DNA from: Chthonomonadales bacterium
Lineage (GTDB): Bacteria; Armatimonadota; Chthonomonadetes; Chthonomonadales; Chthonomonadaceae
NCBI GenBank assembly: GCA_038217285.1
Contig: JBBQPO010000036.1
Span: 1-30,543 of the forward strand
Reading direction: 5' to 3'
Length of the DNA: 30,543 bases
Shown here: positions 1 through 30,543 of the stretch, in pieces
How positions within the stretch are numbered: position 1 is the stretch's first letter
Layout: each line of letters opens with the position of its first letter
Made by a program: the position numbers and the translations under genes
Notes under the pieces: generated by a model
Database searches by the model: none
Seen by the model: only the letters and a program-made list of their open reading frames with translations
Told to the model about the DNA's origin: nothing

Positions 1-169
1 GAATTTATAGAGAGTTGGGTACAGCCCGTTCGCTGTTCCAAAGTGCCATAAATTCCTGGCAAAACTTTCGGGAAATGCTTTTTGATCTCATTTGCCTTCG
101 ATTAGGCCGCGTTTGAAGGTTCAATTTAGTCTAAACGTCAATCGGGAAAGGACAAGGTTTAACTTCGCT

Positions 170-667
170 ATGATGAAGAAAGTCGCTAAACCTATATACA
201 TTCCACTTGGGCAGAATTTTCTTGCCGTTACGTTTCTCTTTGCTGCCTGTGCTAAGTGGATACAGTTAGGCGATTTTGTCGGTACATTAACCGCTTCAGG
301 ATTAGTCCCTTTGTCGCTGGCTCCCTTGCTCGCCATGCTAATCGTAGTGTTGGAGTTGTTTGCCGGGATAGGATTGCTTATACGCTCCTTGCGCGTGCAA
401 GCCTTAACTATTCTTCTCGTACTTCTTCCTCTCTTTTTGTTCTATTCGATCTGGAGACAGGTTCAGCATATAGAAGTACCTTGCAACTGCTTCGGCGCCA
501 TATTCAAAATCTCTCCCATGCAATCGATCCTATTTAATATCGGTTTACTGGGTCTAACGGTTTTGCTATTGAAGTCGCAGCGCCACATCCCTATAGACGG
601 GAAACCTGACCAGGGCAATTCGGAGCCTACGCTTGCTGATACGATCCCTGAATCTCAAAAAATGTAG
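170..667 (+). CDS. MauE/DoxX-family redox-associated membrane protein
   Basis: Four hydrophobic segments with F..A...K, 'VVLELFAGIGLL', 'PCNCFG' (MauE-type CGCFG motif) and 'SILFN'. Start placed at ATG 170 rather than TTG 92. Confidence 0.8.
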   Translation: MMKKVAKPIYIPLGQNFLAVTFLFAACAKWIQLGDFVGTLTASGLVPLSLAPLLAMLIVVLELFAGIGLLIRSLRVQALTILLVLLPLFLFYSIWRQVQHIEVPCNCFGAIFKISPMQSILFNIGLLGLTVLLLKSQRHIPIDGKPDQGNSEPTLADTIPESQKM

Positions 668-792
668 AATGCCCTTCCATCAGGCGCGCCCGTCTACGTC
701 AGCCCGGTGATATGGTTGCAGAAAGCTGTTCACACGGTTTCGAGTTTCTAGACAGAACTTGGCGTTGTCGTGCTTGGGAGAGGGAACCGAAC

Positions 793-1632
793 GTGAAAAA
801 ATATACTGTACTACCTGCTGCAATTTCCGTCTGTCTTGCCATGGCGATGTTGGCAGTCTATAGCAATCAATCCCGCTCGCCAAGGATCGAACCCCAGCCG
901 ACTTCTGCACCTATGACAACGCAAGTTGCCGTAATAAATCGTTTCTCGTTCGAGCCGTTGGGAGAGGCCGATGCCAATCTGGAGATCGCGAAACGCTTCA
1001 AAGTCGTGCTGCATACCAAACTGTCCAAACACGAGTACACGCAGCTGATGCAGTCTTTCAGCGCTTTGCTGACCGTCTTTTATAAGCACGACTTTCCGGC
1101 GTTCAAACAGGCGGTCATAGAGCGGCATGGAACGCCTTCGGCAGTTTGGTCGGCAGGCGTCGCATCATTAGGGATATTCCACGAGCCTGATCACCTGCCG
1201 GGGTCAGCGAAATCCCTCTTTAATCTATCGCAACCTTGGCCTCCGAAAGACAACTGGATAACGATCCAAGCATGGTGGGCTGCGCGTTACGATCAAGGGG
1301 GGGTGTGGAAAGGGGTCCAGATGGCCGACGCGCAGATTGAAATCTTAGAGCAGACAGGTGAACCGTCCCGTGCCGACCAGGACGCATTCGCCGCCAAAGT
1401 CGCGAAAGATGCGCCGATCCGTTTGTTTCAAGACAATCATTTCTTTGCTCCGGAACAAGGCAAGGCAAAATACGCCGTCGTCTACTTTGTGGCCGAACAT
1501 CAGGGAGGTGATCCCATATTCCCGCTTTTTCTCTGGTTTAGATGGGATAAGGCGGTAGACAACTGGATTTTGGATAAGGCCGCTCAGTCTTACTCTGCAG
1601 ATAGAAGCAGCCACTGTGATCTCATATTGTGA
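793..1632 (+). CDS. Exported hypothetical protein, paralog of 4922-5719
   Basis: GTG 793 follows GGGAGAGGG and gives MKKYTVLPAAISVCLAMAMLAVY (signal or anchor). Aligns by eye with 4922-5719 (HDF.AFK, WW..RY..GGVWK, KAKYA.VY, RWDKAVDNWILD, HCDL). Confidence 0.8.
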   Translation: MKKYTVLPAAISVCLAMAMLAVYSNQSRSPRIEPQPTSAPMTTQVAVINRFSFEPLGEADANLEIAKRFKVVLHTKLSKHEYTQLMQSFSALLTVFYKHDFPAFKQAVIERHGTPSAVWSAGVASLGIFHEPDHLPGSAKSLFNLSQPWPPKDNWITIQAWWAARYDQGGVWKGVQMADAQIEILEQTGEPSRADQDAFAAKVAKDAPIRLFQDNHFFAPEQGKAKYAVVYFVAEHQGGDPIFPLFLWFRWDKAVDNWILDKAAQSYSADRSSHCDLIL

Positions 1633-1664
1633 GGCTGCCAGACCGCATTTAAGGAAGTATTCTG

Positions 1665-2732
1665 ATGCCAGTACCAGCAAAGCTGACCCTGCCTTTAGCT
1701 ATTATGCTAACCGCTCCTTTCGCAATCGCGGCCTTTCTCGCTGCCACCAGCTTCCACCAGAAACAGGTTCCCGTGGGCGTTCGCAGGAATCTATGGCAGG
1801 ACGGCGTCCTCGCGCGTGGTGAGAGCCGCCGGCACCAAACGGTGCTGTACAATACTACCGATCATCCAGTACACATTGCACACTTCGTCGTTACCCCCGG
1901 TGCTACGTTAGCATTTGAAAAACGTGATATTCCTGCGCACGGAGAGGTGAGCGTCTTTTTCGGTGCCAAGCCGGACAGCAAAGGTAAGAACTGGCTGTGT
2001 GGTTCAGACATCTATCTGGACGGCTACCTGGACCCGATTACCCTGAAAGCTTACGGAAGTATTATTGACCTGGCTCCAGCGGTCGTTGACGCTGGAGAGA
2101 TATACCTCGCGAAGGAAAAACTCCTCTCGTTTCCCTTGCAGTCTCGTAACGGCAACGCTTTGCGTGTATATCGAGCGGTCTACGATGCAAAGCGTCTTGA
2201 GGTTAAAGTAGCCGCTGGTAAGTTGGGGAGCGAGGCGCAAATACGCGTATTGCCGATAGATACTCCAGGGAAATTCGCAGCGACGGTGACGCTCACAACG
2301 GACGATAAGTTGTTTCCCGAAGTCACGACGCAAATTGTTGGACGATGCCTGCCGCATGTTGTCGCGAGTCCCGATATACTCTCGCTGGGTGTGTTCTCCA
2401 GTCTAGAACAGGCCGAAGCGACGATCTCGCTTCGGTCACCATACGGCAAACCATTCACCGTTCGTCGTGTTACTATCGTGCCGGCGGAAGCGTTGCAAGT
2501 CATCGGCCCACCGCATCCTGTGGCTGACGGCTATGCGCTGCGTGTCGCTTTGAAGAACGGTACAGCAGGGATATCGCTCGACGCCAGAGTATTCATCGAG
2601 ATTGTGGTAGACGGCAGTCGGAAGCCAGAGACTGTGAACATTCCCGTCTATGGCCTCTATCTGCCGCTTCAAAAGGAGGCGATCCGAGCTCCAGCAACCC
2701 TGTCCTTCGGCGCATCTCCCAATAACCCATAA
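1665..2732 (+). CDS. DUF1573-like multi-Ig-domain exported protein
   Basis: N-terminal hydrophobic segment. 'LYNTTDHPVHIAHF...IPAHGEVSV' resembles the DUF1573 pattern, followed by beta-rich repeats ('GKFAATVTLTTDD', 'SPDILSLG'). Confidence 0.6.
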   Translation: MPVPAKLTLPLAIMLTAPFAIAAFLAATSFHQKQVPVGVRRNLWQDGVLARGESRRHQTVLYNTTDHPVHIAHFVVTPGATLAFEKRDIPAHGEVSVFFGAKPDSKGKNWLCGSDIYLDGYLDPITLKAYGSIIDLAPAVVDAGEIYLAKEKLLSFPLQSRNGNALRVYRAVYDAKRLEVKVAAGKLGSEAQIRVLPIDTPGKFAATVTLTTDDKLFPEVTTQIVGRCLPHVVASPDILSLGVFSSLEQAEATISLRSPYGKPFTVRRVTIVPAEALQVIGPPHPVADGYALRVALKNGTAGISLDARVFIEIVVDGSRKPETVNIPVYGLYLPLQKEAIRAPATLSFGASPNNP

Positions 2733-2764
2733 ATATGCACCTTCATGTAGAATGGCGGAATACT

Positions 2765-3592
2765 ATGCAGCGAAACGTCAATCGAAGGAGAGTATACGTC
2801 GGCTTTACACTTATCGAGGTGCTCGTCGTCATTGCGGTGATTGCGATCCTTGCGGGGCTGATATTCCCCATGTTCGCCAGCGCACGCGGCAAGGCGCGGG
2901 AAGCAACCTGTCTCTCCAATCAGAAGCAGATACTGCAAGCATTGACGCTGTACACAGGCGACTATGATGAGCATATCTTTCCATCCCAGTCGCTGCCGCC
3001 AATCAACGGAGGCAATGAAATCGCCGAAACGCCCTATGAGACGTTCCTTGTTCCCTATCTAAGAAGTTATGCGGTGTATGCCTGCCCGGCGGACAGTGTG
3101 CTGCGCGTGGACGACCTGCTCTGGGATGGCAGTTTCCGCAACAAACTGCTGAAGCGTTCCTATGCCGTCTCTTCAAGCCTTGCCACACAGCACAGTATGC
3201 TCGACCCCAACGCCGGCATCGTCACCTATGCCGGTGTGGCGCTGTCCGGTATTCACGAGCCAGCCAACACGATCGGTCTCTCAGAAAACTGGGGAGCTCA
3301 ACAGGGAGCGAAGGCTGCGGGAAGCAATAATGTCATCGGTTCTCAGCAGGGTGCCTATATCTATGCCTGTGAAACCTGGGCACTCCCCGGTCGCAATATT
3401 CCACCGCATAACGCTGACGACCTGTTTCCTCCCTGCGCCGACTACTACACCGATCCCATGTACATCCCAGCGCGGGGGCATCAGAAAGGAGGCATCTATG
3501 GCTTCCTGGACGGTCATGTCAAACTCCTCTCCTGGTCGCAAGCAAGGGCCGGAGATTTCTGGTTATTTAAGCGCAGTAAACCCAATCTTTAA
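2765..3592 (+). CDS. Prepilin-type N-terminal cleavage/methylation protein with H-X9-DG C-terminal motif (DUF1559-like)
   Basis: G|FTLIEVLVVIAVIAILAGLIFPMFASARGKAREATCLSNQKQ, Y.CP.D, and H-QKGGIYGFL-DGHVK. Confidence 0.92.
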   Translation: MQRNVNRRRVYVGFTLIEVLVVIAVIAILAGLIFPMFASARGKAREATCLSNQKQILQALTLYTGDYDEHIFPSQSLPPINGGNEIAETPYETFLVPYLRSYAVYACPADSVLRVDDLLWDGSFRNKLLKRSYAVSSSLATQHSMLDPNAGIVTYAGVALSGIHEPANTIGLSENWGAQQGAKAAGSNNVIGSQQGAYIYACETWALPGRNIPPHNADDLFPPCADYYTDPMYIPARGHQKGGIYGFLDGHVKLLSWSQARAGDFWLFKRSKPNL

Positions 3593-3657
3593 GCAGTGTC
3601 ATGTCCGCAGGGTTTTACAGCACGTTTTGGCGCGAATGCGCTGAATATCCCAGTCGA

Positions 3658-3666
3658 AAGGAGGTG
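3658..3666 (+). promoter_or_regulatory. Near-perfect Shine-Dalgarno for the Cys-rich peptide gene
   Basis: AAGGAGGTG ends 6 nt before ATG 3673. Confidence 0.8.
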
Positions 3667-3672
3667 AACAAG

Positions 3673-3897
3673 ATGACAATTTCCAAACGGAGCCGAATGC
3701 TAGGTGGTCTCGCCGCGTTCTGGACAGTGATGGGGGTGGCGGCGGCCACCTATTCCTGGGCAGCGGTGTCTAGTCAGCACTGTCGGGCTGATTGCAGCGG
3801 CGGATCCTGTAGTATCAACTGCAACAATCCGTCGTTCCCGATGTGTGGCTGTGGTTCTGACGGCGTACCGCACTGCGTATGCCAGCCGGGCCCATAA
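3673..3897 (+). CDS. Small secreted cysteine-rich peptide (74 aa; about 44-aa mature part with 8 Cys)
   Basis: Strong RBS. Sec-like signal MTISKRSRMLGGLAAFWTVMGVAAATYSWA, then AVSSQHCRADCSGGSCSINCNNPSFPMCGCGSDGVPHCVCQPGP. Confidence 0.85.
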   Translation: MTISKRSRMLGGLAAFWTVMGVAAATYSWAAVSSQHCRADCSGGSCSINCNNPSFPMCGCGSDGVPHCVCQPGP

Positions 3898-4039
3898 CTG
3901 TAGCCATACTGGCTCACAGCGACTACGGTGAAATAATCTACTGTATCCGCACGAATGTGCAACAGCGGATCGGGGAGCGCCTCCGATGTAAGCGTTCCCT
4001 ATCCGTCTTTAAAAGACGCGCCGCACCTGCTAAATATAA

Positions 4040-4909
4040 ATGCTTTCTCGCTTCCGACAAATCACCCATATACGACTATGGCTGCCAGTCTTGGCGGTAG
4101 GTGTCATTCTCCTGATGCTGGCCTTGGCGCTGCGAAAGTATCAGGGTGGGTCTCACACGCGCCACTGTCTTTCCAACCTCCACCAGCTTGGGCAAAGTCT
4201 GGCTCTCTACGCACAAGATTACGACCAGTGCTGGCCTGCTATCACTCACAGTCCTGCGATCCGCGGTGGGATCCTCTCCGGGACCGAAACGCCCACCGTT
4301 CCATATACATTTCAGCTCGAACCCTATATACATGACGAATCGCTCTATGCCTGTCCGGAGGACAATGTGCCGCGCAAAGAAGGGGAGCTATGGGATGGGC
4401 GCTATAAAGGAAAGCTTTTGAAGCGGTCCTATGCGCTGACAGGCCCCATCGTCACCCAGCAGGCCGCTGGTGCTGCCGGCCAAGATAAGAGTACCAGTGC
4501 CTTTGAGTATGTGGCCTATCAACAAAAGAAATACGACCGCAACACAGGCATCGCAGGACGCTCATTCGCCAGTGCAGACAATCCCGCCCAAACGATCGCT
4601 CTGGTGGAGAATTGGGGCTACCGCAACAGTGTGCTGGATGGTGAACTAAGTAATGCTGTCCTGGGATCTAACTGGAAGGATGTCCTCTTTGGCTGTGATA
4701 CCGCCTCTCTGCCCGGACGCCGTATTCCAGCGGAAAACGAGGTAGATCGGTTCGCGCCCTGCACATCGGTTTATGATGACCAGCATAACATCCCCGCGCA
4801 GGGACATGCAGATGTCGGAAACTATCTCATGGCGGACGGGCACGTCGAGTCGCTGCAATGGACGCAGGCGCGTGAAGCAGATTTTCAGCGATTCAAGCTT
4901 CATAAGTGA
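4040..4909 (+). CDS. H-X9-DG C-terminal motif protein (DUF1559-like) lacking the prepilin cleavage site; paralog of 2765-3592
   Basis: TM segment, then CLSNLHQLGQSLALYAQDYD, LYACPED, LWDG..K.KLLKRSYA, ENWG, and H-ADVGNYLMA-DGHVE. Confidence 0.88.
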   Translation: MLSRFRQITHIRLWLPVLAVGVILLMLALALRKYQGGSHTRHCLSNLHQLGQSLALYAQDYDQCWPAITHSPAIRGGILSGTETPTVPYTFQLEPYIHDESLYACPEDNVPRKEGELWDGRYKGKLLKRSYALTGPIVTQQAAGAAGQDKSTSAFEYVAYQQKKYDRNTGIAGRSFASADNPAQTIALVENWGYRNSVLDGELSNAVLGSNWKDVLFGCDTASLPGRRIPAENEVDRFAPCTSVYDDQHNIPAQGHADVGNYLMADGHVESLQWTQAREADFQRFKLHK

Positions 4910-4921
4910 GGAGAACAGTCC

Positions 4922-5719
4922 ATGTATCGAAACCCTCTGAGACAGAACAGCCAGGCTGTTTTTATTGTCAGCCTGCTGTGTGCGCTGGGTTTTGCACAAA
5001 GCACGGCGGGCCAACACTTGGCTCCGAAGCCTCTGATTCCATTGGGAACACCAGCGCAGAACCGAGTATTCATCAATCGCCTGAAAACCGTTTCCAAAGT
5101 TTCCCTGACCCCGCATGAGCAGGCCCGGTTGAAGCAGACGCTCTCCGAAGTTCTGACCCTGTATACCACACATGATTTTGACGCTTTCAAGCGATTCATG
5201 ACCTCTCGCAAAGGTGTACCAGAGGCGCAGTGGGTGAAAGGCATCCGCACGGTTCCCATCGTGCGGGATCGGGAAAAGCAACCCGCACCCGCCCGCAATC
5301 TGATCGCGCGCCTTCACTCCTGGCCTGCCGTGAGTGACTGGGACACCCTCCACGTTTGGTGGGTGGGAAGATACGCTGCAGGCGGCGTCTGGAAAAGCGC
5401 AGATGTGACAAGCGCTTTTTTACAAGTCTATGAGCGAGCGGAAGAGCCGGACGAAGACGAAGCCCGCATGATCGCCCCTAGAGCGTTTTCCAATCCGAGC
5501 AAGAGCATGATGTTTCAAATTAATCACTTCTTTCCATCGGCCACCACCAAGGCGAAATACGCGGCGGTTTACGTTGTAGCGCAGCCTCAAGGCAGCGATC
5601 CGGTTTTCCCCCGACTTATCTGGCTGCGCTGGGATAAGGCTGTGGATAATTGGATTTTAGACCGGGGGGCGCAACCTTACACGGGTGAACGCAGTGCGCA
5701 CTGTGACCTCCTGTTTTAA
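4922..5719 (+). CDS. Exported hypothetical protein, paralog of 793-1632
   Basis: GAGGAG RBS and signal-like AVFIVSLLCALGFAQSTA. Shares blocks with 793-1632, including RWDKAVDNWILD and terminal HCDLLF. Confidence 0.82.
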   Translation: MYRNPLRQNSQAVFIVSLLCALGFAQSTAGQHLAPKPLIPLGTPAQNRVFINRLKTVSKVSLTPHEQARLKQTLSEVLTLYTTHDFDAFKRFMTSRKGVPEAQWVKGIRTVPIVRDREKQPAPARNLIARLHSWPAVSDWDTLHVWWVGRYAAGGVWKSADVTSAFLQVYERAEEPDEDEARMIAPRAFSNPSKSMMFQINHFFPSATTKAKYAAVYVVAQPQGSDPVFPRLIWLRWDKAVDNWILDRGAQPYTGERSAHCDLLF

Positions 5720-5760
5720 GAGCACCCCGAATTGAGGCCCGTTTGCGGGCGGGGGGTTTG

Positions 5761-7233
<1,473 letters not shown>

Positions 7234-7259
7234 CGTCCATTACTCCTACAGGTCGGCTG

Positions 7260-10200
7260 TCAGCCTTTGGTGATCGTTTCGTCCAGATTGAGCAGGACAC
7301 TGGCGACGGTCGTCCAGGCGGCCAGATCCGTGGTGTCCAGCGAAGCGTCCCGCGCCGATTCGCCGATGGCGAGCAGTTGCTTTGCGCCGGGCGGGTCGCG
7401 GCGGAAGACCACCGCCTGCCGGTTGAACAGCCCGAGCATGGTTTCGATCTCGGCGGCCCTCGGTTTGCGCCCCATCGCCAGTCGATAGGCGTAGGCGATA
7501 TGCTGTTCCGGAGTCGTGCCTCCCTCTTTCATGATGCGTTCGGCGAGCTTACGGGACGCCTCCACATAGGTCGGGTCGTTCATCAGTGTGAGGGCCTGGA
7601 GAGGCGTGTTGGTGACAGAGCGACGCACCAGACAGAACTCGCGCTCCGGCGCATCGAACGCCTGCAGGGAGGGCGGCGGACAGGTACGCTTCCAGAAGGT
7701 GTACATGCCGCGCCGATAGAGGTTTTCGCCGTGATCCTGCACATAGGTCTGCGCAGAGAAGCTGCCGCCGAAGGCGAGCTCTTCCCACAGTCCGGCGGGC
7801 TGATAAGGGTGTACGGACGGCCCGCCGACCTTCTCCACCAGCAGTCCACTGACCGCCAGCGCCTGATCGCGGACGAACTCGCCCTGGAGTCGGAACCGCG
7901 CTCCCCGTGCCAGCAGCCGGTTCTCCGGGTCGCGCTCTTTCAGGGCGGGCGTCACTTTGGAAGACTGTCGGTAGGTCGCCGAGGTGACGATCAGCCGCAG
8001 CAGCGCCTTCGTATCCCAGCCAGTACGAATGAATTCGGTGGCCAGCCAGTCGAAAAGCTCCGGATGGGAGGGCCGTTCGCCCTGCGTTCCGAAATCCTCC
8101 GCCGTCTTGACGAGTCCCGTCCCAAACAGCATCTGCCAGGTGCGATTGACGGCGACGCGGGCGGTCAGCGGGTGCGAGGGATCGACCAGCCAGCGCGCCA
8201 TGGTCAGACGATTCGCCGGGCCGGGCGGCAGCGGCGGCAGGAAGTCCGGCGTACCGGCGAATACCTTCTCGCCGGGCTTGTCGTACTGCCCGCGTTGCAG
8301 AATGAAGGTGTCACGCGGCTTGTCCATCTCCTGCATCACCATGGTGGTCGGAATGGATTTATCGATGACATCCCGCGCGCTCTGCGCGGCAGCAAGATCG
8401 GCGCTGAGGCGGCGATACGGCTCGTCCTGGGCGCTGAGATAGTAGGTTGCCAGCCGGGTGCGCTGTTCCGGTGTGCGCTTCTCTTCAGAGGTAGCGAGAA
8501 CCTGGCGCAGGGTGTCGAAATCCGCGATCTGCTGCACCTCGTCCGCGCTGACCTGACGCCGGTAGATACGAATCGCCTCGATCATTCCCTTGAAGGGGGC
8601 CGCAATACTGCGCCTGCCAATACGCAGCGGAACCGTTGTTTGAATCGAGCCAGTCAGAGAGTCGTGGGTCATGTCCAGCGGGGCAGGTTTGCCGTTGACA
8701 TAGATCGTGATGCCCTTCGCCTTGCTGGAGCCATCGTAGGTAACGAAGAGATGCGTCCATTTGTTGGCTTCGAGGACCGGCTTCGTGTTGACGCGGATCG
8801 CGTTCTTGTCCCAGGCATGAATCAGGTGTACATACACCTGACCACCGCTGATATAGAGGTCGAAACCGCGAAAGTCGGCACTGTCGTCCATGCGGGAGAG
8901 CACCGTCATCGCCTCCGTAGAGGCGGGATTTACCCATGCGCCATAAGAAAATTTATCGCTGCGCTCGAACCCGATTTTGGTCCCGAGGTCGGCGGTGGTA
9001 GCGCCATCGAGCGCCAACACCGGCCCGAACCGACCCGGCGACCAGGCTGGCTTGCCCGTGAGGGCGACGACAGGGATCGTGCCGGAGGTGTCGTGAAGAT
9101 CTGCGCCCTGTCCCTCGTTCAGACGATAGTACGCCGCCAGTCCATTCGTCACGGGAGCCATCGCGTCCGGAGTGACTGTCATCGCCTTCATCCAGGCGGC
9201 AAGCGCGGGCTGCGCTTCGGCAGTCCGGGTCTTCAGGGCCTGTTGTGCGGCTGCGAGTTTCCCCTCCGCCGCTTCCAGTTGCGCCTTCTGAGCGGCGTCC
9301 GGCGCTTTCAAAAAGGGAACGGCATTGCCTGCCGAGCCATCCAGCCCCTGCTCCGATACGTTGTGGAAGAGCGCGAAGAAACGGTAGTAGTCCTTCTGGG
9401 TGACCGGATCGTACTTGTGGTCGTGGCACTGCGCGCAGCGCATGGTCAGGCCCATAAAGGCGGTCGCGGTCGTGTCGATGCGATCAACGATATAGGCGGT
9501 GGCATACTCTTCAGGAATCGCGCCGCCCTCGAAGTTGATGGGATGATTACGGTTGAACCCGGAGGCGATGCGCTGATCGAGCGTGGGGTTCGGCAGAAGA
9601 TCGCCCGCCAACTGCTGCACGACGAACTGGTCGTAGGAGAGGTTTTTGTTGTACGCCTCGATGACCCATTCGCGCCACCGCCACATATCGCGCTGGCTGT
9701 CGATATGAAAGCCGTGCGTGTCGGCATAGCGGGCGAGATCGAGCCAGGAGACCGCCATGCGCTCGCCATAATGGGGACTTGCCAGCAGCCGATCCACAAC
9801 CCTGTCATAGGCGTCCTTACCGGCGTCATGGACGAAGGCGTCTACTTCCGCCGGGGTTGGCGGCAGTCCGGTCAGGTCGAAACTCAGGCGGCGAATCAGG
9901 ATACCGCGCTCCGCTTCCGGAGAGGGTTTCAGGCCCTCCTTCTCCAGACGCGCCAGGATAAAACGGTCGAGTGGATTTTTCGCCCAGGCTGTATTCCGAA
10001 CCGTCGGTACGGCAGGACGCTTCGGCGTGACAAATGCCCAGTGGGCATCGTATTTGCCTCCCTGCATGATCCACTGCTTCAGGACGACGATCTGCGCGGG
10101 CGTCAGTTTTTTGCCGGTGCTGACCGGCGGCATGTGCAGCGCCCCACCTGCCAGCACCCGCTGCATGAGGGCGCTAGCGCCGGGGTTCCCCGCGACGATC

Positions 10201-10481
10201 GCGTGTCCTCCGCTGCTGAGCGCCTTGACGGCCCCCTCCGCCGTATCGAGACGCAGGCCAGCTTGCCGCTGATTCGGATCGAACCCGTGGCATTTGTAGC
10301 AGTTCTCCGACAGAATCGGGCGCACATCGCGATCATAATCCACTCGCATCGGGACGCTGCCTGCCTTCACCCTCTGACCAGGCTTTGCACCGGGCGGCGC
10401 AGCCTGCGCACTGCCTCCCGCCAATGCTAAACCCAACCATACCCAACCGAACGTCCGAAAGAGTGCCTGGGAACCTTGCAT
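7260..10481 (-). CDS. Planctomycete cytochrome c (PSCyt1)/DUF1549/LamG/DUF1553 protein
   Basis: RDVRPILSENCYKCHG, HWAF, YGERMA.SWLDLARYADT, CAQCHDHKYDP, a LamG-like insert (WTHLFVTYDG), DFGTQGERPSHPELFDWLA and TNTPLQAL.LMND. Confidence 0.93.
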   Translation of the reverse strand: MQGSQALFRTFGWVWLGLALAGGSAQAAPPGAKPGQRVKAGSVPMRVDYDRDVRPILSENCYKCHGFDPNQRQAGLRLDTAEGAVKALSSGGHAIVAGNPGASALMQRVLAGGALHMPPVSTGKKLTPAQIVVLKQWIMQGGKYDAHWAFVTPKRPAVPTVRNTAWAKNPLDRFILARLEKEGLKPSPEAERGILIRRLSFDLTGLPPTPAEVDAFVHDAGKDAYDRVVDRLLASPHYGERMAVSWLDLARYADTHGFHIDSQRDMWRWREWVIEAYNKNLSYDQFVVQQLAGDLLPNPTLDQRIASGFNRNHPINFEGGAIPEEYATAYIVDRIDTTATAFMGLTMRCAQCHDHKYDPVTQKDYYRFFALFHNVSEQGLDGSAGNAVPFLKAPDAAQKAQLEAAEGKLAAAQQALKTRTAEAQPALAAWMKAMTVTPDAMAPVTNGLAAYYRLNEGQGADLHDTSGTIPVVALTGKPAWSPGRFGPVLALDGATTADLGTKIGFERSDKFSYGAWVNPASTEAMTVLSRMDDSADFRGFDLYISGGQVYVHLIHAWDKNAIRVNTKPVLEANKWTHLFVTYDGSSKAKGITIYVNGKPAPLDMTHDSLTGSIQTTVPLRIGRRSIAAPFKGMIEAIRIYRRQVSADEVQQIADFDTLRQVLATSEEKRTPEQRTRLATYYLSAQDEPYRRLSADLAAAQSARDVIDKSIPTTMVMQEMDKPRDTFILQRGQYDKPGEKVFAGTPDFLPPLPPGPANRLTMARWLVDPSHPLTARVAVNRTWQMLFGTGLVKTAEDFGTQGERPSHPELFDWLATEFIRTGWDTKALLRLIVTSATYRQSSKVTPALKERDPENRLLARGARFRLQGEFVRDQALAVSGLLVEKVGGPSVHPYQPAGLWEELAFGGSFSAQTYVQDHGENLYRRGMYTFWKRTCPPPSLQAFDAPEREFCLVRRSVTNTPLQALTLMNDPTYVEASRKLAERIMKEGGTTPEQHIAYAYRLAMGRKPRAAEIETMLGLFNRQAVVFRRDPPGAKQLLAIGESARDASLDTTDLAAWTTVASVLLNLDETITKG

Positions 10482-10510
10482 AAGTCCACCTTGAAAAGGA
10501 AGTTAAAGCT

Positions 10511-10519
10511 ATTATAACA
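10511..10519 (-). promoter_or_regulatory. Putative extended -10 promoter for the PSCyt1/DUF1501 operon
   Basis: Minus strand reads TGtTATAAT about 30 nt upstream of the start codon. Confidence 0.5.
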
Positions 10520-10591
10520 CGCCTTCTACGTCTGACGACTATCGGCTCCCCGATGTAACAGCGCTGTGGATGCGCTCAGGCCAATTTCTTT

Positions 10592-10627
10592 CTCATCCCC
10601 CGCCCCCTTCCCGACACGGGAAGGGGG
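10592..10627. repeat. REP-like GC hairpin, possibly also terminating nth
   Basis: CTCATCCCCCG, then CCCCCTTCCCG-ACA-CGGGAAGGGGG (11-bp perfect stem, 10603-10627). Resembles the CCCTCACCCCC..CCCCTCTCCC/GGGAGAGGG REP class. Confidence 0.55.
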
Positions 10628-10642
10628 TGCCTCAAATGGAAG

Positions 10643-11323
10643 TCAGCGCGTAGCGCCGACTCCGATCTGCGGACACATCGATAGTAACGAGCAGGTGGAG
10701 CAGTGCGGGCGGAGGGAGGTGCAGACGAATTTGCCGAAGGGCATTCCCAGGCGGTTCATATCGATCCAGAGTGAGCGTGGGAGTGTTGCTTTCAGCGCTT
10801 CAAGGCTCGCTTCCGGAGTCCTGGTCGCGACGTATCCCCAGCGGTTTACGATGCGATGGACATGGACATCGACACCGATATGGGGCTGATGGCAGGCGAT
10901 GGCCAGCGCGAGGCCGGCGCACTTTGGCCCCACGCCCGGCAGAGTCAGCAGTTGGGCCATATTCCAGGGCAGGTCGCCCTGGAATTCGGCCACGGCACGG
11001 TGAGCGATGGCCTGAATGTTGACGGCTTTGGTATCGCTGAAGGCAGTAGAGTGAATCAGCGCTTTCAGGCGCTCGGGCAGCAGATCCGCAATCTCTTGGG
11101 GAGTGCGAGCGACCGCGAACAGTTTCCGGGAGATCGGGACCATGACCTCGTCCAGAGTGCGGATCGAGAGCATACAGGCGACCAACTGTTCGAAGAGGGT
11201 CGTGTAGCCTTCGTCGTAGAGCGTGAACAGGCCCGCTTTCGGAAATGTGGCGATGGCCTTCTCGATCTGCGGCAGAGCCTTCTCAATGTCGAAGGGGATT
11301 TTGGGGAGAGTTTCTGTTTGCAT
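10643..11323 (-). CDS. nth: Endonuclease III (HhH-GPD DNA glycosylase, 4Fe-4S)
   Basis: HhH motif LLTLPGVGPKCA with catalytic Lys, VDVHVHRI with catalytic Asp, and C-x6-C-x2-C-x5-C. Confidence 0.9.
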   Translation of the reverse strand: MQTETLPKIPFDIEKALPQIEKAIATFPKAGLFTLYDEGYTTLFEQLVACMLSIRTLDEVMVPISRKLFAVARTPQEIADLLPERLKALIHSTAFSDTKAVNIQAIAHRAVAEFQGDLPWNMAQLLTLPGVGPKCAGLALAIACHQPHIGVDVHVHRIVNRWGYVATRTPEASLEALKATLPRSLWIDMNRLGMPFGKFVCTSLRPHCSTCSLLSMCPQIGVGATR

Positions 11324-11382
11324 GGTAGAAAAAGATGGCTGGCGCCGAATGACTATCCGGCGCCCTCCGATCCGTATCGAAC

Positions 11383-11937
11383 TCAGGCGTCGATCTGGGC
11401 CTTGCCCGGCTTCCAGTCGGAGGGACAGAGGCCGCCCGTCTGAAGCGCCTGGAGAATACGCATCGTCTCGTCGGTGCTGCGTCCGATATTGAGACTGTTG
11501 ACGACGGAATACTGCAGGACGCCTTCCGGGTCGATAATATAGAGGCCACGGAGAGCAATGCCAGCCGCTTCGATCAGAACGCCATAGTCTCTGGCGACCG
11601 ATTTGGTGATATCGGAGGCCAGGGGGAAATGGAGTTCGCCCAGACCGTGTCTTTCGCGGGGCGTATTCATCCAGGCCAGGTGCGAGTAGACCGAATCGGT
11701 CGAAACGCCGAGCACCTCGGCCCCGATCTCTTCGAACTCTTCGAACCTATCCGAAAGCGCGGTGATCTCCGTCGGGCAGACGAGCGTAAAATCCAGGGGA
11801 TAAAAGAAGAGGACCAGCCATTTGCCGCTATAGTCGGAGAGGGAGACTTTGCTGCCTACTGTCTTCGCTGTATCGCTCGGCTTTGCGACCGCCATCGTAA
11901 AGTCGGGAGCTGCTTCTCCCACCTTCGCCACTGCCAT
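11383..11937 (-). CDS. ahpC: 2-Cys peroxiredoxin (AhpC/TSA family)
   Basis: [14 protein letters not shown] (peroxidatic Cys), [10 protein letters not shown] (resolving Cys) and a GGAGAG RBS. Confidence 0.93.
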
Positions 11938-12169
11938 GCTTCATCTCTCCTTGTCGTGAATGTCGCGCCTGCCTTAAGCGAAAGGCGCACCTCCGGGTTA
12001 CGAAGGTAAGGATACCTGCTTGCTTCAAGCCGTGTCAATTCTCCGCCGGAGGGTAAGGGAAGCCCTCCCTTGATGCGTTCGGTCCTGTAGAATATGTTCT
12101 CGATAACTCATTTTTTGTCTTTTTGGGTCCGGAAAGTTTCCTCTTTCACCGGAATTCCGTCCCGACCGA

Positions 12170-12199
12170 TTGACAAGCCGAACTTAATTCTGATATACT
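12170..12199 (+). promoter_or_regulatory. Sigma70-type promoter for the ANTAR regulator
   Basis: TTGACA (12170-12175), N18, TATACT (12194-12199) with an extended -10 TG. Confidence 0.7.
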
Positions 12200-12244
12200 C
12201 TCCGGCACACGGTCCAGTGAAGGAACGTGCACTACGTTCGTCCG

Positions 12245-12260
12245 CAGACAGTGATGTCTG
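12245..12260 (+). promoter_or_regulatory. Candidate ANTAR-type RNA hairpin in the regulator's own leader
   Basis: CAGAC-AGTGAT-GTCTG: 6-nt loop with A1 and G4, closed by C-G. Confidence 0.4.
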
Positions 12261-12351
12261 ACGCCCCACTTCCTGCAGTCGCGAGGCGAGGAAACTCTTT
12301 CTAGAGCGTCCCGATAGGGTGCAGCCAGGGTGCTGATGGGATTTGTGTACG

Positions 12352-12972
12352 ATGCAACAGGGTAAAATTCTCATCGCCGACGACGACGCGGTGCTTCGTC
12401 TCGATCTGCGCACGATGCTGGAAAGCATGGGGCATTGTGTCGTGGGAGAGGCCGACAACGGAGAGACAGCCTGTTATCTGGCACGCAGCCTGCGCCCGGA
12501 CATCGCTATTCTCGATGTGCGAATGCCGAAGTGCAGTGGCGTCGAGGCGGCGGAGATCATGAGCAAAGAACGGCTGTGCCCTGTTATGTTACTGACCGCC
12601 TACAGCGACGTGCCGATGATCGAGCAGGCGAACCGCGCGGGTGTGCAGGCATACCTCGTGAAGCCCTTCCGGCAGCAGGAGATTCAGCCGACCATCGAGA
12701 TCGTCATTTCCCGTTATCGCGAGATGCTAGCGCTGGAAGGCGCCCTCGGAACGGCGCAGGATCAGATGGAGTCCAACCGTCTCATCGGCCGTGCCAAGCG
12801 CATCCTTATGGATCGACATACGCTGGGCGACCAGGAGGCGTACAGACGGCTTCATGCCCAGGCTCTGGCGACCGGGCGACCCCTGCGCGAAATCGCGGAA
12901 GCCGTTCTCCTGACCGAAGATGTGGCGATGCCAGCTACACAGAATCGCCGACAGCGCAACGACCATTCCTGA
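12352..12972 (+). CDS. ANTAR-domain response regulator (REC + ANTAR; PdtaR/EutV/NasT-like)
   Basis: REC motifs ILIADDD, ILDVRMP, LTAYS and YLVKPF. ANTAR segment IGRAKRILMDRHTLGDQEAYRRL...PLREIAEAVL. Confidence 0.93.
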   Translation: MQQGKILIADDDAVLRLDLRTMLESMGHCVVGEADNGETACYLARSLRPDIAILDVRMPKCSGVEAAEIMSKERLCPVMLLTAYSDVPMIEQANRAGVQAYLVKPFRQQEIQPTIEIVISRYREMLALEGALGTAQDQMESNRLIGRAKRILMDRHTLGDQEAYRRLHAQALATGRPLREIAEAVLLTEDVAMPATQNRRQRNDHS

Positions 12973-13010
12973 CCGCGGGTCCTATATTTTCGACATTTGT
13001 TCGTTCCCTC

Positions 13011-13039
13011 TTGCTTTTTAGTGGTCTATCGGGTATTCT
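13011..13039 (+). promoter_or_regulatory. Putative sigma70 promoter for porin-amtB-glnK
   Basis: TTGCTT-N17-TATTCT, which would give a 5' leader of about 370 nt. Confidence 0.5.
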
Positions 13040-13122
13040 GTAATTAACCAGGCGGAACTACCCGACGTTTCCCATAGCAATGTCTGCTACCCTCTACGGG
13101 TTCCACCTGTATCACCTCGCCG

Positions 13123-13187
13123 GAAGAGCATCGACGCTTCTTCGCAGCGAACAAACCCCATAGCGCCTCCTGCAACACTGTTGTTGC
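13123..13187 (+). promoter_or_regulatory. Candidate dual-hairpin ANTAR target RNA
   Basis: GAAGAGC-ATCGAC-GCTTCTTC (13123-13143) and GCAAC-ACTGTT-GTTGC (13172-13187). Both have 6-nt loops with A1/G4 and a C-G closing pair. Confidence 0.6.
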
Positions 13188-13417
13188 GTTCATCCCGAAT
13201 TGAAACCATCGCCACGCGTCAGAAGGTGTTCTCCCGTCCCATTTTCTCGGATCGGATCACGCCTTCCCTGAACATGCTGGATGTTCGCGGCCCCCAGACA
13301 CTCTTCTGTTGGTCCGCTTGCCCCACCGGATGTCGTTACACTCTTCGAGCTTCGGCTCAATGGGTATGCCTGCATCACACTCACCACGCCTCGAAAATTT
13401 AAGGAGGAACAGACTCA

Positions 13418-14875
13418 GTGAATTGGAATTCCCTCCGCGTCACCCGCGTCTCCCGCACCGCAGCGAGCCGCCGGGCAAGCAATGGACTGGCAACATCGGA
13501 TACAGTTCTGCGCCCCCTGCACTCGGATCGCGCTGCAAGTCGCCTGGTGCGCCCTGCACTCTCTATCGCCACCTGCGCTCTTCTGGGCCTGGCGGCCACC
13601 ACCGGCAACGCTCAGGACGCTCCGAAACCGGAAGCTACCAAGGCCCCTGCCGTAGCCGCAGCCGCGCCGGCAGCGCCGCCTCCGCCCGCGCCGGGCACGG
13701 TCACCGTCTCCGGCCTGGTCGACATCTACTACGGCATCAATGTCCGCGCTCCACGCGGCCCGGGCGACACGCCCTACGCGGCGACCCTCACGACCGGCAA
13801 TCCCGGCGAGGTCATCGGCGTAGACAATGCCTTCCATGCGTTCGACATCAACGACCGCGACCCCAGCTTCAGCCTGGGCGAGCTCAACATCACCCGGACG
13901 CCCGGCAAAGGGTTCCCGCTGGGCCTCACCCTCACGCTGACCGCTGGCGACACGGCGCGAATCGTGCATGCCACCGAACCCGGCGGCACCAGCAGCTGGC
14001 AGTTCGTACAGCAGGCCTACCTGACCTATACGCCGCACATTGCAGGCCGCGATGTCACCATCGACTTCGGTAAGTTCGTGACCCCGTTCGGTTACGAAGT
14101 CATCGAGAGCAGCAGCAACGACCAGTATACGCGCAGTTTTGGGTTCACCTACGCCATTCCGTTCTACCATGCAGGCGTGCGGGCCGCGTTCCCGATCAAT
14201 CCGAAGCTCACCCTGACCCTGTTCGGCGTAAATGGCTGGAACAACGTCGCTGACGATAACAACGCGAAGTCCTTCATCGCTCAGGCGACGTGGAAACCAA
14301 ACGCCAAACTCACCGCCAACCTCACCTATATGGGTGGCGCGGAAGGCACCGGCGCGTTCGGCAACTACCTGCCCGCAGGACCTGCCTACCCGATCGGCCT
14401 TCCGACGACGACGATAAACGGCGGCACCTTCATCAACACCAAAGGCGCCGGCAACGTCACCATCGACCTGGTGGAGTTTCAGCCGACCTATCAGATCAGC
14501 CCCAAGCTGAAGATCGCCGCCGTGCTAGACTATGCGCGTGCGGCCGGAGACATATACGGCGTGAAGGAGTCGGGAACCTGGCTGTCCGGGGCGGCATACG
14601 GCCGCTATCAGCTCACGAACCACTTCGCGCTGGCGGGACGTCTGGAGCAGTTTGAGGACATTCCCGGCACCGGCGGCGTCGGCCTCCGCCTGGGCGGTCC
14701 CTACACCAAACTCCAGAGCGCGACCCTCACGGCGGAATACACCAGCTTCAAGGGTCAGTTGATCTCGCGACTGGAGTTCCGGCACGACTCGAGCAACAAC
14801 GCGGTCTTCGGAGCTGGCAGCGGCACCGTCAAGGACCAGGATACCTATACGCTGGGCGAAGTTTTCAAGTTCTAA
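13418..14875 (+). CDS. Outer-membrane beta-barrel porin (BBP2/OmpL-like, former DUF1597)
   Basis: AAGGAGG RBS, signal peptide, GKFVTPFGYEVIES...N..YTRS..F....PFYHAGVRA, NGWNN..DDNN.KS, and C-terminal Phe (VFKF). Confidence 0.85.
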   Translation: MNWNSLRVTRVSRTAASRRASNGLATSDTVLRPLHSDRAASRLVRPALSIATCALLGLAATTGNAQDAPKPEATKAPAVAAAAPAAPPPPAPGTVTVSGLVDIYYGINVRAPRGPGDTPYAATLTTGNPGEVIGVDNAFHAFDINDRDPSFSLGELNITRTPGKGFPLGLTLTLTAGDTARIVHATEPGGTSSWQFVQQAYLTYTPHIAGRDVTIDFGKFVTPFGYEVIESSSNDQYTRSFGFTYAIPFYHAGVRAAFPINPKLTLTLFGVNGWNNVADDNNAKSFIAQATWKPNAKLTANLTYMGGAEGTGAFGNYLPAGPAYPIGLPTTTINGGTFINTKGAGNVTIDLVEFQPTYQISPKLKIAAVLDYARAAGDIYGVKESGTWLSGAAYGRYQLTNHFALAGRLEQFEDIPGTGGVGLRLGGPYTKLQSATLTAEYTSFKGQLISRLEFRHDSSNNAVFGAGSGTVKDQDTYTLGEVFKF

Positions 14876-14888
14876 CCCGGCACGTCTC

Positions 14889-14921
14889 GTAGGAGGGCAG
14901 CCAACCTTACTGCCCTCTTAC
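14889..14921 (+). terminator. Hairpin after the porin gene (terminator, processing site or attenuator)
   Basis: GTAGGAGGGCAG-N9-CTGCCCTCTTAC. It lacks a clean U-tract. Confidence 0.45.
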
Positions 14922-14988
14922 CTCTTATCCGCGAGGCCATACGCCTCCTACAGATTTCCGGCGTCTATCGTCGCAGCTCTTTTTTCTC

Positions 14989-15004
14989 GCAACGCTGTTG
15001 TTGC
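14989..15004 (+). promoter_or_regulatory. Second copy of the GCAAC-N6-GTTGC element, upstream of amtB
   Basis: GCAACGCTGTTGTTGC is 15/16 identical to 13172-13187. Confidence 0.6.
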
Positions 15005-15157
15005 ACGGAAACTCCCGTTTCCTTCACTCCATCTAGTTTATCCGGTCGTTTCCAGCGTGGGAATGCGGTCGGCACCACGCGGCAGGCAACGTCCTGCCCA
15101 CTCTAAGCCTGAACGCCAGCCCTATAAGTTCAGGAAACCTTGAGGAGGGGAACTACT

Positions 15158-16789
15158 GTGAGTTCTGAGAAATTGACACGATTTCAGAAGATGAGCCGCC
15201 TGGCCAAGCGTCTTCAAGACCCGGAATGGCGTCGTTTCGGGTACACGCTGCTCGTTGGAAAACTGGGGGCCGTCGCTATTCTGTTGATGGCTTTCGCGCT
15301 CTACACGGCCTTTACAGGCAGCGCGGCGCACGCGCAGGCCGCCGCCGCGCCTGCGCTGAAAGCCGAAGGCATTGTCAACCCGATCAACACGGTCTGGGTT
15401 CTGCTGGCAGCCTTCCTGGTTTTCGCCATGCAGGTCGGCTTCACCATGCTGGAAGCGGGCTTCTGCCGCTCCCGTGAAACCGTCAACGTTCTGATGGAAT
15501 GTATCGTCGATACCTGTCTCTGCGGCGTCCTGTTCTTCGCCTGGGGCTACGCCTTCATGTTCAGCCATGGCAACGGTTTTATCGGTTACCACTGGTTCTT
15601 CCTGAAGGATGCGCCGGAGACCTACGAGGCGACCGGCGTCGCGCTGATGGCGCACTGGCTGTTCCAGTTCGCCTTTGCCGATACCTGCTCGACCATCACC
15701 TCCGGAGCCATGATCGGCCGCACCGGCTGGATCGGTGACCTGCTCTATAGCTTCGGCGTTTCCGGCTTCATCTATCCGATCATCGGCCACTGGGCCTGGG
15801 GACCGGATGGCTTCCTGGCGACCATGGGCAGCCCCGCCGCAGCAGGCGCGGCGGCTAACTTCCTTCCGACTCTCGGAAACTCTTTCCACGATTTCGCGGG
15901 TTCGACCGTTGTCCATACGATCGGAGGCATGGTCGCCCTGGCGGGAGCCATCGTGCTCGGCCCTCGGCTTGGGCGTAAGTTCAAGAGGGACGGCGGCGGC
16001 GCAATGCTTCCGCACGACCTTGTTATCGCGGCTTCCGGAGGCCTCATCCTCTGGTTCGGCTGGTACGGCTTCAACCCGGGCAGCACGCTGTCCGCGATGG
16101 ACTTCCAGGGGATCGGTCGTGTCGCCGCCAACACCACCCTTGCCGCTTGCGCGGGCGGACTGCTGGCGATGATCTGGGCATATCCGCAGACGAAAAAGTG
16201 GGACGTGGGCTTCACGATCAACGGCTTCCTGGCAGGGCTTGTCGCCATCACCTGTCCGTGTTACTGGGTCTCGCCAGCGGGCTCCCTCGCTATCGGCGCG
16301 GTCGCTGGCGTCCTGGTCGTTATGGGCGTCAATCTCATGGAGTGGCTCCGCATCGACGATCCGATCGGCGCGGTTCCGGTTCACGGCTTCTGCGGCATCT
16401 GGGGAACCTTGTCGCTGGGCCTCTTCGCCGCGAATCAGTATACGGCACCCATCAGCACCGGGGCAGACCCCGCGGCTACGAAGCTGGCAGGTCTGTTCTA
16501 TGGAGGCGGCCTCAAGCTGTTCGAAGCTCAGTTCATCGGCAGCGTCATCATTACGGTATCGACCTTTGCTGTCGCGATGGCGATGATGTATGCGCTCAAA
16601 CAGATGCGTCTCCTGCGCGTCTCGAAAGAGGGCGAACTGGAAGGGCTGGATATCCACGAGCACGGTATTCCGGCCTACCCCGAATACGTGCTTACCCCTG
16701 CGGCTACGCCGCATGGCGCCGTGAACATGATGACTTCCAGTCACGCTCCGTCAGGTGTCGTGGTCAGTGAGAACCTTCCCCCAGCCTGA
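15158..16789 (+). CDS. amtB: Ammonium transporter
   Basis: LVFAMQVGFTMLEAG, FQFAFA, HWAW, DFAGSTVVH, WFGWYGFNPGS and DDPIGAVPVHG (twin His intact). GTG start after GAGGAGGGG. Confidence 0.96.
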   Translation: MSSEKLTRFQKMSRLAKRLQDPEWRRFGYTLLVGKLGAVAILLMAFALYTAFTGSAAHAQAAAAPALKAEGIVNPINTVWVLLAAFLVFAMQVGFTMLEAGFCRSRETVNVLMECIVDTCLCGVLFFAWGYAFMFSHGNGFIGYHWFFLKDAPETYEATGVALMAHWLFQFAFADTCSTITSGAMIGRTGWIGDLLYSFGVSGFIYPIIGHWAWGPDGFLATMGSPAAAGAAANFLPTLGNSFHDFAGSTVVHTIGGMVALAGAIVLGPRLGRKFKRDGGGAMLPHDLVIAASGGLILWFGWYGFNPGSTLSAMDFQGIGRVAANTTLAACAGGLLAMIWAYPQTKKWDVGFTINGFLAGLVAITCPCYWVSPAGSLAIGAVAGVLVVMGVNLMEWLRIDDPIGAVPVHGFCGIWGTLSLGLFAANQYTAPISTGADPAATKLAGLFYGGGLKLFEAQFIGSVIITVSTFAVAMAMMYALKQMRLLRVSKEGELEGLDIHEHGIPAYPEYVLTPAATPHGAVNMMTSSHAPSGVVVSENLPPA

Positions 16790-16804
16790 CCCGTAACAGG
16801 GTAA

Positions 16805-17296
<492 letters not shown>

Positions 17297-17314
17297 GCCG
17301 TCCCCCTCCCAATT

Positions 17315-17346
17315 CAGGCCACCCCTCTGGGGGTGGCCTGTCTTTT
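17315..17346 (+). terminator. Rho-independent terminator after glnK
   Basis: CAGGCCACCCC-TCTG-GGGGTGGCCTG followed by TCTTTT. Confidence 0.85.
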
Positions 17347-17431
17347 GTAAGGCCCACAAAGGGGCCTCTGTTGACAGGTTATTTCCACCTCACCTGGTGA
17401 AAATCCCCCTCCTTCGTGCGTAGAGAGAAGT

Positions 17432-19279
17432 ATGCCCACTCAGGCCGTTGAAGAAAAACTGGTGACGTTGCCGACCCGACCGGGGTGCTACCTCCACAAG
17501 GACGCCAACGGCACGATCATCTATGTCGGGAAAGCGATCAACCTTCGGAATCGGGTCCGCTCCTATTTTCAGAAAGGAGCCAACCATACGCCGAAGGTGC
17601 GTCGCCTTGTCTCCCACATCGTAGATTTCGACTATATCGTCTGCGAAAACGAACTGGAAGCTCTGGTTCTCGAATGCACCCTCATCAAGAAGCACCAGCC
17701 TCACTACAATGTGCGGCTGCGCGACGACAAGCAGTATCCCTACCTCTGTTTGACCATCAGCGAGCCATTTCCCCGCCTGATTCTGGTTCGGCGGGTGCGA
17801 CAGGACGGCAACCGCTACTTCGGTCCCTATCCCAGTTCCCGCGCCGTCTACGCGACGATGGAGCTTATCAACCGCCTCTTCCCACTCATCTCCTGCGGCA
17901 AGAGTTTCGATGGACGGGCGGTGCAGAAGCCCTGCCTCTATCATCATCTCGGCCAGTGCCTGGCGCCCTGCGCGGGCCTCGCCGATAAGAACGAGTACGG
18001 CATTGCGGTGAAGGATGTCGGCGATTTTCTGGATGGTCGCCAGGAGCAGATCATCAAGAAGCTGCGCCTGGAAATGACGGAAGCCGCCGAGAACCTGGAG
18101 TTCGAGCGCGCGGCGCGCCTGCGAGATCGACTGAAGGGCGTCGAAGAGGTCTTACAGCGGCAGAAGGTCATCACCAACGATCTGATCGACCAGGACGTGA
18201 TCGCGGTCGTCGAGGACACCACCGGTCTGAATGGGGCCTGTGTGCAGATGTTCTTCATTCGTGGCGGCAAGCTGATCGGGCAGAACCATTTTCTGGTGGA
18301 GGGAACGGGCGAAGAGTCTCAGAGCGAGGTCGTCTCCCAGTTCGTGAGGCAGTACTACCAGGGCGCGAACTTCATCCCGGCAGAGATCCTCCTGCCCTGC
18401 GATATGGACGAGATCTCTATCGTCGAGAGCTGGCTGCGGCAGAAAAAGGGACGCAAGGTCGAGATCAGCGTCCCGGTCCGCGGCGACAAGAAGCGACTGA
18501 TGGATATGGCGACGGAGAACGCTGGCCACGCTTTGGAACAGATGAAAGCCGAGATGCGGGCGAAGCTCGGCAGCACCGAGCGCGCGCTGCAAGAGCTAGC
18601 CGATGCACTGGGGCTTTCGGAGCCTCCCAAACGCATCGAATGCTTCGACATCTCCAACACGCAGGGCGAAAATCAGGTCGCCTCGATGGTTGTCTGCGAG
18701 AACGGGCAGATGAACAAGCAGGAGTATCGCCGCTTCAAGATCAAGCGCGAAGACGACAAACCCAACGACTTCGCCAGCATGAAAGAGGTCGTACTGCGCC
18801 GCCTGCTGGAGGCGAAGGCCGACAACCCGCGCTTCAACCGCCTGCCCGGCCTGATTATCGTAGACGGCGGGCGCGGGCAGGTCTCCTCGGCGATGGCCGC
18901 GATGGAGGAGGCGGGAATAGCCGTGCCGCTCGCGGGCCTCGCCAAGCAGTTCGAGCATCTGTTTCTGCCCAACGAACCGGACCCCGTGATTCTGCCGCGC
19001 ACCTCGCAGGCACTCTACCTGATTCAGCGGATCCGCGACGAGGCGCATCGTTTCGCCAACACCTTCCAGGCCCAGCTCCGCAGCAAGAAAGCCACCCACT
19101 CCGTGCTCGATGACATTCCCGGCATCGGCCCCAAGCGCCGCAAGTCGCTGCAGCTTCATTTCGGCAGCGTCCGCAAGATGAAGGAGGTCACTCTTGCCGA
19201 GATCGCCCAGGCTCCCGGCATGAACCTCAAACTCGCCGAAACCGTCTACGATCACCTCCACGCCGCCCCCTCCGATTGA
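17432..19279 (+). CDS. uvrC: Excinuclease ABC subunit C
   Basis: GIY-YIG segment (PGCY...IIYVGKAINLRNRVRSYF), UVR segment LEFERAARLRD, RIECFDISN, IVDGGRGQ, RDEAHRFA, and C-terminal HhH2. Confidence 0.98.
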   Translation: MPTQAVEEKLVTLPTRPGCYLHKDANGTIIYVGKAINLRNRVRSYFQKGANHTPKVRRLVSHIVDFDYIVCENELEALVLECTLIKKHQPHYNVRLRDDKQYPYLCLTISEPFPRLILVRRVRQDGNRYFGPYPSSRAVYATMELINRLFPLISCGKSFDGRAVQKPCLYHHLGQCLAPCAGLADKNEYGIAVKDVGDFLDGRQEQIIKKLRLEMTEAAENLEFERAARLRDRLKGVEEVLQRQKVITNDLIDQDVIAVVEDTTGLNGACVQMFFIRGGKLIGQNHFLVEGTGEESQSEVVSQFVRQYYQGANFIPAEILLPCDMDEISIVESWLRQKKGRKVEISVPVRGDKKRLMDMATENAGHALEQMKAEMRAKLGSTERALQELADALGLSEPPKRIECFDISNTQGENQVASMVVCENGQMNKQEYRRFKIKREDDKPNDFASMKEVVLRRLLEAKADNPRFNRLPGLIIVDGGRGQVSSAMAAMEEAGIAVPLAGLAKQFEHLFLPNEPDPVILPRTSQALYLIQRIRDEAHRFANTFQAQLRSKKATHSVLDDIPGIGPKRRKSLQLHFGSVRKMKEVTLAEIAQAPGMNLKLAETVYDHLHAAPSD

Positions 19280-19304
19280 CGCCCTCCCTACCCTTTTCAG
19301 ACAG

Positions 19305-19342
19305 TGTGATGCAGATCACAAAACAGCGTGATTCGCATCACA
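19305..19342. promoter_or_regulatory. Tandem CRP/FNR-family operator boxes
   Basis: TGTGA-TGCAGA-TCACA (19305-19320, perfect consensus) and CGTGA-TTCGCA-TCACA (19327-19342), 22 bp apart centre to centre. Confidence 0.65.
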
Positions 19343-19439
19343 GACTGCTTGCCTGCCGCCGCGTTACCCTATGTCTGTTCGCGACGCTCATGGACGCGAC
19401 GCTTACATTTCGGGACAACCCGGCAGGAGGACTAAAGGA

Positions 19440-19622
19440 ATGACAGTAGGGAACACAAACGCGCTGTGGCGCAATGTCGTGACACTTATGGGCGCAGGAG
19501 TTGCCGTGGGCCTGAGAGTACCGGCGCCGGCCGCGCCTCCGACCTATCATCTGGTCGATCTCGGCACACTGGGCGGGCAGAACAGTCGCGGTCAGGCCAT
19601 CAACCGGAATTCCACTGCCTAA
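19440..19622 (+). pseudogene. Truncated extracellular HAF-repeat protein
   Basis: RBS-like AGGAGG, signal-like N-terminus, then YHLVDLGTLGGQNSRGQAIN (first HAF repeat) and a stop four codons later. Confidence 0.7.
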
Positions 19623-20058
19623 TTGGTCGGACGCAATCCGTTCGCACTTTCCCCGGCAATGAATTGCCGTTCCGATATGGGAAGTCGCCCTTCGGGCACC
19701 CCAAATGCTGAAGCAGAGGAGATTCCCAATGCAATGCTTCCGCAGATTGCATTTCTTCTGCACGAAGCGTTTCAGAGGGGGGTTTTAACCCGTTGAGCCG
19801 AGATTACGAAGGAACTCCGTCCGGCTGCTTATTACCTTTTCAAGGCAGGAAGCTTGGATGGAGTTTCCTGAGTTTCATCCGTGCTTGCTCGGTTGTAAGA
19901 ACCCATACCTGGAGTAGGAACATTTGGCGGACAGAACGAGTGTATGAAAAGCTCTTTTGTATACGGTGTGTATACGGCCGACGTGTAGACTGTAAATAGA
20001 AGGGCAGCAAAAGCGTATCCCACCGCTCCCTTCCTCCACCTGACAAAGGACCTGAATT

Positions 20059-20782
20059 ATGATGTTCCCTATTATTAAAGCTTCGCGCACGCGCCTCTCG
20101 CTGAGTGCGCTCTCCGCACCGCTTGCGATAGGAGCAGTGTTGTTGAACTTCTGTGGCGTGGCAGGCGCGCAAACGCTCTCCGCTCCCTACTCCTCGAACT
20201 ATTCCGTCGGGTTCAATGGCAGCATCAGCGGTGTCACTTTCCCTACAGGCGGGCTGATCTTTGAGCAGAACGATCCCAACACGCTGCTCATCATGGGCTT
20301 GGCCGCCAACAGCGGCGGTACTATGGCAATTCCCAAGAATTACCGCTCCACATTCGGGCCACTTCTGACCCCAGCCGAGGCAGAATTGTGGAGCGATAGT
20401 AGTTTGGCGGCTCCTATCTATTCTGTGCCGGTCATTCGGGGCGCAGGAAGCCATATCACCGGTTTTGGAGCGGCGGTTCTTTTCGCAACTGCCCCCAACA
20501 ATGACGGCGGCCTCGTCTATGCTCCCAATGGCGATCTACTCTTTACAATCTATCCCAGCAAGCAGACAAGACTTCGTTACGGGTCTCGGAAGACCGGAAG
20601 GCAGCACTATCGATCCCACTACGGGCGACTTCGTCTTCTCTAACAATAACATTAATGGCACATTCACCGTTATCCAGGGCTTCACCAGCCAGGCCACTAC
20701 GACCCCGGAACCAGGTAGCATCGCTCTGCTTGTCGGTATGGGTCTCTCCGGAAGCCTGTTCCTCAAGCGACGTCGGAAGTAA
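20059..20782 (+). pseudogene. Frameshifted PEP-CTERM surface protein (beta-propeller-like)
   Basis: Signal peptide and body lie in the 20059 frame up to ..LLFTIYPS. The C-terminal part (FVTGLGRPEGSTIDPTTGDFVFS...TPEPGSIALLVGMGLSGSLFLKRRRK) is in another frame. The switch is at AGCAAGCA, 20557-20564. Confidence 0.8.
20321..20417. mobile_element. Candidate 93-bp MITE-like in-frame insertion
   Basis: Flanked by CTAT direct repeats (20321-20324 and 20414-20417) with an internal inverted repeat CGCTCCACA/TGTGGAGCG. Removal gives S-G-G-T-I-Y-S-V-P-V. Confidence 0.55.
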
Positions 20783-20860
20783 GCCGCAGGCGTTCCTGTA
20801 AGCTCTGAATGCAGACAACCAAAACAATTCTATCCGACAGCTTTCTTAAAGGAAACTAAA

Positions 20861-21625
20861 ATGAAATTCAATACGGGTCTTAGACTGTCAGTTGTGCTAG
20901 GAACTCTCGCGCTTGCTGGACCGGTTCTTCTCGGCAGTGCGGCTTCGGCGCAAACTCTGATCCACCGCTATACCTTCAACGGGGACGCTTCCGACTCGGT
21001 CGGCAGTGCCAACGGCACGCTCAACAGTGGTGCGGTCGCCAATGGGGGTAACCTGACACTAGATGGGGTTGCCGCCAATGTAAGCTTCACCCAGCATATC
21101 GTTCCCACCTCCAGCGCCTATTCTGTCGCATTTTTCGCCCGACAGAGCGCCCTGGAGGGGCACTATATCGAATGGATTTCGCAGGGAATTTCCGTTGGGC
21201 CAGGGTTCTACGTCGGCTATGATCCCGGCGGCCAGATCCGTGCTACCGATTCGTGGCCCGCGACAGGGAAAACCTTTACGGCCAATGGAGCCTTTCAGCA
21301 TATCGCTCTTGTGACCACCGGCACAGCGTCCAGCCTGTATGTCAACGGGACGCTTGCGGCCTCGCTCGCCAGTGGGCTAAATACGACTGCTGGCGGCGAC
21401 GATACACGCTTTGGTACGCAGTTCAGCGGAATCTCAGAATTTTTCCAGGGCGACATACGGGATATGCGAATTTATACAGGCGCGCTTTCCGCCCAGCAGG
21501 TAGCCGTGCTTGCCTCCACGCCGGAACCCGGCATGATGGCTCTCCTCAGCGCCCTGAGCATGACAGGAGCCGGGTTTGCCATGCGCCGCAAACGTAACTG
21601 TCGGACATCGGTCAATTCTGGCTGA
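20861..21625 (+). CDS. LamG-like jellyroll PEP-CTERM protein
   Basis: Signal peptide, LIHRYTFNGDASDSVG, FQHIALV...LYVNG, FQGDIRDMRIY.GALS.QQV, and TPEPG-TM-RRKR. Confidence 0.9.
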   Translation: MKFNTGLRLSVVLGTLALAGPVLLGSAASAQTLIHRYTFNGDASDSVGSANGTLNSGAVANGGNLTLDGVAANVSFTQHIVPTSSAYSVAFFARQSALEGHYIEWISQGISVGPGFYVGYDPGGQIRATDSWPATGKTFTANGAFQHIALVTTGTASSLYVNGTLAASLASGLNTTAGGDDTRFGTQFSGISEFFQGDIRDMRIYTGALSAQQVAVLASTPEPGMMALLSALSMTGAGFAMRRKRNCRTSVNSG

Positions 21626-21891
21626 TCGCAAAGCAAGCTTTCTTCCCACCAGGACCAGGCGCGGAATTTCCCCTGGCCCTTGAAACATGTACGCCGTCCT
21701 TGCTTTTTTGAGGTAATGGCCTTCCGTGAGACTTCTCTCCTCCCCTGCATCGCCCTATCTTCCTTCTGTGACGATAGGGCGGTGCTGCTGCGTAATCCCT
21801 GGTAACCCTCACGGCAGCGCCTCGCGCGCAGAAAGCGCATAAGCGGTATAATGATAGACGACGACTACGAAACTTTAACGGAGTAGGCCTG

Positions 21892-22572
21892 ATGCGGATT
21901 CTTGTGGTGGAAGATGAGAAGAAGGTTGCCAGCTTCCTGAAGCAGGGACTGGAACAGTCGTCCTACACGGTGGACGTGGTCCATACCGGGGAGGACGCCA
22001 TCGACTACGCGCTGGCCAACGAATACGCGGCAATCGTCCTCGACATCATGCTGCCGGGCCGGGACGGGCTCTCGGTAGTGCGGGAGCTGCGGACGCGTAA
22101 AATCGGGTTTCCGGTGCTGGCGCTGACGGCCCGGAATGCACTGGAAGACCGGGTACAGGGGCTTGACAGCGGATGCGACGACTATCTGCCGAAACCCTTT
22201 GCGTTCGATGAACTGCTGGCGCGCCTGCGGGCGTTGCTGCGCCGGAATACCGGCGAGGGCCGACTGCCACGGCTGGAGTTCTCGGGGCTCTCCATCGATC
22301 CGGCCACCCGCGCCGTGCAGCGAGACGGACGAGCGATCGAGCTTACCAACAAAGAGTATTCCTTACTCGAACTGTTGTTACGGCATCCGGCGCAGGTATT
22401 TACGCGCACCGCGATTCTGGAGAGCGTTTGGGGCTACGATTTCGATGCGGGGAGCAATGTGCTGGAGGTCTATATGAACTTCCTGCGTAAGAAAGTGGAC
22501 GCCAACGGCGCAAAGAAGCTGCTTCACACGGTGCGGGGCGTCGGCTATGTCTTACGCGAAGAGCCGGAGTGA
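21892..22572 (+). CDS. OmpR-family response regulator (CusR/CzcR-like)
   Basis: MRILVVEDE, LDIMLPG, GLDSGCDDYLPKPF, LTNKEY.LL and SNVLEVY...LRKK..LHTVRGVGY. Confidence 0.95.
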   Translation: MRILVVEDEKKVASFLKQGLEQSSYTVDVVHTGEDAIDYALANEYAAIVLDIMLPGRDGLSVVRELRTRKIGFPVLALTARNALEDRVQGLDSGCDDYLPKPFAFDELLARLRALLRRNTGEGRLPRLEFSGLSIDPATRAVQRDGRAIELTNKEYSLLELLLRHPAQVFTRTAILESVWGYDFDAGSNVLEVYMNFLRKKVDANGAKKLLHTVRGVGYVLREEPE

Positions 22573-22576
22573 GGCC

Positions 22577-24091
22577 GTGATTCGCGGGCAGACGGCAGAG
22601 AGGGAGACAGGGGAAGCGCCAGAGAAGAGACGAGGCGCGTTTTCCTGGATGCGACCGCGCAGCCTGCGGGCGCAACTGGCGCTCTGGCACGGCGTCCTGC
22701 TGGCCCTAACGTTGCTGCTCCTGGCTGCCTTCACCTATTTGCTGCTGCGCGAGTATCTCAATCATAGCGCGGACGCGGCGCTTACCGAGTTCGCTGAGAC
22801 GACTGGCAAAGACATCGCCGCCGCCGTCTACCACTACCATACGCTCCACCCCGGTCAGCCGCTCGCTCCCGATGCAGAACGCCGCTTCATCGACAACAAC
22901 GATCTCCAGTCCTGGGGCCGCTATGTGCAGGTGATCGATCCTGACGGACACGCGGTCGCCTTCTCCGACGCTCTCCGCACGAACAAACTTCCGGTTCCCT
23001 CGGAGACACTGCTGGCCTGCCGTATGACCGGGAAGCCCGTCTTCGACACCGTGACGACGCTGGGGCAGTACCCTGTGCGGATGGTGACCCTGCCAGTACA
23101 ACTGGGCAGCCGCATCCCCTATCTGGTGCAGGTCGGCGCCTCTGTCGAAGGGGTCGAAGGTGCGCTGCAACGGGCTCTGTTTATTCTGCTGGTGCTGACG
23201 CCCGCTATCTTTGTGATCGCCCTGCTCGGCGGTTGGGCGCTGGTGGGCCGCTCGCTGCGCCCGGTGGACGAGATGACCCGCGCGGCCCTCCGCATCGAAA
23301 GCAAGCGGCTCGATATGCGCATATCCCCGTTGCGCTCCGACAACGAGATCGGTCGCCTCGCCGCCGCGCTCAACGAGATGATCGCCCGTCTTGATCGCAG
23401 CTTCCAGCAGATCGAACGCTTCACCGCCGACGCTTCGCACGAACTCAAAACGCCGCTGACCGCCATCCGGGGCGAGGCGGAAGTCGCGCTGATGTCGGCG
23501 CAGACCCCGGAGACCCGCGCGACCCTGCAGAGCATCGTCGCCGAGACGGAACGGCTCTCCTCCATCGTCAACAATCTGCTGCTGCTCTCGCGGGCGGACG
23601 CGGATCAGGTTCACCTGAACCATGAGCCGGTCGCCCTGCACGAGATCGTCCTGGCGACCTTCGAGACGCTGGAGCGGTTGGCACGGCGCAAAAATATCGC
23701 GCTCGACTTCGCCGATATGGACGAGGTCACGATCCACGGCGACGCCCTCTGGCTGCAGCAGCTCTTCACCAACCTCATTCACAACGCCATAAACTACACG
23801 CCCGAGGGAGGGCACGTCACCCTATCGCTTACGACCACCCTGTCCGGCGAACCGCAAACCTCCTGGGCCTCTTTCTCCGTGGCAGACACCGGGCCGGGTA
23901 TTCCCGCCGAGAACCTGCCGTTCCTCTTCGACCGATTCTACCGGGTCGATACCGGGCGCAGTCGGGAACAGGGCGGCAGCGGCCTCGGCCTCAATATCGC
24001 CCGTTGGGTCGCCGAATCGCACGGCGGCCGCATCACCATCTCCAGCACCGTCGGTACGGGCACGGTATTTACTGTGCTTTTGCCCATGTGA
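22577..24091 (+). CDS. HAMP-domain sensor histidine kinase (CusS/CzcS-like)
   Basis: Two TM segments, HAMP (NEIGRLAAALNEM), H-box FTADASHELKTPL, N-box NLIHNAINY, DTGPGI and GSGLGL. Start uncertain (22547, 22577 or 22649). Confidence 0.93.
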   Translation: MIRGQTAERETGEAPEKRRGAFSWMRPRSLRAQLALWHGVLLALTLLLLAAFTYLLLREYLNHSADAALTEFAETTGKDIAAAVYHYHTLHPGQPLAPDAERRFIDNNDLQSWGRYVQVIDPDGHAVAFSDALRTNKLPVPSETLLACRMTGKPVFDTVTTLGQYPVRMVTLPVQLGSRIPYLVQVGASVEGVEGALQRALFILLVLTPAIFVIALLGGWALVGRSLRPVDEMTRAALRIESKRLDMRISPLRSDNEIGRLAAALNEMIARLDRSFQQIERFTADASHELKTPLTAIRGEAEVALMSAQTPETRATLQSIVAETERLSSIVNNLLLLSRADADQVHLNHEPVALHEIVLATFETLERLARRKNIALDFADMDEVTIHGDALWLQQLFTNLIHNAINYTPEGGHVTLSLTTTLSGEPQTSWASFSVADTGPGIPAENLPFLFDRFYRVDTGRSREQGGSGLGLNIARWVAESHGGRITISSTVGTGTVFTVLLPM

Positions 24092-24160
24092 CGTACGGCC
24101 AGACTTTGCTCCACAGAGAGCGTTACGCAATGCAGATGCGTTGAGCGAAGCCCTTAACTG

Positions 24161-24349
24161 CCGCCCCTAAAGGAGCGGCCTGCTGGGGAAGGTTAAGGCC
24201 CATAAATGGGCCTGGGATGGTTGAAATGGAGAACAAATCTCTTCATCAAGATGACTGACAGCCTGTTTCTGTGCGCATTTGCTCCTGCTCACATCCGACC
24301 CAGCCCCATTTATGGGGCTTACCGCATCAGACCGCTCCTTTAGGGGCGG
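24161..24349. repeat. REPIN/MITE-like long inverted repeat built from REP palindromes
   Basis: CCGCCCCTAAAGGAGCGG (24161-24178) is the exact reverse complement of 24332-24349. The inner arms carry GCCCATAAATGGGC and GCCCCATTTATGGGGC. Confidence 0.8.
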
Positions 24350-24542
24350 GAAGCAAAGCGCAAGGAGAGAGTTCGTTGTCACAGCAAATCAAAGGGACAA
24401 GATCAGCGCTTGAAAGGGAGAATTTTCGTACAAGGTCAAGCACCCAATATATACGGTCGGATTTGGATCTCCGCGCCGACGTAGTGATAAGAAGCGGTTG
24501 TACGGCAGACGAACGGATTCGAGAAAGTCGGAGGAACCAAGA

Positions 24543-24896
24543 ATGGTCTATCTCAAAAAAATCGGGAATCTCTGGAGTGACATCCTAACTTTTGGGTGGC
24601 TTGACAGACTTTCAGTCAAGCATCCACGGCTAGCAGGAGCAATCACTGGATTTCTGTTCAGCGTCGGATTTAGCCTGTGCGCCTGGTATTTTCTGGATCC
24701 TCGCTTTGTAATATATGAGAAAACTCAATACGTGCCGATGAACTGGACGCTGCGCATCGTCTACGGAATCCTGTTTGGATTGGCGAGCCTCATTGCTGTC
24801 TACGTCATCATTGTTGTCAGGAATGATTCAATTTGGGAGACAGAAATGCCATTCTTACCTCAGTTGCTCGGTCGCCGAAAGAAACGGCGGCTATAA
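24543..24896 (+). CDS. Hypothetical 2-TM membrane protein
   Basis: GGAGG RBS, two hydrophobic helices and a basic C-terminus. Confidence 0.65.
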   Translation: MVYLKKIGNLWSDILTFGWLDRLSVKHPRLAGAITGFLFSVGFSLCAWYFLDPRFVIYEKTQYVPMNWTLRIVYGILFGLASLIAVYVIIVVRNDSIWETEMPFLPQLLGRRKKRRL

Positions 24897-24901
24897 CGGA
24901 G

Positions 24902-25183
24902 ATGGCGGCATGCGAGGACTGTCTGGTTGGGGGCAGCTACAGAAGAGGAAAGGTAGAGAGCGTTGATGAGGCACAGGGCAAGATTGTGCCGGGCGAAAAT
25001 TTGAGGCTCCTGAAGAACCACAATGGATACTGGCTCCCTGTCTATATATCTGAGGACGGTAGGAGTACAACCACAATTGAGATCAATATCAAGTCGAAGG
25101 TATTCCAGGCTACCTTTATGCTTAACGCTATCCGCGATAAGGCAGCGATATACTGTCCTGCTAAGTTTGGTGGGCTGAGTTGA
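24902..25183 (+). CDS. Short hypothetical protein or gene fragment
   Basis: Fills the gap between two + strand genes and has a CxxC near the start. No properly spaced RBS. Confidence 0.4.
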   Translation: MAACEDCLVGGSYRRGKVESVDEAQGKIVPGENLRLLKNHNGYWLPVYISEDGRSTTTIEINIKSKVFQATFMLNAIRDKAAIYCPAKFGGLS

Positions 25184-25195
25184 AGGGAGCAGACA

Positions 25196-25816
25196 ATGAC
25201 CGAAAGCGAATATTGGATTATGGATGTCGTCCTCGAATGCCGCGATACCATCACAGCGTTGAGACCTGATGACATTGACATGTTGGAGTCGTACTACAAT
25301 CGGAAGGGGCACGGACTCTCCCACGAGCAGTTGGTAGACACCCTGGATCAGATGTTTCAGCGAGGCGACATCATCGCTGAGAAGTACGAACCGGGCGAGA
25401 CAGGGACGCCTTGTGAGCGATCTGTGTCTGGCCTGTATTGCCCATCACGCAAAGAGATCGAGGATGAACTGAGGAGCACTTCCGATGATGTTTGCGTCTA
25501 CTTTGGCCTGACTGAGCAGGGAGGCGAAAAGTGGGAAATCGTCTCGCACCCAGACTGGAATCTCTATCTCAACAGATACCGGGATCGCGACGAGCGTGAT
25601 GTCGATTGGGTCGAGATGGAGGCGAGTAATCGGCCTCTTCTGCAAGAGTTTCTGGAACGCGATCTGCAGGAAGGAAGCGTGCTCGCGGACACCATCGAAT
25701 GGGAAGAGTTCGTGCCGTGGGAAGTCAGCTACTGGAAATCGCTTCCACGGAGCTATCGCGTTCGGTACCAGGTTCGTCCCGATTTTGACATAATTGCCCA
25801 TAAAGTCCCTGCATAG
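25196..25816 (+). CDS. Acidic hypothetical protein (immunity-protein-like)
   Basis: AAGGGAG RBS, rich in D/E and W, motif YFGLTEQGGEKWE.VSHPDW..Y and YWK.LP. Confidence 0.7.
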   Translation: MTESEYWIMDVVLECRDTITALRPDDIDMLESYYNRKGHGLSHEQLVDTLDQMFQRGDIIAEKYEPGETGTPCERSVSGLYCPSRKEIEDELRSTSDDVCVYFGLTEQGGEKWEIVSHPDWNLYLNRYRDRDERDVDWVEMEASNRPLLQEFLERDLQEGSVLADTIEWEEFVPWEVSYWKSLPRSYRVRYQVRPDFDIIAHKVPA

Positions 25817-25965
25817 TACACGGATTTTCATGGCGTTCCCAATAAATAGATCCGTTTAATGTCGAACAGATCGCATGGCAGGCATATCGATCCAGTTGCT
25901 GCGCGCCGAAGCGCAACGGGCCAGTTGACTTTAGGCACCTGATCTTTGAACGAGCGTTACCGAAA

Positions 25966-27375
25966 CTACTCCGCCTCCAGTTCGCGGATGCGGCGGCGGA
26001 AGCAGAGCCAGGAGACGCTTGCGGTAACCGGGGAGGTGAGGAGGAAAGCTCCCCAGATGGTGACCAACCCTCCCCCACCCCACAAGGACAGTCCCAGCCA
26101 GACCAGGAGAACGGTGGTCCACATGCCCACTGAGCTTATCAGCAGGGGGGTGCGTGTATCGCCGGTTCCGCGCAGTGCCCCTGACTGCACTATACCCACG
26201 GCCCAGAAGGGCTGCGTCAGAGCCACCATTCGCAGGCCGGCGGCCCCGATACGCACGACATCCGGGAGGTGCGTGAAGAGACGCATGATCGGGTTGGCAA
26301 AGACGAAGATCAACGCGCCGATGGCGCTCATCCAGATCACACCCCAGTTGGTCGCGATGCCCGCGACGCCCACGCCGAGTCGGGGCCGCCGCGCTCCGAT
26401 ACTCTGCCCGACCAGCGCTGTCGCGGCCATGCCAAACCCGAAACCGGGGAGAAAAGAGAGGGAGAGCGCGGAGATGGAGATGCGCATCGCGGCGAAGGTG
26501 TCCGTGCCCTGACGCGCCACCAGAACCGTCAGCACCGTAAAGGCCGACGCCATCAGCAACTGCTCGACGGAAGCAGGAACGCCGAGTTTGAGAACCTCCC
26601 GCGCAACACTCCAGTCTGGCCGCCAGCCCCAGCGCCCGGCGATACTGACGCCGCTCCGACCCTTATAGAGCGCGTGGAGCATCAGCACCAGGGCGACAGA
26701 GCGTGCAAAGAACGTCGCCCAGGCGCTGCCCACCGCGCCGAGCGCGGGAAGGCCCCAATGCCCGTAGATCAGACCGTAGGCCAGCGCACCATTGAGCACG
26801 TTGGCAATCGCCGTCACGACCATCGGAGTGCGGGAGTCGCCTGCCCCGCGCAGCACACCACCGCCGATGATAAGCGCGACGAGCACCACCACCGTGCCCA
26901 TCGTGACCTGGAAGTAGCCGACCCCTATGCGCAGCACCTCCGGTGCCATGCCGAAAAGGCCGATGAGAGGGCGGGCCAGCCCCAGGCCGAGAGCCGCGAG
27001 TGGAACGGAGAGAAGCACGCTCCAGAGAAGGGACTGGCGGGCAAGTCGGCTCGCGCGTTTCGGTTCCTGAGCGCCCACCGCCTGCGCGACGAGAATGGAA
27101 CTGCCGATCGAGAGGGCGGAGAGCGCCGCCAGCAGAAAGAACATGATCTGCAGTCCGCTGCCGACGCCCGCAATCGCCGCCGTGCCGAGTCCGGCCACCA
27201 GCGCAGTATCGACGATACCGAGGAGCGTCTCCAGCAGATTCTCCCCGATGACCGGCCAGGCCAGCGCCAGAACCCGTCGCCGCAAAGCCGCAGGCTCTTC
27301 CGGCAAAATCGGCGTCTCGTTCTCTACATCCTCAAATAATGCCTCCGAACCTGTAAACTCATCCTGGGTGATCAT
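25966..27375 (-). CDS. MATE family efflux transporter
   Basis: LALAWPVI, VDTALVAGLG..AIAGVG, LRGAGDSRTPM, LKLGVP, GFGFGMAATALVGQSIGA and LRGTGDTRTP; 12-TM pattern. Confidence 0.95.
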   Translation of the reverse strand: MITQDEFTGSEALFEDVENETPILPEEPAALRRRVLALAWPVIGENLLETLLGIVDTALVAGLGTAAIAGVGSGLQIMFFLLAALSALSIGSSILVAQAVGAQEPKRASRLARQSLLWSVLLSVPLAALGLGLARPLIGLFGMAPEVLRIGVGYFQVTMGTVVVLVALIIGGGVLRGAGDSRTPMVVTAIANVLNGALAYGLIYGHWGLPALGAVGSAWATFFARSVALVLMLHALYKGRSGVSIAGRWGWRPDWSVAREVLKLGVPASVEQLLMASAFTVLTVLVARQGTDTFAAMRISISALSLSFLPGFGFGMAATALVGQSIGARRPRLGVGVAGIATNWGVIWMSAIGALIFVFANPIMRLFTHLPDVVRIGAAGLRMVALTQPFWAVGIVQSGALRGTGDTRTPLLISSVGMWTTVLLVWLGLSLWGGGGLVTIWGAFLLTSPVTASVSWLCFRRRIRELEAE

Positions 27376-27385
27376 TAAGGGGCGG

Positions 27386-27577
27386 TCAGCTATTGCCGGC
27401 GCGGCGCTGGAACATTCGGGTCGTCGGCTGATGGCCGGCGGCTTTCTGGTTCTGGACAGGCAGATTGTTGAGCGGCAGGGCGGCCTGCTTCTTCTCCTGA
27501 TCCTGTTTCATCTCTTCCTTGCCTTCCGGCGTACTGCGTTTGACCTGCCGTGCAAGTTTGCGTCCTGGGTTACCCAT
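27386..27577 (-). CDS. Small hydrophilic K/Q/R-rich protein (63 aa)
   Basis: Very strong RBS AAAGGAGGAGGA and TATAAT at 27603-27608 on the minus strand. Ends 10 nt before the MATE start. Confidence 0.7.
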   Translation of the reverse strand: MGNPGRKLARQVKRSTPEGKEEMKQDQEKKQAALPLNNLPVQNQKAAGHQPTTRMFQRRAGNS

Positions 27578-27772
27578 AGTTTTATCCTCCTCCTTTGCAT
27601 GGATTATACTCTATATCGCGCGAAGGGCGCACCCTGCTCAGTTTTCGAGGCGCAAACCCCGATGGAAAAGGCGTTACCGGAGCGTCTTTTCCGTGTCTCA
27701 TAGAGGGAAGGACGCCTGAAAAAAGAAAAAGCGACCGAGTGGCATGACTTCCTTTCTTTCGAGGCGTATACC

Positions 27773-27781
27773 TGATATAAT
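27773..27781 (+). promoter_or_regulatory. Extended -10 promoter for the DUF1592/DUF1552 operon
   Basis: TGaTATAAT about 60 nt upstream of ATG 27842. Confidence 0.55.
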
Positions 27782-27841
27782 ACCTGAAGAGTAATGTTCG
27801 TTAGGGCGCGTTCGCGCCTGAATTTAAACCTGAATAGAATT

Positions 27842-30295
27842 ATGAGTAACCGAAACATCCTTAATCGCATAGACCCATTGCGCTCGTCCCGGTGTCCTAC
27901 CGGTGTTGAAAGTCGTCTGAAACGCAGTTCCGTGCTGTTGCTCTCCGGCCTGTTGCCGACGGGCCTGCTGATCTATGCCGCCACGTTGCCCACGGTAAGC
28001 GCCGCCGTCCCGCCGAAGTCGAAGCAGGCTTCTGCAAACGCGATGGCTTCTGCGGCCGGAGGCTTCGAAACGGAAGTCGCGCCTCTGATGCGCAAGTACT
28101 GTCTTAGCTGTCACAGCGGACCGAACCCGTCCGGCGGCGTCAATGCGGATAAGGACAAAACCACCGCATCTGTCATTAAAAACCGCAGCACCTGGGAAAA
28201 CATCTCACGCAATATCAGCGACAGCCACATGCCGCCGGCAAGTGCGCCACAGCCGACGGTCGCCGAGCGCGACCGAATCACACACTGGGTGGAGGGAACG
28301 TTTACTAAAGCCGACTGCGCCCTCCACGATCCGGGCCGCATTACGCTGCGCCGTCTCAACCGCGAAGAGTACAACAACACGGTGCGAGATCTGTTCGGGA
28401 TGGATATTCGGCCCGCCGACAGTTTCCCCTCCGACGATGTCGGCTACGGGTTCGACAACATCGGAGACGTGCTTTCGCTGTCGCCGCTGTTGATGGAGAA
28501 GTATCTCAACGCCGCCGAAAAGGTCGTACAGACCGCGATTTTGACGCCGGAAGAGGCCAACAAGCCCATTCGCATTCCTGCGGCCACGATGCAGCACAGC
28601 CTGCAAGGATCGGCCTACAACGGCAATGGGTTTCTGCTCAGCACGAATGGGGATGTGCACACCGAGTACGAGGTTCCCCGAGAGGGCGAATATACGATCC
28701 GCGTCAACGCCGCCCAGCAGCAGGCCGGACCCGAGAACGCCAAGATGGTGCTGCATGTCGATGACCAGGCGGTCTTTACCTTCGATGTCGCGGCGCAGGA
28801 GCGTAATCCGCGTTCCTACGAACTGCCGATGCGGCTGAAGGTCGGCAAACATCGCTTTGCGATGGAGTTCACCAACGACTTCTATGACGTTAAACAGCCC
28901 CAGGGCAAGCAGGACCGCAATCTGGTCGTCAACTATCTCGAACTGGTCGGACCGCCCGGGATGCCGAAGGATCTGCCCGCGTCCCACCGGCGCATCCTCT
29001 TCTGCCAGCCGTCGGCGACTCTCAGTCAGGACGCGGCTGCCCGCAAGATCCTGACGGCCTTCGCGACGAAAGCCTATCGCCGCCCGGTCACCACGCCGGA
29101 AGTGGATCGCCTGCTGACATACGTACATCTGGCGGAGAAGCAGGGCGAGAGCTTCGAGGGCGGGATTCGCGTGGCGGTCGAAGCCGTTATGGTCAATCCG
29201 AACTTCCTGTTCCATGTGGAGCTCGACCCGAAGCCGAACGAGAAATCGAGCGCCCGGTATCTGACCGACTATGAGCTGGCGGCGCGCCTCTCCTACTTCC
29301 TGTGGAGCAGCACCCCCGACGACGAGCTTACCACGCTCGCCGCAAAAGGTCAACTGCAGAACAGCAAGATGCTGGAAGCGCAGGTAAAGCGCATGCTCAA
29401 AGACCCGAAGGCGCGGGCCCTGGGCCAGAACTTCGCGGGCCAGTGGCTGCAACTGCGGAACCTTTCGCAGGTCCGCCCCGATACCGGCCGCTTCCCGGAC
29501 TGGAACGACAAACTCCGGGTCGCGATGAAGACCGAAACCGAGATGTTCTTCAACGCCATTGTGAGCGAAGATCGAAACCTGCTGGACTTTATCGACGCGA
29601 AATATACCTTCCTGAATGAGCCGCTGGCGAAACACTACGGTATTGCCGGTGTGACCGGCGACAACTTCCGCCGCGTCGTGCTCGAAGGCGATCAGCGCGG
29701 CGGCCTGCTGACCCAGGCGAGTATTCTGACCGTGACCTCGAACCCGACCCGGACTTCGCCGGTCAAACGCGGTAAGTGGGTGCTGGACAATCTGCTCGGC
29801 ACGCCGCCGCCGCCGGCTCCGCCGAACGTGCCGAAACTGGCCGACGACAACCATGCTATGCTGGTAGGTACCCTGCGGCAGCGCATGGAGAAACATCGCA
29901 GCAACCCGGCCTGCGCGTCGTGCCACGCCCGTATGGACCCCCTGGGGTTCGGGCTGGAAAACTTCGATGCGACCGGTGGCTGGCGCACGAAAGACGGCGA
30001 TGCAGCCGTGGACTCGTCCGGTACGCTGCCGGGTAATGTCTCCTTCAACGGCCCCGCACAGTTGAAGGCGATCCTGAAAACCAAGAAGACCCTGTTCGTT
30101 CACTGCCTGACCGAAAAGATGATGACCTACGCCCTCGGGCGTGGCATCGAACACTACGACCGCTGTAATATCGATGCCATGGTAAAGACGGTAGCGCAGA
30201 ACGACTACAAGTTCTCGGCGCTGATAAATGCAATCGTGGAAAGTGAGCCCTTCCGCAAACGGCGAGGGGACGATGGAGGCTTAGCAACTCGATGA
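27842..30295 (+). CDS. Planctomycete-type cytochrome c protein (PSCyt1, DUF1587, CBM-like, DUF1595, DUF1592, DUF1588, DUF1585)
   Basis: CLSCH, LRRLNREEYNNTVRDL, GFDN, FTND...DRNL (CBM60-like), YELAARLSYFLWSSTPD, TSPVKRGKW and CASCH..MDPLGFGLENFD. Confidence 0.93.
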   Translation: MSNRNILNRIDPLRSSRCPTGVESRLKRSSVLLLSGLLPTGLLIYAATLPTVSAAVPPKSKQASANAMASAAGGFETEVAPLMRKYCLSCHSGPNPSGGVNADKDKTTASVIKNRSTWENISRNISDSHMPPASAPQPTVAERDRITHWVEGTFTKADCALHDPGRITLRRLNREEYNNTVRDLFGMDIRPADSFPSDDVGYGFDNIGDVLSLSPLLMEKYLNAAEKVVQTAILTPEEANKPIRIPAATMQHSLQGSAYNGNGFLLSTNGDVHTEYEVPREGEYTIRVNAAQQQAGPENAKMVLHVDDQAVFTFDVAAQERNPRSYELPMRLKVGKHRFAMEFTNDFYDVKQPQGKQDRNLVVNYLELVGPPGMPKDLPASHRRILFCQPSATLSQDAAARKILTAFATKAYRRPVTTPEVDRLLTYVHLAEKQGESFEGGIRVAVEAVMVNPNFLFHVELDPKPNEKSSARYLTDYELAARLSYFLWSSTPDDELTTLAAKGQLQNSKMLEAQVKRMLKDPKARALGQNFAGQWLQLRNLSQVRPDTGRFPDWNDKLRVAMKTETEMFFNAIVSEDRNLLDFIDAKYTFLNEPLAKHYGIAGVTGDNFRRVVLEGDQRGGLLTQASILTVTSNPTRTSPVKRGKWVLDNLLGTPPPPAPPNVPKLADDNHAMLVGTLRQRMEKHRSNPACASCHARMDPLGFGLENFDATGGWRTKDGDAAVDSSGTLPGNVSFNGPAQLKAILKTKKTLFVHCLTEKMMTYALGRGIEHYDRCNIDAMVKTVAQNDYKFSALINAIVESEPFRKRRGDDGGLATR

Positions 30296-30543
30296 CCACC
30301 CCCGTAATATCTCGACGTACGCTGCTGCGCGGTCTGGGAACCGCCCTGGCTCTGCCGGCACTGGAAGCGATGATCCCTGTCACCGCCCTGGCCCAGTCCG
30401 GTAAGAAAGCGGCCCGCGTCAACCGCATGGTCTTCATGTTCGTTCCGAACGGCATCAACATGTCTACGTGGACGCCGAAGACCGAAGGCGTTTTCGAACT
30501 GCCGCCCACCCTGCAGCCGCTGAAAAAGGTGAAGGACAACATC
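30292..30543 (+). CDS. DUF1552 family protein (5' part, runs off the window)
   Basis: ATGA overlap with the upstream stop. MTTPVISRRTLLRGLGTALALPALEAM (Tat-like) and RMVFMFVPNG..M..WTP. Not in the ORF track. Confidence 0.88.
   Translation, partial: MTTPVISRRTLLRGLGTALALPALEAMIPVTALAQSGKKAARVNRMVFMFVPNGINMSTWTPKTEGVFELPPTLQPLKKVKDNI

Follow-up and report, generated by a model that had tools for sequence, protein, structure and literature searches.

Within the 30,543 nucleotides of DNA analysed here (the window), seven genes make up a gene cassette of the Armatimonadota that is real and rare and appears to be mobile. We propose, with moderate confidence, that the core of this cassette consists of a mini-protein exported through Sec, with about 40 residues and eight fixed Cys, and of X, its membrane-anchored extracytoplasmic partner, and that the MauE encoded alongside them acts as the oxidant. 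The initial annotation had read all seven genes as a single pathway for a disulfide-rich mini-protein. A unit that handles such an exported product, with MauE as its plausible dedicated oxidant, is retained here, whereas the seven-gene set as a conserved unit is not.

Layout and composition of the block

The seven ORFs all lie on the plus strand (Table 1) and are separated by gaps of 2 to 142 nt. Hydropathy profiles place an N-terminal or internal hydrophobic segment in each of the seven products, and the original picture of co-oriented, closely spaced genes for membrane-targeted or exported proteins is upheld. The AT-richness first seen by eye is also borne out by computation: the GC content of 170-5719 is 0.537 against 0.604 for the genome, just 1.2% of the 4025 genome segments of 5.55 kb are equally low (the block is AT-richer than 98.8% of them), and GC3 ranges from 0.51 to 0.64 in the block genes versus 0.76 to 0.80 in the next two genes. 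The cluster had been suspected to continue upstream of base 1. Since the corresponding cluster of a second genome of the family (G019) begins at MauE, and the sole contig able to join base 1 carries unrelated genes, it probably goes no further upstream. The block had been judged beforehand not to look like a classical RiPP, and rightly so, as no core modifying enzyme lies beside the precursor: radical SAM, YcaO and Lan domains are missing among the 22 window proteins scanned, and enzymes of these types are likewise missing among the scanned neighbours in related loci.

Table 1. Features of the block, with their coordinates in the window
Feature	Coordinates	Strand	Basis
MauE-family membrane protein, 165 aa	170..667	+	PF07291
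X1, membrane-anchored, new family, C-terminus HCDLIL	793..1632 (ORF open from 712)	+	X2 paralogy, G019 ortholog
D, N-terminal membrane helix and three Ig-like beta-sandwich domains, ASH/DUF1573 type	1665..2732	+	
pilin1, prepilin GFTLIE motif, C-terminal H-X9-DG, 4 Cys	2735..3592	+	N_methyl, TIGR02532
Mini-protein precursor, 74 aa	3673..3897 (ORF listed from 3601/3673)	+	SD and ATG 3673, 8-Cys motif
Structured intergenic region downstream of the peptide gene	3898..4039	+	RNA fold z-score -2.89
pilin2, pilin1 paralog, H-X9-DG, uncleaved-type membrane helix instead of prepilin motif	4040..4909	+	
X2, second X copy, signal-peptide-like N-terminus, C-terminus HCDLLF	4922..5719	+	

The mini-protein and X

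A strong ribosome-binding site (AAAGGAGGTGA) precedes the start codon of the mini-protein gene, whose product has an N-terminal hydrophobic Sec-type leader followed by a mini-protein of roughly 42 residues with eight invariant Cys, spaced C-x3-C-x4-C-x3-C-x7-C-x-C-x7-C-x-C. In an alignment of seven peptide sequences G44, S45 and G64 are invariant together with these Cys, and the 8-Cys motif occurs a single time in the six-frame translation of the whole 6.2-Mb genome. The mini-protein matches no Pfam or NCBIfam model, those of bacteriocin families included. An EGF-like domain was considered and rejected, the best candidate being a weak thrombomodulin EGF match among PDB sequences (E 0.32), with no Pfam EGF match at E<=10. 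In the intergenic region that follows, only 1 of 200 shuffled sequences was predicted to fold as stably, and a partial terminator or attenuator may reside there.

X is similarly unannotated. X1 and X2 are 41% identical over 226 residues (E 4e-66), both terminate in HCDL(I/L)(L/F), and neither matches a Pfam or NCBIfam family. Among 1.84 billion representatives, 17 belong to the family, the X sequences of the examined loci form 11 clusters at 70% identity, and the invariant residues (Trp, Tyr, Arg and Pro) are not of a catalytic type. The G019 cluster encodes an X ortholog at the position equivalent to X1, from which the start of X1 is probably the GTG at 793, and has no counterpart of X2.

Conservation was assessed at 27 X loci, nine from genomes and 18 from metagenomes, with many near-duplicates among the latter. 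Of the neighbours expected around X at the outset, only the small Cys-rich gene proved constant: a leader-bearing Cys-rich ORF adjoins X in 27/27 loci, whereas MauE is found in two and pilin-like genes in eight. The peptide genes of these loci comprise 23 with all eight Cys intact, two with one Cys codon changed and two with a pattern of 13-14 Cys. Fifteen distinct peptide homologs were identified, every one beside X, and that of L024 has no recognisable leader. Strong matches to the peptide profile (E<=1.6e-18) occur in 6 of the 401 sampled genomes of the phylum, exactly the six with strong X matches. Each of the two profiles derives from loci that it re-finds, and the independent part of this result is the absence of additional strong matches. 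Judged from these sequences, the conserved core is the mini-protein plus X, often together with a DUF1573/ASH-type protein. MauE, present at so few X loci, falls outside it.

The larger arrangement is much less widely kept. The order MauE-X-D-pilin-peptide-pilin recurs in G019 with 69-75% DNA identity and different flanks, and this is the only other genome with six of the seven genes in order, X2 being the missing one. Four metagenome loci (L084-L087) keep the neighbouring genes and have only the last ~29 residues of X and no peptide gene, as read in the translations of L084-L086; the peptide and X have been lost together there. X is also missing from 4 of 4 genomes of the same genus and occurs in 5 of the 68 genomes of the order, and at six of six other loci the core is lower in GC than its flanks. 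As part of the explanation that we favour, and with confidence neither high nor low, we consider the block an accessory cassette that moves laterally.

MauE, the DUF1573-type protein and the pilin-like proteins

The MauE of the block matches PF07291 with 74.9 bits (cut-off 27), a match that covers model positions 8-126 of 128. Between the third and fourth of its four hydrophobic segments lies PCNCFG, in which FG directly follows a CXC; the G019 ortholog reads PCSCFG at this active site. A recent preprint (10.64898/2026.03.05.709764) assigns the MauE active site, CXC and then Phe-Gly, to the loop that joins helices 3 and 4 and describes MauE as able to replace DsbB in E. coli. We read the MauE of the block as dedicated because its CXC-FG is intact and no other protein of the genome, which already has VKOR (78 bits), scores above the MauE cut-off; DsbB was not found in this genome. 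It would thus be a plausible disulfide source for the cassette, and it could instead serve the genome in general. MauE loci were also inspected in five other genomes of the family, where MauE lies beside other leader-bearing Cys-rich ORFs in three (L032, L033 and L037), beside a MauD-like thioredoxin in L034 (TIGR02661, 36 bits, below cut-off) and at a contig end in L036. The oxidative folding proposed in the initial annotation draws support from an intact CXC-FG MauE near a Cys-rich client, with the activity of this MauE presumed from its family.

For D, the label "DUF1573-like" fits through its relatives and its fold. D of the window itself has no Pfam match at E<=0.1, and the CGC site of the first Ig-like domain reads PGA in D and its G019 ortholog. 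However, D homologs pass PF07610 (cut-off 26.1) in L023 (62.8 bits), L020 (40.7), L021 (39.4) and L014 (26.3), all of them being recovered by the D profile (1e-25 to 1e-153); the site is CGC in the first three and GCC in L014. The structural model of D (pLDDT 79.1) has a helix at 9-29 and three strand-only domains, and its best Foldseek matches in the PDB are ASH-type Ig chains of the ciliary central pair (E 3e-15). The L023 protein additionally matches an NCBIfam (seleno)protein family, and a UGC selenoprotein form of DUF1573 is listed in PMC9312934. Thioredoxin-like CxxC proteins are encoded at three related loci (L024, L025 and L066). Three complete-looking genomes have the peptide and X but no D.

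The "pilin pair" of the initial annotation is a pair by descent, with a prepilin motif in one member. Pilin1 and pilin2 are 37% identical (E 1e-55) and are mutual best matches in the genome (1e-48 versus 3e-23 for the next paralog). Pilin1 exceeds the cut-offs of N_methyl (22.8 bits versus 21.2) and TIGR02532 (25 bits versus 16.3), whereas pilin2 has no N_methyl match and a plain membrane helix in place of the prepilin cleavage/methylation motif, which its G019 ortholog lacks as well. Their DUF1559 scores, 20.4 and 17.5 bits respectively, are below the cut-off of 23.3; the H-X9-DG of pilin1 is visible by eye only, and the TIGR04294 score of pilin2 (19.0 bits) coincides with the cut-off of 19. 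Association of such genes with X loci is loose, amounting to a moderate excess.

Proposed function and relation to known systems

Several inferences can be made regarding how the cassette might work. The precursor would be exported and its leader removed, and four disulfides would then be introduced with oxidising power from the cassette MauE, acting as a DsbB-like, quinone-linked CXC-FG protein as seen for members of its family in E. coli. The CGC-DUF1573 or the CxxC thioredoxin-like proteins would apparently fill this redox role in related cassettes. X presumably binds the folded mini-protein or keeps it in place on the outer side of the cytoplasmic membrane, a role suggested by strict co-occurrence, adjacency and joint loss, and we would place the mini-protein at the cell envelope. 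D and the two pilin-like proteins would be lineage-specific envelope accessories, possibly further clients of MauE.

Other readings must be weighed against this one. We think it fairly unlikely that the mini-protein is a Sec-dependent bacteriocin from which X, duplicated here, shields the producer's membrane. Such a role would suit a small exported peptide gene directly beside a membrane-anchored X at every locus, the tandem peptide paralogs of L071, the gain and loss of the pair as a unit, and a patchy, low-GC distribution with flanks that differ between genomes. However, no ABC transporter, C39 peptidase or double-glycine processing gene turned up at any locus (of the class II bacteriocin features, the Sec-type leader is present and an exporter is seen at no locus), many lineages have near-neutral or acidic peptide cores, the peptide resembles no Pfam or NCBIfam bacteriocin family, and the pair is seldom alone, being mostly embedded among envelope glycan genes. 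These include DUF2079 (for example in L073, L076, L078 and L080) or a Wzy_C+GT51 fusion (L024, L025 and L066) 12-33 nt after X and, in a Fervidibacter-like clade, a GT2 gene just upstream of the peptide gene. DUF2079 occurs in 13/27 X loci despite 0-4 copies per genome, and Ser and Thr account for 0.36-0.46 of the non-Cys core in L077 and in the six listed loci with DUF2079 next to the pair, versus 0.12-0.19 in the remaining 10 listed core sequences (nine loci, L071 having two). We tentatively suggest, as a lesser possibility, that the mini-protein and X are a new extracytoplasmic module that plugs into lineage-specific membrane enzymes of lipid-linked glycans (GT2 with DUF2079, or Wzy_C-GT51), in which the disulfide-knotted mini-protein would either be O-glycosylated or regulate how envelope glycans are assembled and the variant in the window would have swapped its glycan enzyme for MauE and pilins; if so, DUF2079 would gain its first substrate. 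An envelope glycan module in which X presents the mini-protein as acceptor or regulator of such enzymes, this enzyme partner having been replaced or lost in the lineage of the window, seems unlikely. The window and G019 clusters encode no DUF2079, GT2 or Wzy_C-GT51 enzyme and their peptides are Ser/Thr-poor, while L084-L087 retain GT2/DUF2079 without the pair, which suggests that these enzymes have another job; the literature searched makes no mention of DUF2079 or of an activity for it.

Display or delivery of the mini-protein on a pseudopilus of H-X9-DG pilin-like proteins appears improbable. Pilin-like genes stand on both sides of the peptide gene in the window and G019, arrays of small T2SSF-domain+HEAT proteins occur at Fervidibacter-like loci and the genome encodes a prepilin peptidase, but genes for a secretion ATPase, a secretin or a full platform are missing from the window, and pilin2 and its ortholog are without the prepilin motif. 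Moreover, the pilin-like family has 30-93 copies per genome, so that chance adjacency is expected at some loci, and the pilins of other loci are no closer to pilin1 (1e-19 to 1e-21) than a generic in-genome paralog (3e-23). Eight invariant Cys with C-x-C and C-x3-C spacing and the His-Cys-Asp ends of X1 and X2 could also befit a periplasmic metallothionein- or chalkophore-like peptide whose Cys bind copper or zinc without disulfides. This is highly improbable: the co-located MauE, CxxC thioredoxin-like and CGC proteins suggest thiol oxidation, no locus encodes a metal transporter or sensor, and the alignment restricts the HCD motif to the closest X subfamily (7/7 close sequences, 0/10 full-length distant ones). 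That unrelated exported-protein genes stand together by chance is scarcely credible. Only the peptide-X pair is universal, and MauE, D and the pilins do vary by locus, but the six-gene synteny with G019 despite differing flanks already contradicts it, as do the universal peptide-X adjacency and the reciprocal profile matches.

The favoured reading, a MauE-oxidised mini-protein held by X, bears on a wider question, as dedicated MauE oxidative folding of small exported Cys-rich proteins is only now being recognised. The cassette is a clean example, with an accessory MauE in a VKOR-bearing genome adjoining a client whose eight Cys never vary. It also defines two unannotated families that always travel together, the mini-protein and X, in operons that include poorly understood envelope enzymes (DUF2079 and Wzy_C-GT51 fusions), and it offers a handle on the function of DUF2079 and of CGC/UGC redox DUF1573 proteins. 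Experiments are conceivable because a related clade includes Candidatus Fervidibacter canadensis, of a genus with a cultured member.

Sublancin-type glycocin operons encode their own thiol-disulfide oxidoreductases, BdbA and BdbB, and resemble the cassette in joining a disulfide peptide to dedicated disulfide-forming proteins, with glycosyltransferase genes in related loci here. They differ in having a double-glycine leader with an ABC/C39 exporter where the cassette has a Sec-type leader, the glycosyltransferases here are of the membrane lipid-carrier type (GT2 with DUF2079, Wzy_C-GT51), and X has no counterpart there. Pilin O-glycosylation employs GT-C (TfpW) or Wzy_C-type (PilO/PglL) enzymes, and related loci similarly combine pilin-like genes, Wzy_C-domain or large polytopic membrane proteins and GT2; the window, in contrast, lacks these enzymes, and at related loci the peptide is linked to them by position only. 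In the MauE/MauD-MauA system of methylamine dehydrogenase, MauE together with MauD matures the disulfide-rich small subunit MauA, so that there too MauE is encoded beside a small exported Cys-rich client, and the family genome with L034 also pairs MauE with a MauD-like thioredoxin. However, a family-model scan found none of MauA, MauB, MauD and MauG in the cluster (searching the whole genome for MauA gave no match, with a control search equally silent), and the client belongs to a new 8-Cys family with X as an obligatory partner. With MauE as a general DsbB-like disulfide generator, as presented in the preprint (10.64898/2026.03.05.709764), the cassette MauE shares CXC-FG in the helix 3-4 loop; read by eye and unaligned to the proteins of that preprint, its first hydrophobic segment also contains a Lys and its second a Glu. 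Compared with the MauE described there, the cassette MauE stands out as an additional copy carried by a low-GC cassette in a VKOR-bearing genome, and for this reason a dedicated role is likelier than a housekeeping one.

A conserved pairing of peptide and X

At the core of the seven-gene block, the 8-Cys mini-protein (the peptide) and the membrane-anchored protein X appear to form a pair of client and partner that is conserved and genuinely new. X is encoded twice in the window, X1 and X2 (genes 2 and 7) being paralogs of 41% identity (E 4e-66) that each possess a single N-terminal hydrophobic segment and a C-terminus reading HCDL(I/L)(L/F). Neither copy belongs to a Pfam or NCBIfam family, and X has no match among PDB sequences (E 0.83). 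Its invariant residues are Trp, Tyr, Arg and Pro, a set more in keeping with binding than with catalysis; only the closest subfamily has the HCD ending. Atlas comparisons of two X relatives gave weak leads towards NTF2-like families (DUF4864, DUF3828, DUF4878, DUF4440 and MlaC; scores 0.80-0.89, TM <0.4), which we did not rely upon.

X is rare: counting its own genome, 3 of 42 family genomes encode it, as do 5 of 68 in the order and 8 of the 401 sampled from the phylum, and it is missing from the four other genomes of the genus (73-98% complete); a scan of genome contigs with alignment A1 recovered no relative. A 5.8-billion-protein set holds four relatives, and 17 representatives at E<=1e-3 are present among 1.84 billion. 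We examined 27 X loci, nine from genomes and 18 from a metagenome scan, whose X proteins form 11 clusters when grouped at 70% identity. Because many of the metagenome contigs are short or near-duplicates, the absence of a neighbor from these loci means little.

At all 27 loci, a short Cys-rich ORF adjoins X and carries a hydrophobic leader (not recognisable in L024, the G205 locus). The same eight-cysteine spacing is found in 23 of these ORFs and, with one Cys codon changed, in two more (L068 and L070), and the distant G313 and G286 loci have a different pattern of 13-14 Cys. This link is supported by two controls. The eight-Cys spacing motif occurs exactly once in a six-frame translation of the whole genome carrying the window, and the peptide profile gives strong matches (E<=1.6e-18) in six of the same 401 phylum genomes, exactly the six in which X also matches strongly, the other 15 peptide-profile matches being marginal (E 0.0025-0.009). 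As both profiles were built from the same loci they recover, the independent information in this comparison is that no further genome encodes one partner alone. Four metagenome loci (L084-L087) retain the usual neighbors and lack the peptide gene, and what remains of X, directly before DUF2079, is a C-terminal stretch of about 29 residues (the fragment reads ...GNWFLDVAGMDFS... in L084-L086). Such fragments resemble scars left by deletion of both genes, and the pair is therefore lost as a unit.

Among the 15 distinct peptides found in total, an alignment of seven from at least five family-level lineages shows all eight Cys, two Gly and one Ser to be invariant. In the window, the sequence AAAGGAGGTGA lies six bases upstream of the peptide ATG, and seven of the eight genome-locus peptide genes examined have a strong Shine-Dalgarno sequence before their start, the exception being that of G080; the G205 start, examined separately, has only a weaker AAAGGAA-like site. 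No meaningful Pfam family was matched by seven peptides scanned at E<=10, and the best PDB sequence match, to thrombomodulin EGF, was not significant (E 0.32). The peptide profile returned just one extra protein from the 5.8-billion-protein set, since peptides this short seldom score significantly in such a collection and many go unannotated as genes. Some copies are aberrant. The G205 homolog without a recognisable leader retains the full 8-Cys core and overlaps the end of a thioredoxin-like ORF in a different frame; a frameshift introduced by assembly, or degeneration of the gene copy, may account for it. L068 and L070 carry near-identical gene copies with one Cys codon altered in each, and the TGA of the former could mark a pseudogene, stem from a sequencing variant or, more speculatively, encode selenocysteine.

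Features of the window and of related loci, with their coordinates
Feature	Location	Strand	Description
Dispersed repeat	window 1-141		matched by 17 more segments, spread over 11 other contigs
Seven-gene block	window 170-5719	+	filled by seven ORFs, gaps 2-142 nt
MauE	gene 1	+	PF07291, 74.9 bits; four hydrophobic segments; motif PCNCFG
X1	gene 2, start probably GTG 793	+	start from comparison with G019 ortholog
Peptide	gene 5, ATG 3673	+	74 residues: hydrophobic leader, then ~42 residues with eight cysteines
Spacer 3' of peptide gene	window 3898-4039		142 nt; folds better than 199/200 shuffles (z -2.89); hairpin directly 3' of the stop codon
DUF1501 plus PSCyt/DUF1549/DUF1553 gene pair	window 5761-10481
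PSD/PSCyt3 multidomain protein	window 27794-30295
Peptide homolog of G205	L024:532-681		no recognisable leader
Altered peptide gene	L068, ~1060		TGA in place of Cys1
Altered peptide gene	L070, ~4480		Arg in place of Cys2
Wzy_C-GT51 fusion	L024:1609-3762		large membrane protein directly after X
Wzy_C-GT51 fusion	L025:19-1698		large membrane protein directly after X
Wzy_C-GT51 fusion	L066:3119-5317		large membrane protein directly after X

A variable shell around the pair

The initial annotation treated all seven genes as a single system that should recur in the neighborhoods of X homologs, and this holds in part. In the family genome G019, MauE, X1, D (the DUF1573-like protein), pilin1, peptide and pilin2 follow one another in unchanged order with 69-75% DNA identity to the window block; X2 is missing, and the flanks differ, consisting of DUF2961 and a xylose-isomerase-like gene. 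Across the X loci, the Cys-rich ORF is constant and the shell of D, MauE and pilins varies: full-length D adjoins the pair in six of the nine genome loci, pilin-like genes are present at 8 of the 27 X loci, and MauE at two (the window and G019).

MauE displays all of the sequence features of its family. MauE proteins from two phyla are reported to substitute for DsbB in E. coli, with both cysteines of the CXC motif being required and a conserved Phe-Gly following (10.64898/2026.03.05.709764); the CXC and Phe-Gly motif is present in the window MauE and its G019 ortholog. In the genome, VKOR has a homolog (78 bits) and DsbB has none, and the window MauE is the sole one above the cut-off. Because of the VKOR, the window MauE can be regarded as an extra, cassette-borne oxidant, not the sole housekeeping one. 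MauE exceeds the cut-off in 9 of 42 family genomes, and we inspected five loci in other Chthonomonadaceae lacking X. The gene after MauE encodes a different leader-bearing protein of 122-168 aa with 8-10 Cys at three of them (L032, L033 and L037) and a MauD-like thioredoxin at L034; at L036 the contig breaks off. MauE seems to move about this family in a cassette whose cysteine-rich client varies. At L024, L025 and L066, a CxxC thioredoxin-like protein is encoded just before the peptide gene. A search of the genome for MauA gave no match, but its control gave none anywhere either, so this negative carries no weight.

D was described by the initial annotation as DUF1573-like, and both homology and fold agree, even though D itself has no direct family match and lacks the CGC motif. 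Its homologs score above the DUF1573 cut-off (62.8, 40.7, 39.4 and 26.3 bits), one of them also matching an NCBIfam (seleno)protein family, and in the D model (pLDDT 79) a membrane helix is joined to three beta-sandwich domains, the best PDB matches of the model being ASH-type Ig chains from ciliary central-pair complexes. The window protein has PGA at the site of CGC in three homologs (L023, L020 and L021). D was not found in the genomes of G205, G080 and G114 (93-100% complete). Fervidibacter-like loci encode shorter ASH/DUF1573-like proteins of weak similarity, one with CGC; an hhalign comparison of D with a 144-aa L025 protein containing SCGCT was not significant (E 0.021). DUF1573 is included with a UGC motif in a listing of selenoprotein families (PMC9312934), which would fit a redox role for CGC.

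The pair of H-X9-DG pilin-like proteins was likewise only partly substantiated. Pilin1 and pilin2, encoded by genes 4 and 6, are paralogs that share 37% identity, and no other protein of the genome is closer to either. A prepilin methylation motif is present in pilin1, along with a DUF1559 match below threshold; pilin2 scores exactly at the cut-off of the H-X9-DG model and has an ordinary membrane helix instead of the prepilin motif. With 30-93 family copies per genome, rough arithmetic yields a chance expectation of fewer than one in 10 loci, so the excess of pilin-like genes at X loci is moderate. Furthermore, the pilins at other X loci are no nearer to pilin1 than generic paralogs.

Composition and boundaries of the block

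Seven co-oriented, closely spaced genes were borne out, with corrections to D, pilin2 and the X1 start. The block had also looked AT-rich by eye, and indeed its GC content is 53.7% vs 60.4% for the genome (6.2 Mb, 95% complete), a value as low in just 1.2% of 4025 same-length genome windows; GC3 is 0.51-0.64 in the block vs 0.76-0.80 in the next two genes. The core is likewise lower in GC than its flanks in all six other loci tested.

An upstream extension of the cluster beyond base 1 had been considered, and there is no sign of one. The window is the beginning of its contig and opens with a dispersed repeat that recurs at many contig ends, in places as inverted partial copies side by side; the assembly probably broke at this repeat. 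Contig C90 begins with the exact reverse complement of the first 141 bases, and no other contig end matches in this way; such 141-base overlaps look like assembler k-mer overlaps. This sole exact join leads to ankyrin, DUF5722 and GFO/IDH genes, and MauE is the first gene of the cluster in G019.

Rfam had no match within positions 1-6200, and a promoter and terminator scan found no plus-strand promoter-like site and nothing exceeding shuffles. The structured spacer 3' of the peptide gene may determine how much peptide transcript is made relative to those downstream. The sole sequencing run listed with the block is a sediment metagenome run, maybe the source sample, and none from RNA is listed. 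The remaining window genes are housekeeping and planctomycete-type genes unrelated to the block; DUF1501, PSCyt/DUF1549/DUF1553 and PSD/PSCyt3 were first described from Planctomycetes, and are present here in an Armatimonadota genome.

Possible roles of the mini-protein

We rate the block as a putative dedicated oxidative-folding cassette with the client-partner pair at its core. The precursor would be exported by Sec and its leader removed, after which four disulfides would be formed with MauE as their source, or with CGC-DUF1573 or CxxC proteins in other lineages; X would then hold or present the folded product on the outer side of the membrane. The disulfide activity of MauE has been demonstrated for family members elsewhere, and all steps in this organism are inferred.

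The operon contexts of other lineages suggest that the mini-protein resides at the cell envelope and is tied to enzymes using lipid-linked glycans. DUF2079 is encoded at 13 of the 27 X loci, mostly 17-22 nt 3' of X (0-4 copies per genome), GT2 is often found directly before the peptide gene, and in three loci X is followed by a fusion of Wzy_C, an O-antigen-ligase-type domain, to GT51, a peptidoglycan transglycosylase domain. In those lineages, the mini-protein may itself be a glycosylation acceptor. Of the core residues other than Cys, Ser and Thr account for 0.36-0.46 in L014, L023, L026, L073, L076 and L080, in all six of which DUF2079 adjoins the pair, as well as in L077, whose context is unknown; the fraction is 0.12-0.19 in the other 10 listed cores from nine loci, including the window. 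Sigma-70 region-4 proteins are also frequent neighbors at X loci. Beside them, Fervidibacter-like loci (L026, L067, L070, L074, L075, L080, L084 and L085) encode as many as five proteins of ~200 aa in tandem, each with one T2SSF-type domain and HEAT repeats.

A bacteriocin and its immunity protein would fit the patchy, low-GC, gain-and-loss behavior of the pair as well as the tandem peptide genes of L071, but there is no supporting exporter or processing gene. As the initial annotation had judged, the block does not look like a classical RiPP system, no RiPP enzyme being present among the 22 window proteins scanned. Its suggestion that the mini-protein is displayed on a pseudopilus-like structure rests on the pilin-like genes near the peptide gene, which are loosely associated with it, and one of their products, pilin2, has no prepilin signal. 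Of these readings, metal binding has the weakest support.

Peptide and X are both absent from Pfam, NCBIfam and PADLOC, the last of which matches none of the seven block proteins, and neither has a significant PDB sequence match. Moreover, neither is described in the literature we searched on DUF1573, DUF1559, MauE/MauD, DUF2079, H-X9-DG and Fervidibacter, where we also found no mention of DUF2079. The sole paper there to use 'H-X9-DG' concerns mitochondrial ORFs of freshwater mussels and was judged unrelated, and DUF1559 figures in four papers on planctomycetes. The novelty of the block would lie in the peptide-X pair, the logic of an oxidative-folding cassette being already known. The same logic is evident in mauE/mauD with the cysteine-rich MauA subunit, and in other operons combining a dedicated thiol oxidoreductase with a peptide, of which sublancin is an example.

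Follow-up and report, generated by a model that had tools for sequence, protein, structure and literature searches.

Disulfide-rich miniproteins are known mostly from animals, plants and fungi and are missed by gene callers in bacteria; in one of their classes, the knottins, the inhibitor cystine knot has the connectivity C1-C4, C2-C5 and C3-C6. Bacteriocins and microcins are encoded together with cognate immunity genes, in loci where a patchy, modular peptide gene stands beside the gene for a dedicated membrane-anchored partner. A patchy distribution, tandem modules and a duplicated partner are features typical of such effector-immunity loci. Among the systems described in the literature, and as far as the accessible text of each paper goes, the bufferins of Caulobacter (bufABCD) are made from small, folded, Sec-exported and cysteine-rich precursors encoded in an operon with a DoxX/MauE-type gene (PMC11626156). 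In class I lasso peptide clusters, DoxX and thioredoxin proteins (SviE and SviF) accompany disulfide-bearing lasso peptides (PMC9266682), and DoxX is reported as dispensable in both the bufferin and the lasso systems (PMC11626156; PMC9266682). The bacterial cis-defensins, which are defined by a cysteine-stabilised helix with a beta-hairpin (PMC11561630), and actifensin (PMC6989792) are small and cysteine-rich, with a GXC motif and C-X3-C and C-X-C units. The formal gamma-core pattern is GXC-X3-9-C, and both positive charge and amphiphilicity belong to the definition of the motif (PMC9820530). Furthermore, a DUF1573 selenoprotein with a UGC motif has been tabulated (PMC9312934).

The miniprotein described here belongs to none of the families tested, yet is comparable to exported disulfide peptides already described, which have thiol helpers and cognate partners. 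Its gene lies in a window of 30,543 nucleotides (the whole stretch of DNA that was analysed) from a Chthonomonadales bacterium, within a cluster of seven plus-strand genes at the start of the contig, in the order mauE, orfA1, orfB, a prepilin-like DUF1559 gene, the miniprotein gene, a DUF1559-type gene and orfA2 (Table 1). A Sec-type, cysteine-rich small precursor next to a DoxX/MauE-type gene recalls the bufferins, but the window cassette contains neither an MNIO nor a DUF2063 gene, the cysteine pattern is another one, and a DUF1573 protein and a cognate membrane-anchored partner are encoded alongside the peptide. DoxX-type and CxxC thioredoxin-like helpers beside a disulfide-bearing peptide are shared with the lasso clusters, whereas a Sec signal and four disulfides are predicted here and no lasso cyclase, leader protease or ABC exporter was found in the seven homologous loci. 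Likewise, the small size, the cysteine content, the GXC motif and the C-X3-C and C-X-C units are those of the cis-defensins and actifensin, from which the miniprotein differs in having no predicted helix, a near-neutral charge and a dedicated partner gene. The patchy, modular peptide gene adjoining the gene for a dedicated membrane-anchored partner is also a feature of bacteriocin and microcin loci, but in our case the predicted partner has an extracytoplasmic, weakly NTF2-like domain of 230 aa that fits no known family, and the cassette includes DUF1573, prepilin-like and GT-C genes. Finally, a C-X-C...G...C hairpin is shared with the pacifastin, follistatin-N and EGF-like beta-hairpin modules, which appear in weak Foldseek rows with E-values above 2.9 and differ in the number and spacing of their cysteines; no sequence match to the peptide was found in the PDB.

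Table 1. Positions of the features in the cassette at the start of the window.
Feature	Position	Strand	Description
MauE/DoxX-family membrane protein	170..667	+	Candidate thiol-disulfide helper; syntenic in G013; ORF caller start at 92
OrfA1	793..1632	+	N-terminally anchored, no Pfam family; predicted miniprotein binder; ORF caller start at 712, GTG at 793 matches the G013 homologue
OrfB, membrane-anchored Ig-repeat protein of DUF1573 type	1665..2732	+	Cys motif lost; present in G037 and G029 homologues
Prepilin-like DUF1559-type protein	2765..3592	+	N-methylation motif; ORF caller start at 2735; 76% identical in G013
Shine-Dalgarno AAGGAGGTG	3658..3666	+	6 nt 5' of the ATG start
Miniprotein precursor	3673..3897	+	74 aa; putative Sec-type signal (residues 1-30) and 44-aa mature domain with 8 Cys, predicted all-beta
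Post-stop stem-loop without U-run	3898..3919	+	Possible mRNA-stabilising hairpin
DUF1559-type paralogue	4040..4909	+	C-terminus H-X9-DG; 67% identical in G013
OrfA2	4922..5719	+	OrfA1 paralogue, 41% identical; signal-like N-terminus, weak NTF2-like fold; many predicted interface residues kept

A preliminary description of this DNA had given the reading frame, the spacing of its eight cysteines, its two histidines (His36 and His67), a perfect Shine-Dalgarno sequence and a hairpin after the stop codon, all of which were found as described. The cysteines are residues 37, 41, 46, 50, 58, 60, 68 and 70, and their spacing (3-4-3-7-1-7-1) occurs once in the 6.2-Mb genome, against about 5e-6 occurrences expected by chance, and in none of 100 shuffles of the window. 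The signal peptide, proposed to end in S28-W29-A30 and to leave a mature part of 44 residues with a reduced average mass of 4370.9, was judged by hand from N-terminal features and homologues: three of the first ten residues are K or R, and the best 12-residue Kyte-Doolittle value of the hydrophobic stretch is 1.84. The hairpin has nine pairs, and the 50 nt 3' of the stop have a folding z-score of -3.0; the hairpin lacks a U-run and is absent from the list of terminator-like structures, and strong post-stop hairpins were found at three of the seven homologous loci. The Shine-Dalgarno sequence alone would suggest the high expression that had been claimed. An ORF caller that takes the first start would open the gene at ATG 3601 and give 98 aa. 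The 74-aa product was not found in a collection of 15 billion proteins, in which no entry of 40-130 aa has three 5-mers in common with it, whereas the product of the neighbouring gene at 4922-5719 is present there, which indicates that annotators miss the gene, as had been anticipated.

Homologues in six other genomes (G013, G037, G029, G106, G138 and G224, the window's own genome being G000) keep all eight cysteines; the seven loci span seven genomes, six genera and four families, and these genomes are kin and not independent tests. The sole strong homologue among 61 related genomes is the one in G013, which belongs to another genus (64%), and its cassette is syntenic with that of the window, orfA2 alone being missing. 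Between these two miniprotein genes, pN is 0.26 and pS is 0.79, the spacing is kept at all eight cysteines, and five of the eight cysteine codons differ synonymously. The miniprotein gene is a coding gene under purifying selection. The remaining five loci were reached by following OrfA, and the distribution is patchy (0/4 congeners). Six of the seven genes have a signal-like N-terminus and a strong Shine-Dalgarno sequence, which is of the AGGAGG type ahead of all six intact genes. The core of the G224 miniprotein is intact, but an in-frame stop stands in place of the signal, so this gene is probably broken or misassembled; the peptide without signal (L037:78-681) overlaps an upstream thioredoxin-like ORF in another frame, which may reflect a broken gene or an assembly error.

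The alignment of the core comprises 11 sequences, namely the seven loci, the free peptides P0012 and P0013, and the larger secreted proteins L075:1900-2433 and P0011 (177 and 246 aa), in which the eight-cysteine domain forms the C-terminus and for which no Pfam family was found. Conservation of the cysteines had been made the touchstone of the earlier reading, and all eight, together with two glycines (G44 and G64), are invariant in 11/11 cores, with S45 near-invariant. His67 is present in only four of the 11. The peptides of G037 and G029 each gain two cysteines, one ahead of the core and one in the long loop, a paired gain that suits a fifth disulfide and may be a single event. Among the six intact members, the net charge of the core is -1, 0, +2, 0, -1 and +1, the window's gene having -1, and the cores are rich in Ser/Thr, most of all in G037, G029 and G138 (9-14 S/T).

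The AlphaFold2 model of the peptide, built from an 11-row alignment, shows two hairpins made up of four beta strands and contains no helix (mean pLDDT 89). Fold searches with this model produced nothing significant. The peptide could be placed in no Pfam, NCBIfam, PDB or Atlas family, and no description of it came up in the openly accessible article texts that were searched. Three class assignments were considered and rejected: a CS-alpha-beta (cis-) defensin, given the four strands and the lack of a helix in the model; the gamma-core antimicrobial class, the sequence pattern of which is present while the charge is -1 to +2 and the pI of the mature miniprotein is 6.0; and a double-glycine, C39-processed peptide, since no C39 match was found among the scanned neighbours of the seven loci. 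The product is probably a Sec-exported miniprotein with four disulfides. The preliminary description holds in its reading of a real, exported and probably four-disulfide miniprotein central to the cluster; its defensin-like reading is not supported, and metal binding is unlikely.

MauE, around which a search for relatives had been proposed, is not the constant neighbour; it is found in two of the seven loci, whereas an orfA gene adjoins the miniprotein homologue in all seven genomes and is present in two copies in the window. The gap between the two genes is 39-90 bp in five loci and 1-2 kb in G000 and G013. In a sample of 401 genomes from the phylum, the OrfA profile matched six genomes and strong peptide matches came from the same six, a coincidence that is partly circular; a profile made from the first four peptides alone recovered two more real genes, both adjoining orfA. 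NTF2-like proteins have an alpha+beta cone fold; such a fold is weakly suggested for OrfA2 and, through this paralogue, for OrfA1. We found no Pfam family for OrfA, no significant NCBIfam or Foldseek match and no Atlas match of at least 0.9.

In the complex prediction, the score was 0.86 for the mature peptide with anchor-less OrfA1 and 0.02 for the best of three controls. Among reference pairs, 116 of 157 solved ones and 2 of 215 mismatched ones attained the mark used, which is roughly applicable here since custom alignments were used; with the same tool, 7 of 44 gene neighbours chosen blindly likewise passed. At least 79% of contacts are common to the runs, and the partner has a pLDDT of at least 82. 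No solved relative of the peptide or of OrfA was found that could explain a pass by a memorised structure. The predicted contacts involve precursor residues 42-48 and 62-70, that is, two hairpin turns with the invariant G44 and G64 and the near-invariant S45. OrfA2 keeps the interface residues W68, W110, R114, F161, Q162, R220, C224 and D225. Against binding, the interface columns of OrfA are conserved no more than average (0.55 versus 0.54). The prediction supports binding of the peptide by OrfA, and a place in this predicted partner interface accounts for the conserved G-S-C turn better than a gamma-core does. No OrfA was found in the genome that encodes L075, so the eight-cysteine domain can also occur without OrfA.

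The other neighbours vary. A candidate thiol-redox gene is adjacent in six of the seven loci, encoding MauE in two, a CxxC thioredoxin-like protein in two (one by a weak Pfam match, one by motif only) and a DUF1573 protein with a Cys motif in two, both of the latter in loci without MauE. Ig-repeat proteins of the DUF1573 type were counted in four loci in all, prepilin genes in four, GT-C genes (DUF2079 or Wzy_C) in five and GT2 genes in two, and several contigs end nearby. The OrfB of the window has no Pfam match, its homologues in G037 and G029 (25-28%) pass the PF07610 cut-off, and the OrfB profile matched a C39-DUF1573 protein at 98.5% over 287 columns. No prepilin cleavage motif was detected in the protein encoded at 4040-4909, nor in its counterpart in G013.

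The OrfB profile matched 37 of the 401 genomes, and of the 39 other matches we fetched 20, for the most part the strongest. A small gene on the same strand with a Shine-Dalgarno sequence, a signal and at least six cysteines was found at 11 of these 20 DUF1573-like loci, where the rate in G000 (20 in 6.21 Mb) would predict about 0.8; G000 is a different genome and hence a rough control. Across these loci each peptide type sorts with its own partner family. Exported peptides with 12-13 cysteines (L444:2591-2845 and L445:8193-8441) are accompanied by a 315-aa partner of no family, 63% identical between the two, and then by DUF2079 and prepilin genes. Five other peptides with 12-13 cysteines combine a Sec signal with a propeptide of the double-glycine type (L447:4880-5266, L449:9183-9575, L451:8925-9350, L458:4733-5182 and L459:8091-8516), and each precedes a member of a common partner family without Pfam match; a fusion of a C39 peptidase with DUF1573 follows in four of the five, the fifth being ended by the contig. 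Short exported multi-cysteine peptides lie beside related membrane-anchored proteins in L453, L455, L456 and L463, three of these proteins with HEAT repeats, and a peptide of the same type is encoded at L038:11909-12190. Three modules of cysteine peptide and partner stand in tandem in L039:19-7840, two of them with a nearly identical signal peptide, and the array ends in an O-antigen-ligase-like/transglycosylase fusion that is also found in L037:1609-3762. Prepilin DUF1559 genes occur in nine of the 20 loci. The cassette associated with DUF1573 is modular, and we take the peptide-OrfA pair to be one of its interchangeable modules.

The MauE of the window is the only one above the cut-off in the genome. 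The third-position GC content (GC3) of the six larger cluster genes is 0.51-0.63, with a genome median of 0.71 and a 10th percentile of 0.60, which is compatible with acquisition. Positions 1-141 of the window consist of a dispersed repeat that is about 141 bp long, contains an inverted portion and recurs in about a dozen other contigs, often at their ends; the contig breaks at this repeat and genes upstream of the cluster may therefore be unseen. The apparent TTG start of mauE at 92 falls within the repeat. Elsewhere in the window there are two planctomycete-type cytochrome c modules, DUF1549/DUF1553 with DUF1501 (5761-10481, minus strand) and DUF1585-1595 with CBM60 (27794-30295, plus strand), as well as a BBP2 beta-barrel porin gene upstream of an ammonium transporter (13418-16789) and a secreted protein with a Pfam LamG match (20861-21625), the tail of which we take to be PEP-CTERM-like.

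Our hypothesis is that the peptide leaves the cytoplasm by the Sec pathway, is cleaved behind Ala30 and, once outside, is oxidised to a compact miniprotein of two beta-hairpins with four disulfides. Oxidation would be assisted by a thiol-redox helper, presumably MauE in this genome and TlpA-like proteins or Cys-motif DUF1573 proteins elsewhere, or alternatively by a general VKOR. The folded peptide would then dock by its two glycine turns onto OrfA, its cognate membrane-anchored NTF2-like protein, which would capture it outside the cytoplasmic membrane, and the pair would act as a swappable module of a cassette associated with DUF1573, prepilin and glycosyltransferase genes. We favor the interpretation, with a probability of roughly one half, that the peptide is an effector and OrfA its immunity protein or receptor, because one type of cassette accommodates unrelated pairs in exchange for one another, the homologues are patchily distributed and the window has two copies of the partner gene. 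That the peptide is not cationic counts against an effector role, and an effector-immunity role does not account for the prepilin-like and GT-C genes.

These genes are the strength of the main rival explanation, a rather doubtful one, in which OrfA and the peptide form a heterodimer that serves as a structural or adhesive subunit of a surface assembly, together with pseudopilins and the Ig-repeat DUF1573 protein; the neighbouring GT-C enzymes might O-glycosylate the peptide or the pilins, with a lipid-linked sugar made by GT2. The recurrence of prepilin DUF1559 genes among both the peptide loci and the other DUF1573 loci, the GT-C and GT2 genes and the Ser/Thr-rich cores are in line with such an assembly, which the predicted binding of the peptide to OrfA fits equally well. 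However, there is no glycosyltransferase in the cassettes of the window and of G013, the DUF2079 gene of the window's genome being on another contig, DUF1559 paralogues are abundant in that genome (67 tblastn matches), and the swapping of unrelated peptide and partner families into the same cassette fits an effector better than a fixed structural part. The DUF2079 gene lies on a 2460-bp contig (G000:C449) ahead of a prepilin-like gene, an arrangement that recurs in other cassettes.

Since the model places the peptide on an NTF2-like domain, and such folds frequently have a pocket, the peptide could also act on an extracytoplasmic enzyme as a small inhibitor or a regulatory lid; this enzyme might be OrfA or, in the manner of pacifastin, a protease. 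We consider this improbable: the pacifastin-type inhibitors among the weak Foldseek rows (E-values of 5-8) are far from significant, and Trp, Gly and Pro make up most of the conserved columns of OrfA, among which no catalytic set is apparent. Chelation of metals in the envelope by free or modified cysteines, as in thioneins or bufferins, is suggested by the eight cysteines, the two CxC units, the Sec signal and a DoxX/MauE neighbour of the kind described for bufferin operons in the accessible text (PMC11626156). A bufferin-type function is nevertheless unlikely because the histidine at position 67 is so rarely kept and because no MNIO enzyme (PF05114) was matched in the 95%-complete genome, whereas the Caulobacter control was; furthermore, the extra cysteines were gained as a pair and no metal-resistance genes were seen in the seven loci, which makes chelation in general very improbable. 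Least credible is a membrane-active, defensin-like antimicrobial acting through a gamma-core, as its C-X3-C and C-X-C units and the G-[SD]-C-X3-C pattern, which is found in 11/11 cores and matches the formal one, are opposed by core charges of -1 to +2, in contrast to the positive, amphiphilic character in the definition of the motif (PMC9820530, accessible text) and by a model without the cysteine-stabilised helix that cis-defensins are said to need (PMC11561630, accessible text).

To return to the effector and its cognate binding protein, the pairs at the DUF1573-like loci may, more tentatively, belong to a widespread and unrecognised polymorphic bacterial system, in which Sec-exported disulfide miniproteins, each with a cognate membrane-anchored receptor or immunity protein, share a common cassette of DUF1573, thiol-redox, pseudopilin and GT-C genes for maturation and display. 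The window gene would then be one module, with a four-disulfide double-hairpin fold that has no solved relative, bound by a new family of NTF2-like receptors. A new 44-residue scaffold comes paired with a named, predicted binding partner. The cassette of peptide and partner also suggests a testable job for DUF1573 proteins and orphan MauE/DoxX genes, and this type of cassette points to several more families of peptides and partners.
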